Shown: piece by piece, positions 1 to 64,000 of the stretch
Position numbering within the stretch: position 1 is the stretch's first letter
How the letters are laid out: each line of letters starts with the position of its first letter
Assembly: GCA_034521595.1 (NCBI GenBank)
Contig: JAXHMG010000002.1
Location: 32,001 to 96,000 of the forward strand
Direction: 5' to 3'
DNA: 64,000 nt
Source of the DNA: Gemmatimonadota bacterium
GTDB lineage: Bacteria > Gemmatimonadota > Gemmatimonadetes > Longimicrobiales > Gaopeijiaceae
Made by a program: the position numbers and the translations under genes
Notes under the pieces: generated by a model
Database searches by the model: none
What the model saw: only the letters and a program-made list of their open reading frames with translations
What the model was told of the DNA's origin: nothing

Positions 1-708
1 GGAGAGCCGACCCGCCCGCACCAGTTCTACCTCGTCCGCGCGATCTACAGTGAGCGGAGCCGCTTCGGCGGCCGGAGGAGCGGCGGCGCTTGGGCCATCG
101 ACTACCCGGCCGCGGACCGGGTGATGACCCGCGTCGCGACGAGGCTCTCGAATCTGGACGCCTGCCCCTGGGAGAAGCCGATCTCCCTCGCCGATCCACA
201 GCTCCGGCGGCACCCGTTCGTGTACACCGTGGAGTGGGGACGCGGCGCGGACCTTACCGACGCGGAGGTACGGGGGCTCCGTGATTACCTGCGCGCGGGC
301 GGATTCCTGATGGTCGACGACTTCTGGGGCACCCGGGAATGGCAGGTGTTCGAGGAACAGATCCGGCGCGTCCTCCCCGACCGCGAGATCGTCGAAGTGC
401 CCCGGGACCACCCCGTTTTCCGCTCCTACTACGACATCGACGGGGACATCGTCCAGGTGCCCGGCATCCGGGACGGTCGCGCCATCACGAGGGGATGGAG
501 CGACGCGCGCACCCACCAGCGGGACGGATACGAAGCGCACCTTCGCGGCATCTTCGACGACGACGGCCGCCTCATGGTGGCGATCAACTGGAACACCGAC
601 CTGGGCGACGCCCTGGAATGGGCGGAATCCCCCGAATATCCGCTCGAGTACTCGACGTTCGCTTCGAGGCTCTTCCTGAACCTCATCGTCTACGCCATGG
701 CGTACTGA
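1..708 (+). CDS. DUF4159 domain protein (5' truncated by window edge)
   Basis: Frame open from base 1 (GEPTRPHQFYLVRAIYS...WAIDYPAADR); motifs LRDYLRAGGFLMVDDFWG and NTDLGDALEW are typical of DUF4159. Confidence 0.8.
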   Translation, partial: GEPTRPHQFYLVRAIYSERSRFGGRRSGGAWAIDYPAADRVMTRVATRLSNLDACPWEKPISLADPQLRRHPFVYTVEWGRGADLTDAEVRGLRDYLRAGGFLMVDDFWGTREWQVFEEQIRRVLPDREIVEVPRDHPVFRSYYDIDGDIVQVPGIRDGRAITRGWSDARTHQRDGYEAHLRGIFDDDGRLMVAINWNTDLGDALEWAESPEYPLEYSTFASRLFLNLIVYAMAY

Positions 709-750
709 CCGCCGGTGCCGCGCGCCTGCGAGGTTCGGCGCACGGGCCCC

Positions 751-1551
751 TCAGATCTTCCGCCTGGGCGGCACCACCAGCTCGCCCCGCTCCAACCGGT
801 CGAGGAGCCCTTCGGCGGCTAGGCGGAGGCGGTCGGCTTTCCGGTGGAACGTGGCCCGACCGACCATCGAGCCCCCGACGCCGCCTACCCCGGCGCCGAC
901 CAAGCCGACGGCCACCGTCGCCGCGGGAGGGAAGAGCGCGGACAACCCCACCGCGCTTCCGACGCCCCCCACGACCGCCAGCCCCGCGATCCAGCCACCC
1001 CCCTCCTCCATGCGCAGGTTCCGCACGTCCACGGTGAGGGTCACGAGGCTGAACCCTTCCTCGAGCGCCTGCACGGAGAGCTCGAGCTGCCGTGCCTGCG
1101 CCAGCTCGTAGCGCTGCCCGCCCCATTTCAGGCCACGCTGGAGCTGCGCGAGCATCCCTTCCGCCGGCTCCCAGAGCGAGAAGCCGGCACGGCGGCGCAC
1201 GGCGTCGAGGCTCTCCTGCTTCGAGAGCCACCGCACCAGTCGCTCTTCGACCTCGTCCGGATCTCCCGGGATCACCCGGTCCGCACGCACGCTTCCCTCG
1301 CCCACCACGCGCCGCAGCGGTCCCGAATCCGGCGGCAGCGCGGGAACGAGCGCCTCGGCCCGCACCTCCCCGAGCGCACGCCGCATGTGACCGGGATCGA
1401 GCCCCACCTCACGCCCGATACGCAGCACCTCGTCCTCGGAGAGAACGCCCGCGTCGTCGGTGCCTTCCTGGAACTGGAGCTCGGCCGCGCGACGGATCAC
1501 GCGGTCGAGATCGGCACGGCTGAGGGCCGGCCGTGGCGCGTCCTCCGTCAC
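751..1551 (-). CDS. Hypothetical membrane protein
   Basis: N-terminal LSRADLDRVIRRAAELQ...IGREVGLDP helical domain, two C-terminal Gly-rich TM segments; start uncertain (GTG 1551, or 1590). Confidence 0.6.
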   Translation of the reverse strand: MTEDAPRPALSRADLDRVIRRAAELQFQEGTDDAGVLSEDEVLRIGREVGLDPGHMRRALGEVRAEALVPALPPDSGPLRRVVGEGSVRADRVIPGDPDEVEERLVRWLSKQESLDAVRRRAGFSLWEPAEGMLAQLQRGLKWGGQRYELAQARQLELSVQALEEGFSLVTLTVDVRNLRMEEGGGWIAGLAVVGGVGSAVGLSALFPPAATVAVGLVGAGVGGVGGSMVGRATFHRKADRLRLAAEGLLDRLERGELVVPPRRKI

Positions 1552-1671
1552 CGCCACCGTCCCGCGATCGGCGCACGCCCGGAGGAGCACCGGATCGGAT
1601 CGAGCACATCGAGCACCATCATCCCGGAATCTTCCGCCGCAGGCGCACTCCGGGCAACACCCGCCTCCGGC

Positions 1672-3826
1672 TCAGCCGTCGACCCGCTCGTGCCGGAAGG
1701 ACCCGTTCGGCTGGTGGAAGGTCACGGCCGTGGCGTCACCATCTTCCGGAACCTCGAACGCGACTCGGATCTGGGGGGCCGCCTCGAGCGTGAAGCTGGT
1801 TCCTCGGTCGGGGACGAGAGTGTAGGAGGGCTGACCGGGGATCGTGGCGACGAGCTGCGCACCCTGGCGTCGTACCTCGATGGTCTGGCCGTCTCGGTCG
1901 TACGAGCCGGTGAGGCGGTCGAGATACGCGGGATCGGTGAGGCGGCTGTCCGGAGCTCGATCGAAGGTCGCCGCCGACAGCGCCGACTCGAGGGGCACTT
2001 CGACCGCGCCGACGGAACCGTCGAACGCCGTGACGAACCGGACGCGTTGTCCGGCGAGCGGGGACAGCTCCTCGGGATCGCGGGTCACGAACACGTCGTA
2101 GTGGACGTGCTCGAGGTCGAAGGTGAGGTCGTAGTAGTGGAGGCGCAGGGGGGCGCCGTCCTTCGGGTCCTCGACGACGGACACGGTCAGCTCGCCGTAC
2201 CCGGGATGATGATACGCTCCCGCGTACGCGTCGAGCTCGTGGGACGGGGTCGTCCCCTCGACGACCGGGGGTCCCTCTTCGGGCGCCTCCTGCCTCCGGG
2301 CCCTCGACGCTGTCGGTCCGGGCACGCCGGTCGTCGCGTTCGGCGAGCGCCTCTCCGCTCCAGTCACGCGGTTCGAGCTCCAACACGCGGTCGGCCACCT
2401 GCCGCGCCGCGAACTCCGCCAGCGGGGTCCCGTTCTTGTTGGTGAGGACGACGATGCCCAGCTCGTCGTGCGGGAACAGGGCCACCATCGCGCTGAAGCC
2501 GTCGATGTTACCGCCGTGATGGACGCGGAAGTGACCGCGGTAGCTGTCCACGAACCACCCCAGGGCGTAGCTCTGAACACCGAACGCGGGATCGCTGGGC
2601 CGGGAAGCGATCGCCATCGCGGGCGTCTGTAGTGCTTCGACCGTCCCCTGCTCGAGAATCGTCCGCCCATCGAGGGTTCCCTCGGCGAGGTGGAGCCGGA
2701 GCCACTCCGCCATCTCCTCGGCGGAGCTGTTGATGGATCCGGCCGGGCCCACGGCGTCGATGGTGCGGAAGTCGATGCGGACCAGTGAGTCGTTCCGCTC
2801 CGCATAGGGAAGCGCGTGGTCGGGGTCGCTCTGGCTCGTCCGCACGGAGAGGCCGGAGCGGGGCATCCCCAACGGATCGAGAAGCCGCTCGCGAATGAGC
2901 TCCTCCCAGGACGCCTCTCCCACGCGCTCCATGAGATGGCCGGCGACCATGTACATGAGGTTGTTGTACTGCCAGGCCGCGCGAAGCGGCTCGGTCGGCG
3001 GCAGGTGCGGCAGCCGCTCGAGCACCTCCGCGCGCGTCAGCTCCGGGTTCGCGTACCAGATGGCGTCGTGCCGGGGGAGGCCCGAGCGGTGAGTCACCAG
3101 GTCCCGAACCGTCATCGCTTCCGCGACCGCGGTATCCGCGAGCGCGAACTCGGGCAGGTGGGCGCGGACGCGGTCTTCCCAGTCGAGCGCACCGTCATCC
3201 ACGAAGGTCCCGAGTAGCGAGGTCGTGAACGCCTTCGTGGATGAGCCGATGGCGAAGAGCGTCTCCTCCGTCACCGGAAGCGAGTCCTCGACATCGCGGA
3301 GGCCGTAGCCCGCCAGGTGCGCCACCTCGCCGTCCTTGACCACCGCCAACCCGAGGCCGGGCACGTTCCAGGCGTCCATGTGCTCGGCCATCCAGGCGTC
3401 GAGCCCGTCCAACGCCGCCGTCAGGTCCACCGCTTCCGCCCGTTCCAAGGCGAACGGGAAGGTCTGGGAGCCCTGAGTGAAGTCGCCTTCGAGGGCGGCG
3501 CGTTCCGGCCCGACCTCACCCCGGAAGGTGGGATCACCGGGCACGCCTTCGATCGAGAACACGACCGAATCCTCGACGACCCGGATGCCGGTCAGCGGCT
3601 CCTGCTCGGCTCCCTGGCTCGGGATGTCCACCGTGCCGGACCAATCACCGGCCTCGGATCGCGCGAGCGACACGGTGAAGGCCAACGGACTTCCGGGAAC
3701 GGCGATCTCGCCCCGCCACGTCCCTTCCGGATCCGCCGGTGCGTCTTGTGCCCGTGAGGGCGTCGGTCCAGCGAGCCCGCCGGCCACGACGAAGAGGAGG
3801 GGGAGAAGAGCTCGGCACACCATCAT
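1672..3826 (-). pseudogene. Secreted serine hydrolase (beta-lactamase/PBP family plus DUF3471-like C-terminus), split by a 1-nt frameshift near 2301-2303
   Basis: Signal peptide; SxxK (GSSTK), YNN and HGG motifs in ORF 1736..3910; C-terminal domain (YAGAYHHPGYG) lies in the frame of ORF 1672..2805. Confidence 0.8.
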
Positions 3827-3933
3827 GACTGCCTCGTTCGCTGGGGTGCGGAGTCGCGTACCGACTCCTTCACGGACCGCCCTACAGTGACCGCAACGGC
3901 CGAGTTTCAAGCGCTTGGCCCGTGAGGCGGATG

Positions 3934-6900
3934 TCAGCGCCCACCCCCCACGCCCGGCACTCCTTCGGGCTCGTCACTCCACCACCAGAGCGGCGCGAGC
4001 TCGCGCGTGCGCGGGTGGATCTCGGTAAGGGTGTCGCCTTCGTACAGGCGGCCGTTCTTCATCACGTAGCGGACGGTGTTCGTGTGGCGGATGTCGTCGA
4101 GCGGGTTCTCGTCGAGCACGACCAGGTCGGCGAGCTTGCCGGGCTCGATCGAGCCGAGATCCCGGTCGAGGCCGATGGCCTCAGCACCCTGGATGGTCGC
4201 CACCCGAAGCGCGTCGTGCTCATCGAGCCCCCCGGATTGCATGGCCCACAGCTCCCAGTGGTAGCCGAGCCCCTGGAGCTGGCCGTGGCTTCCGACACCG
4301 GCCTTTCCGCCCGCCTCCACCAGGTCCGCCACGAAGCGGGCGTGATCCCGGAAGACATGCTCCTCTTCCATGAACCAGCCGGCCCCCCGGCGCCGCGTGG
4401 ACCCGTCGAGCACGCCGTACGGCGTGAAGCGCGCGAGCTTCGGATCGTCGTGCGGCTGCTCTCGTGAGTAGAAGTAGTTCTCGGCCCACGGACCGCCGTA
4501 CGCGACGAGCAGGGTCGGCGTGTAGACACGCCCGCTCTCCGCGAAGAGGCGCACGTAGTCCTCGTAGACCGGGTAGACCGGAATCGAGTGCTCGAGCCCG
4601 GGATAGCCATCGATGGTTTCCGTGAGGTTCTGCTTGAGGTTCAGCGATCCCTCGGTCGTCGGCATGAGCTCGTGCTCGCGAGCCGCCTGGATGATCCACT
4701 GGCGCTGCTCCCTCGTGCCGGCCACGTACATCTTCAACGTCTTGGTATCGAAGTAGTCGGCGTAGCGCCGGATGAGCGTGCGGGCCTCGTCGAGGGAATC
4801 GACGTTGGACTGGAAGAAGATGCCCGGGCCGGTCGAGTAGATGCGCGGCCCCACGAGCTCGCCCGCTCGCACCCGGTCTTCGTAGGTGAGGACGTCCGTG
4901 CTTCCGGTCTGGGGATCGCGGGTCGTCGTGACCCCGTAGGCGAGGTTCACGAAATAGGCCCACACGTCCGCGCGGTGCACGTTGAAGGACGGACGCAGGT
5001 GGGCGTGCGTGTCGACGAACCCGGGCACGATCGTGCGGCCGGAGACGTCCACGACCTCCGCGCCCGAAGGCACCTCCACGTCGCCCCGGGGACCGACGTC
5101 GACGATGCGGTTGTCCCGAACCACGAGATCGGCGTCCTCCACCACCTCGTCGTCCCTCATCGTGATCACACGCGCGCCCCGAAGCACGACCGTGCCCCGC
5201 GGAATGTCCCGCGCGACCGCTACCTCTACCCGGTGCTCCACGGCCCGGTATCCGGTCTCGCCGTCATCGGACTCCTCGTCCTCAGCGTCGGCGTCTTCAT
5301 CCTCATCGGCTTCGGCCACCTCGACGCTGTCCTCGTAGGCCCGCGCCGCGTCGAGGTCGTAGACGAAGTGCGCGTTGCCGAGCGACCAGTGCACCGTCCG
5401 CCCGTCCGCGCCCCAGGCCGGGAACTCGCCTCCGAAATCGGTCAGCTTGCGGGCCGGAAACGCCGCGTCGTCGGGGTCGCCGACCTGAATGGTCGGGGCG
5501 GTGCCTACGTCCGGAACCGTCAGCGTATAGACGTGGTTGAGGATGTGCGCCAGCGCCCGGTCGCCGGTCGGTGCCATGACGACGGACGAGGGGCTCTGCG
5601 CGTCGTCCTGGCCCGTCACGTCCTCCCCTCGCACCCGCACGTGGGTCTGCTCGTCCGTGCCGTCCCACCGGACCGAGACGAGCCGGTCCGGCGAGCGGAA
5701 GAGGTGAATGCGCTCCCCGTCCTCCGTGAAGTGCGGTCGGCTCCGGTCCCCCAAGGGCATGACGACGGTGGCCTGCCCGCCCGCGGCCGGAAGCCAGACG
5801 AGCTCGTCGGCCGAGCTCCCGGCGCCCTGGCTCGGGTGTTCCAGGAACGCCCGAGCGTCTCCCCGCAACACCACGATCCGCTCCCCGTCGGGGGACCAGG
5901 CGGGCTGGCTGTAGAACGCGGGCAGCTCCGAGAGCCGCTCGGGCGTGCCCCCATCGGCGGACACGCGGTACACGTGACCGGCCTCACCTTCCCACGTCAC
6001 GAACGCGAGCGAGCCACCATCCGGAGACCACGCGGGCATGTGCTGTTGGGCGTCCGGCATCTCCGCGACCCTCCGCGGGCTCGTTCCGTCGACGTTCGCC
6101 ACGTACAGGCGGTCGAGCGCGGTGAACGCGAGGCGGGTACCGTCGGGAGACGGGACCGCATCACGGATCTGGCGGGCCGTGAAGGTCTCCGTGTCCTCGA
6201 TCGGATAGTCGAAATCGACTTCGGGACCGATCTCGAGGTCGAAGCGGACCCGGAAAGGGATCTCCTCCGCGGACCCGCCGTCCACCGGAAGCCGCCAGAT
6301 CTTGCCGCCGTAGCTCGTTACCAGGTGCTCCGAGTCCGGCGTGAACGACATGCCCGGCAGCACGTCGAGCGTGGCCCGCGACTCCTGGTCGTCGTGCTGG
6401 ACGGGGTGCGCGAGCCAGCGCTCGTCGCCCGACTCCAGGTCGCGGATCCGGAGCCCGGTCTCCGCGTCGTGGCGTGTCCCGTAGACCAGCCACCGTCCGT
6501 CGGGCGAGAGGGTGGGACGAAACGCGCTTCCGACCCGCTCGACCCGCGTGTGCACCTCGCCGGTCTCCCGGTCGTACGCGCGGACACGGTACTGCGGAAG
6601 ATCGGCGTTGTACTCCCAATCTCCGGAGCCGGTGCGCTGGGCGAACCACACCCACCGTCCCTCCGGACTGAACGCCGCGCCCACGGCCTTGCGCAGATCC
6701 TCCTCTTCCAGCAGATCCACGCCCGACCCGCCGTCGACGTGCCACAGCCTCAAATTCGGGTTTCCACCGTACCGGAACGTGCCGCTGCCGAACGTCGCGA
6801 CGACGTAGTTCCCGTCCGGCGACCAGTCCGGTGCCTCGGCCCGGTTCGCTTCTCCCCGCGAGACTTGCGTCGTGTCGGTCCGGTCGAGGCTGATGGTCCA

Positions 6901-7272
6901 GATATTCTGACCGCCGTCCCGGTCGGACGTGAAGGCCACTCGCTCGCCGTCCGGCGAGAAGCGCGGCTGTGCGTCGAAGGCCATGCCCGACGTGAGCTGC
7001 GTCGCCTCGCCACCCTCGATGGGAACGGTGAACAGGTCACCCAGATAATCGAATACGAGAGTGCGCCCGTCCGGACTGACATCGAGCGAGATCCAGGAAC
7101 CTTCGGTGAGGTCGATGGGCACCGTGCGCCCGGGCTCCAGCGGGAGGCTGCCGTGCGCGCCATCTCCCCCGGTCTCGTCCCCTTCCGGTTCCTGGCCGAC
7201 GGCCCCGCCGGCGAGACCCGCCGACACCAGCAATACGGATACCATCGCGAGCGCGTGCCTGCCCATCCTCAT
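3934..7272 (-). CDS. Amidohydrolase with N-terminal PD40/TolB-like beta-propeller
   Basis: Signal peptide, repeated P-x-[FW]-SPDG, PGFVDTHAH metal motif, GSIEPGKLADLVVL; AGGAGG RBS before ATG 7272. Confidence 0.88.
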   Translation of the reverse strand: MRMGRHALAMVSVLLVSAGLAGGAVGQEPEGDETGGDGAHGSLPLEPGRTVPIDLTEGSWISLDVSPDGRTLVFDYLGDLFTVPIEGGEATQLTSGMAFDAQPRFSPDGERVAFTSDRDGGQNIWTISLDRTDTTQVSRGEANRAEAPDWSPDGNYVVATFGSGTFRYGGNPNLRLWHVDGGSGVDLLEEEDLRKAVGAAFSPEGRWVWFAQRTGSGDWEYNADLPQYRVRAYDRETGEVHTRVERVGSAFRPTLSPDGRWLVYGTRHDAETGLRIRDLESGDERWLAHPVQHDDQESRATLDVLPGMSFTPDSEHLVTSYGGKIWRLPVDGGSAEEIPFRVRFDLEIGPEVDFDYPIEDTETFTARQIRDAVPSPDGTRLAFTALDRLYVANVDGTSPRRVAEMPDAQQHMPAWSPDGGSLAFVTWEGEAGHVYRVSADGGTPERLSELPAFYSQPAWSPDGERIVVLRGDARAFLEHPSQGAGSSADELVWLPAAGGQATVVMPLGDRSRPHFTEDGERIHLFRSPDRLVSVRWDGTDEQTHVRVRGEDVTGQDDAQSPSSVVMAPTGDRALAHILNHVYTLTVPDVGTAPTIQVGDPDDAAFPARKLTDFGGEFPAWGADGRTVHWSLGNAHFVYDLDAARAYEDSVEVAEADEDEDADAEDEESDDGETGYRAVEHRVEVAVARDIPRGTVVLRGARVITMRDDEVVEDADLVVRDNRIVDVGPRGDVEVPSGAEVVDVSGRTIVPGFVDTHAHLRPSFNVHRADVWAYFVNLAYGVTTTRDPQTGSTDVLTYEDRVRAGELVGPRIYSTGPGIFFQSNVDSLDEARTLIRRYADYFDTKTLKMYVAGTREQRQWIIQAAREHELMPTTEGSLNLKQNLTETIDGYPGLEHSIPVYPVYEDYVRLFAESGRVYTPTLLVAYGGPWAENYFYSREQPHDDPKLARFTPYGVLDGSTRRRGAGWFMEEEHVFRDHARFVADLVEAGGKAGVGSHGQLQGLGYHWELWAMQSGGLDEHDALRVATIQGAEAIGLDRDLGSIEPGKLADLVVLDENPLDDIRHTNTVRYVMKNGRLYEGDTLTEIHPRTRELAPLWWWSDEPEGVPGVGGGR

Positions 7273-7407
7273 GACCCTCCTCCTGTTCACTCCTGGACCG
7301 TCCACACCATGTTCACGGGCGCGCTGCGACTCCCGGACCCGCGTCGAGAGCCGCGCACGGCCCGCCGGCCGCCACAATAGTGGACGGAGCACGTCCCTGC
7401 ACGTCGC

Positions 7408-9672
7408 TCACGCTCTCCGTCGAGCCTCCCCGATGGCCTTCTCGAGGGACTCCACGGACCAGGGTTTGGCGAGGAAGGTGACGTTGTCGGGAAGCTGGGC
7501 GTGCCCCACCATCTGCGACACGTGACGGCCGCTGGTGAGCACGAACGGAAGCTCCGCGCCCCGCTCCCGACTCCGCTTCACGAGCTCGATCCCGTCGATC
7601 TGGTCCATGGAGATGTCCGAGATGACGAGGTCGTACTCGCCCGCCGCCTCCCCGAGCTTCCGGAGCGCCTCACGCGGATCGGCCGTCACCGCGACGTGAT
7701 GTCCCAGGCGCGTCAACACTCGCTCGGACGTGCGGCGAAGCGCCTCTTCGTCCTCCACGAGCAGGATCCGCAGAGCACCACCCGAGACCCCCGCCTTTCC
7801 GGGCACATCCGCGTGCGCAGGGGTAGCCCGGCCGGCAGTCTCCGAGGGCCGCGCGCTCCCGTGTTCCGCATCACCCGCTTCCGCGGCCTCGGACACGGCC
7901 GGGAGGTAGACACGGAAGCTCGTGCCCACGCCGACCTCACTGTAGGCATGGATATGTCCCCCCTGCTGACGCACCAGCCCGTGCACGGACGCGAGCCCGA
8001 GCCCCGTACCGACCCCCTCCTCCTTGGTCGAGAAGAAGGGCTCGAAGATCCGGTCGAGCGTATCGCGATCCATGCCGGTGCCGGTGTCGGTCACGGTGAG
8101 TCGGCCGAAGCGCCCGGGCTCGATCCAGGGCCGGTCCTCCACGAAGCTGGCGTCGGCCTCGATCTCGTCCACGCTCACCACGAGCCGTCCCCCTTCGGGC
8201 ATCGCGTCACGCGCATTGGACACGAGGTTGAGCAGGATCTGCTGCAGGGCGCGGGGATCGGCGTGCACGACGGGTCCCGTCTCCGGCAGCTCCATGACGA
8301 CCGCGACGTCGTCGTCGAGGAGCTTGGACGCCAGACGCATGCCCTCGCCCGCGACGTCGGACAGATCCACCGGCTCGATTCGGACCTCGGCCTTGCGGCT
8401 GAAGCGCATGAGGTTGGCCACCAGCTCACAGCCGGCCTGGGCGGAGCGCTCGATGTCGCCCAGAAGCTCCTCGTCGTCCTCGTCCTGGTCGTTCGCGCTC
8501 GCACGGAGTAGCTCCGCGTTCGTGAGCATCACGGTGAGCAGGTTGTTGAAGTCGTGGGCCACTCCGCTCGTCATGCGGCCGACAGCCTCGAGCTTCTGCG
8601 CCTGATGGAGCTGCGTCTCGACCGCCCGATGGTGCGTGACGTCGAGGAACGTTCCCACCCAATTCCCGGCTTCCCCGCCCTCCGTGGTCTCGACGGGCTT
8701 CCAGTGCGCGGTGAGCCAGCGCTGCCGACTCTCGCCATCCGCGTTGCCACGGGCTTCGAGAGCGAAGCTCGTGCGGCTGTCCGCCTTATCCCGCCACAGG
8801 TCCTCGAGCCGCTGGCGCTCGTCGGGATGGAGCATCTCCCACCAGGGACGCCCCACCCACTGGGACTCCTCCATCGAGAGAGCGCGCGCCCACCAGCGCG
8901 ACATCTCCAGAACCCGGCCGTCGACGTCCACCAGGAGGACGCCGGCGTCCGTGAGGCTCCGGAGGTTCTCCAGCCGACGTTCGACCCGGCCCCGCCGCTC
9001 CTCCTCCGCGGCCCGGTCCGCTTCCGCGCTCCATCGCCCCGTGATCTCGCGCAGGCGCGCTCGCCGGAGCAGGATGATTCCGACGCCCGTGCAGAGCAGG
9101 AACCCTCCCCACAACAGCATGAACGCTTCGTGGACGCGACCCGCGGCCCGAATCCCCTCCCTCACCTCGTTGTAGACGACACGCTCGAGCTCGGCCGCCA
9201 GGCTCTCCAGCTCGCTGAACCGCAGCCGCACGTCGACGGCGGAGAGCAGGGGGCCGTCCCCGTCCGTGAGGGTAGCCCGCAGCTCGCCGATTCCATCCTG
9301 GAGCGAACGGACGAGCTCCGACGCCTCCGGGACGTCGACCAGGCCATCGGCCGAAAAGCCGAGCAGCGCGCTTCTACCTCGAAGGAGATCCGACAGGCGC
9401 GTGGTCGCGTTGTCGAGCTCCGCCAACGAGCGAAGGGGCTCGAAGGTCGGATCACCCGTGGCGGTCCGCTCCCATGCCAGGTGCGCCCGCGCCAGGGCGA
9501 AGCGGGCCGTCATCAGGTTGTCCGTGGCAGCGACGGCCTCCTCGGTCCGGTCCGTGAAGCGCCAGTGCGAGGCCTCGAGCAGGACGAGCGAGAGCACGCC
9601 CAGCACGACGAACGCCACCATGCGGGGATCCCGCCAGCCGGACATGGCCTCCGGAGTATGCCGCCGGTTCAT
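7408..9672 (-). CDS. Hybrid sensor histidine kinase (2TM-PAS-HisKA-HATPase-REC)
   Basis: AHDFNNLL H-box, NLVSNARDAM, DTGTGM, GTGLGL, receiver ILLVEDE...ISDISM...KPW. Confidence 0.92.
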   Translation of the reverse strand: MNRRHTPEAMSGWRDPRMVAFVVLGVLSLVLLEASHWRFTDRTEEAVAATDNLMTARFALARAHLAWERTATGDPTFEPLRSLAELDNATTRLSDLLRGRSALLGFSADGLVDVPEASELVRSLQDGIGELRATLTDGDGPLLSAVDVRLRFSELESLAAELERVVYNEVREGIRAAGRVHEAFMLLWGGFLLCTGVGIILLRRARLREITGRWSAEADRAAEEERRGRVERRLENLRSLTDAGVLLVDVDGRVLEMSRWWARALSMEESQWVGRPWWEMLHPDERQRLEDLWRDKADSRTSFALEARGNADGESRQRWLTAHWKPVETTEGGEAGNWVGTFLDVTHHRAVETQLHQAQKLEAVGRMTSGVAHDFNNLLTVMLTNAELLRASANDQDEDDEELLGDIERSAQAGCELVANLMRFSRKAEVRIEPVDLSDVAGEGMRLASKLLDDDVAVVMELPETGPVVHADPRALQQILLNLVSNARDAMPEGGRLVVSVDEIEADASFVEDRPWIEPGRFGRLTVTDTGTGMDRDTLDRIFEPFFSTKEEGVGTGLGLASVHGLVRQQGGHIHAYSEVGVGTSFRVYLPAVSEAAEAGDAEHGSARPSETAGRATPAHADVPGKAGVSGGALRILLVEDEEALRRTSERVLTRLGHHVAVTADPREALRKLGEAAGEYDLVISDISMDQIDGIELVKRSRERGAELPFVLTSGRHVSQMVGHAQLPDNVTFLAKPWSVESLEKAIGEARRRA

Positions 9673-10535
9673 GGCTCCGAGCCCTCCGGAACGTCCTCCG
9701 CGGAGAAGCCGAACGGCTCGAGCGCGGCACGATGCCCCGCCGAGCCCACGAACGCCTCCAGTCCCCGATCCAGGGCCGCGAGCAGCTCCTCGTCGCCCCG
9801 CCTGACGGCCAGGGCGCTGCACCCCTCCACGAGATCCGCGATGGAGTCGGACGGCGTGTACCGGTACCAGCGCAGTCCTTCGAGGGCGTCCTGCGATCCC
9901 TGGATGGTCGGCGCGGTGAGGGCGAGCGCTCCGGCACGTCCGCCGGCGAGCGCGGTGACGCCGGTCGGAAGGTCCGGGACCACGAGCACGCGCTCCTCCG
10001 GGAGGCCCAGGATCGACACCGCCGTGTGCTCGACCGAGCCACGAACCACGGCGACTGGACCGAGCTCCTTCTCGTCACCCTCGAGGAACGCCTCCAGCCC
10101 CTCCGGCGCCGGGCCGTCCGCACGAACGAGGAAGGCCGCCCGTGAACAGCTCGTCGGTCGGGTGAAGTCGGCCTCCTCCCGTCGGGTGGCCGACGGGAAC
10201 AGTCCGGACGCGACCACGTCCACGTTCCCCTGGGCGAGCGCGGGAATCAACTCCTCGAATGGCATGCGCACCCAGCGGACGCTGTCCACCTCGAGCGCGG
10301 GCAGCGCCCCCCGCAAAGCCGCCGGAGACTCTCCGACCACCCGGCCGGTCGAGTCGAGCACCGCGTACGGAGGCTCGTGCGCGTACGCGGCCCGAACGAA
10401 ATCTTCGCGCTGAACCCGCTCCAGGGTCGATTCCGCCGACGCGGAGCAACCCTGGAGGGGCACGAGCGCGCTCACGAGCAGCGCAGGGAGGAACCGCACC
10501 CGGCGATATGCCAACGGGTACCCCATGGACTCCAT
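9669..10535 (-). CDS. Family-3 solute-binding lipoprotein, EhuB (ectoine/hydroxyectoine)-like
   Basis: Lipobox LQGC; AYAHEPPYA, GRVVGESP, FEELIPAL..GNVDVVASGLF; stop overlaps kinase start (ATGA). Confidence 0.72.
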   Translation of the reverse strand: MESMGYPLAYRRVRFLPALLVSALVPLQGCSASAESTLERVQREDFVRAAYAHEPPYAVLDSTGRVVGESPAALRGALPALEVDSVRWVRMPFEELIPALAQGNVDVVASGLFPSATRREEADFTRPTSCSRAAFLVRADGPAPEGLEAFLEGDEKELGPVAVVRGSVEHTAVSILGLPEERVLVVPDLPTGVTALAGGRAGALALTAPTIQGSQDALEGLRWYRYTPSDSIADLVEGCSALAVRRGDEELLAALDRGLEAFVGSAGHRAALEPFGFSAEDVPEGSEP

Positions 10536-10686
10536 CCTGCGCGACTTCTCGCGAGAATGAGGGACGGGAACAAGGGATTCATACCACCATGCGTGGCGAA
10601 CGAAGGACGGCGCTGCGCCGTGGCCCGCCGCAAGTTAGGCCGTACGTGGGTGCGGGAGCAATGAACGTCACCCGTCCGGACGGTTC

Positions 10687-11679
10687 CTACAGCAGGACGA
10701 GCACGACGAGCAGGAGCAACATCCCGATCCACGACGCCACCGCGATCTTCCAAGCCTTCGTCGCGCGCTCCGCCTCCCACCACTTCCGGGGGCGCACCTT
10801 CTGCGCCAGGAACGTCACCACGCCCGCGAGGTTCACGCAGGTCACGTTCACGGCCACCAGCAGGAAGGCGCCATACGCGCCCACCAGATGGCCCGAGCCG
10901 AGCAGCAGGCCCGCCACGACCAGAGGGGGCAGGAGCGCCACCGCCACCATCACCCCGATGACCGCGGCCGACAGTCCCTGGGTGAACGCGAGCGTGCCGG
11001 CCGACCCGGCGGCGAGCGCGAGCACGATGTCCCCCAAGCCCACGGCCGTCCGGCCCGCGATCTCCGGGACGGTGGGATCGACCGGCAGCAGCAGCCCCAC
11101 CAGGACCGACAGCGTGAGGGCCGTGGCGACCCCCGCGATGTTCGCCTTGAGCGCGTAGCGGGCCAGGTCGACGTCCCCGAGCGTCGACGCGAGCGAAAGC
11201 GCCACGTTCGGGCCGAGAAGCGGCGCGATGACCATGGCGCCGATCACCACCGCGACGCTCGAGCTCATGAGCCCGACGGCCGCCACCAGGGTGGACAGCG
11301 CCACGGTCGTGAGATAGACGGTCGAGATGCGCGTCGCGTCGCTCAGATCCTGGTGCAGCTCTTCGCGGCTTATGCGCAGCGGGCTTCTCTCTTCCGGAGC
11401 TTCGGACGCTCCGGGAGTGCGCGCTTCTTCCTCCACCGCCGGCAGCGTCGCTTCCACGGGGAACAACATCATGCGGAAGCGCGGATCGCCGGAGAACCGC
11501 GAGGCGAGCTTGTCCGTGAATCCCTCGGTCTGCTCCGCGGTCAGCAACACGCGCACGAGCGATGCGTCCTCATCCACGGGCGAGGTCCAGACTCCCAGAG
11601 CCCCGTCGTCACCGATGCTCTCGGTGAGCGCCTCGAGGGCGTCGCGGGGCACGATCACCTCGATCAGGCGGAGCGACAC
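10687..11679 (-). CDS. TIGR00341/DUF389 family membrane protein
   Basis: MSLRLIEVIVP, RISREEL, VVIGAMVIAPLLGP, GVMVAVALLPPL. Confidence 0.85.
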   Translation of the reverse strand: MSLRLIEVIVPRDALEALTESIGDDGALGVWTSPVDEDASLVRVLLTAEQTEGFTDKLASRFSGDPRFRMMLFPVEATLPAVEEEARTPGASEAPEERSPLRISREELHQDLSDATRISTVYLTTVALSTLVAAVGLMSSSVAVVIGAMVIAPLLGPNVALSLASTLGDVDLARYALKANIAGVATALTLSVLVGLLLPVDPTVPEIAGRTAVGLGDIVLALAAGSAGTLAFTQGLSAAVIGVMVAVALLPPLVVAGLLLGSGHLVGAYGAFLLVAVNVTCVNLAGVVTFLAQKVRPRKWWEAERATKAWKIAVASWIGMLLLLVVLVLL

Positions 11680-11706
11680 GGTGATGTCTCGGTGTGGGGG
11701 CGCGCG

Positions 11707-12360
11707 TCAACCGAGCTCGGCGGCGTCCACGATCGTCACCCCGGCCGCCTCCAGATCACTCCGCACGCGGTCGTCTTCGTCGGGCTGGACCCCTCGTGTC
11801 AGATCCCAGATGAAGAACGTGCTCAAGCCGGCCCCGACCGCGTCCTCCGCGGTCCACTTCGCGCACACGTCACGCGCGAGCCCGCACACGTACACGTCCT
11901 CGACGCCCCGCTCGAGGAGATACCCGGCCAGGCCGGTGGTCGGCCGCTCCCCTTCCGGATTCCAATTGTTGCGGAAGCCCGAGTACGAGTCCGTGCGTGG
12001 ATCGCTCCCCTTCCGGATGATCGCGGATACGCAGGTCCAGTCGATTTCCGGATGGAGCTCCGCGCCGGGCGTGCCCTGGACACAGTGATCGGGCCAGAGC
12101 ACCTGCTCGTGCCCGTGGAGCTGGACGACCTCCATGGGCTCCCGACCCTCGTGGCTGCTCGCGAACGAGACGTGGCCGGCCGGGTGCCAGTCCTGCGTGG
12201 CGACGTACAGGTCGAACAGATCCCGCCGGATCAAGCGGTTGACCGGCTGGAGGATATCGTCGCCGCCCTCGACGGCGAGCGCCCCGCCCGGACAGAAGTC
12301 GGGCTGGATATCGACCAGAAGAAGCGCGGACACGTCGGAACGCACGGTCTTCGAGCTCAT
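11707..12360 (-). CDS. pncA: Nicotinamidase/pyrazinamidase
   Basis: VDIQPDFCPGGALAV, TQDWHP, WPDHCVQG, RKG, CGLARDVC. Confidence 0.93.
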   Translation of the reverse strand: MSSKTVRSDVSALLLVDIQPDFCPGGALAVEGGDDILQPVNRLIRRDLFDLYVATQDWHPAGHVSFASSHEGREPMEVVQLHGHEQVLWPDHCVQGTPGAELHPEIDWTCVSAIIRKGSDPRTDSYSGFRNNWNPEGERPTTGLAGYLLERGVEDVYVCGLARDVCAKWTAEDAVGAGLSTFFIWDLTRGVQPDEDDRVRSDLEAAGVTIVDAAELG

Positions 12361-13790
12361 GAAGTTGTCTCCCGGTCTGTGACCTTTCTCTCGATGTCCT
12401 TCTGAAGCTGCCCCAGCGACTCGCTGACGTCCACCGCGTACGGCGGCGTGGCCGCTTCCAACTTCCGGACGCGCTCGGGAAGGCGGGCGAGCTCCTCGCG
12501 GGCCCGGCTCCTGGCGTCCTCGAGCGACGTCCGGCCGGCTTCGAGCCGCGCCCCGCCCTCCATCACCTTCTCCATGAGCGGCCGACCCGGGAGCGCCTCG
12601 TCCGCCCTGGCGATCACGTCGCGGACGGCGCCTCCCTCTTCCTCGATCCTGAACACCTGCTTCCGGCCCGGCAGAACCGGCTTGCCGGACGAGAGCTTGA
12701 GACGTCCCCGCCCGTCGTACTCCGTGAGCTTGTACGCCATGTCCAGGGAGGGCGCGTCCCGGCTCACGCCCATTCCGGTCCCCACGCCGAATCCGTCGAT
12801 CGGCGCTCCGCCGCGTACGAGCTCCCCGATCGCATGCTCGTCGAGCCCGCCGGAGGCGAAGATCTCGACGTTCCCCAGCCCGGCCGCGTCCAGGATCCCG
12901 CGCGTGGCCTTGGCCAGCTCCGCGAGGTCACCCGAGTCGAGACGCACCCCCCGCACCCGGAACCGGTCGCCGAGCTCCTCGGCCAACCGCACGACGTTCC
13001 GTACCCCGTCGAGGGTCTGGTAGGTGTCGACGAGCAGAATCGTGTCCGGGAACGTGCGCGTGAAGGCCCGGAATGCCGCCATCTCGTCATCGTGCGCCTG
13101 GACGTAGGAATGGGCCATGGTGCCGGTCACCGGTATCCCGTAGGTGCGCCCGGCGAGCACGTTGCTGGTGGCGTCGAGTCCCGCGACGTGAAAGGCGCGC
13201 GCCGACCGGAGGCCGGCGTCGGCTCCGTGCATCCTCCGCAATCCGAAGTCCACGACCTTCCGCTCGCCGGCGGCGTGCCGCACCCGCGACGCCTTCGAAG
13301 CCAACACGGTCTGGAGATGGATCTGGTTCATCACGAAGGTCTCGACGAGCTGGGCCTCGGGGAGCGACCCCCGCACCTCGAGGATCGGCTCGTCCGCGAA
13401 GACGGGCGTCCCTTCCGGAACCGCCCACACGTCGCCCCGGAAGCGCAGATCCATCAACCAGTCGAGGAAGGCCTCGTCGAACGGACCCATCGATTCGAGA
13501 TACGCACGGGCGTCGTCGTCGAAGCGCACCCGCTCGAGATACGCGAGGACGGTTTCCAATCCGCACGCCAACAGGTAGTTGCGGTCCTCGGGCAAGCGGC
13601 GCACGAAGAGGCTGAACACGGCCTGTTCCGCCATGCTCTCTGCGTAGTACGCCCGCAGCATCGTCAGCTCGTACTGGTCGACGAGCAATGCCATGTTGTC
13701 GGCCGAAACCCAGGGCATCGGATCGACGGAGCCCGTCGCGGCCTGACTCTCGCCGCTTCGGGGGTCTCGGATCTCGGTGGCGCGGGTCAC
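12357..13790 (-). CDS. pncB: Nicotinate phosphoribosyltransferase
   Basis: LLVDQYELTM, DFGLRR, GTMAHS, LLVDTY, VRLDSGD, SGGLDE, AYKL. Confidence 0.95.
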   Translation of the reverse strand: MTRATEIRDPRSGESQAATGSVDPMPWVSADNMALLVDQYELTMLRAYYAESMAEQAVFSLFVRRLPEDRNYLLACGLETVLAYLERVRFDDDARAYLESMGPFDEAFLDWLMDLRFRGDVWAVPEGTPVFADEPILEVRGSLPEAQLVETFVMNQIHLQTVLASKASRVRHAAGERKVVDFGLRRMHGADAGLRSARAFHVAGLDATSNVLAGRTYGIPVTGTMAHSYVQAHDDEMAAFRAFTRTFPDTILLVDTYQTLDGVRNVVRLAEELGDRFRVRGVRLDSGDLAELAKATRGILDAAGLGNVEIFASGGLDEHAIGELVRGGAPIDGFGVGTGMGVSRDAPSLDMAYKLTEYDGRGRLKLSSGKPVLPGRKQVFRIEEEGGAVRDVIARADEALPGRPLMEKVMEGGARLEAGRTSLEDARSRAREELARLPERVRKLEAATPPYAVDVSESLGQLQKDIERKVTDRETTS

Positions 13791-14347
13791 TTGGCTCCTC
13801 CGGTGAGCTCCTCGAGCACTCGCGCATGCGTACGGAGCGCTCCCTGATCGTACAGCACGAAACGAATCCGCTTCACCGACGAGAGCTCCGGCGCGAGCGA
13901 CAACACGGTCTCCAGAGCCACGCGCGCCGCTTCCTCCATCGGATACCCGAACGCGCCCGTGGACAACGCGGGAAAAGCCACGGACGCGAATCTTCGTTCC
14001 TCGGCGAGGCGGAGCGCGTTACGGTAGCAGGCCGCGAGGAGCTCGTCCTCGGGCCGGTCCAGACCGTACACGGGGCCCAGACAGTGGATGACCCAGGGGT
14101 TGGGAAGCCGGTGCCCCGAGGTCACCACCGCTTCACCGGGAGCGATGGGCGCCATGGGCCGTCCCTCTTCGGCCAGGCCGGGCCCCGCCGCTCGGTGAAG
14201 GGCTCCGGCGACCCCACCCCCCGTGCGGAGCTCCGCGTTGGCCGCGTTCACGACCGCATCGAAACCGGGTTGCCCGGCGATATCCCCCATGGTGAGCTCG
14301 AGGCTCACGCCCGAAGCATCGTGCCGGATCGTGCCGTCTTCGGTCAT
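13787..14347 (-). CDS. Macro domain protein (O-acetyl-ADP-ribose deacetylase/ADP-ribosylhydrolase, YmdB-like)
   Basis: GDI, DAVVNAAN, GGGVAGALHRAAG, VIHCLGPVY, FPALSTGAFGYP; start at ATG 14347. Confidence 0.9.
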   Translation of the reverse strand: MTEDGTIRHDASGVSLELTMGDIAGQPGFDAVVNAANAELRTGGGVAGALHRAAGPGLAEEGRPMAPIAPGEAVVTSGHRLPNPWVIHCLGPVYGLDRPEDELLAACYRNALRLAEERRFASVAFPALSTGAFGYPMEEAARVALETVLSLAPELSSVKRIRFVLYDQGALRTHARVLEELTGGAK

Positions 14348-14537
14348 CGACGCGCCTCCTCGTTCGAGCCGTGGAATCGCTCGCGTGTCGCAAGGATGAG
14401 AGGGTACCGGAAGGGAACGGAGGTGTTCCAAGCCTGGTCGGCAGGCCGACGTCCATCGATCTTCCGCGCCCTGCCGGGCACACCGGCGGCGCACGCGCTC
14501 ACTCCCGCTCACCTTCTTCACAGGTCTGTCGATCCCG

Positions 14538-15791
14538 ATGGCTCGTCCCTCCCGGCGCTTCCGCGGAGAGCCGCCCCTACTCGCCTACGGCGCGTCGTTC
14601 GCGCTCTTCTCGAGCTTCGGTCAGACCTTCCTCATCTCGCTCTTCGTTCCTTCCTTCGTGAGCACGTTCGATCTCAGTGACGGAGGGTTCGGCGGACTGT
14701 ATTCGGCGGCCACGCTGATCAGTGCCGCGCTCCTTCCCTGGGCGGGACGCCGATTGGACTACGTGCGGCTCAACCGCTTCAGCCTGGCGGTCGTCGCCCT
14801 GATGACGGCCTCGGCCCTCATGCTGGCTCTCGCCCCGAACGCTGCGGTGCTAGGGATCGCTCTCGTCGGGCTCCGGCTCGCGGGACAGGGGCTGTCCGGC
14901 CACACGACCCACACGGTCATGGCCCGGTACGCGGGGGCCCGACGGGGGTGGGCGCTGAGCGTCGCCGGCCTCGGCTTCCCCGCCGGCGAAGCCGTTCTAC
15001 CGTACCTGACCACCGTCGCCCTGCTCGGGCTCGGCTGGCGGGTCACCTGGCTGGTCTTCGCGGCGCTGGCCTTCGTCGTCTTCGCGCCGCTCCTCGTGGC
15101 CGTGCTCCACCGCGCGGAGATCGAGCTCGACCCGAAGAAGCTCGACGAGCACGCGGACGAGGGCCCGTCGCCCGGGAAGCGCGAGTTCGACGCCCGTGCA
15201 GGCGATTGGACCCGGGCGGCCGTCCTCCGGGACCGCCGGTTCTTCCACGCGCTGCCCTCGGCGCTCCTCCCGAGCTTCTGGCTCACCGGCATCTTCCTCT
15301 ACCAGACCCGAATCGCGGAGATGAAGGGCTGGCCGATCACGCTCATGGCCACCGCCTTCGTGGGCTTCGCCGCGAGCCGAATCGCGTTCTCGTTGTTGGC
15401 CGGACGCGTGGTGGACAGGCTCACCGCGCGCCGCGTCTACCCTTTTCTGCTCCTCCCGATGGCCGCCGCCCTCGCGCTCCCCCTGGCGGTCGACGCCCGG
15501 TGGGGCGCCTTCGGGCTGATGATCGGGCTCGGGGTGACGATGGGGATGGGCACGCCGGTCCGGTCGTCGCTCTGGGCCGAGCTCTACGGCGTCCGGCACC
15601 TGGGCGCCATCAAGGCGATGATCACCTCGTTCAGCGTGCTCGCCGCCGCCGGCAGCCCCGTGCTCATCGGGCTCGCCCTGGACGCCGACGTCGCTCTCGA
15701 CCACATCCTGTGGACGGGCGTCGCCACCACGCTCGCGGGATCCGCAGTGGCTTGGGGGCTCATGGTGGATTCGAACGACCCCGCGATATGA
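14538..15791 (+). CDS. MFS transporter
   Basis: About 12 hydrophobic segments, SSFGQTFLISLF, GRRLD and GRVVDRL loops. Confidence 0.88.
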   Translation: MARPSRRFRGEPPLLAYGASFALFSSFGQTFLISLFVPSFVSTFDLSDGGFGGLYSAATLISAALLPWAGRRLDYVRLNRFSLAVVALMTASALMLALAPNAAVLGIALVGLRLAGQGLSGHTTHTVMARYAGARRGWALSVAGLGFPAGEAVLPYLTTVALLGLGWRVTWLVFAALAFVVFAPLLVAVLHRAEIELDPKKLDEHADEGPSPGKREFDARAGDWTRAAVLRDRRFFHALPSALLPSFWLTGIFLYQTRIAEMKGWPITLMATAFVGFAASRIAFSLLAGRVVDRLTARRVYPFLLLPMAAALALPLAVDARWGAFGLMIGLGVTMGMGTPVRSSLWAELYGVRHLGAIKAMITSFSVLAAAGSPVLIGLALDADVALDHILWTGVATTLAGSAVAWGLMVDSNDPAI

Positions 15792-15890
15792 CGACGACTC
15801 GACCTCCACGCGTCGTGTTCCGGCATGGAGGGGCCCGGCGAGACGTGTGAGCCTCCGATGGATCCGAACACCTTCCCCAAGGAGGCCATC

Positions 15891-16085
15891 ATGTTCGCCA
15901 AGTTTTCCCCCGCAGCGCTGCTCGCAGTTGCCACGCTGGTGTTTCTGATCGCACCGGATCGACCGGTGGCGGCATCCGAGTGCGGAGAGCTCCACGGCAT
16001 GCTCTGCGAGTCGGTGGAGGAGTGCACCGGCTTCTGGTTCTGGAAGTCGTGCACCACGTCCAACAGCTATTGGGGGGGGTTGTAG
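15891..16085 (+). CDS. Secreted four-cysteine small peptide 1 (64 aa)
   Basis: AAGGAGG RBS at 15879-15885; signal peptide ending VAA; mature SECGELHGMLCESVEECTGFWFWKSCTTSNSYWGGL; paralog of the next ORF. Confidence 0.85.
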   Translation: MFAKFSPAALLAVATLVFLIAPDRPVAASECGELHGMLCESVEECTGFWFWKSCTTSNSYWGGL

Positions 16086-16115
16086 ACGGACCGCCCCTAC
16101 ATCGACCGGAGCGCT

Positions 16116-16150
16116 CGAGGGGCCGGGGCCGGCGTGGCTCCGGCCCCTCG
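16116..16150 (+). terminator. GC-rich stem-loop after peptide 1 (terminator or mRNA stabiliser)
   Basis: CGAGGGGCCGGGGCC-GGCGT-GGCTCCGGCCCCTCG, 15-bp stem with one G-U; no U-tract. Confidence 0.5.
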
Positions 16151-16283
16151 TCACGTGCTCGCCACGCGCCGCCCGAACCCGTCCCATTCCGACATGGGTC
16201 AGCCCTCGGCAAGGCACGAGGCTACATGACCGGCTGGTGGGCCGGACGCCGTCACGGGACATCCCCAACTCACGGAGGTAGCC

Positions 16284-16478
16284 ATGTTCAAGATGCTCTC
16301 ACTCCCCACTCTGCTCCTGGCTGGAGCACTCGCTGTCGTATCCGCTCCGGGCACCGAGGTCGCCGCTTCCGAGTGCGGCGCCGACGGCCGCGAAAAATGC
16401 TGGGAGAACGAATCGTGCATTTACCTCCTCTTCTACAGTCAGTGCACGACGAAGACGAAGTACTGGGCAGGACTCTGA
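16284..16478 (+). CDS. Secreted four-cysteine small peptide 2 (64 aa)
   Basis: GGAGG RBS; signal peptide ending VAA; mature SECGADGREKCWENESCIYLLFYSQCTTKTKYWAGL. Confidence 0.85.
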   Translation: MFKMLSLPTLLLAGALAVVSAPGTEVAASECGADGREKCWENESCIYLLFYSQCTTKTKYWAGL

Positions 16479-16613
16479 CCCCGTACTGATCCGACGGCGG
16501 TGAGCACCACGCTCACCCGTCATGATGTTCGCGCCCGCGACGGTCCGGCCCACTACGTCGCTACCACGGCTCACGGACACGTCCGGGCCTCGGCCCGGGC
16601 ACGGAGGAAACAG

Positions 16614-17132
16614 ATGCATCCCTTTTCATACTCGACGATCACCCTGGCAATGGCCGGCATCCTCTTGGGTGTGGCTGGGTGGCGCTGGCACGAAGCCGCG
16701 GTCGTGAGACCCGACCACTTCCCCGGCGTCGACCCTCCTGCCGCCATCCTCGTCGTTCAGGAACGCGATTGTCCCGACCGACGCGCGGCCATGGCGGTGT
16801 GGCTGGACGACCTGCACGCGTCCGACGCCGGCGCGTCCCTCCCCGTCTACCTCGGGGTGCTGGGCGACGACCCCGGCCTCCTCGACCCACGAACGGACGA
16901 GCTACCCCGGCTGCCCAGCGCCGAAGCGTCGACCGCGGCGCGCGCCCTGCTTCGCGCGGGACTCTCGGGCACGCCGGCGCTCATCGTCCTCGACTCGGAA
17001 GGCCACGTCCTCCTGGCGGACACCTTCGCAACCACCGGACCCGGCGCCAGGTTGGCGCTCGCAGCCGATCTACTACCGGCGGTTCGTCCTTTCACGGGCC
17101 CCGCCGACGTCCTTCAGCCCGATGGAGGGTGA
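16614..17132 (+). CDS. Membrane-anchored thioredoxin-fold protein with degenerate CxxC (CPDR)
   Basis: GGAGG RBS; N-terminal TM; ILVVQERDCPDR and GTPALIVLDSEGHV (cis-Pro region). Confidence 0.62.
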   Translation: MHPFSYSTITLAMAGILLGVAGWRWHEAAVVRPDHFPGVDPPAAILVVQERDCPDRRAAMAVWLDDLHASDAGASLPVYLGVLGDDPGLLDPRTDELPRLPSAEASTAARALLRAGLSGTPALIVLDSEGHVLLADTFATTGPGARLALAADLLPAVRPFTGPADVLQPDGG

Positions 17133-17135
17133 CCC

Positions 17136-18590
17136 ATGGAACAGCTCCCGTTGCTGCTGAACATCGTCGGCGTGGGCCTCTGGCTCGGTTTCACGGTGGA
17201 TTTCCTGCGGCGCCCTCCACTCCAACCCCGGTCGTGGGGTCGGAACGTGAGGCGCGGTGCGTGGGTGGGGCTCGCCATGCTCTTTTTGGCTGCCGGGGGG
17301 TGGGGTCCCGAGATGTCGCATTCGACGACGAGCGACTTTTCCCGCGACCCCGACGTGGGAACCCCGGTTGAGACGACGAGCAGCTTGCTCCGCACCCCGT
17401 TCGCGATCTACGAAAGCACCGCGGTGATGGACAGAGAGGGACGCACGATCCGTCAGGATCGCATGGTCACCAGGCAGCTCCCGTTGGCTCTGCTGATCTT
17501 CCTCGCGGGTGCGTTCTGGCTCCGGCGTCGCCGCGAGCTCTCGGAGAAACGGAGTCCCACGAGCAGAGGGGCGACGGATGCTCTGGCCTTGGTGGGAATC
17601 CTGTCCGCCACGCTCACCGGCGCCGGATGCGGCGACCCCGCGCCCTGGGACGGGGACCGTCCGGAACGCAAGATCGTGGACGTGACGTGGGATACGCTGG
17701 CTCACGTACGTTCCGGAGTGAACGACTCGCTGCTGTTCTCGGCGAGCGGCGTGGCCGCGGACGAGGAGGGGTTCTGGGTGGGCGACCTGTACGGCGACCG
17801 CGTGGCTCGCTTCGACTGGGAAGGACGGCTGCTGCGGTACGTAGGCGACTCCGGCCGGGGACCGGGCGAGATTGGACGCGTCCACGAGATCGACGTGGAC
17901 GGCGAGGGCGTGCTCTGGATCCTGGACCCCGAGAACACCCGGATCACGGGCTTCGATCAGAGCGGCGCCCTCGTCGACGAAGTGCCGTTTCGGGGTTTGG
18001 ATGCCTCCCCCGGATCGTTCGCGGTGAGTCGCGATGGGAGAACATTCATGTCCATGCTCCCTTCCGACCGGCTCGAGCCGATCCTTATCCACCGTGACGG
18101 GCGCATCGAACGGGGCACGCAGATCCCCGTGCCCGATGCGAACGGCGCATTCGGCCTGGCCCTGCAAGGTCGGGTCGCCCGCCACGACCACGGCTGGCTG
18201 TTCGCGTTCACCTCCGGAGACGGCATCTTCCGCATGCGCGGCCTCGAGACCGTCGGGCCGCGGCTCCGGTACCCGGAGGCCATCCCGTTCCCGGGCATCA
18301 CCCGATCCGTGCAGCGGGACGGACGTCGCACCTCGACGACGACCCGGCTCGCGGAGCGCAATCCGGCCGCGGCCGCCATCTCCACCCGAGGGTCGGAGCT
18401 GCTCGTCGTCTTTCACGGGGAAAGCCCGAACGCCGGACGCCTCCTCGACCGCTACGACCTCGAGCGGGGCCGTTACCTCGACACGGTCCTCCTACCCGTG
18501 TCGGGATACGTCGCTGCATGGGACGACCGGCTCGTCGTGGCCCGGACCAACCCACGACCCGAGCTCCTCGTTCTCCGACAGGTCGAGTGA
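17136..18590 (+). CDS. 6-bladed (NHL-like) beta-propeller with N-terminal multi-TM domain and internal lipobox
   Basis: Three N-terminal hydrophobic helices, LTGAGC at Cys165, blades VAADEEGFWVGD, GDSGRGPGEI, LWILDPENTRITGFD. Confidence 0.75.
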   Translation: MEQLPLLLNIVGVGLWLGFTVDFLRRPPLQPRSWGRNVRRGAWVGLAMLFLAAGGWGPEMSHSTTSDFSRDPDVGTPVETTSSLLRTPFAIYESTAVMDREGRTIRQDRMVTRQLPLALLIFLAGAFWLRRRRELSEKRSPTSRGATDALALVGILSATLTGAGCGDPAPWDGDRPERKIVDVTWDTLAHVRSGVNDSLLFSASGVAADEEGFWVGDLYGDRVARFDWEGRLLRYVGDSGRGPGEIGRVHEIDVDGEGVLWILDPENTRITGFDQSGALVDEVPFRGLDASPGSFAVSRDGRTFMSMLPSDRLEPILIHRDGRIERGTQIPVPDANGAFGLALQGRVARHDHGWLFAFTSGDGIFRMRGLETVGPRLRYPEAIPFPGITRSVQRDGRRTSTTTRLAERNPAAAAISTRGSELLVVFHGESPNAGRLLDRYDLERGRYLDTVLLPVSGYVAAWDDRLVVARTNPRPELLVLRQVE

Positions 18591-18607
18591 CGTGCTAGCA
18601 GCCCGCG

Positions 18608-20020
18608 CTACGGCACGAGCTCGCGGATGATTCCGTCGTGCTTGTTCAACAGGAAAAGACGGTCGTCCGGACCCGTGCCGAAACGGAGGTCGGTCCGCTC
18701 GGGTGCCGGAGCGCCGACGGCCGCTGCGCGATCCTGCATGACTTCCAGGAAGGTCTTGGCCGCACCGCCGTCTTCGAGGAGCACCCGTCGGATCGCCGCC
18801 TGCCCCCCCTCCGGCAGCACGTCCGCCGAGATATGGAAGATCTCTCCGCTCACCATCTCTCCGAACAGGATACGATCCTGCAGCTGCGGGATCCTGTCAT
18901 TACGTGGCACGACCACGCCCGTGATGGCGACCCTGGACTGAAACAGGGGGTCGGCCTGATCGAACTCCGCGATGGGAAAGGTGACGTCCGGGTCCGACCG
19001 CGGAGACATGCGGTCGACACCCGACCGGCTCACGAAGCGGAAGCTTCCCTCCCAGGTGTTCCATCCCAGGTCGGCGCCGGCGGTCACACGGCTGAGCTCC
19101 TCGACGGCGTTCTGTCCGATGTCGGCGACGAACAGGCTCCCGTTGGCCGGGTCCCACCCGAAGCGCTGAGGGTTGCGGAAGCCCGACGCGTAGACTTCGG
19201 GCAGCGCCCCGTCTCCTTCGCTCACGAACGGATTGTGCTCGGGCACGCCGTACTCGCCCGTGGAGCCGTCGGTCCCCTGCGGATCGATCCGCAGGATCTT
19301 CCCGAACGGGGAGCCGAGGTCCTGGGCGAGATCGAGCGGGTCGCCCCCGCTCCCCCCGTCCGCCACCCCGACGTACAACATCCCGAAGTCGGGGTCATCC
19401 GGCTCGGCCAACGGGTTGAAGGCGATGTGTCCGGCGTTGTGGTTGCCGAAGGGTTGCTCCAAGCGGAGCAGCTCCCTGGGCTCCTCCCCGTCATACGTGT
19501 CCGCGTCGGGAGAGGTCGCGGTCCATTCGAGGAGCACCGTATGATGACTCGCCTCCCCACTCCCGGCCGTGAAGTGGGGCTCGGGAGACATGTCGTCGGT
19601 GTCCAGCCAAGTGTAGAGCTTCCCGTATCCGGGTGTCCCGGGCTCGTTGAACTGCGGATGCAACGCGAAGCTCTGAAAGCCACGCTCTCGCCCCGACGCG
19701 TCGACGGGCACGCCCCAATCCGCGTGGTCCACGTCGAGGTACCGTGCCACGTCGCCGTCGTACCCGACGGTGTACAGCGGGCCCCACATATCGTTGACGA
19801 ACATGCGCTCCGTACCCGGCTCGTCCACGAGAAGCATCGGCCGCGCGGGTGCTCCGTCGATTTCCGGGAGGGAAGCGAACTCTTCGTACGCCACGACCGC
19901 GACGTCTTCCGTGGCTTCGATGGGCTCGGTGAACGGGTCGTCGGTCGCGCTGGTGCAACCGAGACTCACGACGGTCAGGGCGACAGTGACCTGTCGGGCC
20001 CATCGGACACGGTGACTCAT
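18608..20020 (-). CDS. PQQ-dependent sugar dehydrogenase family (GSDH) lipoprotein
   Basis: Lipobox SLGC; ERGFQSFALHPQF, NHNAGHIAF, GKILRIDP, SGFRNPQRFGWD, ADIGQNAVEE; alternative start 20041. Confidence 0.85.
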   Translation of the reverse strand: MSHRVRWARQVTVALTVVSLGCTSATDDPFTEPIEATEDVAVVAYEEFASLPEIDGAPARPMLLVDEPGTERMFVNDMWGPLYTVGYDGDVARYLDVDHADWGVPVDASGRERGFQSFALHPQFNEPGTPGYGKLYTWLDTDDMSPEPHFTAGSGEASHHTVLLEWTATSPDADTYDGEEPRELLRLEQPFGNHNAGHIAFNPLAEPDDPDFGMLYVGVADGGSGGDPLDLAQDLGSPFGKILRIDPQGTDGSTGEYGVPEHNPFVSEGDGALPEVYASGFRNPQRFGWDPANGSLFVADIGQNAVEELSRVTAGADLGWNTWEGSFRFVSRSGVDRMSPRSDPDVTFPIAEFDQADPLFQSRVAITGVVVPRNDRIPQLQDRILFGEMVSGEIFHISADVLPEGGQAAIRRVLLEDGGAAKTFLEVMQDRAAAVGAPAPERTDLRFGTGPDDRLFLLNKHDGIIRELVP

Positions 20021-20053
20021 GGGGACGGCGTCTCCTTTCATGTCAGGTTCATC

Positions 20054-21043
20054 TCAGCGCGGCGTATCGGTGCCGTGGGGCATGATCCAAGGTGCTCGAG
20101 CGTCCGCTTTCCCTTCGAGGGGGTTCAGATAGACCCGCTGCGTGGAGTATGCGAAGGCGATGTCGTCGTGCGTGGCGAAGGTGTCGAAAATTCGTTCCCA
20201 GATCGCCTGCGCCGTGCCGCGTCGCTGTCTGGGGCGACACAAGTACCGGATGGTCAGCGAGACACCGCTCGCCCCGAGAGACGTGTAGACGGCCGGCGTG
20301 AACCGGCTGTAATGGATGAGGAAGCGCTTCGAAGTCTGCTTCAGCGTGCGCTCCGCTTCCTCGCTGACGCTCCGGGTCTCGGCGAGCGCCACCTCTTCGA
20401 GCACGGCCTTCGCTTTCCGCCAATCGCTCTCGAAGGTCACGAGCACCGGCAGCTCGTTCCACAGAAACGGAAAGCCCGACGTGTAGTTGGCAAGGGACTC
20501 GGTGAAGACCTTGGAGTTGGGGATGTGGATCATTCGGCCCGTGCTCTGGTCGGCTTCGACCCAATTCCCGATCTCCATGATCGTGAACTGGAACAGCCGG
20601 ACGTCGACCACGTCACCCGCTCGTTCTCCGACCTGAATGCGATCGCCGAGCTCGAACGGCTTGCGCCAGAGGATGAACAGCCACCCTGCCACGTCGGCCA
20701 CGAGGTCCTTGAGCGCGATCGCCAGTCCTGCCGAGACCAAGCCCAGAAAGGTTCCGAGAGACCTCAAGGCGGTAAACCAGACCTGCATGATGACCAGCAG
20801 GCCGATCAGGAACGCAGCGTAACCCGACGCCTTCGACCAGCGGTACACGAGCGCACGGTGCTCGAAGCGGCGCTCGACCACGCGAACAAGAATCCGGCGA
20901 CCGATCACCAGCGCGGCGACGAGGCATGCCGACAGGAGGATCTTCGTCTGTGTTTCGGGCGTGAGCCCGTAGATCAGTCGTTCCGTGACCGCGGCGCTGT
21001 CCGAGGCGACCTGCGCGCCGAGCGGCATGACCTGAAGTGCCAT
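20054..21043 (-). CDS. Small-conductance mechanosensitive channel (MscS family)
   Basis: LGLVSAGLAIALKD, PFELGDRIQVG, IHIPNSKVF. Confidence 0.9.
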   Translation of the reverse strand: MALQVMPLGAQVASDSAAVTERLIYGLTPETQTKILLSACLVAALVIGRRILVRVVERRFEHRALVYRWSKASGYAAFLIGLLVIMQVWFTALRSLGTFLGLVSAGLAIALKDLVADVAGWLFILWRKPFELGDRIQVGERAGDVVDVRLFQFTIMEIGNWVEADQSTGRMIHIPNSKVFTESLANYTSGFPFLWNELPVLVTFESDWRKAKAVLEEVALAETRSVSEEAERTLKQTSKRFLIHYSRFTPAVYTSLGASGVSLTIRYLCRPRQRRGTAQAIWERIFDTFATHDDIAFAYSTQRVYLNPLEGKADARAPWIMPHGTDTPR

Positions 21044-21100
21044 CGAGTGTTCCGTTCCGGGACCGGGCGGTGCGAGGGCCTATCCTGGGCACCGAAGGGC

Positions 21101-21328
21101 TTAGCAGCCCGTGGTAGAAGTCTGGCCCGCGCAGGGTCTTGCGTGTCGCAGGCAAGGCGGCTTCTTGAAGGCGATGCCGTAGCATCGGCGAAAGGAGCTA
21201 ACGCCGCATGCGGCCGCAACCCTCGTGCCCTCGGGTTGGGCGGCACGGCCCCCTCCGTCGGCTCACGGCTCTGGGGCTCGCCGTAGATCGCGGGCCTGCG
21301 CTCCACGCGGGCCGCCACGGGCTGCTAG
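21101..21328. mobile_element. MITE-like non-autonomous element
   Basis: Perfect 13-bp terminal inverted repeats TAGCAGCCCGTGG (21102-21114) and CCACGGGCTGCTA (21315-21327), TTAG/CTAG ends, internal dyads, no transposase. Confidence 0.6.
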
Positions 21329-21342
21329 GCCAGAGCAGACGG

Positions 21343-21903
21343 TCAGCGCACGTCCATGGGAAGGCCGGCCACGAGGAAAAGGACGCGGTGGGCCTCGCGT
21401 GCGATGCGCGCGTTGACCCAGCCCAGCATATCCCGATACCGGCGAGCGAGCGCGTTGTCCGGCACGACGCCGAGTCCCACTTCGTTGGTCACGACCAGCA
21501 GCGTTCCTTCGCGCGCCCGGGCCGTGCGAAGGAGCTCCTCGACGTGATCCGAGACCACCCCATCGCCCGGCGTCCGGGGATCGGTGACGGGCTCCGTGTC
21601 CAACTCGGGCGCGGACAGTGCGTGCATCAGGTTCGAGACCCAGACGGTCACGCAATCGATCAGAACGACCGAAGCTTCGGCGGCCCCGACGGCCTCGGGC
21701 ACGGCGAGGGGGGCCTCCACCGTGATCCAGCCCGGAGGCCGGGATGCCCGGTGGGCCGCGATCCGGGCCGTCATCTCCTCGTCTCCACGCTCGGCCGTCG
21801 CCACGTAGACGACCTCGTCGCCCGCGATCCTTCCGGCTTCGTCCTCCGCCCACCGACTCTTACCGGCCCTCGCCCCGCCGGTCACCAGCACGATCTTCAT
21901 CAT
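21343..21903 (-). CDS. cobU: Adenosylcobinamide kinase/adenosylcobinamide-phosphate guanylyltransferase
   Basis: LVTGGARAGKS, YVATA, RIAAHRASRP, LIDCVTVW, VTNEVGLG. Confidence 0.95.
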   Translation of the reverse strand: MMKIVLVTGGARAGKSRWAEDEAGRIAGDEVVYVATAERGDEEMTARIAAHRASRPPGWITVEAPLAVPEAVGAAEASVVLIDCVTVWVSNLMHALSAPELDTEPVTDPRTPGDGVVSDHVEELLRTARAREGTLLVVTNEVGLGVVPDNALARRYRDMLGWVNARIAREAHRVLFLVAGLPMDVR

Positions 21904-23405
21904 CGCGCGAGGATCTCGTCGATGTCGAGCGCCCCTTCCACGGCGTCCGCGACCACGTCGATGGGGTCGGGGCCCGGGAACTCCGGAGTCCGGTCGACCA
22001 GGGTCGCCGGGACGGAATGCCCGGTAGGCGCCGCCGGGAGTCCGGCTAGAGCGAGCCAGGCATTCCTGAACGCCGGGTCGGACAGACATCCGTGGACGTA
22101 CGTGCCCCAGACCCGACCGGACCGGTATCCGAGCTCGCGCTCCGGGTCGTCCTCGTCATGGACGAACGCGGGCGAGCCCGACCGGGTGCGGCCATGGTGG
22201 ATCTCGTAGCCCGAGAGGACGCCGATGCGCCCGGACGGGCCCGACCACCGGGCCGTGACGCGACGGACCGTCTTGGTTCCCTCGAGCACCGTGCTCACGG
22301 GCAGGAGCCCGAGGCCCTGGCGCGCGCTGCCCCCTGCACGTGTGGCTCCACCCTCGATGCCCTCCGGATCTTCCACCGTGCGTCCGAGCATCTGGAGCCC
22401 CCCGCAGAGTCCGAGCACGGGAACCCCGGCGCCGGCTCGCTCCCGGATCGCCCCGCCCAGCCCCGAGGCATGGAGCCAGTCGAGGTCGGCGACGACGTTC
22501 CGGCTCCCCGGTAGAACGATCGCGGCGGCCCCATCGAGCGCCTCGGGCCGGTCCGCCCAACGCACGCCGACCCCCGGCATCCTTTCGAGCGGGAGCACGT
22601 CGTCGAAGTTCGCGATTCGAGGCAAGCGGACGACGGCGACGGTACCGTCCGCCCCTTCCGACGCCCGTTCGATCACGGCCGCGTCCTCGTCCGGAAGCCG
22701 CGCGGAGACCCAGGGCACGACGCCGAGCGTCTCCACCCCGGTGTGGCGCCGCACGACCTCGGGGGCGTCGCCGAGCAGCGCCGGATCTCCTCGGAAGCGG
22801 TTGAGCACGAAGCCACGAAGACGGGCCCGGTCGGCCGGCCGCATGAGCTCCCACGTACCGACGAGGGAGGCGAAGGCCCCGCCCCGGTCGATGTCGGCGA
22901 CGAGGATCACGGGCGCGTCCGCGTACCGGGCGACGGCCATGTTCACGATGTCCGAATCGGCCAGGTTGATCTCGGCCGGGGAGCCGGCGCCTTCGATCAC
23001 CACCCAATCGAAGTCCCCACGGAGGGCGTCGAGAGCGCTCGCGACCTCCGGCCACAGCACGCTCCGGCGCTCGGTCCAGGGGATCTCGGCGAGATCCGGA
23101 CGGGACACGCCCCGCAACACGACGTCGGAGCGGGTGTCGGCGAGCGGCTTCAGCAACACCGGGTTCATCCGCTCGTCGACGTCGACGCCGGCCGCCTCCG
23201 CCTGCACGGCTTGAGCGCGTCCGACCTCGCCACCACGGGAAGTCACGGCCGCGTTGTTCGACATGTTCTGGGCCTTGAACGGCGCCACGGCGATGCCCCT
23301 TCTACGGAGCACCCGACAAAGTCCGGCGACGAGCCAGGACTTTCCGACCCCCGAAGCGGTGCCCTGCACCATCAACGTTCTGGCGTAGCGCCCGGCCCCC
23401 GTCAT
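21900..23405 (-). CDS. cobQ: Cobyric acid synthase
   Basis: MVQGTASGVGKS, PFKAQNMSNN, MNPVLLKP, EGAGSPAEINL, GLCGGLQMLG, GYEIHHG, GTYVHG. Confidence 0.95.
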   Translation of the reverse strand: MTGAGRYARTLMVQGTASGVGKSWLVAGLCRVLRRRGIAVAPFKAQNMSNNAAVTSRGGEVGRAQAVQAEAAGVDVDERMNPVLLKPLADTRSDVVLRGVSRPDLAEIPWTERRSVLWPEVASALDALRGDFDWVVIEGAGSPAEINLADSDIVNMAVARYADAPVILVADIDRGGAFASLVGTWELMRPADRARLRGFVLNRFRGDPALLGDAPEVVRRHTGVETLGVVPWVSARLPDEDAAVIERASEGADGTVAVVRLPRIANFDDVLPLERMPGVGVRWADRPEALDGAAAIVLPGSRNVVADLDWLHASGLGGAIRERAGAGVPVLGLCGGLQMLGRTVEDPEGIEGGATRAGGSARQGLGLLPVSTVLEGTKTVRRVTARWSGPSGRIGVLSGYEIHHGRTRSGSPAFVHDEDDPERELGYRSGRVWGTYVHGCLSDPAFRNAWLALAGLPAAPTGHSVPATLVDRTPEFPGPDPIDVVADAVEGALDIDEILAR

Positions 23406-24466
23406 GCTTCCTCTCGTCCACTCACGCCGGCGGCCGAGAACGTCCTCATCTCGCGCAGCATCGCCGCCGCCGCGTCGAGCAGCGGCAGCGCGAGCGCCGC
23501 GCCCGAGCCCTCGCCGAGACGGAGGCGGAGATCGAGCAACGGGTCGAGCTCGAGCGCCCGGAGCTGCAACGCGTGCCCGGGCTCGGTGGAGAGGTGGGAG
23601 GCGAAGAGGTAGTCCTGCACATCCGGAGCGATGCGGACCGCCGCCAGAGCGGCCGCGGTCGCGATGAAGCCGTCCAGGACGACGGGCTTGCCCCGACGCG
23701 TCGCTTCCAGGACCACGCCGACGAGCCCCGCCAATTCGGCGCCACCGACTTCGGAGAGCGCCCGAATCGGGCTCGCGTCCGCCGGCACCCGCTGGAGCGC
23801 CTTCGTGATCACCCGGCACTTCCGAAGCACGCCCTCCCGGTCGACGCCCGTCCCCGCCCCCACCACCTCGGCCGGATCCGCCCCGAGCAGCGCCGCGGTG
23901 ACCGCAGCGGCTGCGGTCGTGTTTCCGATCCCCATCTCCCCGGTCGCGACGACACGGGCGGCCGGGGCCCGGTCGCGCACCAGATCGGCGCCCGCCTGGA
24001 CGGCCCGTGCCACGTCGGCGTCCGAGAGCGCCCGCTCGACGGACAGATCGGCCGTCCCCCGGACCACGTTCTGGTCGCACACACCCGGGTAGGCGACCGG
24101 TTTCCGGACCCCCAGGTCGGCCACGACGACGTCCGCGCGGGCGACGCGGGCGAAGACCGATACCGCCGCGCCGCCGTCCGCGATGTTGCGACACATCTGG
24201 GCCGTGACCTCCGCAGGATACGCGCTCACCCCCTGAGCGGTGACGCCGTGATCGCCCGCGAGGACGAGCACCACACGGGGGTGGAGGTCGGGGGGCGGGT
24301 CCCCGAGGATCCGGGCGAGCCGGCACGCGACATCTTCCAGACGCCCGAGACTGCCCGGGGGTTTCGTGAGGTCATCCAGGTGCGCGCGCACCTCGCGTTC
24401 TCCTGCGGCGGTCGGTGCGGCGATGGATCCGACTCGCTCCTCCACGGTTCGGCCGGCCACGCTCAC
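23402..24466 (-). CDS. cobT: Nicotinate-nucleotide-dimethylbenzimidazole phosphoribosyltransferase
   Basis: LTKPPGSLGRLE, AGDHGV, GEMGIGNTT, LDGFI, LRLGEGSGA; GTGA overlap with cobO. Confidence 0.95.
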   Translation of the reverse strand: MSVAGRTVEERVGSIAAPTAAGEREVRAHLDDLTKPPGSLGRLEDVACRLARILGDPPPDLHPRVVLVLAGDHGVTAQGVSAYPAEVTAQMCRNIADGGAAVSVFARVARADVVVADLGVRKPVAYPGVCDQNVVRGTADLSVERALSDADVARAVQAGADLVRDRAPAARVVATGEMGIGNTTAAAAVTAALLGADPAEVVGAGTGVDREGVLRKCRVITKALQRVPADASPIRALSEVGGAELAGLVGVVLEATRRGKPVVLDGFIATAAALAAVRIAPDVQDYLFASHLSTEPGHALQLRALELDPLLDLRLRLGEGSGAALALPLLDAAAAMLREMRTFSAAGVSGREEA

Positions 24467-25095
24467 AGCTCGATGCCCGGCTGGGCGCCGACGCCCACCG
24501 TCTTGTACGGATGCTTGATCTCCCTCACTTCGCTCACCAGATCCGCGAACTCCACGAGCTCGGGCGTCGCTTTCCTCCCGGTGATGACGACGTGCGTGCC
24601 CGTGGGCCGCTCGCGAAGGGTCTCGAAGACTTCCTCGTGCTCGAGCCATCCGTACGTCAGGGCGTAGGTGAGCTCGTCGAAGATCACGACGTCGTGGTCC
24701 CCCGAATGGAGCACGTCGGTGCACCGACGCCAGCAGCTCCGGGCCAGCTCCCGGTCCTCCTCGATACGCTCGGAGAGCCAGGTGAACCCGGCGCCCATGG
24801 GCACGATCTCGACTCCGAGCCGGCGCGCGGCGATGTGCTCCCCACGCTCGGTGTCGGCGCTCTTGATGAACTGGAGCATCGCGACCGACATGTCGCGCCC
24901 ACTCGCCCGCAGAAGCACACCGAGCGCCGCCGTGGTCTTCCCCTTCCCGTTACCGGTGTTGACGATCACCAGGCCCGTACGCCGGTCTCTGGGTGGAACC
25001 GGGTACGGCCCGGGCGTGCGCGTTTTCGGGCGGGGAGCGTTCGGGTGGCGGGCGTCGGCCTCGGGTGTGCGGGCCGGATCGGATGCATCGGTCAT
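24463..25095 (-). CDS. cobO: Cob(I)yrinic acid a,c-diamide adenosyltransferase (CobO/BtuR)
   Basis: NTGNGKGKTTAALG, QFIK, IFDELTYAL, VVITGR, KHPY. Confidence 0.95.
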   Translation of the reverse strand: MTDASDPARTPEADARHPNAPRPKTRTPGPYPVPPRDRRTGLVIVNTGNGKGKTTAALGVLLRASGRDMSVAMLQFIKSADTERGEHIAARRLGVEIVPMGAGFTWLSERIEEDRELARSCWRRCTDVLHSGDHDVVIFDELTYALTYGWLEHEEVFETLRERPTGTHVVITGRKATPELVEFADLVSEVREIKHPYKTVGVGAQPGIEL

Positions 25096-25682
25096 ATCGG
25101 TACCTCGTTGGAAGGCCATCGTTCGAGAACGGGCGCAGGTCGCCCGTCCGTCCAGTCGAGCACGGTCATCTCGCCGTTCCCGGGCCAGAACTCCTCACCG
25201 GCGAAGGGCCGCGCGATCGCCCGTACGACGCCCCCGTGCGTCACGGCGACGACGGTCGTGCCGACCGGGGTGCGGGCCCGCACGTCGTCCAACCAGGCCC
25301 GGGTTCGGGCGAAGAAGTCGTCCAGGTCCTCGCCGCCGGGTGGCGCGGGGCGGCCCCGGTGCTCCACCCAGGCCGCGAAGCGCGGGCCGAAGCGGTCCAT
25401 GTTCTCCTGGTAGGTGCCGCCGGCGAACTCGCCGAAGTCGAGCTCCCGCAGCCGAGGATCGATCCTCGGAGGGCGGCGCAGGGCGACCCGGGCGGTAGCG
25501 GCCGCACGAACCAGATCGCTGGACCACACGGTGCACCGCACGACGCCGCGAGCCCGCAGCAGCGCCCCGATCCGTCTCGCGGTGATCCACCCGCGCGGGG
25601 ACAACGGTGGATCCTCCCAGCCCTGATAGCGGCCGGCCTCGTTCCACGGCGTCTCTCCGTGCCGCACCAGGATCAGGCGCAT
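25092..25682 (-). CDS. cobC: Histidine phosphatase, probable alpha-ribazole/adenosylcobalamin phosphatase
   Basis: LVRHGET, SSDLVRA, RELDFGEF, VTHGGV; cob operon context. Confidence 0.78.
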   Translation of the reverse strand: MRLILVRHGETPWNEAGRYQGWEDPPLSPRGWITARRIGALLRARGVVRCTVWSSDLVRAAATARVALRRPPRIDPRLRELDFGEFAGGTYQENMDRFGPRFAAWVEHRGRPAPPGGEDLDDFFARTRAWLDDVRARTPVGTTVVAVTHGGVVRAIARPFAGEEFWPGNGEMTVLDWTDGRPAPVLERWPSNEVPI

Positions 25683-26752
25683 GCGAGCTCCTCCAGCGCG
25701 GAGATCAACCGCCCGTTCTCGGATGGATGGCGAACCCCGACCCGCAGGTGGTCCGTGAGGCCGAACGAAGCGCACCGCCGCACGCGGAGTCCGTGGTGCT
25801 CGAGCTCCTCGGCGAGGTGTTCCGCCCAGGGCGTGCGCGCACAGACGAAGTTCGCGCTGGACGGTCGGGGGGTGAGGCCCGCGGCCCGGAGCGCCTCCTC
25901 GAGGCGGATCCGCTCGTTCCGGATCCGCTCGAACGTCCCGTCCAGGTAGGCGATCGACTCCGGGGCGAAGGAAGCTCGGGCGGCCTCCTGGGCCGGCGCG
26001 GACGCGGACCACGGTAGCGCCACCCGGTCGAGCGCCCGGATCACCCGCTCCGGGCCGACCGCGAACCCGGCGCGCAGCCCCGCCAGACCGCAGTCCTTCG
26101 TGATCGATCTCACGGTGAGCACGCCGTCGTGGACACCGAGCACGGGCGGAGCGGACAGAGAGCCGGCCTCGAACGAAAGGAACGATTCGTCCAACACCAG
26201 CAGGGATCCCGTGGGGAGCGCCCTCCGCAATTCAAGCAGGGCTCCCCGTCCGATCGCCTCGCCCGTCGGCGTGTTGGGCCGCCCGAGATACACCACGGCG
26301 GCAGCGCGCGACCGGGCCTCCTCCGCCACCCCACGGAGATCGAGCGTGCCCGTCGAATCCGCGGGTGGCACGGACACGACCCGGCCCCGAGCGAGCGTGA
26401 TCGCCCTGGCGTACTCGGCGAAACAGGGCGTCCCGATCACCGCGGTGGCGTCCGGCCTCAGCCAAGCGAGGGCGGCCCGGTGCAGGAACTCCGTGGCGCC
26501 GGCGCCGAACCGCACGGCCTCGAGGGGGAGTCCCCATGCGTCGGCAGCCGCGCGGCACGCCTCGAGTGAGGCCGGGTCCGGATATCCGACCGGGTCGGCC
26601 CGCTTCCACGCTTCGGCGGCGGCGGGAGGCGGGCCGAACGGGTTCACGTTGACCGAGAAATCGACCACGCCCGGAGCCGGGCCGCCGGGCCCCGGGCCAC
26701 CGTGCTTGCCGCGCGTGTAGCGCTCCTCGATCTCCTCGATCCAAGGCTTCAC
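25673..26752 (-). CDS. cobD: Threonine-phosphate decarboxylase (PLP class I/II)
   Basis: HGG, DFSVNVNPFGPP, YPDP, PNTPTG, LDESF, RSITKDCGLAGLRAG. Confidence 0.85.
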   Translation of the reverse strand: MKPWIEEIEERYTRGKHGGPGPGGPAPGVVDFSVNVNPFGPPPAAAEAWKRADPVGYPDPASLEACRAAADAWGLPLEAVRFGAGATEFLHRAALAWLRPDATAVIGTPCFAEYARAITLARGRVVSVPPADSTGTLDLRGVAEEARSRAAAVVYLGRPNTPTGEAIGRGALLELRRALPTGSLLVLDESFLSFEAGSLSAPPVLGVHDGVLTVRSITKDCGLAGLRAGFAVGPERVIRALDRVALPWSASAPAQEAARASFAPESIAYLDGTFERIRNERIRLEEALRAAGLTPRPSSANFVCARTPWAEHLAEELEHHGLRVRRCASFGLTDHLRVGVRHPSENGRLISALEELACA

Positions 26753-27723
26753 GCGTGCCTCCCGAGCCATGCGAGCGTTCCGCCGAGAGCGGCGACCACG
26801 ACACCACCGGCGACGAGGACCAGCCGCTCGGCCGCCCGCAGGTGCGCCGCGGACGGGGCCTTGCCCTGTGGATGCAGCACGTACGCATCGCGCTTCTCGA
26901 GCCGCACGTCGAGCGCACCGGCGGCGGCCGCCATGGGCCACCCTCCGTTCGGGCTCGGCGTCGCGCCCGCGCAGCGCCGAACGGCTCGGAGCGCGCCCAC
27001 GGAAGAGCCGCCGACCGCCGGAGCGGCTCCCGCCAGCGCGGCCGCCGTGAGCCGGGCGGGCACCCAGCCCAGCACGTCGTCCGACCACGCGGCCGCCCGA
27101 CCGAAGTGCTCGAGCTCGGGGGTCCGGTATCCGAGCACCGCGTCGGCCGTGTTGATGAACCGGTACGCGTAGGCCGCCCCCGGACCGGCCGCGACGGCCC
27201 AGAACAGGGGGGCGACGAAAGCGTCGTTAAGGTTCTCGGCGAGCGATTCCACGGTAGCCCCGACGATCTCGCCCTCGGTGAGCGTCGTGGTGTCGCGACT
27301 CACGAGGTCACGGGCGAGTGTCGAGCGGGCGCCGTCGAGGTCGTAGCACTCCAAGGCCGTCCGCACGCGCCGGGCGGCCGCGAGGAGCTCACGAAGCGAG
27401 ACGACCAGGGAGAGCGCGGCGGCGGCTCGCACCTCGGCCAGCGTCCGCACCCCCCGCGACCGGCTCGCCGGCCGAGACCGGTCCGGAAGCGCCGAAGGGG
27501 GCTTCCCGGCGAGCACCCGCCCGAGCCACCAGGACACCGACGCGCCCCCCGCCACGACCGCGGTGCCCGCGAGCAACCTTCCCGAGGGGCCGAGCGCGGT
27601 TCGCCCATTCCACGCCCGCGCGAGCATCAGGCCGCCGCCCATGCCGCGGACCGGATGGGCCCGGCGAGGCTCACCCACGAGCGCATCCAGGGTGCACGCG
27701 GTGAGCAAGGTGACGCCCTTCAT
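26749..27723 (-). CDS. cbiB: Adenosylcobinamide-phosphate synthase
   Basis: LDALVGEP..HPV, LVSRDT, VESLAENLND, YRFINTADAVLGY, SPNGGWP. Confidence 0.92.
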   Translation of the reverse strand: MKGVTLLTACTLDALVGEPRRAHPVRGMGGGLMLARAWNGRTALGPSGRLLAGTAVVAGGASVSWWLGRVLAGKPPSALPDRSRPASRSRGVRTLAEVRAAAALSLVVSLRELLAAARRVRTALECYDLDGARSTLARDLVSRDTTTLTEGEIVGATVESLAENLNDAFVAPLFWAVAAGPGAAYAYRFINTADAVLGYRTPELEHFGRAAAWSDDVLGWVPARLTAAALAGAAPAVGGSSVGALRAVRRCAGATPSPNGGWPMAAAAGALDVRLEKRDAYVLHPQGKAPSAAHLRAAERLVLVAGGVVVAALGGTLAWLGRHA

Positions 27724-28478
27724 GCCGTCCCCCCTGTCGTCTCCGCGGCGACCAGCCAGACCACGGTTTCGGCGAGGAGTCCGACCGCGCCGTGCGCGTC
27801 CCCGTTCATTCCGCCGAGCCGACGCACCAGGAAGGTCGCGAAGGCTGCGGCGACCACCACCCCGACGCCGAACGCCACCGCCAACGAGCCCGGCGCCACG
27901 GCGCGCACCAGGCACAACGCCACGACCGCGGCCAGCCCGACGCCCGCACCCACGGGGCGTGCGTGAGCACGCAGGCCGGCCGCCGCGCCCGACGACCGGA
28001 GCGCCGGCGCCCAGCGCAGAGACGCGACCATCACCCAACGACCGGTCACGGCGCCCAGAACGATGCCCCAGAACGGAGCCCGTGCCAGCGCCGACACGGC
28101 GAGCACGGCAAGCAGAGCCACCCCGACCGCCGCGTGCGCGCCGATCCGGGGGTCGGCGAGAATCGACACCCGCTTCTCCCGCGAGAGGGCCGGACCGAGC
28201 GTGGCGTCGAGAACGTCCGCCCATCCGTCCCAATGCAAGCCCCCCGTCACGAAGAAGTGCGTCGCGAGCGCGAGAGACCCCGCCACCAGCGGGTCCACGG
28301 GCATGCGCGCGACCAGCGCGGCGAGCGCTCCGAGACCGAGACCGATCCACGGAAAGAAGATCGTCGCCGTGGCGCTCCCCCGCTCCGCCTCCCGTTCCGG
28401 CACCGGAAGGATCGTGAGGAACCCGAGGGCGGCCCAGAAGCCGGCGACCGGAGCACCCGGGAACGGACCGCTGCGCAT
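27720..28478 (-). CDS. cobS: Adenosylcobinamide-GDP ribazoletransferase (cobalamin synthase)
   Basis: FLTILP, TGGLHWDGWAD, DPRIGAH, GGMNGDAHGA. Confidence 0.93.
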   Translation of the reverse strand: MRSGPFPGAPVAGFWAALGFLTILPVPEREAERGSATATIFFPWIGLGLGALAALVARMPVDPLVAGSLALATHFFVTGGLHWDGWADVLDATLGPALSREKRVSILADPRIGAHAAVGVALLAVLAVSALARAPFWGIVLGAVTGRWVMVASLRWAPALRSSGAAAGLRAHARPVGAGVGLAAVVALCLVRAVAPGSLAVAFGVGVVVAAAFATFLVRRLGGMNGDAHGAVGLLAETVVWLVAAETTGGTA

Positions 28479-29449
28479 CAGGGGTTCTCCCGCTCCCGGC
28501 GCACGGCCCGCACGTACCCGGCCAGCTCCTCGGCAGCGTCCACCATCCCGGGACCCGGCCGATTGAACACGTCGGCGTCGACCAGGTGCACGTGCCCCTC
28601 ACGGACCGCATCCAGCGTACGCCAGAAAGGATCCTCTTCGATCCAGTCCGGCACGAGTCCCTCCGCGTGCTCACTCGACACGATCACCAGATCGGGATCG
28701 CGCTCGAGCACGGCTTCGAACGACACGGTGGGCCACGGGTCGGCCAGGTCGTCGAACGCCCCCCGGCCGCCCACGAGCCGAATCAACTCGTCCACGAACG
28801 TGTCCCGTCCGGTCGTGATGAGCGGCTGGGGCCAGACGACGAAGAGCACCTTGGGCCGGGCTTCTTCAGGAACCTCGACCCGCAGGTCGTCGAACCGCTC
28901 GTGGACGCGCGCCACCAGGTCGTCCGCCTGCCCCGACCGACCGAGGAGCGCACCGAGCGCGGCGGCATGCCGGTCGAAGTCCGCGATGGAACGGGCACGT
29001 GCAGCATACACCGGCAGATCGAACGACTCGAAGCGCTCGCTCAGCGACCGGGCGTCCGCATCCGACCAGGTGACGACCAGGTCCGGTCGGCTGTCGAGGA
29101 TCGCTTCGACGTCCGGGCTCACGGTGCCGCCCACGGACGGAACCTCCGCGATCCGTGGATCCTCGTCGAAGCGTGTCCGTCCCACGAGCTGCGATGCGCC
29201 GCCGAGCTCCACGATGATCTCGGTCAGCGACGGCACGAGGGACACCACCCGTTCCCTTGGCGTCCCGGTCGACAGACGCTTCCCGCGACCGTCCACCACG
29301 AACGAATCGGCCGGGACGTCCCCAGCGCCCGCCGTCCGGCTCCCGGCGGCGGCCGACGAATCGACCGTGCATCCGACCGCGAGCCAGACGAGGGCGAGGA
29401 GACTCCAGCCACAGGGCGCTCGAACCGCCCTGCGAGCTCTATGGGTCAA
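28478..29449 (-). CDS. btuF: Cobalamin-binding periplasmic lipoprotein
   Basis: Lipobox AVGC; RVVSLVPSLTEI, LVGRT, PDLV, RPGP; operon context. Confidence 0.82.
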   Translation of the reverse strand: MTHRARRAVRAPCGWSLLALVWLAVGCTVDSSAAAGSRTAGAGDVPADSFVVDGRGKRLSTGTPRERVVSLVPSLTEIIVELGGASQLVGRTRFDEDPRIAEVPSVGGTVSPDVEAILDSRPDLVVTWSDADARSLSERFESFDLPVYAARARSIADFDRHAAALGALLGRSGQADDLVARVHERFDDLRVEVPEEARPKVLFVVWPQPLITTGRDTFVDELIRLVGGRGAFDDLADPWPTVSFEAVLERDPDLVIVSSEHAEGLVPDWIEEDPFWRTLDAVREGHVHLVDADVFNRPGPGMVDAAEELAGYVRAVRRERENP

Positions 29450-30507
29450 AGCTCTTCCTCGACCTCCGTGAAGGCGATCGCGAAGGGACAGATGCCCACC
29501 GGGACGGTCGTCTCGGACGTGTAGTCGGCGTCCAGCCGGTGGACCCTCGCCGGATTCTCACAGTCGGCCTCGAGGGTGTAGACACGCCCCTCCGAATCGA
29601 TCCCGATACCCGACGTGCTCGGCACGCCCCCCGGGGCGACCGCGTCGTCCGGGCCCCGCGCGAAGCTTCCGGTCGCGCTGTTCCAGACGAGCGTGCCGAC
29701 ACCGAACGCGCCCACGTATGCGATCCCGTCGGAGTCCACCGCGAGGGAGCCCGGGAAGTCCCCGAATCCGTCGAAGAAGTCCACCTCCGTACCGGTACCG
29801 GGATCGACCACGGAGAGTGCGCCGTTCGCGGCACCGAAGCTTCCCGATTGGATGACGTACAGGCGCCCGTCCGGCCCGACGGCTCCCGCGCCCGCGTTCT
29901 CTCCGCTCAGCTCGATGGTGTCGAGCACCGCGAGCGTCTCCGCATCGAGCACGGTGATGGTCGAGGGGCCGTCCGGCGAGAATTCCTCCAACTCCCCGTT
30001 CAGCACGTACGCCCGGCCCTCCGCGACCACGACGCCCTGGGGATAGCGGCCGACCGGAATCTCGTCCGCGGCGGTTCCGGCCAGCACGTTCACCGGCGTC
30101 ACCGTGTTGAGGTTCGGGTTCGCGACGAGGACGATCGAATCGTTCACGAACGCGGCCCCGGTCGCGCCCGATCCTTCCGGCAGGCTGACGGTGCGCTCGA
30201 GCTCGGCCGCTTCGAGGTCGACGACCGCCACCGCGGGCACGACCCCGAGCGGCACCGCGGCGTACTCGCCGCGGACGGCCAGGGACACCGGGCTGCCGTC
30301 CGCCCCCAGGCCGACCGTTTCGGTGGACGCGGGGTCCTCGACATCGAAGAGGGTGAGCGCCACGTCCGTGCTGGTCACGACGGCCCCGATCTCGCGGGTC
30401 GAGACCTCCGGCACCTCGGGACCCACCGAATCGTCCGAACAGGCGGGCAACACGGCGAGCAACGCGAGGACGAAGAACGTGGAAACAGATTGCAGATTAC
30501 GATGCAT
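29446..30507 (-). CDS. YncE-type beta-propeller lipoprotein (BtuG-like B12 capture protein)
   Basis: Lipobox LPAC, YVTN-like blades (IPVGRYPQGVV, AYVLNG); lies between btuB and btuF; AAGGAG RBS before 30507 (alternative start 30531). Confidence 0.7.
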   Translation of the reverse strand: MHRNLQSVSTFFVLALLAVLPACSDDSVGPEVPEVSTREIGAVVTSTDVALTLFDVEDPASTETVGLGADGSPVSLAVRGEYAAVPLGVVPAVAVVDLEAAELERTVSLPEGSGATGAAFVNDSIVLVANPNLNTVTPVNVLAGTAADEIPVGRYPQGVVVAEGRAYVLNGELEEFSPDGPSTITVLDAETLAVLDTIELSGENAGAGAVGPDGRLYVIQSGSFGAANGALSVVDPGTGTEVDFFDGFGDFPGSLAVDSDGIAYVGAFGVGTLVWNSATGSFARGPDDAVAPGGVPSTSGIGIDSEGRVYTLEADCENPARVHRLDADYTSETTVPVGICPFAIAFTEVEEEL

Positions 30508-30527
30508 GAGAATGCTCCTTTTGTGGT

Positions 30528-32657
30528 TCATCGGCCGAGTCGCACGGTGAGCCGTGCCGTCCGGCCGGGATCGGGAAAGGCGAAAATCAGCGAGTCTTCG
30601 TGGTCGAAGACCCGGTCCAACTCGACACCGACCTCGAGGTCGCCCAGGGGCGTCGCCCAGCTACGGGCGAGCGCGAGATCGGTGGTCCAGAACGCGGGCA
30701 ACCGGTTGACCCGGTTGGGCACCGGATAGCGGGCGCCCACGTAGTCGGTCGTGATGGCTGCCCGCCAACGGTCCGACGACCATGTGGCGACGGTGCCGCC
30801 GCCCCATTCGGGACGGTACACGACCTGCGTGTCGTCCAGGCCCGGACGGTCGTAGGTCGTGCGGTTCCAACTCACGTGCCCCCGCAGGTCCAACCCGGCG
30901 GATGGTCGTCGCAGGCGCGCGCTCACCTCGGCACCTCTCCGGCGCACGTCCCGGTTGCGTGGGCTCCAGACGAATCGGTAGTCCGGAAGCCAGATGATCA
31001 TCCCCTCGATGTCACCCTGGTACGCTTCGAGCTCGAGCATCGCCATGGTCCCGGAGAGCTCGTGCTCGTAGCTCGCGCCGGCCACCCACTCGGAAGGCAC
31101 GCGCTCGGCTTCGAGGTCCGGATTCGGCTCCACGCCCACGCCCTCTCGGAAGAACTGGTCGCCCAGCGTGGGCGGGCTGAACGAGCTCCGGTGCCCCAGT
31201 CGTGCCCCGAAGCTTCCGCCCGACCACGCGAGGCCGACGTCGTGGCTCACGTACCACCGGGAAGGCAGCCCCGAGCGGTCGAGGCGAGCGGTCGCCGAGA
31301 GCGTGGCTCCGAGGGGCATCGTTCGGGAGCCCGACAGCCACGCGCCCGCGTCCGTGCGACGTACGGTCCCGCGCCCCTCGGCCAGCTGGGTGCTCTCCAC
31401 GCGGAGGTGCGTCAGCGATAGCCCGACCGCGACCCTACCAACCGACCCCGGCCGCCAGGAGCCTTCGATCTCCCCACCGGCGCTCCGCAGCGTGGTACGA
31501 TCGTCGAACGGGTCTCCGAACGGGGGCGCCGAGTCGCGGTGCTCCATCCGCTGGGTCACGAAGTACCCGTTGGTCGAGAGGGCCCGCCGACCGGACGCCT
31601 CCACGTCGAGGGATCCGAAGGCCCGCATCCGCCGGAGCTCCTGACCTCCGGTTCGTGACGGGGCGAAGCTCCGTCCGGGAAGACCGCGCGCCAGCCGCTC
31701 ACCCGCGACGCCGAGTCGAAAGCGCGTGTCCTCACGCTCCCCGACCCACTCCACCCGCGCGTGCTCTCCGTCGGCGTGGGCGTTCTCGCGCGTCGCTTCT
31801 CCCCCTCCGGCTTCTTCCGGCACGTCGAAATCGAACCGACCGTCGAGGCGACGGGCACCGGCCGCGACACGGATGTCCCCCAGCGGGACTCCCTGTTCGT
31901 AGGTCGCGTCGAACGAGCGCTCCCCCAGCGACCCTACGGTCACGCCGGCGCTGCGCTCACCTTCCTCCCGCCCGCCCGTCTCCACCAGGACCACGCCGCC
32001 CTCGGCCCGCGCTCCGTACCGGGCCGAGCGGCCACCCGGCAGCACGTGGATGGCGGACACGCTCCCGGACGGAACGGTCGAGAGGTCGGCCTCGCCCGTG
32101 ATTGGATCGTTGATCGGGACACCGTCGACGAGAACGAGCACGGCATCACCTCCGCTCCCACGGATCGACGGCACCTCCGCCCCACCGCGTCCCCGCGACT
32201 CGACCCGCACCCCGGGGAGACCGTCCACCAGGTCGCCCACCGACCCGCCGGCCAGCGCGTCGAGGTCGGCCGCCCGGAGCGAGCGCGCTCCTTCCGGTGT
32301 GGCATCGACCCGGGCCACCACCCCTTCCACCTCGACCGCTTCGAGGAGCAACTCGACGCGAACGCTCGTGACGGCGCCGTTCTCGATCACGACCGTGCGC
32401 GTCACGGCGGCGTAGCCGGGCGCCCGAACGCTCAGGGTGTAGGAGCCGGGCTCGATTCCGCGGAGACGGAACGCTCCGGCGGCATCGGTCGTCGTGAGGC
32501 TCGGGGAACCCTCGAGCCGGACGTCGGCGGACGGCACGGGACGCCCGGAGAGCACGTCGATGACGTCGCCCCGAAGCTCGCCGGGAAACTGAGCCCCGAC
32601 GCCGGTTGCCGTTACGAGGAGCGCGAAGGCTCCCAAAAGATACGAAAAAACCCGCAC
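30528..32657 (-). CDS. btuB: TonB-dependent receptor, cobalamin
   Basis: Signal peptide, carboxypeptidase-regulatory-like N-domain, plug SIRGSGGDAVLVLVDGVPIN, SARYGA, NPDLEAE, PGRT; first gene behind B12 riboswitch. Confidence 0.85.
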   Translation of the reverse strand: MRVFSYLLGAFALLVTATGVGAQFPGELRGDVIDVLSGRPVPSADVRLEGSPSLTTTDAAGAFRLRGIEPGSYTLSVRAPGYAAVTRTVVIENGAVTSVRVELLLEAVEVEGVVARVDATPEGARSLRAADLDALAGGSVGDLVDGLPGVRVESRGRGGAEVPSIRGSGGDAVLVLVDGVPINDPITGEADLSTVPSGSVSAIHVLPGGRSARYGARAEGGVVLVETGGREEGERSAGVTVGSLGERSFDATYEQGVPLGDIRVAAGARRLDGRFDFDVPEEAGGGEATRENAHADGEHARVEWVGEREDTRFRLGVAGERLARGLPGRSFAPSRTGGQELRRMRAFGSLDVEASGRRALSTNGYFVTQRMEHRDSAPPFGDPFDDRTTLRSAGGEIEGSWRPGSVGRVAVGLSLTHLRVESTQLAEGRGTVRRTDAGAWLSGSRTMPLGATLSATARLDRSGLPSRWYVSHDVGLAWSGGSFGARLGHRSSFSPPTLGDQFFREGVGVEPNPDLEAERVPSEWVAGASYEHELSGTMAMLELEAYQGDIEGMIIWLPDYRFVWSPRNRDVRRRGAEVSARLRRPSAGLDLRGHVSWNRTTYDRPGLDDTQVVYRPEWGGGTVATWSSDRWRAAITTDYVGARYPVPNRVNRLPAFWTTDLALARSWATPLGDLEVGVELDRVFDHEDSLIFAFPDPGRTARLTVRLGR

Positions 32658-32684
32658 GCTTCCCCTCGAAGAGTGCTGAGGAAT

Positions 32685-32847
32685 GCGGGCGTGCAGGTCT
32701 CCTGACTCAGGGCGGCGTTCCCTCACCTTCCCAGGGTGTTCTAACCCCAGTGGCTTCGAGGGGGCCGTTCGGCGCTGCTGCTGCCGAGCCCATTACAGTG
32801 GCGGGGCCGTGCCGGATTCTCACCGGCTTCCGAAATGCTCCGCCCGC
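32685..32847 (-). ncRNA. Cobalamin riboswitch
   Basis: Minus strand: GGAAGCCGGTGAGAATCCGGCACGGCCCCGCCACTGTAA...GCCACTG...GGGAAGG...AGTCAGGAGACCTGC (B12 box), closed by GCGGGCG/CGCCCGC helix. Confidence 0.95.
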
Positions 32848-32869
32848 AAAGTTCTTGTCTGTGAGAGTG

Positions 32870-32899
32870 AACCTACTCTTCCAGTCCCGAAGGCGTCAA
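32870..32899 (-). promoter_or_regulatory. Putative sigma70 promoter of the btu-cob operon
   Basis: TTGACG-N18-TAGGTT on the minus strand, just upstream of the riboswitch. Confidence 0.45.
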
Positions 32900-32913
32900 C
32901 AGGACGGTGGGCC

Positions 32914-33765
32914 TCAGCCCTCGTCTTCGTGGTCGTCCTCGTCGTCGTCCTCGGGATCCGAGTGCGACGCCCCGGCTCCCCTGCGGGCGCGGCTCTCCTG
33001 CGCGTAGTGCGGGCTGTACTCGAGCCCGTATCGGGTGGTCCTCTTCTTCTCGCTCTTCTTCTCGTTGAACTCACCCCGGGCGGCGTTGAGCTCTTCGATC
33101 TCCTCCTCGGTCGCGTCGCGCAGCGTGAAGTCCTCGCGCGGCACGAACAGCACCTGCCCGATGGGGAGCGAGTGCGCGCCGGGCATCCCCTGGCCGGTCT
33201 CCAACACGTATCGGAACTCACTGTGCTGCGGATACCAGTCGGTCTCGACACGCACCGAGAGCGCCGGCGCCTGAGGCCGGTCGATGTGGTTGAGCACGGA
33301 GGTGTAGACCGTGTCCCACCCTTCCGGCGTGTGGAAGTTGTAGGCGCCCCGGAAGGTCACCGCGCCCGGCGGAGTGCCCAGGTCCTCCGGGACGATGAAC
33401 GCGCGGACGATGCGTCGCGCCGCATCCTCGTCGATCGGCGGGTTCTCCACGGCGAAAGCGACTTCGTCCGTCATCTTCCCGATGCTCCCGATCGGAAGCT
33501 GCCACCGCACCGCGAACAGGGGCTCCCACTTCCCCTGCGCATTGGCGAGGAAGTACTTGAACTCGTAGACGCCTTCGCCGTGGTAGTCGACGAAGAACGC
33601 CTCGTGCTTCTCGAGCGGAGGATACACGAGATAGCCGAGCGCGCTTCCCGCCTCGAGCACCGGACAGTGCCGGCTGTGTTGCGGAAGGAGCGGGCGTTGG
33701 CTCTCGCTCTTGGGGCGAAGGCCGACGCCCGGACGGGCCTGGTTGGGATAGATCGTGACTTCCAT
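32914..33765 (-). CDS. DUF6065-like protein
   Basis: HCPVLEAGSALGY, FHTPEGW, VETDWYP, PIGQVLFVPR; acidic tail. Confidence 0.6.
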   Translation of the reverse strand: MEVTIYPNQARPGVGLRPKSESQRPLLPQHSRHCPVLEAGSALGYLVYPPLEKHEAFFVDYHGEGVYEFKYFLANAQGKWEPLFAVRWQLPIGSIGKMTDEVAFAVENPPIDEDAARRIVRAFIVPEDLGTPPGAVTFRGAYNFHTPEGWDTVYTSVLNHIDRPQAPALSVRVETDWYPQHSEFRYVLETGQGMPGAHSLPIGQVLFVPREDFTLRDATEEEIEELNAARGEFNEKKSEKKRTTRYGLEYSPHYAQESRARRGAGASHSDPEDDDEDDHEDEG

Positions 33766-33882
33766 GCCTTGAGTGTCGCAAACCGGGAACGGAATGCGCA
33801 ACCCGGACCGCCCGGAACGTGCTCGACCGATCCGGCAGCGCCGCCGGCCTCGAGGCGTGTCCTCCGGGCAGCCGTCCGGGCC

Positions 33883-34842
33883 TCAGGGAGCGGGGACCCG
33901 CAGGGAGACGAGCGAAACGACCGCCCGCTCGTCGGTCAGCAGGGTCGCCGTTCCCGCCAGCACATTGTGCCAGAAGTGCTGAAAGACGGCCTCCCGCAGG
34001 CTCCACTCGTTCCGGCGCGTCTGCCATCCCGCGTATCCGCCCCAGGCACCGATGATCAACGCATACGGCCCGGCGTCCGGGTGGAGGCTTCCGAAGATCA
34101 GCGCCTGGAGGGTGTTCGCCAGCCAGAATCGGCCTCCGAGCTTTTCCGTCATGAGCGGGAGCAGCCACCCACGGAACGCGGCTTCCTCCCCGACGGCCGC
34201 ATTGAGCGAGAGACTGGACACGTACACGGGATCGTGACGCCGGAAGGGCTCGTACTCCCGGCTCTCGTCCCGGTCGGCGATCACGTATCCGGCCACGAGG
34301 GCGGATTGCGCCAGGCTGAGCCAGGTGGTCCATCGACCGAGAAAGTCGGGGTCGGCAGGCGCCGTCAGCAGGTCGCCGAGCCCCTCGTCGGGGCGGTAGA
34401 ACGCGTAGCGGCCACCGCTCCTTCCGCCCTCGACGGTGCGCCGGAAGCTGTCCCACGCACTCACGAAGCCGGACGTCGCGGCGAGATGCCAACCCTGGCT
34501 CGCCATTTGATCCTGCCACCTCCGCGGGAGGTCGACCTGCGGGTCTCCCCGCGTGCCGAGCCAAAAACCGAACCCGGCTGCCGCCGTGTGTCCCGCCCCC
34601 GCGAGCAACGCGCCGTGCGTGTATTGGCCGAGACCCGGCAACACGACGCTGCCCAGGGGAAGCCAGAACTCGGAAGCACGGGCGCTTTCGAGCAGCTCGG
34701 CCGGCACCGCGCCCCAACCCGGACCTCCGGGGGCTCGATCCGGACCCGGATCCGGCCCGGGCGCCTGAGCCGTCAACGGTACGGCCGGGACGAACAACCA
34801 CGCGACGAACGCTCCGACCCACAGCCTTCGTCCCGAAAGCAT
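33883..34842 (-). CDS. CPBP (Abi/CAAX) intramembrane glutamic protease
   Basis: GEEAAFRG, FGSLH, HFWHN motifs; signal-like N-terminus. Confidence 0.82.
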   Translation of the reverse strand: MLSGRRLWVGAFVAWLFVPAVPLTAQAPGPDPGPDRAPGGPGWGAVPAELLESARASEFWLPLGSVVLPGLGQYTHGALLAGAGHTAAAGFGFWLGTRGDPQVDLPRRWQDQMASQGWHLAATSGFVSAWDSFRRTVEGGRSGGRYAFYRPDEGLGDLLTAPADPDFLGRWTTWLSLAQSALVAGYVIADRDESREYEPFRRHDPVYVSSLSLNAAVGEEAAFRGWLLPLMTEKLGGRFWLANTLQALIFGSLHPDAGPYALIIGAWGGYAGWQTRRNEWSLREAVFQHFWHNVLAGTATLLTDERAVVSLVSLRVPAP

Positions 34843-35026
34843 GCGGCCCGTAGATCCCCGGTTCGACGCGCACCCGCCCGACCGGTTTCTCCCGACTACC
34901 CACCTCTTCATGGCGCCTCCACGCTCCACGGTGCTTCCCGTCCTCCCGCGCCCGCCGAGGAGGTCCGTCAGACCGCCTCGGCCCCCTCGCTCATGCGCTG
35001 CACCGCGAGCGCATCCCGTCTCTCGC

Positions 35027-36757
35027 TCATTGCTGGCACGGCTCGTCGGGATCCGGGATGCGGCCGTCGATCACGAATCGCTCGTCACGGTTCGCTGCCC
35101 TGGTGACCACCCCTCGGATGAACTCCGTCACGCCTCCGAGCTTCTCGTAGTCGACGTACTGCGGCTCGTCGGTGCGCATGTGGTAGTCACGGTGTCCTCC
35201 GGTCGTCATGAACACCACGGGCACGCCGTAGCGCGCGTACATGTAGTGGTCGCTCCGGCAGTAATAGTTCGCCGGATGTCCGTCCGCGTCGTAGGTGTAG
35301 TCGAACGCCATGCCGTGCCCCTCCTCCTCGTTCACGGCTTCGACCAGATCGCCGAGCTCCGAGGAGATGCGGCGGCTGCCGATGAGCTGCAGGTACCCGG
35401 GCCCGCCCATCTCCCGGTCTTCGGCCGTGCCCCTGCCGATCATGTCGACATTCACGGTCGCGATCATGTCCTCCAGCGGCACGGTCGGGTTGTCGGTGTA
35501 GTGTCGGGCTCCCAACAGCCCCCCTTCTTCGGCGGTGTGCCAGACCAGCAGCACGGAGCGCCGCGGCCGCTCCGAGGATTCCGCCAGGACCCGGCCGATC
35601 TCGAGAAGGGCCACGCTCCCGCTACCGTCGTCGTCCGCCCCATTGTCGATGGAATCGAGACGACGCTCGCCCTCCTGGTCCTCCAGAATCCGACGAATAC
35701 GCTCGGCCTCCTCGGCGGTGGGCTCCCGTTCCGGATCCTCCGCACCGCCCGGCCGGACAACCTCCAGGTAGGCCCTGAGGGAGTCGTGATCCACCGGGGG
35801 CGTGGTCAAGCCGGTGTGGTCGCTGTGAGCCGACAAGACCACATGCTCGTCCCGCAGCTCGGGGTCGCTCCCCTCGACTCTCGCGACGACGTTGTAGGTC
35901 GGCACGTCGAGGGGTTCCTCGTCGGGTCCCACGCGGCCCGTGAAGGTCGGGCCTTCGGTCCCGGTCTGGAGCTCGTCCACTCCGGCGCCGAAGACCTGTT
36001 CGACGAACGCCTCGGACACGAACGCCAGGAACGGGCCGTCCCCGTCCGCCCCGGACCCGTCGTCTTCCCCTTCGTCGAGAACGAGCTGCGGCTCGAGGAG
36101 GAAGCCGAGGATGTCCGAAGTGGCGTAGTCGGTCGACGCCATAAGGATCGCCTCCGCACCGGCCAACTTCTGTATGCTCTGGCCGACCAGGCCGAACGCG
36201 CGGCCGTTCGGACCGCGCGCGGCACCGAGGACCACGACCTTGCCGGCCGCGTCTGCGGCCGAGATCTCAGTCGGAGACGCCATGTCGCCGCCGTACACGA
36301 CGGGGATGTCGGTAAAGTCGAGCGACTCCGGCGACCCGAAGTCCTCGAGCACGATGGGCGCGAAGTCGGGACTCACGTCGACGACGCCGAACGGCCCCTC
36401 CAGGCTCGAGGTCATGGCGCGCTGGACCAGGGGGACTTCCTGCAGGTAGGTGCCGTCCTCGCCGGCCGGCTCGAGCCCGTAGGCACGCGCACGCTCCTCG
36501 AGGTAGCGGGCTGCGCGACGGTGCCCCTCGGTGCCGGCTTCCCGTCCCATCATCGAATCGTCCGCGAAGGCGTAGAGCATCGATTCGAGACGATCGACCT
36601 CGACGCCGGACCCGGTGGGCGCCGCGGTCTCGGCGGTCCCCGGCGCGGAAGCGGTCGAGCAGGCCGCCACCACCAACATGGAAAGGACGGCGGCCCACAC
36701 TCCGGCAGCCCCGGAGAGGCCTGTTCTCTTCGCTTCGTTCGTGTCGGTCACGCGCAT
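35027..36757 (-). CDS. M28 family metallopeptidase lipoprotein
   Basis: Lipobox VAAC; DSMMGRE, SAHSDH, NGADDDGSG, TAEEGGLLG, NVDMIGR, RSDH, DYH. Confidence 0.92.
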   Translation of the reverse strand: MRVTDTNEAKRTGLSGAAGVWAAVLSMLVVAACSTASAPGTAETAAPTGSGVEVDRLESMLYAFADDSMMGREAGTEGHRRAARYLEERARAYGLEPAGEDGTYLQEVPLVQRAMTSSLEGPFGVVDVSPDFAPIVLEDFGSPESLDFTDIPVVYGGDMASPTEISAADAAGKVVVLGAARGPNGRAFGLVGQSIQKLAGAEAILMASTDYATSDILGFLLEPQLVLDEGEDDGSGADGDGPFLAFVSEAFVEQVFGAGVDELQTGTEGPTFTGRVGPDEEPLDVPTYNVVARVEGSDPELRDEHVVLSAHSDHTGLTTPPVDHDSLRAYLEVVRPGGAEDPEREPTAEEAERIRRILEDQEGERRLDSIDNGADDDGSGSVALLEIGRVLAESSERPRRSVLLVWHTAEEGGLLGARHYTDNPTVPLEDMIATVNVDMIGRGTAEDREMGGPGYLQLIGSRRISSELGDLVEAVNEEEGHGMAFDYTYDADGHPANYYCRSDHYMYARYGVPVVFMTTGGHRDYHMRTDEPQYVDYEKLGGVTEFIRGVVTRAANRDERFVIDGRIPDPDEPCQQ

Positions 36758-36998
36758 CGCCACCCTTTCCTCGTGGAACGTTCCCGGAGCCGGTCGGACC
36801 CGGGAAGCAGGGATTCCTGTAGTACCATATTCATTTACCGAGGCCCACGCGGCGTGGCCGCGGCACATCGGCAAAGAATAATAAGGACGGGCGCGCACCC
36901 GCCGATACCGCCCGGGTCGTTGGAGTCGACCTCGGTGGCTCGGGCTCCGGGGCGACTGTCCCATGGCATCCACGACTCCAACCCTCCAGGAACCGGCC

Positions 36999-37919
36999 AT
37001 GAACCGGCACGCGATCCTCATGACGCTCGCGACCCTGCTCTTGACGGGGCTCACGCCCACTTCTTCCGAGGCCCAAGCGGTCATGCCCGACAACCCACCC
37101 CCCGCACCGGAAGCACTGGAGAACCGGGACATCGCCCTGGTCACCGGATCGACGAGCGGCCTCGGCAGGGCCGTGGCGCTGGCGCTGGGCGAGCGCGGCT
37201 GGCACGTGATTGTGCACGGCCGCGACCAGGAGCGGGGACGCGAGGTGGTCCGGACCATCGAGGGCGGGCCCGGATCCGCCACGCTCTACCTCGCCGACCT
37301 CGCGTCGGTCGCGGAGGTCCGGCGTCTCGGCGCAGCCCTCCACCGCGATTTCGAAGAGCTCGACGTGCTGGTGAACAACGCCGGCATCTGGCTCACGGGA
37401 GACGATACGCGGCGGACGAGTCAGGACGGCCACGAGCTCTCCTTCCACGTCAACTACCTCTCCGGGTATCAGCTCACGCACGCGCTGCTTCCGCTGCTCG
37501 AGCGCTCGACGCCTTCGCGCATCGTGAACGTTTCGTCGGTGGCGCAGACGGAGATCGACTTCGACGACGTGATGCTCGAGCAGGGCTATACCGGCTCACG
37601 GGCATACGGTCAGAGCAAGCTCGCGCAGATCTTGTTCACGTTCGATCTCGCGGAGGAGTTGGAGGGATCCGGCATCACGGTGAACGCGCTCCACCCCGCG
37701 ACGCTCATGGACACGGACATGGTGCGCGAGGCCGGTGTTCAACCGAGAGCGACGGTGGAGGAGGGCCGAAACGCCGTGCTCCAACTCGTTCTCGAGCCGG
37801 ACATGGGCACGGGCCGGTACTTCGACGGCGAGGAGCCCGCCGAAGCCCATCCCCAGGCATACGACGAAGATGCCCGAGCGCGCCTCCGGTCGCTCAGTGA
37901 GGAGTTGATCGGAGGCTGA
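36999..37919 (+). CDS. SDR family oxidoreductase with signal-peptide-like N-terminus
   Basis: TGSTSGLG, NNAG, NVSS, YGQSK, LHPA. Confidence 0.9.
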   Translation: MNRHAILMTLATLLLTGLTPTSSEAQAVMPDNPPPAPEALENRDIALVTGSTSGLGRAVALALGERGWHVIVHGRDQERGREVVRTIEGGPGSATLYLADLASVAEVRRLGAALHRDFEELDVLVNNAGIWLTGDDTRRTSQDGHELSFHVNYLSGYQLTHALLPLLERSTPSRIVNVSSVAQTEIDFDDVMLEQGYTGSRAYGQSKLAQILFTFDLAEELEGSGITVNALHPATLMDTDMVREAGVQPRATVEEGRNAVLQLVLEPDMGTGRYFDGEEPAEAHPQAYDEDARARLRSLSEELIGG

Positions 37920-37938
37920 AGCCCTTCCGGCGCGCTCC

Positions 37939-38427
37939 CTAAAAGAGCCCGACGAACCACCGCAGCGCGAGCCACCCGACCCACAGCCCGACCGCCACGA
38001 CACCGACCGCGCCCACGAGCACGGCCTGAACGACGCGACGGCTCCGGCGGCGGGCTTCGTCCGGCGCCGCCACGACTTCTTCCAGCAGTGCCAGGTTCCT
38101 GCGGTTCGCCTTCCAGCCCAGGTCGAACAGGTCACCGACGAGCGGAACCATGCCGACGAGCGCGTCGAGCACGACGTTGCCGAGCATCCGGACGAGCACG
38201 GCCGTGCCCCCACCGAGCCGGGCGGCGGAAAACAAGAGGTCGAGGGAGAGCACGAGCGGAAGCCAGTCCCCGAGGCCCGGCACGAGCCCGAGGAACGGAT
38301 CGAGGCCGACCCGTCGCCGGGTGCCGGGGACCCGGAAGAGGTCGTCCAGAACGCGGCTGATCCAGCGGGCCCGCCGCAGCGCCGCGACGGCTTCGGGCGA
38401 AGCTGGCGCGTTCTGTGCATCCTCCAT
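37939..38427 (-). CDS. DUF4112 domain membrane protein
   Basis: LDDLFRVPGT..RVGLDPFLGLVPGLGD, VPLVGDLFDLGWKANRRN. Confidence 0.88.
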   Translation of the reverse strand: MEDAQNAPASPEAVAALRRARWISRVLDDLFRVPGTRRRVGLDPFLGLVPGLGDWLPLVLSLDLLFSAARLGGGTAVLVRMLGNVVLDALVGMVPLVGDLFDLGWKANRRNLALLEEVVAAPDEARRRSRRVVQAVLVGAVGVVAVGLWVGWLALRWFVGLF

Positions 38428-38448
38428 GTAGGTGCAGCTCCCGAGCAC

Positions 38449-38478
38449 GATGTGACCAAGTGGATCGTCGCGGAGTGT
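38449..38478 (+). promoter_or_regulatory. Putative ECF promoter, copy 1
   Basis: GATGTGACC-N15-GAGTGT upstream of DUF4382 gene 1. Confidence 0.75.
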
Positions 38479-38522
38479 CCACGGTGCTACATCCATATCG
38501 ACACACCGAAGGAGAGTAGAGC

Positions 38523-39467
38523 ATGTTCGCACGAAAAACGAGTCGAGCGGCCCTCGCCGCCGCGATCATGGCGATCGGATTCACGGCTTGCGACGACGGA
38601 GGGTTGGGGCCGAGCGGGGACGCCTCGGTTCGGGTGCTCCTGACGGACGCGCCGGTCGATTACGTGAAGACCGCCCGGGTCGACATCGGCGCGGTCGAGA
38701 TCGTGCCGGCCGACGGGGACGGCGATCCGGTTCTCCTCTCCGAAGACGGCACGGACGGGTTCGTGAACCTGCTCGACCTGCAGAACGCGGTCACGCACAC
38801 CCTCGCCGACATCGACATCGAAGCGGGCGACTACAGCCAGCTCCGCCTCATCGTGGAAGCCGCGACCGTCGAGCTGAAGGAAGGCTACGCCTTCAAGGGC
38901 GGCTCGACCGAGCAGGAGCTCTTCGTGCCCAGCGGCGCGCAGACGGGGATCAAGCTCAACCTCTCGCCCGCGGACGGTGGAGAGAACGGTGACGAGAACG
39001 GGGACGAGGAAGACGGCCCCGTGACGATCGCCGACGGTGAGACCGTGCTCGTGGTCGACTTCGACGTGAGCAGGAGCTTCGTCATCCAGGGGAATCCCGA
39101 GACGCCGGCCGGCATCAACGGGATGCTCTTCAAGCCGACGCTCCGCGTGACCGTGCTGACCTCCGCGGGAAGCATCTCGGGAACGGTCACCACGGAGTTG
39201 GAGGACGTCTCGGTGGAAGGTCTCACCGTCGCCGCGGTTCCCGAGGACGCAGGCGATGCCGAGGAGTTCCAGACCCTCGAAGGAACGGCCGTCACGAACG
39301 CCGACGGCGAGTACACCATCCACTTCCTGACCCCGGGGACCTACACCGTGAGCGTCGAGGGTCTCGACGAAGGGCTGACGACGGACCCGGAGAGTGCCAC
39401 CGTGGACCTCGAAGCGGGTGAAGAGGCCGCCGAGGTCGACTTCGAGATCGTCGAGAGCGGCTCGTAG
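38523..39467 (+). CDS. DUF4382 lipoprotein 1
   Basis: AAGGAG RBS; lipobox FTAC; VLLTDAP, NLLDLQN, YSQLRLIV, VPSGAQTGIKL, VDFDVSRSF; C-terminal carboxypeptidase-regulatory-like domain. Confidence 0.88.
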   Translation: MFARKTSRAALAAAIMAIGFTACDDGGLGPSGDASVRVLLTDAPVDYVKTARVDIGAVEIVPADGDGDPVLLSEDGTDGFVNLLDLQNAVTHTLADIDIEAGDYSQLRLIVEAATVELKEGYAFKGGSTEQELFVPSGAQTGIKLNLSPADGGENGDENGDEEDGPVTIADGETVLVVDFDVSRSFVIQGNPETPAGINGMLFKPTLRVTVLTSAGSISGTVTTELEDVSVEGLTVAAVPEDAGDAEEFQTLEGTAVTNADGEYTIHFLTPGTYTVSVEGLDEGLTTDPESATVDLEAGEEAAEVDFEIVESGS

Positions 39468-39508
39468 GGCCGACCCGATCCGACAACGCCCTCCCGAGGG
39501 GGGGACCG

Positions 39509-39544
39509 ACGCCCCGTCCGCGAGTCCGCTCGCGGGCGGGGCGT
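39509..39544 (+). terminator. Stem-loop after DUF4382 gene 1
   Basis: ACGCCCCGTCCGCGAG-TCCG-CTCGCGGGCGGGGCGT, 16-bp stem. Confidence 0.55.
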
Positions 39545-39566
39545 TCGCGTGGCCGGGCAGAACCGC

Positions 39567-39596
39567 GATGTGACCGAATCGGCACCGTCCGAGTGT
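39567..39596 (+). promoter_or_regulatory. Putative ECF promoter, copy 2
   Basis: GATGTGACC-N15-GAGTGT upstream of DUF4382 gene 2 and the sigma gene. Confidence 0.75.
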
Positions 39597-39654
39597 GCAC
39601 GTCGAACCCCCCAAACGAAATCAAGTCTGCTCCACCACAATCAGGAGACATGAG

Positions 39655-40566
39655 ATGTTTCGAACCAAGTTCACCAAGCTGCTCGGCGGCGCCCTCCTTC
39701 TCGGAATGGGCCTGGCCGCGTGCGACGACAGCACCGGCGTCGACGGCGACGCCTCGATGCGTGTGCTGCTGACGGACGCGCCCTCGGACTACGTCGACTC
39801 GGCCTGGGTCGACATCGGCGCCGTAGAGCTGATCCCCGCGGGTGACGGAGGTCCGGTGACCCTCACCGCCGACGGAACCGACGGCTTCGTCGATCTGCTC
39901 GACCTGCAGGGCACGGCCACCCAGTTGCTCGCCGACGCGGACGTCCCGACGGGCGACTACAACCAGCTCCGGCTGATCGTGGACGAGGCCCGCGTGGCGC
40001 TTGCCGACGGGTACGAGTTCCAGGACGGCTCGACCTCGAAGAGCCTGTTCGTGCCGAGCGGCGCGCAGACGGGCATCAAGCTCAACCTCGCCGGAAGCGG
40101 TGGCGAGGAGGAGAGCGGACCGGTGACGATCGCCGCGGGCGAGACCGTGCTGGTCCTCGACTTCGACGTGAACCAGAGCTTCGTGATCCAGGGTGACCCC
40201 GAAGCCGAGGCCGGTATCCGGGACATGCTCTTCACCCCGACCATCAGCGTGGTCGCCGAGAACGTCGCGGCCAGCGTGTCCGGCACGGTGAGCACGAATC
40301 TCTCCGACACCTCGGTCGAAGGGCTGGTCGTGACCGCCGAGCCCACGGGCGAGGGCTCGCTCGAGGAGTACCAGAGCCAGACGGGCACAGCCGTCACTGA
40401 AGAAGACGGCACGTACACGATCTACTTCCTGGTTCCGGGGTCCTACGAAGTGTCGGTCGACGCGGGCGAGGGTCTGTCCGCCGATCCGACGGAGACCGCC
40501 GTGGATCTCGACGACGGTGAGGATGAGACCGGTGTCGACTTCGAGTTGGTCGAGAGCGGTTCGTAG
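39655..40566 (+). CDS. DUF4382 lipoprotein 2 (tandem paralog)
   Basis: AGGAGA RBS; lipobox LAAC; same motifs as paralog 1; both end DFE[IL]VESGS. Confidence 0.88.
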   Translation: MFRTKFTKLLGGALLLGMGLAACDDSTGVDGDASMRVLLTDAPSDYVDSAWVDIGAVELIPAGDGGPVTLTADGTDGFVDLLDLQGTATQLLADADVPTGDYNQLRLIVDEARVALADGYEFQDGSTSKSLFVPSGAQTGIKLNLAGSGGEEESGPVTIAAGETVLVLDFDVNQSFVIQGDPEAEAGIRDMLFTPTISVVAENVAASVSGTVSTNLSDTSVEGLVVTAEPTGEGSLEEYQSQTGTAVTEEDGTYTIYFLVPGSYEVSVDAGEGLSADPTETAVDLDDGEDETGVDFELVESGS

Positions 40567-40592
40567 CGTTCCGCTGCCCGGCGCGGCGCCGC

Positions 40593-40629
40593 GCCGGGTT
40601 CGCGTCCCTTCCGGGGGCGCGGACCCGGC
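40593..40629 (+). terminator. Stem-loop between DUF4382 gene 2 and the sigma gene
   Basis: GCCGGGTTCGCGTCCCT-TCC-GGGGGCGCGGACCCGGC. Confidence 0.5.
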
Positions 40630-40651
40630 TGCGTCGCGGCATATTGTGCCC

Positions 40652-41218
40652 ATGAGCGAGCTCTCCGATGCGACGGTCGTGGCCCGCGTGCTCTCCGGAG
40701 ACCGGGAAGCGTTCGGGACGCTGGTGGACCGCCACCAGGACCGCATGCTGGCGTATGTGCGCCACATGGGTTTCGGCCCGGACGAAGCATCGGACATCGT
40801 GCAGGACGGATTCGTACGCGCCTTTCGGCACCTCGGGCGCTGCGGCGACCCGGAGCGGTTCGACGGCTGGCTGTTCCGGATCGTCAGCAACCTGTGCCGG
40901 ACGGCGGGCGGACGGGCGAAGCGCAAGCGAACCGATGCGCTCGAGGACCACGCCCCTTCACTCGCTTCGGAGCTACCCGGGCCGGACGAGCGGATGGAAG
41001 GTTCCTGGACACGGCAACGGGTGCGTGAAGGGCTCGACGGCGTACCGGCGGACCAGAGGGAGGCGTTGATCCTGATGTATCTCGAGGGTTATTCGGTCGC
41101 GGAGATCGAGGAGGTCACCGGCGCCTCGCGATCCGCGGTCAAAATGCGACTGAAGCGGGGACGTGACGTGTTGGAGCGCTTGCTGGCCCCCGTATTCGCG
41201 GAGGTGGAAGACCGATGA
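40652..41218 (+). CDS. ECF RNA polymerase sigma factor
   Basis: GDREAFGTLVDRH, DIVQDGFVRAF, WLFRIVSNLC, REALILMYLEGYSVAEI, AVKMRLKRGR. Confidence 0.93.
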   Translation: MSELSDATVVARVLSGDREAFGTLVDRHQDRMLAYVRHMGFGPDEASDIVQDGFVRAFRHLGRCGDPERFDGWLFRIVSNLCRTAGGRAKRKRTDALEDHAPSLASELPGPDERMEGSWTRQRVREGLDGVPADQREALILMYLEGYSVAEIEEVTGASRSAVKMRLKRGRDVLERLLAPVFAEVEDR

Positions 41219-41814
41219 ACGACGAGAGAGACGATCGCCTGCGGGAGCTTCTGGGCGAGCTGCGGGAAGATCACCGGGCGCCCCCGGAGCTCAAGAGGAA
41301 CGTCATGGAACGGGTGCGCGCGATTCCGGATCCCCTTTGGAAGCGCGCCCTCGATTGGGTATTACGACCGAGAACCATCCAGGTCACGCCGGCGACGGCG
41401 GGGTTTGCGATGGCCGGGCTCGCGCTGCTTTTCGTGCTCCGTCCCGGACCGCAGAGCACGCCCTCGCCCTCCACCGGATCGTCCGACGCCGCGGTGACCA
41501 CCGCCCAGGCCGGCGCGAACACGGGAGCGAGGGAGCGATCCATGACCCGGTTCGTGTTCGTGGCGCCCGAAGCTTCGGAAGTACGGATGACCGGCGACTT
41601 CGTCTCGTGGGATCCCGAAGGAATCACGCTCGAGGATGAGCGTGGCACGGGCGTGTGGACCGCGGACGTGCCACTCTCGCCTGGGGTGTACCAGTATACG
41701 TTCATCGTCGACGGCACGGAGTGGCGCCCTGACCCCCACGCGGTCTCTCAGGTGGACGACGGCTTCGGGCAGCAGAACAGCGTCGTCATCGTCTCGGGGA
41801 ACAACGAGGCATGA
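41215..41814 (+). CDS. Putative anti-sigma factor with C-terminal CBM48/AMPK-beta-like glycogen-binding domain
   Basis: ATGA-coupled to sigma; short N-domain, one TM, then FVAPEASEVRMTGDFVSW...GVW...LSPGVYQYTFIVDG.EW.PDP...DDGFGQQNSV. Confidence 0.8.
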   Translation: MNDERDDRLRELLGELREDHRAPPELKRNVMERVRAIPDPLWKRALDWVLRPRTIQVTPATAGFAMAGLALLFVLRPGPQSTPSPSTGSSDAAVTTAQAGANTGARERSMTRFVFVAPEASEVRMTGDFVSWDPEGITLEDERGTGVWTADVPLSPGVYQYTFIVDGTEWRPDPHAVSQVDDGFGQQNSVVIVSGNNEA

Positions 41815-42467
41815 ACGTCCGGCGGGGCTTCGGCCTGGCACTGACGGTACTGGCCACGGCGAGCGCTCCGGCGCTGGCCGCGAAGCTGTCCGCTCAGTCC
41901 ATGGAGCTCGAAGGCCGCGTCGACGCACGTATCTTGACCCGTGTCGAGCCCGTGTTCGCAGCCGCCGCGCGGGACTCGCTGCCCATGGACGTGCTCCGGG
42001 CGAAGGTGTTGGAAGGGGCGACCAAGAACCGCCCGCCGGAGTTGATCGCCCGGGTCGTCACCGACCTCGCGGAAGACCTCCGTGCTACTCGGACGGCGTT
42101 GCGGGAACGGTTGCCCGACGCGGCGATCTCCGGACGCGAGCTCGCCGCGGCCTCCCTGGCCCGCGGGCAGGGCGTGCCGATGGAGTCCCTGGCCGACCTC
42201 TGGAGCTCGCGGCCCGCCGGAGGCTCCCTACAGATCCCCGTGACCGTGCTGGGGGAGCTCGTCCGACGGGGCGTTCCGCCGGACGAAGCGTCCGCCGTGA
42301 TGCGGCACATCATCGACACCGGCGTGCCCCTGGAACGGGCGGCTCAGATCCCCGGCCGGCTCGACGGTGTCACCCGTCCGGACGTGGCTCCCCCGGAGGC
42401 ATTGGAGCGGGCGCTCCGCGACCTCGATATTCCGGCTCCCCCGGCGGGGCGCGGGCCGGGAGGATGA
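41811..42467 (+). CDS. Secreted helical hypothetical protein (paralog of 43734..44516)
   Basis: Signal peptide, ATGA coupling, shared motifs LP..L....L[EQ]G..K.R and SRP.G.SL..P..VLG.L..RG.P. Confidence 0.72.
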   Translation: MNVRRGFGLALTVLATASAPALAAKLSAQSMELEGRVDARILTRVEPVFAAAARDSLPMDVLRAKVLEGATKNRPPELIARVVTDLAEDLRATRTALRERLPDAAISGRELAAASLARGQGVPMESLADLWSSRPAGGSLQIPVTVLGELVRRGVPPDEASAVMRHIIDTGVPLERAAQIPGRLDGVTRPDVAPPEALERALRDLDIPAPPAGRGPGG

Positions 42468-42492
42468 CCCCTCTCAAACGGGAAGCGACACC

Positions 42493-43644
42493 ATGACCAC
42501 GTGGAAACACGGTGCGCGCGGCGCCTGGAGGCGGCGAGCGATTCTCGCCGGGCTGCTCGGATCGTCCCTGGCCACGGCGTCCTCCATCCATGCTCAAGCA
42601 CCACGGTGGGAGCTGAACCTCAGTGGTGCCCGCATCCAGTACGACTCCCTTTCGGCGTTGAACGCCCCCTCGGGGTCCGGCCTGCTCGAATGGCGCGGGT
42701 CCAAGCTGCTCGGCAGGATCGGGGCCGGAGTCACGGGATTTCAAAACGCGGGCTGGACGGCGCATGGCGCAGGTGAGCTGAGCCGGTGGTTCTCACCGAC
42801 CGGCTCCACCGGGCCCCTCCACCTGGAGATCTCCGGAGCCGCATCCGGATCGAAGCACTCGAGCGGCTTCGATACCTACTTCCTCCGCGGGAACGCCCGG
42901 GCCCACGCGAGCGGAAGCTCGTTCGGCGGCTGGCTCGGCCTGGGCCTGGCCCACACACGCACCTCGGTCGACCCCGCATCCGTCCGTGGGGTGATCCCGA
43001 GCCTCGGAGCCTGGGCCCGATCGAGCGCCACCCGGTTCACCGTCACGTACGAAGCCCCCGAGGTTCTCGAGCGCCGTTACCACGAGGTGAGCACCTCCCT
43101 GGCGTACTCCGGCGATCGACTCGACCTGACCGGCTTCGCGGGGTGGCGAGCGGCTCCTTCCGAATCAGCCTTGGGCGACGAGAGCTGGCTGGGCGCGAGC
43201 GCCGCGTTCTGGCTTCGTCCGGAAGCGGCGCTCGTGGTTTCGGGAGGACGCTACGCACCGGACGTGATCCAGGGGCTTCCCGGGGGCGACTACGTGAGCG
43301 TCGGCTTCCGCATCACCGGTAGCCGGGCGAGACCGGTACCCGAGCCGGCCGCGCGGAGCCCGCTCCTCTTCACCGAAGCCAGCGCGACACGCGGCTCGAT
43401 CGGCTTCGAGCTCCCGGAAGCACGAACGGTCGAGGTCGCCGGCGACTGGAACGATTGGACGCCGGAACCGCTCTCTCGGGATTCGGACGGGCGGTGGGTG
43501 CTTCCGCCGGGTCTCGCCCCTGGAGTCTACCGGTTCAACCTCCGGGTCGATGGTGAGCGCTGGATCGTGCCCGAAGGCGTTCCGTCGTCCGACGACGGCT
43601 TCGGCGGGGAAGTCGGTCTTCTCGTCATCACGGGCGACTCATGA
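42493..43644 (+). CDS. Secreted probable beta-barrel protein with C-terminal CBM48-like glycogen-binding domain
   Basis: Signal peptide (IHA-Q), amphipathic Gly/aromatic strands, then ARTVEVAGDWNDW...GRW...LAPGVYRFNLRVDG.RW..P...DDGFGG. Confidence 0.72.
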   Translation: MTTWKHGARGAWRRRAILAGLLGSSLATASSIHAQAPRWELNLSGARIQYDSLSALNAPSGSGLLEWRGSKLLGRIGAGVTGFQNAGWTAHGAGELSRWFSPTGSTGPLHLEISGAASGSKHSSGFDTYFLRGNARAHASGSSFGGWLGLGLAHTRTSVDPASVRGVIPSLGAWARSSATRFTVTYEAPEVLERRYHEVSTSLAYSGDRLDLTGFAGWRAAPSESALGDESWLGASAAFWLRPEAALVVSGGRYAPDVIQGLPGGDYVSVGFRITGSRARPVPEPAARSPLLFTEASATRGSIGFELPEARTVEVAGDWNDWTPEPLSRDSDGRWVLPPGLAPGVYRFNLRVDGERWIVPEGVPSSDDGFGGEVGLLVITGDS

Positions 43645-43653
43645 CCGGCCGCG

Positions 43654-43683
43654 GATGTGACCGGAGCAGCCCCGGACGAGTGT
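43654..43683 (+). promoter_or_regulatory. Putative ECF promoter, copy 3
   Basis: GATGTGACC-N15-GAGTGT upstream of the 43734 gene. Confidence 0.75.
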
Positions 43684-43733
43684 TCAGGATGAAGAGCACA
43701 CGAAACGGTTATGTCGAACCGAGAGATCAAACC

Positions 43734-44516
43734 ATGAGCACCGAGCATAAGCGGCACCGCCGACGGACGTGCACCCGGATCGTAGGGCTCGCCGCGACTT
43801 TGTTCGTGGCTGCCGGCGGGGTCGGAGCGCAGCAACGGGACGCTGCGGACCGACTCGGAGGCCGGCTTCCCGGCGACCTCGAATCCACGGTGTTGGAGCG
43901 CATCCGCCTGGCCGACGAGAACGGCCTCCCCACCACATCGCTGGTGGACCTCGCGCTCCAGGGCGTGATCAAAGGTCGTGACGGCGCCGAAGTGCTCGAG
44001 GCGCTGGACGGTCTCGTCGCCGACCTCGGCCGGGCCCGAGGGGCGCTCGCGGACGCAGGAGCCGCGCCGAGCGCGGACGAGGTCGAGGCCGCCGGCATGG
44101 CCATGAGGATGGGGCTCGACGCGGAGGCCGTGGCGGGTCTGGCCCGCTCCCGGCCGGAGGGACGGTCCCTCTCGGTCCCGCTCCTGGTGCTCGGCGGACT
44201 GGCGCAGCGCGGAATGCCCTCCGATCAAGCCCTCGCACGGGTCGTCGATCGCCTCGCGGCGCGTGTGGACGATGCCGGACTGATGTCGGAAATCTCGGGT
44301 CGGCCCGCAGGAGCCGGCGGACCGCCCCGGACATCACCCGCCGGCCCTTTGGGTCCGGGCGGCGAGCCTGGTCCGCCCGGGGCCGGCGGGCCCGGCGGGC
44401 CGGGGATCCCGACGCCCGTGGGGCCCGCGGGCGGAGGTCGCCCGGACGATCCACCGGACGGCCGACCCGGCGGCGGCGGGCCACCCACGGACCCCGGACC
44501 GCCCGGCGGTCCCTGA
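43734..44516 (+). CDS. Secreted helical hypothetical protein with Gly/Pro-rich tail
   Basis: Signal peptide (VGA-QQ); paralog of 41811..42467. Confidence 0.72.
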   Translation: MSTEHKRHRRRTCTRIVGLAATLFVAAGGVGAQQRDAADRLGGRLPGDLESTVLERIRLADENGLPTTSLVDLALQGVIKGRDGAEVLEALDGLVADLGRARGALADAGAAPSADEVEAAGMAMRMGLDAEAVAGLARSRPEGRSLSVPLLVLGGLAQRGMPSDQALARVVDRLAARVDDAGLMSEISGRPAGAGGPPRTSPAGPLGPGGEPGPPGAGGPGGPGIPTPVGPAGGGRPDDPPDGRPGGGGPPTDPGPPGGP

Positions 44517-44686
44517 CCCCGATGAGCGGACGCTAACCGCCCGGTCCGCTCGCAGCGACGCCGTGCATCCCGGAGCTGCTCCCACCACGCCAGCTCCGGG
44601 CGTATTTGTCGCGTTCAGGCAACCGTTCGGGTAGATTGCACGGGTCCTTGCCCCGTTCCCTTCCCGTCGCCCCGAGCCGGAGCCGG

Positions 44687-46828
44687 ATGCCCGCGCGCAC
44701 CACATCGCTTCGAGGTCAGGTCTTCCGCCTGGTACTCGCCCTCGCGATTCCCGCCATCGTCTTGGAGGGGTGGTGGAGCTTTCGGGAGTACCAGGACGCC
44801 AACGCGCGAGCGCAACTCGAAGCACTGGCCATCGCCGAACGGACCAGCGTGAGCGTGCATCAGTTCCTGGTCACCACCGGCGAGCTCATGACCGGTGTCT
44901 CGCGGGAGTTGCACGACCAGTTCGGCGCGACGGAGAGCTGTGAGAGCTTGGTGCGCACGTTGACCGACGTGCTGCCCTACTTCGTGAACACGCTCGTCCG
45001 GGGGCCCGACGGCACGCTCCTCTGTGCAGCGGAACCGCCTTCCTCCGTTCTGGCAGCGGCGGACATCGAGTTCGGTAACCGATCCGATGGGGGTCGCTTT
45101 CCCGCCGTGTCGGATCCGGTACACGACATGCCATCGGGGAACCTGGTTCTTCCCGTCGGTGTGCCCGTGCGCACCGGAGACGACGGGGAGATCGGCACTC
45201 TCATCGGGTTCGTACCCCTCACCGAGTTCGAGACCCTCCTGCCCGGAATCGCCGTCGACGACACCCACCTGGTCACGATCGCCACGTCCGACCTGCAAGT
45301 CATCACGCGTTCCAGGGACGCCGCCGCATGGGTCGGTCAGACTCTGCCCAGCCCCGAGAACGAAGATGACACCGTCGGACCCGGCCGGTACGTCGCCACC
45401 GGACCGGACGCGACGGACACCGAGCGTGCCTGGGGGGTCGCGGCCGTGGCGGGCACGGATTGGGAGGTGTTCGTCGGGATCCCGGAACGGGAGGTCAACG
45501 CACCCGCGCTCGCGATGGCGCTGCGCCGCGTGGGGCTCACCGCCTTGTTCCTGTCGGCGGGCATCCTGTTGGCGATGCTCTCGTATCACCGCATCGACCG
45601 AGCGCTCCGAGGCCTCGTGGCCGGGGTCCGGGACGTCGGCCGGGGTGAGCGCGTCCGCTTACCCGAAGGCACACCGCGCGAGGTCAGTGCCGTGGTCGAG
45701 CAGTTCAACCGAACCCTCGACCAACGCGATGCCGCCGAGGCCGCCGAGCACCGGGCGCTCGAACGCTACGCGTCGATTTTCAACGAAGCGGTCTTCGGCA
45801 TCTTCGTCGCCACCGCCGGCGGCAAGATCCTGGAAGCGAACCCGGCACTCGCGACCATGCTCGGTCACGGCGAGATCCGGCCGGTCCTCGACGCTCCGCT
45901 GCGCTCTTGGTTCCGGGATCCGGACCAGCACGACATCATGCTCGCGACGTGCCTCGCCGAAGGGACGATCGAAGGGTTCGTGACCGAATGGCTGCGAACG
46001 GACGGCGAGCGCATCGTCGTCCGCATCGACGGCAAGACCGTGCGCACGGACGACGGCGCCGAGGGTGTGGAGATGATCGTCGACGACGTCACGGAGGAGC
46101 TACAGCGCGATCGGGAGCTCCAGCAGACCCAGAAGATGGAAGCCATCGGGCGGCTCGCCGGAGGGATCGCGCACGACTTCAACAACCTCCTGACCGTGAT
46201 CAGCGCGAACAGCGAGCTCATGGACGAGAACCTGCCGGAAGGCAGCCCGATCCGACCGGATCTCAACCAAATCAGGACGGCCGCTTCCCGCGCCTCCGCC
46301 CTGACCCGACAGCTCCTTTCCTTCAGCCGCAGCGACCCATCGGAAACCCGGAACGTGGACGTCAACAGCGTGGTGAGCGAGCTCGACGCCATGCTCCACC
46401 GGCTCATCGGCGCCGACATTCGCCTGGAAACCGACCTCGACCCCGACGTTCCGCCGGTCCATGCGGATTCGAGCCGACTCGAACAGGTCGTCATGAACCT
46501 CGTCCTGAACGCGCGAGACGCCTTGCCCCACGGCGGCTCCATCCGAATCGCCACGGACACGGTGACGGGAACGGAGCCGAACGGAACCGGCGGGAGACCG
46601 GAAGTCCTGCTCACGGTACGTGACGACGGAACAGGCATGGACGCGGCGACCCGTGCGCGGATCTTCGAGCCGTTCTTCACGACGAAGGAGGAGGGGAAAG
46701 GAACGGGCCTCGGCCTCGCGACCGTCTACGGGATCGTCCGCCAGACGGGGGGCCGTGTGGAAGTGGAGAGCGAGGTCAACGAAGGTACGACCTTTCGGAT
46801 CTGGCTGCCCGGCCAAGCGGGATCCTGA
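44687..46828 (+). CDS. Sensor histidine kinase (dCache-like-HAMP-PAS-HisKA-HATPase)
   Basis: Two TMs, [31 protein letters not shown]; no receiver domain. Confidence 0.9.
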
Positions 46829-46888
46829 CCCGGAGCGCACGCGGCCGCTCCAACGCACCCTTCGCTCGGCCTCACCCGGCGCTCGAGC

Positions 46889-48040
46889 TCACCCGTCGCC
46901 GAGAAGCAACGCCCTGAGAATCCGGCCGACCTCGTCGTTGTCCCGGATCCCGGCCAGCCGCTCGGCCCCCGGTCCGTGCGCGAAAAGCGGCACCATGGCG
47001 TGGGTGTGCCCCCCGGAAGTGTACGCGATCTCGCTCTCGGTCGTCTCCGCCTCCCCGTGAACGGCGAGCCCTCCCGTCTCGTGGTCCCCCGTGACGACCA
47101 CGAGCGTCCCCGGAGTTCGCTCGGCGAACGCGAGCGCCTCGGCCACGGCTCGATCGAACTCGAGGATCTCGCGTCGAATCGAAGGGAGCGGATCGTTGTC
47201 GTGCTGATACGAATCGGTGCCCTCCGTCTCGACGAGGAGGAACAGCCCCTCCGGATTAGCCGATAGCCGCTCCAGGGCCGCGCGGGTCATGGTCGGAAGG
47301 TCGGGCACGCGCTCCCCGGCGCGCTCCATCTCGTCGGCGGCGAACAACCCCAGAAGTCGACGCGTGCCGGAGCGAGCCTCTTCGAGCTCCGCGGCGTCCC
47401 GGGGGCAATCGGCTTCGCCACAGACGTCTCGCAGGAGGTCGCCCGGCCCACCCTGCAAGCTCCCGTCGAAGTACATACGCCCGCCACCGAGCAGCACGTC
47501 GGCTCCGGAGTCGAGGACCTGTACGGCCAGGCTCGCGTGCAGATCGCGGCTCGGCGCGTGCGCCGCGAACGACGCCGGGGTCGCGTCGGTCAGGGCCGTG
47601 GTGGTGACCATGCCCGTGGCCTTCCCCCGCTCCTCCGCACCCTCGAGCAGGGTCGGCAACGGGGCACAGGACGCGGGGTCCGCCGCCACGCCCGCAGGAT
47701 CGGCTTCGATCTGATCCCTGCACTCCGGCCCGACCGCGATCGCCCGGTTGAAGGTGCGCGCACCGGTGCTGAACGCGGTGGCGCCCGCCGCGCTGTCCGT
47801 GAGCCCGCCGTCGGCGTTCCGGGTATCCACGAGCCCCACCACCGGCATTCCGGCGACCGCGAGCTCCGAGCCGCGAGCCATGCGGGCCACCGACCAGGTG
47901 GCAACGCCTGCCCCGTCCGCGATCATGAGGATCACGTTGCGGACCTCTGCGTCCCCATCCGCAGTCATCTGCGCTGCGCCGGGTCCCGGAATCAGCCAGA
48001 GCATGGAAAGCAGTGCCCCGACACCGACGTTTCTCCTCAT
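46889..48040 (-). CDS. phoA: Alkaline phosphatase (PhoA family)
   Basis: NVILMIADG, TDSAAGATAFSTG, DATPASF, DSYQH, TGDHETGG, HT. Confidence 0.88.
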   Translation of the reverse strand: MRRNVGVGALLSMLWLIPGPGAAQMTADGDAEVRNVILMIADGAGVATWSVARMARGSELAVAGMPVVGLVDTRNADGGLTDSAAGATAFSTGARTFNRAIAVGPECRDQIEADPAGVAADPASCAPLPTLLEGAEERGKATGMVTTTALTDATPASFAAHAPSRDLHASLAVQVLDSGADVLLGGGRMYFDGSLQGGPGDLLRDVCGEADCPRDAAELEEARSGTRRLLGLFAADEMERAGERVPDLPTMTRAALERLSANPEGLFLLVETEGTDSYQHDNDPLPSIRREILEFDRAVAEALAFAERTPGTLVVVTGDHETGGLAVHGEAETTESEIAYTSGGHTHAMVPLFAHGPGAERLAGIRDNDEVGRILRALLLGDG

Positions 48041-48268
48041 GGCGACCGCCCCGTACTTTGACCGGACCCGCACCCGTGCCGACGATGACAGGGTTGTGAC
48101 GGCCCCGGCGGAAACACCCGAGCCAGTATCCCTTCGAGCGGAGACTGTTCCCATGACGCACCCTCCGACACACCGGCCCCACGCACGACGGAGCCCCTTC
48201 TCCGTCCAGCTCCTCGTGCTCGTCGCGCTCGTGCTCGTTCCCGACATCCTCCTACCCACTCCACCCCG

Positions 48269-49039
48269 TCACCCCGACCCGTCCTCCCGCCGAAGCAGCA
48301 GATAGTCCGCGCCCCAACGGACGAAGCCGGCCGAAAGGTCCTCCTCGAGCGTGCAGCCGGCACCTCGAAGGGCCTCGATCACCTCGGCACGCAACCAGGC
48401 CCGCAGACGGAAGGCGTCCTCGTACGTCTCCTCGCCCCCGCGCCCACGGACCGCCGTCCGTTCGCGGTACCTGTAGAACGGGGATCCGTCGCCCTCCGGC
48501 TCGATCTCCACGCAGCGGATCATGTCGTCCGTCTCGACGTCGAAGCTTTCGAACACGGACCGACTCGGGACGCTGACCAACAGGAGTCCGCCCGGGCGAA
48601 CCGCTCCGGCCATCGCGTCGGCGGCGCCGCGCAATTCCCGCTCGTCGAGCAGGTAGGAAAAGACGCTGAAGACGCACAGCGCCAGGTCGTGCTCCCCGGC
48701 GCCCCGATACGTCTCCGCGCCGGCAGCCACGCACTCGATCGGGAGGCCGCCACGTTTCTCGTCCAACACGGCGAGCATCGCGGGGGAGGGATCCACCGCG
48801 GTGACGCGGTACCCGTCCCTCGCGAGAGGAACGGCGAGCCGGCCGGTTCCCGCGCCGAAATCGACGATCCGTGCCGGGGGCCTGCACCGCGCCCGGATCT
48901 CGGTGAGCGTCCGTTCCGTGAACGTCTCGTAGTCCCGCCCGAACGTACGCTCGAGCACCCGGTCGTAGTGCCGTGCCCAGACGTCGTGCGGGACGCGGGC
49001 GGGCGGAGCTCCGGAGCGGTAGCGTGGTGTCGGAATCAT
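48269..49039 (-). CDS. Class I SAM-dependent methyltransferase
   Basis: IVDFGAGTGR, VTAVDPSPAML, RPGGLL. Confidence 0.85.
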   Translation of the reverse strand: MIPTPRYRSGAPPARVPHDVWARHYDRVLERTFGRDYETFTERTLTEIRARCRPPARIVDFGAGTGRLAVPLARDGYRVTAVDPSPAMLAVLDEKRGGLPIECVAAGAETYRGAGEHDLALCVFSVFSYLLDERELRGAADAMAGAVRPGGLLLVSVPSRSVFESFDVETDDMIRCVEIEPEGDGSPFYRYRERTAVRGRGGEETYEDAFRLRAWLRAEVIEALRGAGCTLEEDLSAGFVRWGADYLLLRREDGSG

Positions 49040-49179
49040 ATCCCGGGTGTACACGCTTGCCTCCGCGCGGAGCCATGTCTACCCTCTGACGGCCCCTCGC
49101 CGGCCCGGCAAGGCCACGAGGCCGGCGATCTTTCGTCCACGCTCGGACTCCCACTCGCCTCGGACCGCCACTCGCCCGC

Positions 49180-50880
49180 ATGAAGTTCCTGAGCGTCCAC
49201 CTGGGTTACGCCCTCCGGGACGAGGACCTCCGCAAGAACCTGCGGGCGCTCCTCAAGTACCTCCTGTTCCTGATCGCGGTCATCGCGGTCTATTCGATCC
49301 TCTTCCACGTCATCATGATCAATGTGGAAGGCCAGGATCATTCGTGGATCACGGGCATCTACTGGACGCTCACGGTGATGAGCACCCTCGGGTTCGGCGA
49401 CATCACCTTCACGACCGACCTGGGCCGCGCCTTCAGCGTCGTCGTGCTGATGTCCGGCATCATCCTGCTCCTCATCGTCCTGCCGTTCGCCTTCATCCGG
49501 TACTTCTACGCTCCGTGGCTGGAAGCGCAGATCCGCAAGCGCGTGCCGGACACGGTGCCTCCCGGAACCCACGGACACGTGGTCTTCATCGACTGGGACA
49601 CCATCTCCCAGGACATGGCCCCACGCCTGGCCGGGGAAGGCATCCCCTACTTCGTGGTGACCGAGGAAGGAACGAAGGCGAGCGCCCTGTACGACGACGG
49701 CATCGCCACCGTTCGGGGGAAGGTCGACGACCTCGAGACGTTCGAACGGCTCAATGCGGGGGCGGCACGCCTGATCGTGCTCAACCGCGACGATCTCATG
49801 AACACGAACGTGGCGCTCACCGTGCGTGGCGTCTCGGCCGACGTTCCCCTCGTCGCCTTCGCGGAGAACGAGCACTCGGTCGACATCCTCGAGTTGGGTG
49901 GCTGTGACCACGTGCTTCCGCTCAAGCGGATCCTCGGCGAGCAGCTCGCGAACCGGGTGAACGCCGGCCACGCCCAAGCGCACGTGATCGGCCGGTACCG
50001 CGACCTCGTCATCGCCGAATTCTCCGTGCACGGAACCCCCCTCGTCGGCAAGACCCTCCAGGACAGTCGATTGCGCGAGATCGCCGGTGTGAGCGTGTTG
50101 GGCCTGTGGGAGCGAAGCCAGATCCTGCCGGCTCGCCCCGACGTCGTGTTCAGTGACCTCGCCCTCCCCGTCGTCGCGGGCTCTCAGGAGGCGATCGACC
50201 GGTTGGACGAGTTCCTCTACATCTACGACACCAACTGGAACCCGGTCATCATCCTCGGGGGCGGCAAGGTGGGACGGGCCGCGGCGCGCTCGCTCAAACA
50301 ACGCGGGATCCCGGTGCACATGGTGGAACGGAACCCGGACCTGGCCGAGAGGATCGGCGACCTCCCCGACCGCCTCATCATCGGGGACGCCGCAGATCGC
50401 GACGTAATGCACGCGGTCGGTATCGAGAACGCCCCTTCGGTGCTCCTCACGACGAACCGTGACGAAACCAACATCTACCTCGCGGCCTACACCCGTCGCA
50501 TCAGTCCCGAGGCGCAGATCGTCAGCCGCATCACGCACGACCGGAACCTGCCCTCCATCCAACGGGCGGGCGCGGACCTGACGCTCAGCTACGGTACGCT
50601 CGGCGTCGAGACGCTCCTTTCGCTGCTGCACGACCGACCGACCATCATCCTCGGCCAGGGCATCGGCTTCCACGACATCCCCTGTCCGAAAGCGCTCGAG
50701 GGACTCACCCTCGTGGAAACGGAGATCGGGGCTCGCACCGGCCTCACGGTGGTCGGCCTCGAGGTCGAAGGCGCGCTGATCACGGACCCGGATGCATCGT
50801 CCGTCCTCGTGCCCGGATGCACGTTGCTCACGATCGGATCGGAAGCTCAGTTGGAAGCTTTCCGGAAGGCCTACCCATGA
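49180..50880 (+). CDS. Potassium channel with two RCK (TrkA-N/C) modules
   Basis: Pore TVMSTLGFGDI between TMs; ILGGGKVG, IIGDA. Confidence 0.9.
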   Translation: MKFLSVHLGYALRDEDLRKNLRALLKYLLFLIAVIAVYSILFHVIMINVEGQDHSWITGIYWTLTVMSTLGFGDITFTTDLGRAFSVVVLMSGIILLLIVLPFAFIRYFYAPWLEAQIRKRVPDTVPPGTHGHVVFIDWDTISQDMAPRLAGEGIPYFVVTEEGTKASALYDDGIATVRGKVDDLETFERLNAGAARLIVLNRDDLMNTNVALTVRGVSADVPLVAFAENEHSVDILELGGCDHVLPLKRILGEQLANRVNAGHAQAHVIGRYRDLVIAEFSVHGTPLVGKTLQDSRLREIAGVSVLGLWERSQILPARPDVVFSDLALPVVAGSQEAIDRLDEFLYIYDTNWNPVIILGGGKVGRAAARSLKQRGIPVHMVERNPDLAERIGDLPDRLIIGDAADRDVMHAVGIENAPSVLLTTNRDETNIYLAAYTRRISPEAQIVSRITHDRNLPSIQRAGADLTLSYGTLGVETLLSLLHDRPTIILGQGIGFHDIPCPKALEGLTLVETEIGARTGLTVVGLEVEGALITDPDASSVLVPGCTLLTIGSEAQLEAFRKAYP

Positions 50881-51374
50881 CCGACGAACAGCCCCCGATC
50901 GACCTCCAGAACGTCGACTTTCACGAGATCGCCCGCCGTGGCGACGTCGAGGTCATGACCATCTTTCTCGATGCCGGGCTCGACCCGAACCTACTCGACG
51001 ACCGTGGCTACGGGCTGCTCATGATCGCGGCCTACAACGGTCGGACCGAGACGGTGCGGCTCCTCCTCGAACGCGGTGCGGACCCGGACCTCCCGGATCC
51101 GAGCGGGAACAGTCCGCTCATGGGCACGGCCTTCACGGGCGACGTCGAGGTGGCTCGCACGCTCCTGGACGGGGGTGCGAACCCGAGCCACCCAAACGGG
51201 CAAGGAGCCACCGCCCTCCACTTCGCGGCGATGTTCCAGAACACCGAGTTGGTGGAGGTGCTGCTGGAGGTCGGGGCCGACGTCGAGGCGGTGAGCGCCG
51301 ACGGCGAGACGGCCGAGACCCTGGCCCGAGCCCACGGCCATACCGAGATCGCCGACCGGCTGGCGTCGGCCTGA
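50877..51374 (+). CDS. Ankyrin repeat protein
   Basis: LMIAAYNG, GNSPLMGTAFTG, GATALHFAA; ATGA-coupled to the channel gene. Confidence 0.9.
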   Translation: MTDEQPPIDLQNVDFHEIARRGDVEVMTIFLDAGLDPNLLDDRGYGLLMIAAYNGRTETVRLLLERGADPDLPDPSGNSPLMGTAFTGDVEVARTLLDGGANPSHPNGQGATALHFAAMFQNTELVEVLLEVGADVEAVSADGETAETLARAHGHTEIADRLASA

Positions 51375-51390
51375 CCCGCGTCCCCTCACC

Positions 51391-52689
51391 TCACCCGGCG
51401 AGCGTGCGCCGGAGCGCGGGCATGCGCGCCGACAAGGTGAGCCCGCGCGTGACGACGTAGACGACGAACGCGATCCACAGGCCCGTGTTCGCCCACTCCG
51501 CCACCAGCAGCCACGACGCGCCGAGGAACACCGCGAGGGAGACGAGGGCCGCGTCCCGCATGTCCCGGGTCCGGGTCGCGCCGATGAAGATGCCGTCGAG
51601 CTGGAACGCGGCGAACGAGACCAGGATGTAGACGGCCGTGTACGGAAGGTATTGGCCCGCCGTGTCGCGCACCGGCTCGTGCGCGCTGAGGAGCGCGATG
51701 AGGGTCGGTCCCCCGAACCAGATCAGCGCCGTCAACACGACCGCGGTTCCACCCGCCAACTCGGTCGCCGCCCGCACCGCCCGGTCGAACGCCGCGCGCG
51801 TGCGCGCTCCGACGGCCCGGCCGACGAGCACCTCGGTCGCGTGCGCGTAGCCGTCCAGGAGGTAGGCGCTCGCGGAGACGAGTTGCAGGAGCACGTGGTT
51901 GGCCGCGAGCAGCGTGTCCCCGAAGCGGGCCCCCTGGCTCGTGAACCACGCGAAGCCGCCGAGGAGCGCGAGCGTCCGCACCATGATGTCCGCGTTCGCG
52001 CCGAGGGTCCGAAGCACCTTGGCGCGGTCCAGCACGCGCGCCCAGGGCCAGAACGGTTCGCCGTCCGCGTGCCGTGAGCGGACCAACCGGTACGCCAGCC
52101 CGAGGGCGAGCACGAGCGTCGTCCACTCGGCGATCGCCGTGCCGAACGCGATGCCGCGCACGCCCCATCCGAGCACGCCGGCGAAGAGGACGTCGAGAAT
52201 GATGTTCAGCCCGTTGAGCGCGATCTGGGTGCCCAGGAGCAGTCGGGTGCGGCCGAGCCCCACGAACGTTCCCAGCAATGCGAACGTGGCCAGGCTGGCC
52301 GGCGCGCCCCAGATGCGCGTGTGGAAGTAGGCTCGCGTGAGGGCCGCGACATCCTCCGTGGAGCCGAGCAGCACGAGGGCCACGTCGATGAGCGGCTTCT
52401 GGAGCGCGAGAAGCACCAGGGCGATGCCGCCGGCCAGGAGGAGGGCCCGGCCGAGCGTCGCCCGCACTTCCACCTCGTCCCCCGCCCCGGACGCCTGCGC
52501 CGTGAAGCCGGTCGTCCCCATGCGCAGGAAGCCGAAGCTCCAGTACGCGAAGTTGAAGATGATCGCGCCGAGGGCGATCGCGCCCAGCCCCTGGACGGTG
52601 CCGGTGTTGCCGATGACCGCCGTGTCGACCAGCCCGAGCAGCGGCACGGCCGAGTTCGCGAGCACGATCGGCCACGCGAGCGCGAGCAC
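51391..52689 (-). CDS. dinF: MATE efflux transporter (DinF-like)
   Basis: PLLGLVDTAVIG, FGFLRMGTTGFTAQA, LNIILD, FQLDGIFIGAT; start uncertain. Confidence 0.85.
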   Translation of the reverse strand: MLALAWPIVLANSAVPLLGLVDTAVIGNTGTVQGLGAIALGAIIFNFAYWSFGFLRMGTTGFTAQASGAGDEVEVRATLGRALLLAGGIALVLLALQKPLIDVALVLLGSTEDVAALTRAYFHTRIWGAPASLATFALLGTFVGLGRTRLLLGTQIALNGLNIILDVLFAGVLGWGVRGIAFGTAIAEWTTLVLALGLAYRLVRSRHADGEPFWPWARVLDRAKVLRTLGANADIMVRTLALLGGFAWFTSQGARFGDTLLAANHVLLQLVSASAYLLDGYAHATEVLVGRAVGARTRAAFDRAVRAATELAGGTAVVLTALIWFGGPTLIALLSAHEPVRDTAGQYLPYTAVYILVSFAAFQLDGIFIGATRTRDMRDAALVSLAVFLGASWLLVAEWANTGLWIAFVVYVVTRGLTLSARMPALRRTLAG

Positions 52690-52742
52690 GTGCCGGCGCG
52701 CGGAGGAGCCGCCGGTCGCTCGATCCGGCGGAGACTCGTGGG

Positions 52743-53333
52743 TCAGCGCCAGCCCTCCAGCACCCCGTAGGAGCGCACGGACAGGCGGCCCGATTCGATC
52801 GGACCGGCGACCCAGACCACCGTCCCGGCCGCACGTCGGAGGTCCCCGGAGACGGCCCGGAGACCGGTCGCCTCACCACTTCCCAACGGCTCCACGCTCC
52901 ACCCGTCCGTTCCCTCGTCACGCAGCACGCCGAGCGTCGCCGGCATGCCGTCCACCTCCACGACCTCGACCTCGGTCACCTCGAGCTCGCCCCCCGGCGT
53001 GAGCCCCGGCCCGCACGCTCTCACGGTCGTGCCCGTCAGGAGCCTCACGTTCCCCGCCATCGTCCCGAGGAGCTCGACCCTCGGGCCGTCCGCCGGATCC
53101 ACCCAGGTCCGCGGGGCGATGTCGACGCCCTCGGAGACGACGACGCCCCGTACGCACTCCCCGGCCTCACGGGCCGCGGTGACCTGCCCATCGGCTCCCT
53201 CGGAGGGGCCGTCCGATCCGGACGACGAAGCGCACCCGGCGGACAGGAGCGCCACGAAGGGAATGGCCGCCGCGCGGCGGCGCCGAGAAAAAGCGAGAGT
53301 CCGTGGTGGGCGAACGCGGAAAGCCTTGCTCAT
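52743..53333 (-). CDS. Hypothetical lipoprotein
   Basis: Lipobox SAGC; ATGA overlap with the upstream gene. Confidence 0.6.
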   Translation of the reverse strand: MSKAFRVRPPRTLAFSRRRRAAAIPFVALLSAGCASSSGSDGPSEGADGQVTAAREAGECVRGVVVSEGVDIAPRTWVDPADGPRVELLGTMAGNVRLLTGTTVRACGPGLTPGGELEVTEVEVVEVDGMPATLGVLRDEGTDGWSVEPLGSGEATGLRAVSGDLRRAAGTVVWVAGPIESGRLSVRSYGVLEGWR

Positions 53334-55936
53334 TGGATCCTCAACACCCAGAGGACCATCCCTTCCGGGACCGCGCCCTCGTCGGCCGGACTCCGGATCC
53401 GGAGGCTCGTGGGATCGTGGGCATCGGGAGGGGTCCACTCGAGGTAGGCGCTCGACGCGGCCCGGACCTCCACGTCGAGCGTGGGCTCGGCCGCCGTGCT
53501 CGTGTAGGGGCGCAGACGGGCTTCCTCCACGACGCTCTGGAAGACGTTGTGGACGTTCCACGACGGGAGCCAATCGCCCATGCCGGGGCGGTCGTCGGCC
53601 CAGAGGGTGGCGGCGAACTCCACGAGTAGGGATTCGCGGGTCTTACCGGTTACCTCGAGAAGCGCGTCGAGTCCGTTGGCCGTCGGCCGGGTCAGCTCCC
53701 GCATCAGCGCCTCGTCGTCGAGCTTGTCGTCCCCCGTCTGATCCAGCACCCAGCGGAGCAGCATCGACGGCACGCCGTACACCGCGCGTCGGTTCTCGCA
53801 GGGACCGGCGTTGCCCTCGCTCTTCCGGCCGATCCAGGAGCACTGCTCCGGCGCAAACTCCTCGGGTGGTGTATCCCGTCCCTTGAAGCCGAAGTAGAGC
53901 GCCATGTCCACGACCCAGTCGCGGTACCAGCCGGGCTCGGCGTTCTCGGAGTCCGCCCCGTCCCGCCAGTCGGCGGAGTCGAGGTTCATCCGGGGCCCAT
54001 GGTCGAGCACTTCGTAGCCCACGAGCTGCTCGGCCAGGGTCGCGCCACCCTCGAGCTCCCAGGACGTCTTGGGCTTGGGTTCGGGTTCGGGCGTCGTGAA
54101 GAGCGCGGTGAACTGAAGGATGTGCGTCAGCTCGTGCGCGATGAGCGGCGGGTACTGGACGAGCAGGTCCGCCACCTCCACCGTATCCCCGTGGACGCCC
54201 TCGGGATCGGGGGTCCGCCCGTAGAACATCTCCGCCTGGTTGCTGGTGCCGCACTGGTCCTGGCCGACCAGGTCACCGCTGAACACGAAGCCCGCGAAGT
54301 TCTCCTTCTCATTGACCTCCTTCGTGATCAGCACGAGGACGAGATCGTTGTCGTCCACGTCGGCGAACTCGCCGAAGTTGTTTTCCAGCGTCGGCAGCGT
54401 GGTCTGCTCGAGAAGGCCGTCCAGGTTTTGATACTGAGTCCTGGTGAAGCCCGCGGTCGGATTGTCCACGTCTTCGAGGAAGGCCGCGGCGTCGCCCACG
54501 TGACGCACGACGGCCTGGACTTCCGCGCCGGTGTCGCAGCTTTCCGGCACCGTGAAGTCCAGGGTCTCTCCCTCTTCGGGGGGCGCGCGCTGGGGTGCCG
54601 CGGCTCCGCCGGCCGCCGTCGCGAGGCTCGGCGTCCCCGCCCCCAACGACTCCAACCACGCCCGCTCCGCCGCCCGGATGCGGGCTTCACCGCTCCGGTC
54701 CGGACGCGCCTCCGCGAGGCTCGCGAGGGCCGGCGAGCCGCCCGGAGCGGGCGCCCGGCGGACGGACGTCACGGTGGCCCCCGACGTCGTGCCCTCCGGC
54801 GCGCGGAACGACCCCACCGCCTCCGACCCCGTCCCGGAACGAGCAACCGTCGTGGTCGCGCCGTCGTCCTCCGCCACGAGGCGGGACCCGGTCCGTGACG
54901 CGAGACGGGTGGGCGTGAGCGAGCTCGCCACCTCGGAGCTCGAGAGGACGCCCACGAGATACCGCTCGTCGGACGAGCCGGTGTCCAGGTGGAGGCATCC
55001 CTCGGTCGCGTAGCGGCCGTCGCCCACCGCGAGAGCGTGCACCGCCTCCGAGGGCGGCCGGACTTCGGCCGAGACCGAATCGACCATGTCCCGCGCGGCG
55101 ACCCGGAGCCGCCCTTCCCGGGGCGGCCGGCAGTCCGCGTCGGGAACGATCACCCGCAGCTCCACGGACGAGGCCGACGTCACCTCCGCCGCGGTGCCGT
55201 CCAGGGTGACCTCGTTTCCGGCCATCTCCGTGTCGAAGCCCAGTCCGCGGATCGTCGCCGTGTCGCCTTCGATCATCGGCGACGGGCTCACGCTTCCGGC
55301 CACGACCCGGTCGTCGCCCACGAACGCCGCAAGCGCGCCGGCCACCCCGTCCGCCACCACCGAGAGGCTGTCGGCCCCGTCTCCGACGGCCTCGACCAGC
55401 CCCGAGGCCGACACCGTGATCACGGACGTGTCGTTGGACGTCCAGCTCACGGACTCGGTCGGCATGGGGTTGCCGTTCGCATCCACGACCGTCGCGACCA
55501 CGGTGGTCGTGTCCCCGGGGTTCTCGAGCGTCACCGGGTCCGGAAGGAACCGGAGTCGGTCCGCGACCTGCTCGACCGACACGGAGGCGGACGCTCGGGC
55601 CTCGTCGGCCGAAGCCGTCACCGTCGCGCTCCCGTTGCCGATCGAGGTCACCACGCCCGCGCCCGAGACCGAGGCGACGGCCGGGTCCGAGGAGCCCCAG
55701 GTCACGCCCACGCCTTCCATCGGCTCGCCGTTCTGGTCGCGCACGGTAGCGGCAATGGCCGCCGTGTCACCGAGCGCGGAGAAGTCCAGCTCGGACCTCG
55801 AAAGGTCGATCGTGCTCGCGGCAGGCTCTTCGCTCCCGGTCGGGCTGTCCGAGCACGCGGTGATCAACGTGGCCGGCAGGAGCGCGAGCGTGACGATACG
55901 GCCGGTGCGGCACTTCCGATGCAGGTCCATATTCAT
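53330..55936 (-). CDS. Surface lipoprotein: Big_2 Ig domains, IPT/TIG domain and HExxH zinc metallopeptidase-like domain
   Basis: Lipobox ITAC; VTWGSSDPAVASVSGAGVVT, WTSNDTSVITVSASGLV; IRGLGF; IAHELTHILQ...WELEGGATLAE. Confidence 0.8.
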   Translation of the reverse strand: MNMDLHRKCRTGRIVTLALLPATLITACSDSPTGSEEPAASTIDLSRSELDFSALGDTAAIAATVRDQNGEPMEGVGVTWGSSDPAVASVSGAGVVTSIGNGSATVTASADEARASASVSVEQVADRLRFLPDPVTLENPGDTTTVVATVVDANGNPMPTESVSWTSNDTSVITVSASGLVEAVGDGADSLSVVADGVAGALAAFVGDDRVVAGSVSPSPMIEGDTATIRGLGFDTEMAGNEVTLDGTAAEVTSASSVELRVIVPDADCRPPREGRLRVAARDMVDSVSAEVRPPSEAVHALAVGDGRYATEGCLHLDTGSSDERYLVGVLSSSEVASSLTPTRLASRTGSRLVAEDDGATTTVARSGTGSEAVGSFRAPEGTTSGATVTSVRRAPAPGGSPALASLAEARPDRSGEARIRAAERAWLESLGAGTPSLATAAGGAAAPQRAPPEEGETLDFTVPESCDTGAEVQAVVRHVGDAAAFLEDVDNPTAGFTRTQYQNLDGLLEQTTLPTLENNFGEFADVDDNDLVLVLITKEVNEKENFAGFVFSGDLVGQDQCGTSNQAEMFYGRTPDPEGVHGDTVEVADLLVQYPPLIAHELTHILQFTALFTTPEPEPKPKTSWELEGGATLAEQLVGYEVLDHGPRMNLDSADWRDGADSENAEPGWYRDWVVDMALYFGFKGRDTPPEEFAPEQCSWIGRKSEGNAGPCENRRAVYGVPSMLLRWVLDQTGDDKLDDEALMRELTRPTANGLDALLEVTGKTRESLLVEFAATLWADDRPGMGDWLPSWNVHNVFQSVVEEARLRPYTSTAAEPTLDVEVRAASSAYLEWTPPDAHDPTSLRIRSPADEGAVPEGMVLWVLRIQ

Positions 55937-56018
55937 AACATGCCCCCTGTGGCGCCGACGGGCCAGCGCGGACCCGCACGCCGTGCTCCGCGCGCGACCA
56001 CGTGACGCTCACCCGTCG

Positions 56019-56060
56019 TTGCGCGCGCGGTATGAGTATACCATACTCATATTATGAGTA
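56019..56060 (+). promoter_or_regulatory. TA promoter/operator: TTGCGC-N17-CATACT overlapped by three TATGAGTA half-sites
   Basis: TATGAGTAT-ACC-ATACTCATA palindrome (56031-56051) plus TACTCATA-T-TATGAGTA (56044-56060) over the ATG. Confidence 0.7.
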
Positions 56061-56476
56061 AGCGCTTGCAGGTCGTCATGGACGACGCGGAGTACGACGA
56101 GATCCAAGACGCGGCCGACGCCGCGCGGCTCACGATATCGGCGTGGGTGCGGCGGTCCTTGCGGGCCCAGCGCGCACGCGCCTCCAACCGACCGGAAGGA
56201 GCCACGGTTCCCGCCGTGGCAGGGCCGGCCCCTTCTCCGGCCCGAGACGGAACCGGACGACCGCCGGACGACGGGCTCGTGCGCGCGGTCATGGAGCGGC
56301 ACGGGATCTCTTCCCCCGCGGAGGCCGTCGACTTCGCGCTCCGGCGTGCGGCCGAGCCGCCGCTGGCGCCGGGAGACCTCCTCGCGCTGCGAGGCACCGG
56401 GTGGTCGGGAGACCTCGAGGCGGTCCGCGCTCACCCGATGCGCGGCACGAAGGGTTCGGCCGGAGCCCGGTCGTGA
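56054..56476 (+). CDS. vapB: VapB-type antitoxin (RHH domain plus VapB-like C-terminal half)
   Basis: MSKRLQVVMDDAEY...ISAWVRRSL RHH; DDGLVRAVMERHG...EAVDFALRR...LRGTGWSGDL; GTGA overlap with the PIN gene. Confidence 0.75.
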   Translation: MSKRLQVVMDDAEYDEIQDAADAARLTISAWVRRSLRAQRARASNRPEGATVPAVAGPAPSPARDGTGRPPDDGLVRAVMERHGISSPAEAVDFALRRAAEPPLAPGDLLALRGTGWSGDLEAVRAHPMRGTKGSAGARS

Positions 56477-58182
56477 TCCTCGTCGACACGTCGGCGTGGG
56501 TAGCCTATCTACGGGGAACGGGCTCTGAAGCGGATCACGCCCTCCAGCGACTCCTGTCGGACCGCGCACGGCTGTTCACGACGGACACCGTCATGGTGGA
56601 GCTCCTCGCCGGAGCGGGGGACGAGGAGGCCGCCCGGAGGGTGTCCGGGCTCCTCTTCTCGCTCGAGCGGTGCACGCCCCCAGGGCCGCTGGACCTCGAG
56701 CGAGCGGGGCACCTCTACCGAGCGGAGCGGAAGGGCGACCATGATCCTGTCAGCCTTTCTTCGTGTCTGGTCGCGGCCGTCGCGCTACGGGACGACCTCC
56801 CGGTCCTCGCGGAGGACGACGACTTCGCGACCCTCGCCCGCACCTCCGGCCTCCGGCTGTGGGAAACGGACAGGAGCGCCCCGCGCCAGGCGCCGACCGC
56901 TCCCGCGGCCCGCGCGCCCGACGTAGCGCCCGCTCGGGCACGGTCCACCTCCGCGGAAGCGGTCGTCCTCGTCGTCGAAGACGAGCCGTCGGCAGCACGG
57001 CTGCTCGACGATGCGCTGGCCGATCCGGGGCGCCGGCTGGTGCATGCGGGGTCGGGCCGGGAAGCGCGCGCCCGCATCGCCGAGCGCCCGCCCGGGGCGA
57101 TCGTCCTCGACCTGATCCTCCCCGACGAAGACGGCCGAAACCTTCTGGCCGATCTCCGTCGAGATCCGAGCACGAAGGACGCCGGGGTCGTGATCGTGAC
57201 GGGGAAGGCCGGCCCTCGGACCCGGGAGGAGTGCTTCGCGCTGGGGGCGGACGCGTTCTTCGACAAACCCTTCGACGAACCGAAGCTTTCCCGCGCGGTC
57301 GAGGGCATCCTGGTCGAGGGACGCGCTTCGACGCCCGACCCCGACCCCCTCCTCGCCCCGCTCACCCTCTCGGAAGTGCAGAAGCGGTTGAAGGCCGACC
57401 GGGAAGGCACCCCCGGCCAACGCACCTGGACCGTCGGCCTCCTGGAGATCACGACCGGCGCGGGCGAAGCAGGCTCCGCGACCGAGGACGGCGACGGCCG
57501 GCTCCTCCCCAGCCTGCTCCGAACCGTCATCCAGGCGCTGCTCGCGCGCCTCGAGGAAGGCGAGCTGCTCGCCCGTTGGGGCGTCAACCAACTGGTCGTG
57601 GTGAGCGCCCTGCGGTCCGAAGCCGAGCTCCTCACGCTCGTCCGTGACATGTCGACTCTCCAGGCCGCCGGCGACCACGTGTCGGGCGGGGTGCGGCGTG
57701 TAGGCCACGACGAGGACCTGCTCGATGCCGTGGCCACCATGGCCGCACGGATCGACGACATAGGGACGGACCCGGCCCCGTCCATCGTGCCACTCGACGA
57801 AAAGCCAACCGGCCGGCCACGTGCCGCGCTCGTCGAAGACGACCCCATCACGGCGGGACTGGTGCGTCACCGCCTCGAGCGGAGCGGCTTTCTCGTCGAC
57901 CACTCCACGGACGGGGAGGTAGCACTCGACGCGATCCTGAAGGAGCCGCCGAGCGTGGCCATCCTCGACATCCAGCTTCCCTCCATGGACGGCTTCGAGA
58001 TCCTGCGCCGGATGAAGGAGCACGACACCACGCGCGACGTGCCCGTGCTCATGTTGACCTCGTTGGGTCGCGAGCAGCACGTCCGCCGCGGCTTCGAGCT
58101 GGGCGCGGACGACTACGTCACCAAGCCGTTTTCGCCCAGCGAGCTCCTGACCCGGGTACTCCGGCTGGTGCGCCGGAAATGA
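56473..58182 (+). CDS. VapC-like PIN domain fused to REC-degenerate GGDEF-REC response regulator (569 aa)
   Basis: ILVDTSAWV...VMVELLAG...CLVAAVAL...EDDDF; VLVVEDE..LDLILP..VTG..KPF; ARWGVNQL; LVEDD..LDIQLP..LTS..KPF. Confidence 0.85.
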   Translation: MILVDTSAWVAYLRGTGSEADHALQRLLSDRARLFTTDTVMVELLAGAGDEEAARRVSGLLFSLERCTPPGPLDLERAGHLYRAERKGDHDPVSLSSCLVAAVALRDDLPVLAEDDDFATLARTSGLRLWETDRSAPRQAPTAPAARAPDVAPARARSTSAEAVVLVVEDEPSAARLLDDALADPGRRLVHAGSGREARARIAERPPGAIVLDLILPDEDGRNLLADLRRDPSTKDAGVVIVTGKAGPRTREECFALGADAFFDKPFDEPKLSRAVEGILVEGRASTPDPDPLLAPLTLSEVQKRLKADREGTPGQRTWTVGLLEITTGAGEAGSATEDGDGRLLPSLLRTVIQALLARLEEGELLARWGVNQLVVVSALRSEAELLTLVRDMSTLQAAGDHVSGGVRRVGHDEDLLDAVATMAARIDDIGTDPAPSIVPLDEKPTGRPRAALVEDDPITAGLVRHRLERSGFLVDHSTDGEVALDAILKEPPSVAILDIQLPSMDGFEILRRMKEHDTTRDVPVLMLTSLGREQHVRRGFELGADDYVTKPFSPSELLTRVLRLVRRK

Positions 58183-59252
58183 GCCTCCCGACCGACACCA
58201 CCCTGCGGCTCGCCATGGCCGCCGTCGTCCTGCTGTCCGTGTTCACCCTGATCTTCGTCGCCTACGCGTTCTACCTGCACCTGAAGGGGCAGCGACTCGA
58301 GCGACGGCGCAGCCGCCTCGAGGCCGCCTGGAAGAAGCGGCTGCTCGACGCCGCCACGGGAGAGGCGACGCCCGCTCCCGATCCCGACCGGCCGAACGCC
58401 GAAGAGCGAGAGGTTCCGCCCGAAGATCGGGTCCTCTTCCTGGAGCTCGTGACGGATTACGCAAGGGCCCTTCACGGTCCGGAGCGCCGGAACCTGGAAC
58501 AGGTGGCCGCACCCTATCTCGACGCGCTGGACCCGCTGCTCGACGACGCCCACCCCTATCGGCGGGCCCACGGACTCGACATCCTGAGCGAGCTGAGCCT
58601 CGAGGAGGCGCGCGAGCGGATCGTCCGCGGGTTGAGCGACGAATCCGGCCTGGTCGCGATGGTCGCGGCCCGTGCGTTGGCACGGAACGGGGACCCCGAG
58701 CACGTCCCGCTCCTCCTCGCGAGGCTGGAGGCCTTCGAGAACTGGAGCGCCAACTACCTGGCGAGCCTGCTCTCGAGCTTCGGCTCCGCCGCCGTGCCCT
58801 ATTTGCGCGCGCTGGCCATGGACACGTCCGCCACCGGACGCTTCCGTTGCGTCGCGCTCCAGGCCCTGCGGGAGCTGAACGACCTGGAGTCGGTGGAGTC
58901 GGCCGTTCGCCTGCTCCCGGACGAGAACGACGCCGAGGTCCAGTCCGACCTCATCCGCCTGATCGGCCGCCTCGGTCGCCCCGAGCACCTCGACGTGATC
59001 CGGGAACACGCGTCGTCTCCCGTCCCTCACGTCCGAGCCGCGAGCCTCCGGGCCGTGAGCGAGCTGAGCGATCGCCGTACCTCCGACGTCGAGCTGGTCT
59101 CGCGGGGGCTCGACGATCCCTCACCGTGGGTGGCCCTCCAGTCCGCCCACGGGCTGATGAAGCTCGGACGCGCGCACGAGCTCTCCGCCCTGGCCACGTC
59201 CGAGAGTCCGCGCGCGGACCTGGCCGCCGAGGTGCTGGAAGCCCACCGATGA
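58179..59252 (+). CDS. HEAT/PBS-lyase repeat protein with N-terminal TM
   Basis: LLDDAHPYRRAHG, GLSDESGLVAMVAARAL, GLDDPSPWVALQSAHGL; ATGA coupled. Confidence 0.85.
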   Translation: MSLPTDTTLRLAMAAVVLLSVFTLIFVAYAFYLHLKGQRLERRRSRLEAAWKKRLLDAATGEATPAPDPDRPNAEEREVPPEDRVLFLELVTDYARALHGPERRNLEQVAAPYLDALDPLLDDAHPYRRAHGLDILSELSLEEARERIVRGLSDESGLVAMVAARALARNGDPEHVPLLLARLEAFENWSANYLASLLSSFGSAAVPYLRALAMDTSATGRFRCVALQALRELNDLESVESAVRLLPDENDAEVQSDLIRLIGRLGRPEHLDVIREHASSPVPHVRAASLRAVSELSDRRTSDVELVSRGLDDPSPWVALQSAHGLMKLGRAHELSALATSESPRADLAAEVLEAHR

Positions 59253-60739
59253 TCGACACCCTTTTCGATTCGCCGATCGGTCCCTTCATCGGACCCGCGC
59301 TGTGGGGCGCCAACGCGCTCGTCTTCACCTACTTCGTCGTCCTGAACGCGTCGTACCTGACGCTGAGCGTGATCGCGTTCCGTGCGGTCAAGCGGTACGC
59401 CGAGCGCCTGCGGTCCCTGGACGTCAAGGAGACCATCGCGCACGCGGGCGCCCCACCCATCACGCTCATCGCTCCCGCATACAACGAGGAAGCGACCGTC
59501 GTCGAGTCGGTCCGCTCCCTCCTGTCGCTGAACTATCCCGAGTACGAGGTGATCGTCGTCAACGACGGCTCGGGTGACGCCACGGTGGAGCGGATGATCG
59601 AGGCGTTCGACCTCCGCCCGTCCCCGAAGATGTCGACCTTCGACGTGGATACGGCCGAAGTGCGGCGGACCTACCGGAGCCGACGCCACCCCCACCTCTG
59701 GTTGGTCGACAAGGAGAACGGGGGAAAGGCGGACGCCCTCAACGCCGGGCTTTGTTACTGCAGGACCCCGCTCTTCTGCGCGATGGACGCGGACACCCTG
59801 CTCGAGCGCGACGCGCTCATCCGAGTCGTGCGACCCTTCCTCGAGGACGCGCGAACCGTGGCCGCGGGAGGGATCATCCGCATCGCGAACGGCTGCACCA
59901 TCGAAGGGGGCGCCGTGACCGACATCCGGCTCCCGGACAGCCTGGTCGCCCGCCTCCAGGTACTCGAGTATCTGCGCGCCTTCCTCGTCGGGCGCATGGG
60001 CTGGGATACCGTGAAGGGCAACCTCATCATCTCGGGGGCGTTCGGCATCTTCCGGCGTTCCACCGTCATCGCGGCGGGAGGGTTCTCGACGAAGACGGTG
60101 GGCGAGGACATGGAGCTGGTCGTACGGCTCCATCGCTACTGCCTCGATCACGAAATCCCCTACCGTGTCAGCTTCGTACCCGACCCGGTGGCCTGGACGG
60201 AGGCCCCCGAGAGCCTGCGCATCCTGGGGCGGCAACGCGACCGCTGGCAGCGCGGCCTGAGCGAATCGTTGACGATGCACCGAAAGATGCTCCTGCGCAC
60301 GAAGTACGGGAGAATCGGGATGGCGGTCATGCCGCACTTCTACTTTCTGGAGATGTGGGGTCCTCTGGTCGAGGTGATGGGCTACGTGGTCTTCCTGCTC
60401 ACGGTTCTGGCAGGGTGGGCATCGCCGGCGTACGTGTCGGCGTTCCTCATGGTGACCATCGTGCTGGGGATCGCGCTTTCCGTAGCGGCGCTCGCCCTCG
60501 AGGAGCTCGCCTTCCGCCGTTACCCCCGTCCGACCGACCTCCTGCGCCTCTTCGTGCTCGCCGTGACCGAGAACGTCGGGTACCGGCAGATCACCGCGTT
60601 CTGGCGGCTGCGCGGACTCGTGCGATTCCTGCGCAAGACGAAGGGTTGGGGGGTGATGCCCCGCGCGGGCTTCGGCGGAGGGAAGACTCGGGCGGCCGCG
60701 ACCGAGACGGCCGGATCCGAAGCCTCCGAGGAAGGGTAG
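59249..60739 (+). CDS. Processive GT2 glycosyltransferase (PgaC/IcaA/cellulose synthase-like)
   Basis: PAYNEE, NDGS, GGKADALNAG, DAD, GEDME, QRDRW; C-terminal TMs. Confidence 0.92.
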   Translation: MIDTLFDSPIGPFIGPALWGANALVFTYFVVLNASYLTLSVIAFRAVKRYAERLRSLDVKETIAHAGAPPITLIAPAYNEEATVVESVRSLLSLNYPEYEVIVVNDGSGDATVERMIEAFDLRPSPKMSTFDVDTAEVRRTYRSRRHPHLWLVDKENGGKADALNAGLCYCRTPLFCAMDADTLLERDALIRVVRPFLEDARTVAAGGIIRIANGCTIEGGAVTDIRLPDSLVARLQVLEYLRAFLVGRMGWDTVKGNLIISGAFGIFRRSTVIAAGGFSTKTVGEDMELVVRLHRYCLDHEIPYRVSFVPDPVAWTEAPESLRILGRQRDRWQRGLSESLTMHRKMLLRTKYGRIGMAVMPHFYFLEMWGPLVEVMGYVVFLLTVLAGWASPAYVSAFLMVTIVLGIALSVAALALEELAFRRYPRPTDLLRLFVLAVTENVGYRQITAFWRLRGLVRFLRKTKGWGVMPRAGFGGGKTRAAATETAGSEASEEG

Positions 60740-60745
60740 CGGCTC

Positions 60746-61600
60746 GTGCCCCACCGCCTGCCCGTATTCGGGGCGCTCGCATGCGCGCTGGCCTGCGTCG
60801 GCATCGGGAGCGGCGATCCGGCGGTCGCTCTCGACGTGGCGAGGGACACCGCGCCGCGCATGGAGATCGCGTTTCTGGACGTGGGACAGGGCGACGCGAC
60901 GCTGATCCGCTCTCCCGACGGTCGGGCCGCGCTGGTCGATGCCGGACCGGGCGACCCCACCGCCCAGCTCGAAGCGCTCGGCGTCGATCGGCTCGAGCTC
61001 GTGGTCGCGAGCCATCCCCACGCCGACCACATCGGGGGCATGGAGGCCGTCCTGGATGCCTTCCCGGTGGGGGCGTACATGGACAACGCTCAACCGCACA
61101 CCACGGCCACATACCTGAGCCTGATGCGCCGCTTGAGCGCGCGGGACGATCTAACGTACCTGGAGGCGGTGCCCCGTACCCTGACGCTCGGAGACGTCAC
61201 CCTCGAGGTGCTCCCCTTGCCGCCCGGGGACGACCTGGCCCACAATGACCGCTCGATCGGGATCGTCGTTCGCTTCGGAGACTTCTCGGCCTTGCTCAGC
61301 GGAGACTCGGAGCGTCGTGAGTTGTCGTACTTCCTGGAACAGGGTGCCGTGCCCGACATATCGGTACTCAAGGCGCCCCATCACGGGAGCCGCAACGGCT
61401 TCACGACGAGCTTTCTCCGCGCGGCTCGGCCGGAGGTCGTCGTGATCCCGCTTGGCGACAACGGGTACGGCCATCCCCACGAAGCGGCCGTCCGGGCGTA
61501 CCGTGCGATGGCGCGCGAGGTCTACCGCACCGACCGGAACGGCCGGATCACCATTCTCGGACACGAGGACGGAAGCTACCGGGTGAGGACGGAGCGATGA
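60746..61600 (+). CDS. ComEC/Rec2-type metallo-beta-lactamase-fold hydrolase
   Basis: FLDVGQGDA, SHPHADHIGG, NDRSI, LSGD, KAPHHGS, YGHPH, RTDRNG. Confidence 0.9.
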   Translation: MPHRLPVFGALACALACVGIGSGDPAVALDVARDTAPRMEIAFLDVGQGDATLIRSPDGRAALVDAGPGDPTAQLEALGVDRLELVVASHPHADHIGGMEAVLDAFPVGAYMDNAQPHTTATYLSLMRRLSARDDLTYLEAVPRTLTLGDVTLEVLPLPPGDDLAHNDRSIGIVVRFGDFSALLSGDSERRELSYFLEQGAVPDISVLKAPHHGSRNGFTTSFLRAARPEVVVIPLGDNGYGHPHEAAVRAYRAMAREVYRTDRNGRITILGHEDGSYRVRTER

Positions 61601-61896
61601 CCGGAGACACGGGACCGGACGAGCACGAGCGCCTGTGGGTCGTCGACCGCATCGAAGGTGAGCGGGTCGTGCTGATCGAGGACGATGGCGGGCGCACCTC
61701 CGAGGTGGGCCGCTCCGGCATCGGGGCGGAGGTCAAGGAAGGGACCGTCCTTCGGGTGCCGACGTCGTCCTCCGGGCGGATGGACTGGACGCGCGCGCGG
61801 CCCGACGAAGACGAGCGCGCGGCCCGGGAGGAGGAAGCGCGGGACATCCTCGACGAGCTCCGCCCCCGCGATCCGGGAGGCGACGTCACCCTCTAA
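61597..61896 (+). CDS. DUF3006 protein
   Basis: VVDRIEGERVVLIE, VKEGTVL; usual partner of the ComEC-like MBL protein. Confidence 0.8.
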   Translation: MTGDTGPDEHERLWVVDRIEGERVVLIEDDGGRTSEVGRSGIGAEVKEGTVLRVPTSSSGRMDWTRARPDEDERAAREEEARDILDELRPRDPGGDVTL

Positions 61897-61912
61897 AGGG
61901 CGCCCTCCGCCT

Positions 61913-62332
61913 TCAGGGACCGGACCCATCAGCGGCGGCGGCGTCCAGTCGCGCACGGAACGAGCCCACGCGCACCGGCGCGCGCCGCTCGTCGCAGTGG
62001 GAGACATAGAGGGTATCGCCGCGAACCAGGTACAGCGCGTCCTGCCGGAACCGGAGGCCGAGGTCACACGCCTCGTCGAAGGGAAGCTGGGCCGCCCAGC
62101 TCGGCTCGGCGTGCCCGGTCGTCGGCGAGTACCCGGTCACGCGCCACAACCCCTCCTCCCCCATCCGCACGCGAAGCTCGTTTTCGAGCCGTCGGTCGGC
62201 CCGTTCGCTCACGTCCGCCGGCCACGACTCCCCCGTCGTCGCGTGAGCGGACAGAATCACGAACTCGGCGGGCCACTCGTGGTGGCCCGGGGCGGGCATC
62301 CGGAAACGGGTCTCGAAGTAGGCGGGATGCAC
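61913..62332 (-). CDS. DUF3293-like protein
   Basis: HPAYFETRF, FVILSAHATTG, GYSPTTGHAEPSW, LGLRFRQDALY; only the 3' part of ORF 61913..63463 looks real. Confidence 0.7.
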   Translation of the reverse strand: MHPAYFETRFRMPAPGHHEWPAEFVILSAHATTGESWPADVSERADRRLENELRVRMGEEGLWRVTGYSPTTGHAEPSWAAQLPFDEACDLGLRFRQDALYLVRGDTLYVSHCDERRAPVRVGSFRARLDAAAADGSGP

Positions 62333-62444
62333 GTCCGGGCAGCGGGCTGGGGTCGGGACGTCCCGACCGGACGTCTCCTTGCTCGAAACCCCCTCGAAGC
62401 ACGCTCCGTAGGGGTCACGCACGACGACCTCAACCCGAGCTACG

Positions 62445-63476
62445 ATGCGACGTTCCACACTCCCGGCATTCCTCGCGCTCGCCGCTCTTCTTCCGGTCGC
62501 GTCGACGCCGGTGGGGGCCCAGGACGGCGCCCCCGGCCTGAAGCTCGCGGTCGGGGACGTCGGCCTCGGCATCGGCGACGTCCCCCGGCTCGACGGTTTG
62601 CGCCTGAGCTTCCGGGACCGGCACCTCGAGCGCGTCCGGGGCGTCAACGTCACGGTGTGGGAGCCGCACGAAGACGCTCGCGGCAGGGTGGAGGGCATCG
62701 CGTTGGGTCTGCCGCTCACCGGAGCCCACGACCTTCGGGGACTCGCGCTCGGCGCCGGCTTCTCGGCGGAGCGTGACTTCGACGGCGTCGGGTTCGGGCT
62801 GCTCGGAGCGGGCGTCGGCGAGCGTGCGCGCGGCGTCCTCGTGGGCGGTCTGGGCGCGGGAGTCGGCGGAAGCGTGCAGGGTCTCGCGTTGGGTGGCCTG
62901 GGCGTGGGCGCCGGCGAGAGCGTCCGCGGGGTCCTGGCCGGGGGCCTGGGCGTGGGAGCGGGCGGCCACGTGCGGGGGCTCGCCATCGGCGGTCTGGGGG
63001 TCGGCGCGGGCGAGTCGCTCACGGGGGTCGCGGTCGGCGGCCTCGGGGTCGGCGTGGGCGGTGACGCCCGGGGTCTCCTCGTGGGCGGGCTCGGCGTCGG
63101 CGGTGGTGGACGCTTGCAAGGGCTTGCGGTCGGCGGCCTCGGCGTCGGCGCCTCGGAGCTCGAAGGCATCGGGGTGGGCGGACTCGGAGTCGGCGCGGCC
63201 GACTTCACCGGCGCCATCCTCTCCGGCGTGGGGGCCGGCGTCGAGAACGGCACGGGAGTAGTCGTGGCCCCGGCGTACTTCCGCGTCGAGGAGACGGGCA
63301 CCTTCCGGGGAGTCTCGCTCAGCGCGTTCAACGACATCCGCGGCACGCAGCGCGGACTCTCGATCGGCCTGCTGAACATCGCCGAGGAGCTCCACGGACT
63401 GCAGGTCGGCCTCATCAACATCGCACGCAACAAGCGATCCCTCAGCATCCTGCCCCTCTTCAACTACCATCCGTGA
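62445..63476 (+). CDS. Secreted Gly-rich repeat protein (LA_2272-like surface repeat)
   Basis: Signal peptide (VGA-Q); 15-aa repeats GxxxGGLGVGAGxxx; GLSIGLLN/GLQVGLIN; ends PLFNYHP. Confidence 0.75.
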   Translation: MRRSTLPAFLALAALLPVASTPVGAQDGAPGLKLAVGDVGLGIGDVPRLDGLRLSFRDRHLERVRGVNVTVWEPHEDARGRVEGIALGLPLTGAHDLRGLALGAGFSAERDFDGVGFGLLGAGVGERARGVLVGGLGAGVGGSVQGLALGGLGVGAGESVRGVLAGGLGVGAGGHVRGLAIGGLGVGAGESLTGVAVGGLGVGVGGDARGLLVGGLGVGGGGRLQGLAVGGLGVGASELEGIGVGGLGVGAADFTGAILSGVGAGVENGTGVVVAPAYFRVEETGTFRGVSLSAFNDIRGTQRGLSIGLLNIAEELHGLQVGLINIARNKRSLSILPLFNYHP

Positions 63477-63606
63477 GCGGTCGACGCGGACGTCGCCTCT
63501 TCCCTTGCCGCACCGCTCCCGTCCACACATCGTGGGCGACCCCGCGCATCAGCAGCCGTCGGTGTAACTCCGCTACACCCCTGTCACTCCACGAGGCCCG
63601 GCCCTC

Positions 63607-64000
63607 ATGTACCGTTCCCACAGCTTGCAGCGGCTCCACGCCCGCATCGAAGAAGGCACGCCCTGGGACCTCATCGTGATCGGTGGCGGGGCGACGGGCG
63701 TCGGGATCGCGCTCGACGCGGCCTCCCGCGGACACGACGTGCTGCTCCTCGAGCAGAGCGATTTCGGCAAGGGCACCTCGAGCCGATCCACCAAGCTCGT
63801 GCACGGAGGGGTGCGGTATCTGCAACAGGGGAATGTCCCCCTCGTCATGGAAGCCCTCAAGGAGCGGGGGATTCTTCGTAGGAACGCGCCCCATCTCGTC
63901 ACCGACCTTCCGTTCGTGGTGCCGAACTACCGCTGGTGGGAGGCTCCGTTCTACGGCGTGGGGATGCGCGTCTACGATGTCCTCGCCGGCAAGTACGGCT
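63607..64000 (+). CDS. glpD: FAD glycerol-3-phosphate dehydrogenase (3' truncated; not in ORF track)
   Basis: WDLIVIGGGATGVGIALDAASRG, EQSDFGKGTSSRSTKLVHGGVRYL. Confidence 0.93.
   Translation, partial: MYRSHSLQRLHARIEEGTPWDLIVIGGGATGVGIALDAASRGHDVLLLEQSDFGKGTSSRSTKLVHGGVRYLQQGNVPLVMEALKERGILRRNAPHLVTDLPFVVPNYRWWEAPFYGVGMRVYDVLAGKYG

Follow-up and report, generated by a model that had tools for sequence, protein, structure and literature searches.

The 64,000-nucleotide stretch of Gemmatimonadota DNA that we analyzed (the window) contains two short peptide genes, a gene for a thioredoxin (Trx)-fold protein, and a 484-aa ORF (17136-18590, +) in which a membrane domain is fused to a beta-propeller. 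The features are summarized in Table 1. The two 64-aa ORFs reported by the initial annotation were confirmed on the sequence: each ATG has a GGAGG 5 to 6 nt on its 5′ side, the translations align without gaps at 26 of 64 identical residues (tblastn E = 2e-8), and both carry cysteines at positions 31, 39, 45, and 54 (x7, x5, x8). In peptide 1, a 28-aa signal would be cleaved after V-A-A to leave a 36-aa mature peptide. The promoter search returned no sigma-70-like promoter, and the inverted repeat 3′ of peptide 1, which is absent from the predicted terminator-like sites, may be an mRNA-stabilizing stem.

Table 1. Coordinates of the cassette features in the window
Feature	Position	Strand	Details
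Peptide 1 precursor	15891..16085	+	64 aa; C-x7-C-x5-C-x8-C; W/F-rich hairpin tip
15-bp inverted repeat 3′ of peptide 1	16116..16150	+	without U-run
Peptide 2 precursor	16284..16478	+	64 aa; long beta-hairpin predicted (strands at residues 38-48, 51-61)
Monothiol TlpA/DsbE-like Trx-fold protein	16614..17132	+	172 aa; site D52-C53-P-D-R
N-terminal membrane domain of 484-aa ORF	17136..17546	+	137 aa; three helices and beta-sheet
Basic linker and internal lipoprotein-type signal	17547..17630	+	ends G-A-G-C165; non-canonical at −3
Six-bladed NHL/DUF5128-like beta-propeller	17631..18590	+	inserted beta-hairpin, residues 388-405

Both 64-aa ORFs are real genes, because dN was lower than dS in 8 of 8 peptide pairs (e.g. 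0.05/0.44 and 0.03/0.25); between close pairs, the dN of the mature peptide was 0.01 to 0.04. A six-frame motif filter run over the 3.49-Mb genome found no ORFs other than these two. They had been described as twins, a label that we would drop, as peptide 1 is nearer to a relative's first peptide (47% identity) than to peptide 2 (41%). It is also 64% identical to relative P0014, and peptide 2 is of the type that relatives encode immediately 5′ of the Trx gene. A recent tandem duplication was rejected (dS of 1.46 between peptides 1 and 2, with each peptide closer to the matching G004 peptide), though the evidence against duplication is weak, since most of the peptide tree lacks resolution, with support for 2 of its 22 branches.

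A word-indexed homolog search found a single relative. The family comprises 136 unannotated representatives (50% identity, E ≤ 0.001), with matches, some of them false, in 50 of 401 genomes of the class; all named relatives come from metagenome-assembled genomes. Several candidates were removed: the G333 matches L079 and L081 come from Cys/Arg-rich sequence read in the wrong frame, L082 and L083 have no local match, L124 belongs to a different peptide type, P0057 is an artefact of a repeat, and L084 was dropped as a second locus of the source genome. Across 136 aligned rows, the four cysteines are invariant and Y60 is 93% conserved, and the exact 7-5-8 spacing occurs in 86 of the representatives (alignment A4 left out 11 of the 136, namely fusions, over-long or partial calls, and P0057). 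The C-terminal tail CTTxxxYWxGL proposed initially is present in both window peptides (CTTSNSYWGGL and CTTKTKYWAGL) but its WxGL end is not a family-wide motif, with G63 in 18% and L64 in 11% of the 136 rows. Pfam had no match for either window peptide, the Atlas assigned the peptide to no family (best 0.79), and its fold search gave nothing above Z 2.6, an uninformative score range. The peptide was modeled as a cysteine-stapled beta-hairpin (pLDDT 72.5), and the strand register, read without coordinates, suggests a C31-C39 disulfide together with a cross-strand C45-C54 disulfide. The two-cysteine relative L180 retains only C-x7-C, which fits the C1-C2 pair.

The Trx-fold protein had been cast as a folding helper. 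Although it has no Pfam or NCBIfam match, its model in the Atlas resembles TlpA/DsbE-type redoxins (TM 0.52-0.57), and T120 and P121, whose conservation in the family is 90% or higher, probably form the cis-Pro position. The fold and, as judged from sequence, the cis-Pro loop of TlpA/DsbE oxidoreductases are thus present, but their CxxC is not: none was seen at the 93 Trx-fold sites read, and the active site D-C-x-x-X has one cysteine at every one of them (53 of 53 plus 40 of 40). With this one-Cys site, the protein is capable of shuffling or holding disulfides but not of oxidation, in line with a study of monothiol sites, according to which one-Cys thioredoxin sites cannot oxidize yet suit shuffling (PMC2195995). 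A helper role in the conserved cassette was supported, while that of an oxidase falls. The N-terminal hydrophobic helix of the protein is compatible with an anchor or a cleavable signal.

The six blades attributed to the gene beside the Trx gene were recovered when counted from the strand list of the model, but a separate 137-aa N-terminal membrane domain had been missed. The propeller is of NHL type (modeled at residues 184-483, pLDDT 86; Foldseek E 2e-13) and aligns with the Brat NHL domain over 260 residues (Z 26.8, rmsd 2.8). PF01436 was matched by 18 of 49 family propellers, and DUF5128 (PF17170) by 26 of 49 at E ≤ 0.01, while the window propeller scored 18.5-19.7 bits against the latter, below its 22.9-bit cut-off. 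A lipobox-like motif precedes 44 of 46 family propellers; in the window, the model places a linker helix at residues 149-160. The membrane domain, which has no Pfam family over cut-off, is a fourth component of the cassette that elsewhere occurs free or fused to a peptide. It is joined to the propeller in the window and in 12 further loci that were fetched, and to a peptide in 4 proteins from databases; in G182 its stop overlaps the start of the next peptide. Because two metagenome scans (one for membrane-domain-peptide fusions, one for peptide 1) confirmed no locus, the peptide fusions are known only as short-contig database proteins.

The homolog search proposed with the initial annotation bore out the synteny. 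Counting only same-strand genes within 3.5 kb, we found the Trx gene at 52 of 64 Gemmatimonadota peptide loci, a full propeller at 48, and both partners at 47, with several gene orders. From the opposite direction, 40 loci chosen by the Trx profile alone included 36 with a same-strand propeller match, and 27 passed a filter for small secreted Cys ORFs (13 failed) vs 52 of 2000 random windows. Eleven of the 64 loci had neither partner at full length, of which three had a divergent propeller, one had the membrane domain alone, and one belonged to a cassette continuing across a contig overlap. The membrane domain was present in only 28 of the 64, at least two peptide copies in 18, and orphan copies exist. 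These counts are not independent, since the genomes are kin. They support the view that peptide, Trx, and propeller form a conserved gene set. The original proposal that it carries Sec-type exported, disulfide-bonded peptides of 36 aa was also supported, as predicted from their sequences. The MFS gene (14538-15791) does lie upstream of peptide 1, but its homologs occur at 2 of 110 loci, both in one genus; we rejected it as an exporter and consider it a bystander. Clustering of 216 neighbors revealed no recurring kinase, regulator, ABC/C39 exporter, or cofactor-forming enzyme beside the cassette, and in the window no kinase or regulator is adjacent. The claim that the cassette contains no RiPP enzyme was upheld.

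A prediction of the peptide-propeller complex had also been suggested, and we ran it with four chains. The peptide obtained a docking score of 0.57 vs 0.11 for the best control, in which the propeller was replaced; this score covers the peptide only, comes with no list of contacts, and was obtained with custom alignments, outside the calibration of the tool. In the benchmark, 116 of 157 solved pairs passed the threshold, as did 2 of 215 mismatched ones, and passes at 0.60 or under consisted of only 18 solved pairs and both mismatches. Runs agreed in at least 64% of contacts, with partner pLDDT of at least 69. The model weakly supports docking of the peptide through the propeller.

We give an even chance to the following overall reading: that the products of the four genes form a periplasmic platform, tethered to the membrane, on which disulfide-stapled beta-hairpin peptides are folded and held. 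Precursors would be exported by Sec and cleaved after V-A-A. Their four cysteines would be oxidized by the general DsbA/DsbB pathway, whose genes the source genome carries (one for DsbB and three that are DsbA-like); no VKOR gene was found there. The NHL propeller may then grip the base of the hairpin, made of the C-G-x6-C loop and the T-x-Y-x-Y/W strand, while the one-Cys Trx attacks mispaired disulfides to give a mixed disulfide that the peptide's own thiol would release. Shuffling of this kind would end in C31-C39 and the cross-strand C45-C54, the motif pointing to a shuffler or holdase instead of an oxidase. The three-helix membrane domain, which is linked to the cassette, may anchor or organize the unit. 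The finished, mostly acidic hairpin would present a variable aromatic tip, and its most likely site of action is the envelope of the producing cell, where its target would be a membrane or a protein. A more specific version, which we regard as doubtful, is that the split Trx/NHL-propeller platform uses the conserved base to load interchangeable hairpins of 2, 4, or 6 Cys, which it then displays or assembles together with the dedicated membrane domain.

The fusions of the membrane domain to propeller or peptide, and the overlapping genes in G182, would also suit an unlikely alternative in which the peptide is a permanent small envelope subunit on the propeller, possibly disulfide-tethered to the Trx cysteine. 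Peptide, inserted hairpin, and membrane-domain sheet would pair into a beta-rich assembly, much as methylamine dehydrogenase is built with its small disulfide-rich subunit. Purifying selection on the peptides agrees with such a complex, as does, weakly, the dependence of the model score on the propeller. However, two formed disulfides would leave zero free cysteines for a permanent tether, peptide copy number varies and orphans exist, and the neighbors include no recurring cofactor-forming enzyme.

The initial annotation had offered inhibitor, antimicrobial, and signal roles, with the propeller as immunity protein or receptor. We disfavor these because the peptides are mostly acidic, are under purifying selection, and have no recurring exporter or transducer. 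It is quite unlikely that the hairpin acts as a beta-strand mimic that blocks an envelope machine in competing cells, with the propeller conferring immunity. A stapled hairpin with an aromatic tip (at least two aromatics in 105 of 136 loops), presumably resembling thanatin or protegrin, would be apt for this, and the variable loops and patchy distribution fit as well. The net positive charge of cationic beta-hairpin antimicrobials is lacking, though: the median charge is −2, 118 of 136 mature peptides are neutral or acidic, and just 2 reach +3 or more. The low dN of the mature peptide and the lack of a recurring ABC/C39 exporter also speak against it. Very unlikely, too, is a signal sensed by a propeller receptor and relayed by the membrane domain. 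Variable loops on a fixed frame, the adjoining lipoprotein propeller and membrane domain, and a gene two genes away in 4 loci, which from its sequence we take to be ECF-sigma-like, are in its favor, but the model gives the membrane domain only short cytoplasmic loops, and no kinase or regulator recurs among the neighbors. Highly improbable is a propeller that modifies the peptide (as a lyase, amidating, or hydrolytic enzyme like PAL or Vgb) in a new RiPP class, for although its fold matches include PAL, Vgb lyase, and lactonases and an Asp, Glu, Arg, or Tyr is at least 90% conserved at several positions, none of the 77 propellers' conserved residues is a His or Cys, most presumably belong to the NHL structural pattern, the best fold matches are non-enzymatic NHL domains, and the peptides have no C-terminal Gly.

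No published description of the cassette architecture was found in the mostly open literature that was searched, which likewise yielded no relevant paper on NVEALA, DUF5128/DUF4934/BF3164, or Gemmatimonadota Cys-rich, propeller, or small proteins. In Bacteroidota, NVEALA (PF14055), DUF5128, and TlpA genes share neighborhoods. The likeness noted initially holds for the architecture, a small exported Cys peptide by a DUF5128-like propeller and a Trx-fold protein, but not for the family: PF14055 was absent among the matches listed (25 of 33 families, 136 members) and had no match in the source genome at E ≤ 1. The cassette further differs in its monothiol Trx, extra membrane domain, and phylum. 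In the mau cluster, MauA is a small disulfide-rich subunit and MauB a propeller. The parallel extends to a small disulfide-rich exported protein, a propeller, a dedicated Trx, and a membrane protein, and a recent preprint describes MauD as a Trx with CXXC and MauE as a membrane protein with CXC (bioRxiv 10.64898/2026.03.05.709764). The cassette, in contrast, has a one-Cys Trx, a membrane domain with neither a conserved Cys nor a MauE (PF07291) match (that of the genome sits elsewhere), and no adjacent cofactor enzyme. Bufferin precursors are likewise Sec-exported with conserved cysteines, but require MNIO (DUF692) and a DUF2063 partner (PMC11626156); PF05114 (MNIO/DUF692) was not found in the 93% complete genome, and none is adjacent to the cassette. 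Eug1p, PDI-like with a monothiol CXXS (PMC2195995), shares the one-Cys site without oxidizing equivalents and compatible with shuffling, but is a eukaryotic generalist, whereas the cassette Trx is single-domain, TlpA-like, and tied to specific peptide genes.

The same two folds meet in NHLRC2 (animals and some bacteria) and SOQ1 (plants), where a Trx-like domain is fused to a six-bladed NHL propeller (PMC6107167), and our fold comparison recovered both proteins (Z 19.3 and 20.4). That study proposes a ligand cleft between Trx and NHL in NHLRC2, finds no conserved operon for bacterial NHLRC2, and gives the site as CC(I/V)NC (PMC6107167). In the cassette, each of the two domains has its own gene at every locus read, the site is D-C-x-x-X, Trx and propeller are both predicted to be exported, and peptide genes are adjacent. 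The cassette is a simple test bed for cooperation between Trx and NHL propeller, as in the human disease protein NHLRC2. If the split-platform reading is true, it would provide a model in bacteria for the NHLRC2/SOQ1 cleft ligand, and would be a prototype envelope system with a new class of natural disulfide-stapled binders. Cluster-mining tools probably miss it, because it has no tailoring enzyme and its four parts in the window fall below Pfam/NCBIfam cut-offs. It offers a family of periplasmic thioredoxins that naturally have one Cys and whose candidate substrate is encoded alongside, and supplies more than 100 natural disulfide-stapled hairpin sequences.

The two 64-aa precursors are encoded by genuine genes, and the family to which these belong carries no annotation. 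The initial annotation had described two open reading frames with GGAGG upstream, 26/64 identical residues in an ungapped alignment and a shared cysteine spacing, followed by thioredoxin-fold (Trx) and propeller genes and preceded by an MFS gene, and all of this was reproduced on the sequence, with cysteines at positions 31, 39, 45 and 54. A motif filter run over the whole genome (3.49 Mb) returned only these two peptides.

Genes of the peptide locus, in window coordinates
Feature	Position	Strand	Remark
Peptide 1 ORF	15891-16085	+	64 aa, GGAGG upstream
Peptide 2 ORF	16284-16478	+	64 aa, GGAGG upstream
Trx gene	16614-17132	+	172 aa, 3' of peptide genes
Propeller gene	17136-18590	+	484 aa, begins three bases after Trx gene
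MFS gene			5' of peptide genes

Elsewhere in the window, at 38523-40566, two lipoprotein-like genes that are tandem paralogues (products of 314 and 303 aa) were recognised by eye 5' of an ECF-sigma-like gene.

Relatives of peptide 2 occur in 6/6 same-genus genomes and, at E <= 1e-4, in 13/100 relatives' genomes. When 1.84 billion representatives were searched with the profile, 136 matched at E <= 0.001 (one a repeat artefact), 86 of which keep the exact 7-5-8 cysteine spacing. The profile matched in 50/401 class genomes, a few of these matches being false. In a 136-row alignment of 125 of the representatives and 11 other sequences, the four cysteines are invariant, Y60 (93%), G32 (80%) and T56 (74%) are conserved, and variation falls at loop positions; the WxGL tail that had been read as a shared feature is not conserved across the family. 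dN was below dS in 8/8 peptide gene pairs tested. No Pfam or NCBIfam family common to the relatives was found, identity with NVEALA was rejected, and of 10 representatives checked, every one is either unnamed or labelled "hypothetical protein." Six relatives retrieved with the propeller alignment carry Gemmatimonadota names, one of them Longimicrobiales. An isolated 63-aa ORF in the window's genome (C3:3011330-3011521, plus strand) has an RBS, a signal-like N-terminus and four cysteines, and lies in AT-richer DNA with ~2.8 kb free of called neighbours.

The cassette is conserved whether viewed from the peptide or from the Trx protein. Of 70 fetched peptide loci we set aside six (two wrong-frame matches, two that gave no local hit, one belonging to another peptide type and the second locus of this genome), and counted same-strand partners lying no more than 3.5 kb away. 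The 64 remaining loci included Trx in 52, a full propeller in 48, both in 47 and the membrane domain in 28; 18 had at least two peptide genes, and 11 had neither full-length Trx nor full propeller. The reverse survey of 251 order genomes took every new locus matched by the Trx profile at E <= 2.4e-12, 40 in total; 36 had a same-strand propeller match (28 full length), 18 a peptide-profile match at E <= 0.01, and 27 passed a filter for small secreted ORFs with even cysteine numbers, against 52/2000 random windows. Because the surveyed genomes are kin, the individual counts are not independent. Gene order is variable, and the genes on either side change from lineage to lineage (216 neighbours in 116 clusters); the MFS gene is present at 2/110 loci only.

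Several loci depart from this layout. Cassettes at L070, L072 and L101 have peptide, Trx and membrane domain without an adjacent propeller, and are followed by a recurring-family gene, ~900 aa long in complete calls; this family also borders the orphan peptide at L038. At L113, L114, L116, L157, L162, L163 and L184 the peptides form a subfamily with six cysteines (C-G-x6-C..C..C..CC..YYY), and the propeller is divergent; several of these loci are ordered peptide, propeller, Trx. The G354 propeller gene (L074:7681-8629) and the G474 Trx gene (L115:9715-10240) are each split over two frames, by frameshift or assembly error. At L079 and L081 (G333:C1:1.20-1.21 Mb and 1.89 Mb), off-frame translation of a ~3.65-kb-spaced repeat unit gave a false peptide-profile match.

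For the Trx protein, initially cast as a thioredoxin-fold folding helper, structure Atlas matches to TlpA/DsbE redoxins support that fold (Pfam matches are sub-threshold only), and the protein is now reinterpreted as monothiol. C53 is invariant in a 52-row alignment, with D52, T120 and P121 at least 90% conserved, and a second active-site cysteine is absent at the 53 + 40 sites read. According to PMC2195995, a one-cysteine site cannot form the internal disulfide for oxidation, and is suited to shuffling. Oxidation could come from DsbB and three DsbA-like proteins, whose genes are present in the genome. The N-terminal Trx helix is either a membrane anchor or a cleaved signal.

The 484-aa gene is a fusion. 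In its model, helices 4-25, 36-54 and 117-137 around a beta-sheet form the membrane domain, a signal-like helix (149-160) precedes C165, and residues 184-483 form a propeller, best matched by NHL domains, with an extra hairpin at 388-405. A lipobox-like motif precedes 44/46 propellers. The membrane domain, which has no Pfam family and no conserved cysteine, is propeller-fused in 12 fetched loci and free-standing in 16; four database proteins join it to an entire peptide precursor (E 1e-14 to 1e-23). In G182, two contigs overlapping by 55 bases join into the order peptide, Trx, propeller, membrane domain, peptide; at the last junction the stop and start codons overlap. Further DUF5128-like propeller genes lie at C1:7191-26113 (a cluster of four), C3:2144980 and C3:2812027 of the window's genome.

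In the AlphaFold2 model (pLDDT 72.5), the peptide has a signal helix followed by a long hairpin with strands at 38-48 and 51-61, whose register would place C45 opposite C54, leaving C31-C39 as a loop. The hairpin tip is aromatic in 105/136. A two-Cys relative retains C-x7-C alone, and six-Cys relatives have additional cysteine pairs in the hairpin. Modelled as four chains (propeller, Trx, membrane domain, mature peptide 2), a job unlike the tool's calibration, the complex received weak support, with a score of 0.57 (runs 0.57, 0.68, 0.48; contact agreement at least 64%, partner pLDDT at least 69), against 0.00 and 0.00 with unrelated partners. In calibration, 116/157 solved and 2/215 mismatched pairs attained the score mark, and mark-passing pairs at or below 0.60 number only 18 solved plus both mismatched. 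The fall to 0.11 with the propeller replaced weakly points to the propeller as the partner required for peptide docking.

From the genes, their family and linkage, the folds, the monothiol site and the fusions, we propose, with roughly even confidence, that the cassette is a platform folding and holding the peptides. Precursors would undergo Sec export and cleavage after A28, their cysteines would be oxidised by DsbA/DsbB, the hairpin base would dock on the propeller, Trx C53 would shuffle disulfides, and the membrane domain would provide anchoring. A permanent complex with the peptides as small subunits seems unlikely. An antimicrobial peptide with its immunity protein is a fairly improbable reading, and mature peptides are neutral or acidic in 118/136. 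A peptide signal with its receptor is marginally less probable again. We largely discount the propeller as an enzyme, and no conserved His or Cys was found across 77 propellers.

The cassette is a real, conserved four-part peptide system, and apparently undescribed; the original idea of a novel peptide system stands, shorn of the MFS gene, with a monothiol Trx and the membrane domain as fourth component. Literature searches found no description of it, preprint supplements being outside reach. It may be likened to a split version of the Trx + NHL cleft of NHLRC2/SOQ1 (PMC6107167), but lacks the defining motifs of those proteins. The mau cluster, where a disulfide-rich subunit is matured by MauD and MauE (bioRxiv 10.64898/2026.03.05.709764), offers a parallel, yet its defining motifs are likewise absent. 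Identity with the bufferin cluster (PMC11626156) was rejected. The window's genome also holds a second, unrelated cassette (L084, C3:961600-973300) among ~7 propeller genes. In it, a minus-strand gene starting at C3:968357 encodes an exported peptide of 69 aa with 8 cysteines and lies behind a gene for a membrane-anchored protein of 173 aa with a single cysteine (L-S-C-E-D-L), judged Trx-like by eye.

Follow-up and report, generated by a model that had tools for sequence, protein, structure and literature searches.

A VapC11-like PIN domain is fused in frame to a regulator with two receiver domains and a degenerate GGDEF domain; the fusion is real and is conserved across one genus of salt-pan Gemmatimonadota. 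It lies in the window, the whole stretch of 64,000 nucleotides that was analysed. The toxin, which seems to be dead, and a putative DNA-binding antitoxin encoded upstream of it probably control a slime-polysaccharide operon. The initial annotation of this DNA knew of no described example; in agreement with this, our literature searches, which took in the text of PMC2701414 and the main text of PMC5499597, found no PIN-receiver fusion in print.

The fused gene and its conservation

The locus consists of the following features.

56019–56059, + strand: putative promoter and operator, with a −35-like TTGCGC (56019–56024), a 17-nt spacer and a −10-like CATACT (56042–56047)
56033–56049: palindrome TGAGTA-N5-TACTCA, with a third half-site ATGAGT at 56054–56059
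56054–56476, + strand: VapB-like antitoxin gene, 140 aa (putative ribbon-helix-helix (RHH), residues 1–44; disordered Pro/Ala linker, 45–70; VapB11-like part, 71–126)
56473–58182, + strand: fused PIN-regulator gene, GTG 56473 to TGA 58182, single open frame, 569 aa
56473–56862, + strand: VapC11-like PIN domain, residues 1–130
56863–56952, + strand: Ala/Pro-rich disordered linker, residues 131–160, variable in length and sequence
56953–57321, + strand: REC1, residues 161–283, with D213, T243 and K265 present in the window
57346–57768, + strand: degenerate GGDEF (palm) domain, residues about 292–432
57820–58179, + strand: REC2, a PhoB/OmpR-type receiver, residues 450–569
58179–59252, + strand: gene for a HEAT-repeat protein whose N-terminus is hydrophobic (HEAT_2, E 1.1e-18), its ATG overlapping the regulator stop (ATGA)
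59249–60739, + strand: PgaC/IcaA-like processive glycosyltransferase gene of family 2 (Glyco_tranf_2_3, E 3e-21)

As first annotated, the PIN-regulator gene is a single frame, open from GTG to TGA. The domains of its product are in the order PIN, disordered Ala/Pro linker, REC1, degenerate GGDEF and REC2, and the 140-aa ORF before it ends at a TGA that shares two letters with its start GTG (GTGA). In the Pfam search, PIN (PF01850) matched residues 2–122 (E 2.4e-11; 44.8 bits, above the cut-off of 23.6), and Response_reg (PF00072) matched twice (E 2.6e-47; 160 bits, cut-off 30.2). A toxin frame of 569 aa is different from the small free-standing toxin expected of VapBC. Among the 150 best representatives of VapC11-like PINs, the PINs that our survey of relatives covered, nearly all are free-standing and 120–150 aa in size.

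Could a sequencing error have merged two genes at the linker, or is the gene a decaying pseudogene? Such an artefact would be in keeping with the metagenome-type assembly of the window and with the broken PIN of one relative, G006, but we regard it as extremely improbable. The linker contains neither a stop nor a break: one 3504-nt contig of run X1 (spanning 55900–58125) and one 339-nt contig of run X2 (spanning 56691–57029) both cross it with 0 differences; the two runs are of one sample, possibly the source of the window DNA. Nor do the relatives always keep the genes separate. The same fusion (PF01850 plus PF00072) is present in 19 other full-length cluster representatives, which come from several sources and share 50–77% identity over at least 98% coverage. 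It was found in four or five of the six other species of the genus, and the frame is uninterrupted, without stops, in four other species genomes (G001–G004). In G006, an internal part of the PIN is deleted out of frame, so that this species can either do without the PIN or has an error in its assembly, which is 75% complete.

The PIN domain also evolves under purifying selection, as judged from its substitution ratio. Because dS is saturated (about 1 or more) in most genome pairs, dN/dS was taken from the closest pair, L003-L006, only; it is 0.15 for the PIN domain, compared to 0.25, 0.17 and 0.04 for the remaining domains. Among the 20 full-length members, the mean pairwise identity is 0.60 for PIN, 0.61 for REC1, 0.80 for REC2 and 0.24 for the linker. 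The genus is uncultured; the sequencing runs that a search for RNA evidence turned up are all of DNA, from salt-pan and microbialite metagenomes.

The PIN domain and its antitoxin

The initial annotation likened the PIN domain to mycobacterial VapC11, which is indeed its closest match in the PDB (6a7v_A, E 3.1e-19); VapC15 matches as well (E 2.8e-13). The VapC11 segment sinDCLIAALA aligns with slsSCLVAAVA of the window; the conserved Asp is replaced by Ser97 (codon at 56761), just as had been read from the SSCLVAA motif. The window PIN retains D5, E43, D115 and D117, but with Ser97 in place of the third catalytic Asp, D98, the four-acid metal site of VapC11 (D5, E44, D98 and D116) is incomplete; the Arg94 equivalent is Val93. 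Both losses are general in the fused clade. The Asp98 equivalent is present in 0/22 fused PINs, all of which have Ala, Ser, Val or Ile instead, compared to 138/147 other relatives, and the Arg94 equivalent in 2/22 compared to 114/147. D5, E43 and Thr6, on the other hand, are retained in all 22 fused PINs and D115 in 18 of them. PF01850 is matched by 21 of the 27 aligned family members, and a quick PIN tree groups the fused PINs on a single branch (SH-aLRT 93). Two free-standing relatives of the same family, G015 and G022, retain both Asp and Arg and end at a stop codon.

In VapBC11, Arg62 of VapB11 forms salt bridges with Asp5, Glu44 and Asp116 of VapC11, and Arg94 of VapC11 is required for tRNA binding, as described in PMC6265470. 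The D5, E43 and D115 residues kept by the fused PINs are at the positions contacted by Arg62 in that description. With the Asp98 and Arg94 equivalents lost, the fused PIN has most probably ceased to act as an RNase, as judged from the alignment. One lost Asp is not proof of inactivity, because PMC5499597 includes PIN-like nucleases that have just 2–4 acidic residues, and gives PIN-like groups with fewer acidic residues as possibly active.

Two alternatives had been offered for the fusion at the outset: a phosphorylation-gated RNase, and an inactive PIN, now domesticated, through which the antitoxin controls the regulator. In the former, the PIN would still be an RNase, and the receivers would control its activity or its release from the antitoxin. 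Three of the four acidic residues in 18/22 members, the invariant Thr6, a cognate antitoxin retained with translational coupling, and the possibly active PIN-like groups of PMC5499597 all speak for such a toxin. However, we consider it improbable, as the Asp98 equivalent is missing from every fused PIN and the Arg94 equivalent from 20 of 22, while most of the 147 other relatives have both; moreover, no conserved acidic residue compensating for the lost Asp was seen in the family alignment, and one species, G001, lacks three acidic residues (the D98, D115 and D117 equivalents). The same losses, together with the retained contact residues, antitoxin and arginine, fit the domesticated inactive PIN. 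The G001 PIN also weakens the idea that every fused PIN retains the acidic pocket for the antitoxin arginine.

The antitoxin is composed of two parts. Residues 71–126 form VapB11-like helices and a toxin-binding tail with Arg125; residues 71–125 match VapB11 in the PDB (6a7v_K, E 3.6e-9), and VapB11 was also found by Foldseek (E 9e-4). The N-terminal part matches the NikA-like family of Pfam over residues 2–43 with an E of 6.7e-6, its 26.6 bits being 0.4 below the cut-off of 27. In the AF2 model (pLDDT 71.8), helices span residues 11–23, 28–44, 73–83, 88–100, 106–113 and 121–126, and the N-terminus is one extended stretch followed by two helices. Foldseek matches to the RHH of PutA, CopG and NikA reach a TM (target) of 0.6–0.88, with E of only 0.2–1.5. 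The antitoxin is present in 5/5 other fused loci, its putative N-terminal RHH is nearly invariant, and R125 is invariant in 8/8. The cognate VapB gene lies directly upstream of the toxin and overlaps it by GTGA, which is the gene arrangement of VapBC; a start-stop overlap (NTGA) between antitoxin and regulator is found in 5/6 fused loci (4/5 excluding the window).

We also ran a binding prediction with PIN residues 1–135 and antitoxin residues 68–140. The score was 0.54, compared to 0.01 for the best of three controls, and falls in the 'weak support' class; the runs agreed in at least 82% of contacts, with a partner pLDDT of at least 70. The mark is reached by 58/80 solved complexes and 2/110 mismatched pairs, of which 7/80 and both mismatches score 0.60 or below. 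Since the structure of a similar complex, VapBC11 (6a7v), is available and may have been memorised, the prediction was set aside as evidence for docking.

Like VapBC11 and VapBC15 of Mycobacterium tuberculosis (PDB 6a7v and 4chg), the locus has a matching PIN and a matching upstream protein, including the GWxGDL..R tail of VapB11; the antitoxin gene precedes the toxin and runs over its start, and a palindromic operator is located at the promoter. Different from these systems, the window PIN is without the Asp98 and Arg94 equivalents, and there is no toxin stop, 440 aa of regulator following the PIN. Compared to VapBC11, the window antitoxin has an extra, putative N-terminal RHH, and the VapB11-type RHH strand is replaced by the Pro/Ala linker in the fused clade; the two-domain antitoxin is already present in the free-standing relatives.

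The linker and the regulator

The linker has a pLDDT below 50 for residues 133–159 and a gap fraction of 0.60. As the initial annotation had noted for the linker, no in-frame ATG, GTG or TTG occurs between codon 57 and codon 190. Since codon 190 lies within REC1, this domain has no independent start. Both receivers keep the Asp/Thr/Lys set ascribed to them, D213/T243/K265 in REC1 and the phospho-acceptor set D499/T529/K551 in REC2. Across the 20 full-length members, D213 is found in 19, T243 in 15 and K265 in 16; by these counts, REC1 is degenerating in one sub-clade. REC2 is the best conserved domain, with the dN/dS of 0.04 and with E455, D456, D499, T529 and K551 each present in 20/20.

The ARWGVNQL motif is located exactly where it had been placed, at 57571–57594, and aligns with ARWGGEEF of GGDEF-positive homologues. 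In the window domain, GGEEF is changed to GVNQL and the DxDxFK..ND..GH..GD substrate/metal block to a variable insert; the RxxD I-site is EEGE, where relatives have RKSD, RQSD or RRSD. The domain is thus degenerate, as annotated, but its identity as GGDEF rests on homologues and fold and not on Pfam: PF00990 gave no match to the window protein at E ≤ 1, and matched 17/27 family members at that threshold weakly (best 1.3e-5). When the middle domain was searched by itself against PDB sequences, the matches were at chance level only (best E 0.087). In the model of the whole protein, residues 295–430 run as α, β, α, two strands, α, β and α. The best Foldseek matches of the whole model are PleD, WspR and DgcR (2v0n, E 2.4e-16; 3bre, E 1.1e-12; 6zxm, E 2.7e-11), covering 298–411 columns. 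These have a receiver followed by a palm domain, as the window protein probably does; different from them, the window order is REC-GGDEF-REC, and the GGDEF motif, the substrate/metal block and RxxD are lost. With all three gone, the regulator should not act as a cyclase, nor as a receptor of c-di-GMP through an I-site.

The uncharacterised Hpt-REC-GGDEF-REC proteins (e.g. P0030, P0033 and P0048) align with the window protein over REC1, GGDEF and REC2 with 28–33% identity. They have an N-terminal Hpt where the window has PIN, and both their GGDEF (E 1e-32 to 1e-43) and their RxxD are intact. It is likely that the regulator descends from cyclases of this probable ancestral architecture.

Operator, operon and possible mechanism

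We aligned the 200 nt before eight antitoxin genes, from six fused loci and two free-standing VapBC loci. TTG, TGAGTA, ATACTCA and ATGAG are invariant across the six loci from the genus and almost invariant in the remaining two; a candidate operator and promoter is conserved in 8/8 loci, the free-standing VapBC relatives included. The promoter is proposed from the alignment alone, a strict sigma-70 scan having found no + strand promoter before the antitoxin, and the transcript may start leaderless at ATG 56054. The 3.49-Mb genome contains a single exact copy of the palindrome; there are three more sites with one mismatch, compared to one for the control pattern.

Successive genes from the antitoxin through the glycosyltransferase overlap by 4 nt. 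Both the HEAT gene, directly after the regulator, and the glycosyltransferase gene are syntenic in L002, L003, L005, L006 and L007; L004 ends before the HEAT gene. The glycosyltransferase resembles an exopolysaccharide synthase of the PgaC type: it matches TIGR03937 (PgaC_IcaA) with an E of 5.5e-42, but with 144 bits compared to the cut-off of 422. Relatives from two other genera, G012 and G007, are without PIN. The G012 operon is regulator-HEAT-glycosyltransferase, with the antitoxin absent as well; G007 was seen on a short contig. The regulator should therefore have a function independent of PIN and antitoxin.

These relatives bear on another explanation, frozen accident with promoter capture. 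The module would have landed upstream, the inactivated PIN would be a mere N-terminal appendage, perhaps dimerising, the antitoxin would only autoregulate, and the regulator would act by protein-protein control of the HEAT protein and the PgaC-like synthase, as in the PIN-less relatives. We think this unlikely, though worth keeping in mind. The PIN-less G012 homologue precedes the same HEAT and glycosyltransferase genes, G031 has REC-GGDEF-REC genes near a 47%-identical glycosyltransferase, and the PIN is broken in G006. Since the regulator is made only through the PIN frame, stops and frameshifts in the PIN would be selected against by the need for an open frame alone. However, that need does not explain a PIN with the low dN/dS and 60% identity given above next to a linker at 24%, and neither the conserved antitoxin tail nor the retention of antitoxin-contact residues in a PIN that lost catalytic ones is accounted for.

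Our preferred reading is that the inactive PIN ties the regulator to the RHH antitoxin and that phosphorylation tunes repression of the operon; we judge its chances to be about even. In one Gemmatimonadota genus, a VapBC11-type module would have been captured ahead of the gene for a REC-GGDEF-REC regulator, and loss of the toxin stop codon would have fused the toxin to the regulator. With the PIN fold and the arginine-receiving acidic pocket kept, the VapB-like protein would still be docked. The antitoxin RHH may bind the palindromic operator; this operator extends over both the −10 element and the putative leaderless start. As the regulator is without DNA-binding or enzymatic output of its own (GGDEF dead, I-site gone), it would depend for its output on the PIN-VapB pair, acting in trans. 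Phosphorylation, mainly that of REC2, may alter the pairing of PIN domains and hence VapB/PIN repression of the antitoxin, the PIN-regulator, the HEAT protein and the PgaC-like synthase. More tentatively, and with somewhat less confidence, we suggest that a TA module has been rebuilt as a two-component output stage, in which the dead toxin is a tether and the antitoxin a DNA-binding domain in trans, and receiver phosphorylation replaces the toxin:antitoxin ratio in setting operator occupancy and hence exopolysaccharide synthesis.

To our knowledge, clear cases of selfish toxin-antitoxin (TA) modules recruited to ordinary regulation are few. At this locus, each step can be seen in living relatives: free-standing VapBC modules that share the two-domain antitoxin and the operator, the inactivated form with its fusion, and PIN-less regulators before the same synthase genes. 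If the preferred reading is true, recruitment of a DNA-binding partner via a dead nuclease would be a new type of response-regulator output. Although practical reach is limited by the uncultured salt-pan genus, two small proteins and one 40-bp operator make a defined, testable system, which could show TA co-repression rewired to an external signal.

FitAB of Neisseria gonorrhoeae is our working analogy for this mechanism. Its RHH antitoxin and PIN protein form a joint DNA-binding complex, which holds the operator more strongly owing to the PIN partner; the acidic site of FitB, a free-standing PIN, is intact, and FitAB has no two-component input. Inactive PINs are also known as scaffolds, as in SMG5, whose PIN is catalytically inactive. 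PMC5499597 describes Utp23 as a nuclease that is apparently inactive and has an RNA-binding function. Like the fused PINs, these scaffolding PINs retain the fold after loss of acidic residues; different from them, Utp23 and SMG5 are eukaryotic RNA-processing factors with neither an antitoxin partner nor a receiver domain.

Architecture and authenticity of the PIN-receiver fusion

The genes central to the analysis are located as follows.

Promoter, antitoxin and PIN-regulator (positions in the window)
56019-56059: putative promoter and operator, from the alignment of eight upstream regions
56054-56476, plus strand: VapB-like antitoxin, 140 aa
56473-58182, plus strand: PIN-linker-REC1-degenerate GGDEF-REC2 regulator, 569 aa

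The regulator frame runs from GTG at 56473 to TGA at 58182. By Pfam, residues 2-122 form a PIN domain (E 2.4e-11, above cut-off), and receiver domains are matched twice (E 2.6e-47); the AlphaFold2 model (mean pLDDT 82.4) contains four folded parts and one disordered stretch. The frame offers no ATG, GTG or TTG between codons 57 and 190; REC1 therefore cannot be initiated on its own. The initial annotation had described this frame, its domains, the start-free linker and the ARWGVNQL motif at 57571-57594, and it was right in all these details.

Parts of the fused protein: residues in the AlphaFold2 model; mean pairwise identity of the region among 20 full-length fused members; dN/dS for the pair L003-L006
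PIN, helical/beta: 1-128; 0.60; 0.15
Linker, disordered stretch (pLDDT <50): 133-159; 0.24
REC1 receiver: 163-282; 0.61; 0.25
Middle domain, palm-like alpha/beta: 299-429; 0.50; 0.17
REC2 receiver: 450-568; 0.80; 0.04

A word-indexed search with the whole protein scored 8000 candidates and gave 243 proteins at E <= 0.001. Among the best 120 of them, 19 cluster representatives other than the query itself, 550-609 aa long, combine PF01850 with PF00072, with at least 98% query coverage and 50-77% identity; one more listed match with both domains is a 370-aa fragment. Few matches carry a source name; where they do, it is 'DNA-binding response OmpR family regulator/predicted nucleic acid-binding protein' or 'response regulator [Gemmatimonadota bacterium]'.

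Among 41 related genomes, a tally that takes in one unpublished genome (G025) with receiver matches only, three of the same genus (G001, G003 and G004) hold a full-length match in a single open frame without stops. In a fourth, G002, the full match comes as two pieces inside one open frame, and in G006 it begins only at residue 78; the fused protein was not found in G005, which is 98% complete. In G012 and G007, of other genera, the match starts only at about residue 155, so the PIN is missing there. Across an even sample of 401 phylum genomes, a match spanning PIN and REC1 occurs in the window's genome only, and seven others match REC1 only. The linker is spanned without any difference by contigs of two runs, both from one salt-pan sample that is possibly the source. 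The fusion is genuine, and that it should be an artefact is vanishingly improbable.

At 58084-58167, contig depth jumps to 183, 37.5 and 848 in three runs, and loose contig ends are numerous. The conserved receiver motif GADDYVTKPF draws contigs of many other organisms here, and the jump is not a feature of the regulator gene.

Origin of the PIN and its lost and kept residues

The closest PDB sequence to the PIN is VapC11 (6a7v_A, E 3.1e-19), followed by VapC15 (4chg_A, E 2.8e-13); 'slsSCLVAAVA' of the window protein aligns with VapC11 'sinDCLIAALA'. A profile-free PIN search of 1.84 billion representatives gave 856 matches at E <= 0.001. Nearly all of the best 150 are free-standing proteins of 120-150 aa; the longer proteins belong to the fused family, whole or as fragments, except for one of 295 aa whose tail is unrelated. 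In a quick tree of 153 PINs (22 fused, 130 matches of 120-200 aa and the PIN of G022, shorter and longer matches being left out), the fused PINs form a single branch (SH-aLRT 93).

We aligned the 22 fused PINs with 147 other matches, using VapC11 numbering. At position 98, none of the fused PINs has Asp (Ala in 11, Ser and Val in 5 each, Ile in 1), whereas 138/147 others do, and several of the remaining nine are fragments. Arg94 is present in 2/22 fused PINs, compared to 114/147 others. D5 and E43 are kept in 22/22 fused PINs, D115 and D117 each in 18/22. As described in the relevant passages of the VapBC11 study (PMC6265470), toxicity is lost in the D5A variant, tRNA binding depends crucially on Arg94, Asp98 is located in the active site, and VapB11 Arg62 forms salt bridges to VapC11 Asp5, Glu44 and Asp116. 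Set against these roles, the losses concern catalysis and substrate binding, and the kept residues are those touched by the antitoxin arginine. With Asp98 gone throughout and Arg94 nearly so, we consider a still-active, gated RNase improbable. In G001, whose PIN is the most divergent of the fused ones (L004 1498-1890, G001:C276), the equivalents of D98, D115 and D117 are all gone; its frame starts 8 nt past the antitoxin stop, with no overlap.

Different from the fused module, two genomes of other genera in the family carry free-standing VapBC pairs (L019 1094-1917 in G015; L018, minus strand, in G022). Their PINs read 'VDCLIAA' and 'KDCLIAA', retain the Arg and are followed by a stop codon. 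Both pairs share the two-domain antitoxin and the operator palindrome of the fused module, and they are likely models of its ancestor. The second ribbon-helix-helix (RHH) of the G015 antitoxin keeps its strand (RVRIEVDV), in place of which the fused clade has a Pro/Ala linker.

Middle domain, receivers and selection

Pfam GGDEF gave no match on the window protein; 17/27 aligned relatives matched at E <= 1, the best at 1.3e-5. Foldseek with the whole model ranked PleD, WspR and DgcR at the top. The remoter homologues are Hpt-REC-GGDEF-REC proteins (28-33% identity to the window protein; GGDEF E 1e-32 to 1e-43), in which Hpt occupies the N-terminal place taken by the PIN in the fused protein. 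In the joint alignment, GGEEF of these homologues corresponds to GVNQL, GVDQL or GVDEL in the fused clade, their RxxD site to EEGE and their DxDxFK..ND..GH..GD to a variable insert; the C-terminal AD..LY.AK..GRN block is missing. The middle domain is a dead GGDEF without I-site. REC2 is PhoB/OmpR-like and has E455, D456, D499, T529 and K551 each in 20/20 full-length members. In REC1, D213 is kept in 19/20, T243 in 15/20 and K265 in 16/20; the losses of Thr243 (5), Lys265 (4) and part of the acidic pair (4) in the family alignment A1 indicate that REC1 is degenerating in a sub-clade.

The dN/dS values were calculated by the Nei-Gojobori method with our own script for five genomes, G006 being left out because of its broken PIN. 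Most genome pairs are saturated (dS ~1), and the figures come from the closest pair (dS 0.4-0.5). Together with the identities, they indicate that the PIN is maintained as a protein domain, beyond mere read-through, which weighs against the reading of it as a frozen accident with no signalling role. On the other side, the broken PIN of G006 and the acidic losses of G001 speak against the PIN being strictly required. The frozen accident seems to us rather unlikely, although clearly less so than an active RNase. In G006, an out-of-frame internal deletion removes roughly residues 59-77 (L020 about 1640-1700, G006:C167), placing the N-terminal 58 PIN residues in a different frame; the public protein P0024 (501 aa) begins inside the remnant. 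The deletion may be real decay or an assembly error, the assembly being 75% complete.

Antitoxin, operator and operon

The antitoxin starts with a putative RHH (Pfam NikA-like, E 6.7e-6, 0.4 bits below cut-off), modeled as two helices preceded by an extended strand. Next come a disordered Pro/Ala linker and the VapB11-like helices and tail (VapB11 match at residues 71-125, E 3.6e-9, including 'GWSGDLEAVR'). This build is common to about 35 cluster representatives; Arg125 is invariant in 8/8 antitoxins, and the first 40 residues are near-invariant throughout the genus.

All eight upstream regions, including those of the two free-standing VapBC pairs, share the layout TTG, 17-nt spacer, cATACT, 6 nt, ATG. 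In 8/8, the palindrome TGAGTA-N5-TACTCA spans the -10 element and a third half-site lies at the antitoxin start codon; the exact palindrome occurs once in the window's genome. From these sequences, we infer a leaderless, autoregulated promoter upstream of the antitoxin. Both the operator and the conserved N-terminus MSKRLQVVM, the predicted ribbon strand, favor initiation at 56054, probably on a leaderless mRNA. The public gene call P0271 (132 aa) apparently starts at the internal Met9 (56054-56078), and many antitoxin homologues of 114-115 aa look similarly shortened.

The reading that we find most likely, at about even odds, is that of an inactive PIN serving as docking module. The PIN would dock the RHH antitoxin and so couple the regulator to it, the complex would act from the palindrome as repressor of the operon, and phosphorylation of the receivers would change this repression. 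No account of a PIN-receiver fusion came up in our literature searches, and the main text of the PIN superfamily classification (PMC5499597) does not use 'response regulator', 'receiver', 'CheY' or 'two-component'. Every part belongs to a known kind; what is new, as a variant, is their combination and the apparent domestication.

Antitoxin, PIN-regulator, HEAT-repeat protein and PgaC/IcaA-like family-2 synthase (GT2) genes follow each other with 4-nt overlaps throughout, an order conserved in the genus. G012 has a regulator without PIN ahead of these HEAT and GT2 genes, an amidase being encoded upstream, and G031 has REC-GGDEF-REC genes in the vicinity of a GT2 of 47% identity; the regulator-synthase link is thus older than the fusion. 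At the latter locus (L027 2000-6800 and 9368-10765, G031:C84), the PgaC-like synthase has two REC-GGDEF-REC homologues and several receiver genes in tandem as its neighbors. This suggests that the link between regulator family and synthase is order-wide.

Two further genes flank the operon.

60746-61600: MBL-fold protein, like the ComEC/Rec2 C-terminal domain (E 1.1e-23, below cut-off), 6 nt past the synthase gene
53330-55936, minus strand: divergently transcribed 868-aa protein with Big_1, Big_2 and TIG Ig-like domains and a C-terminal part that matches no assigned domain

The latter gene is syntenic with the operon in all five other loci of the genus.
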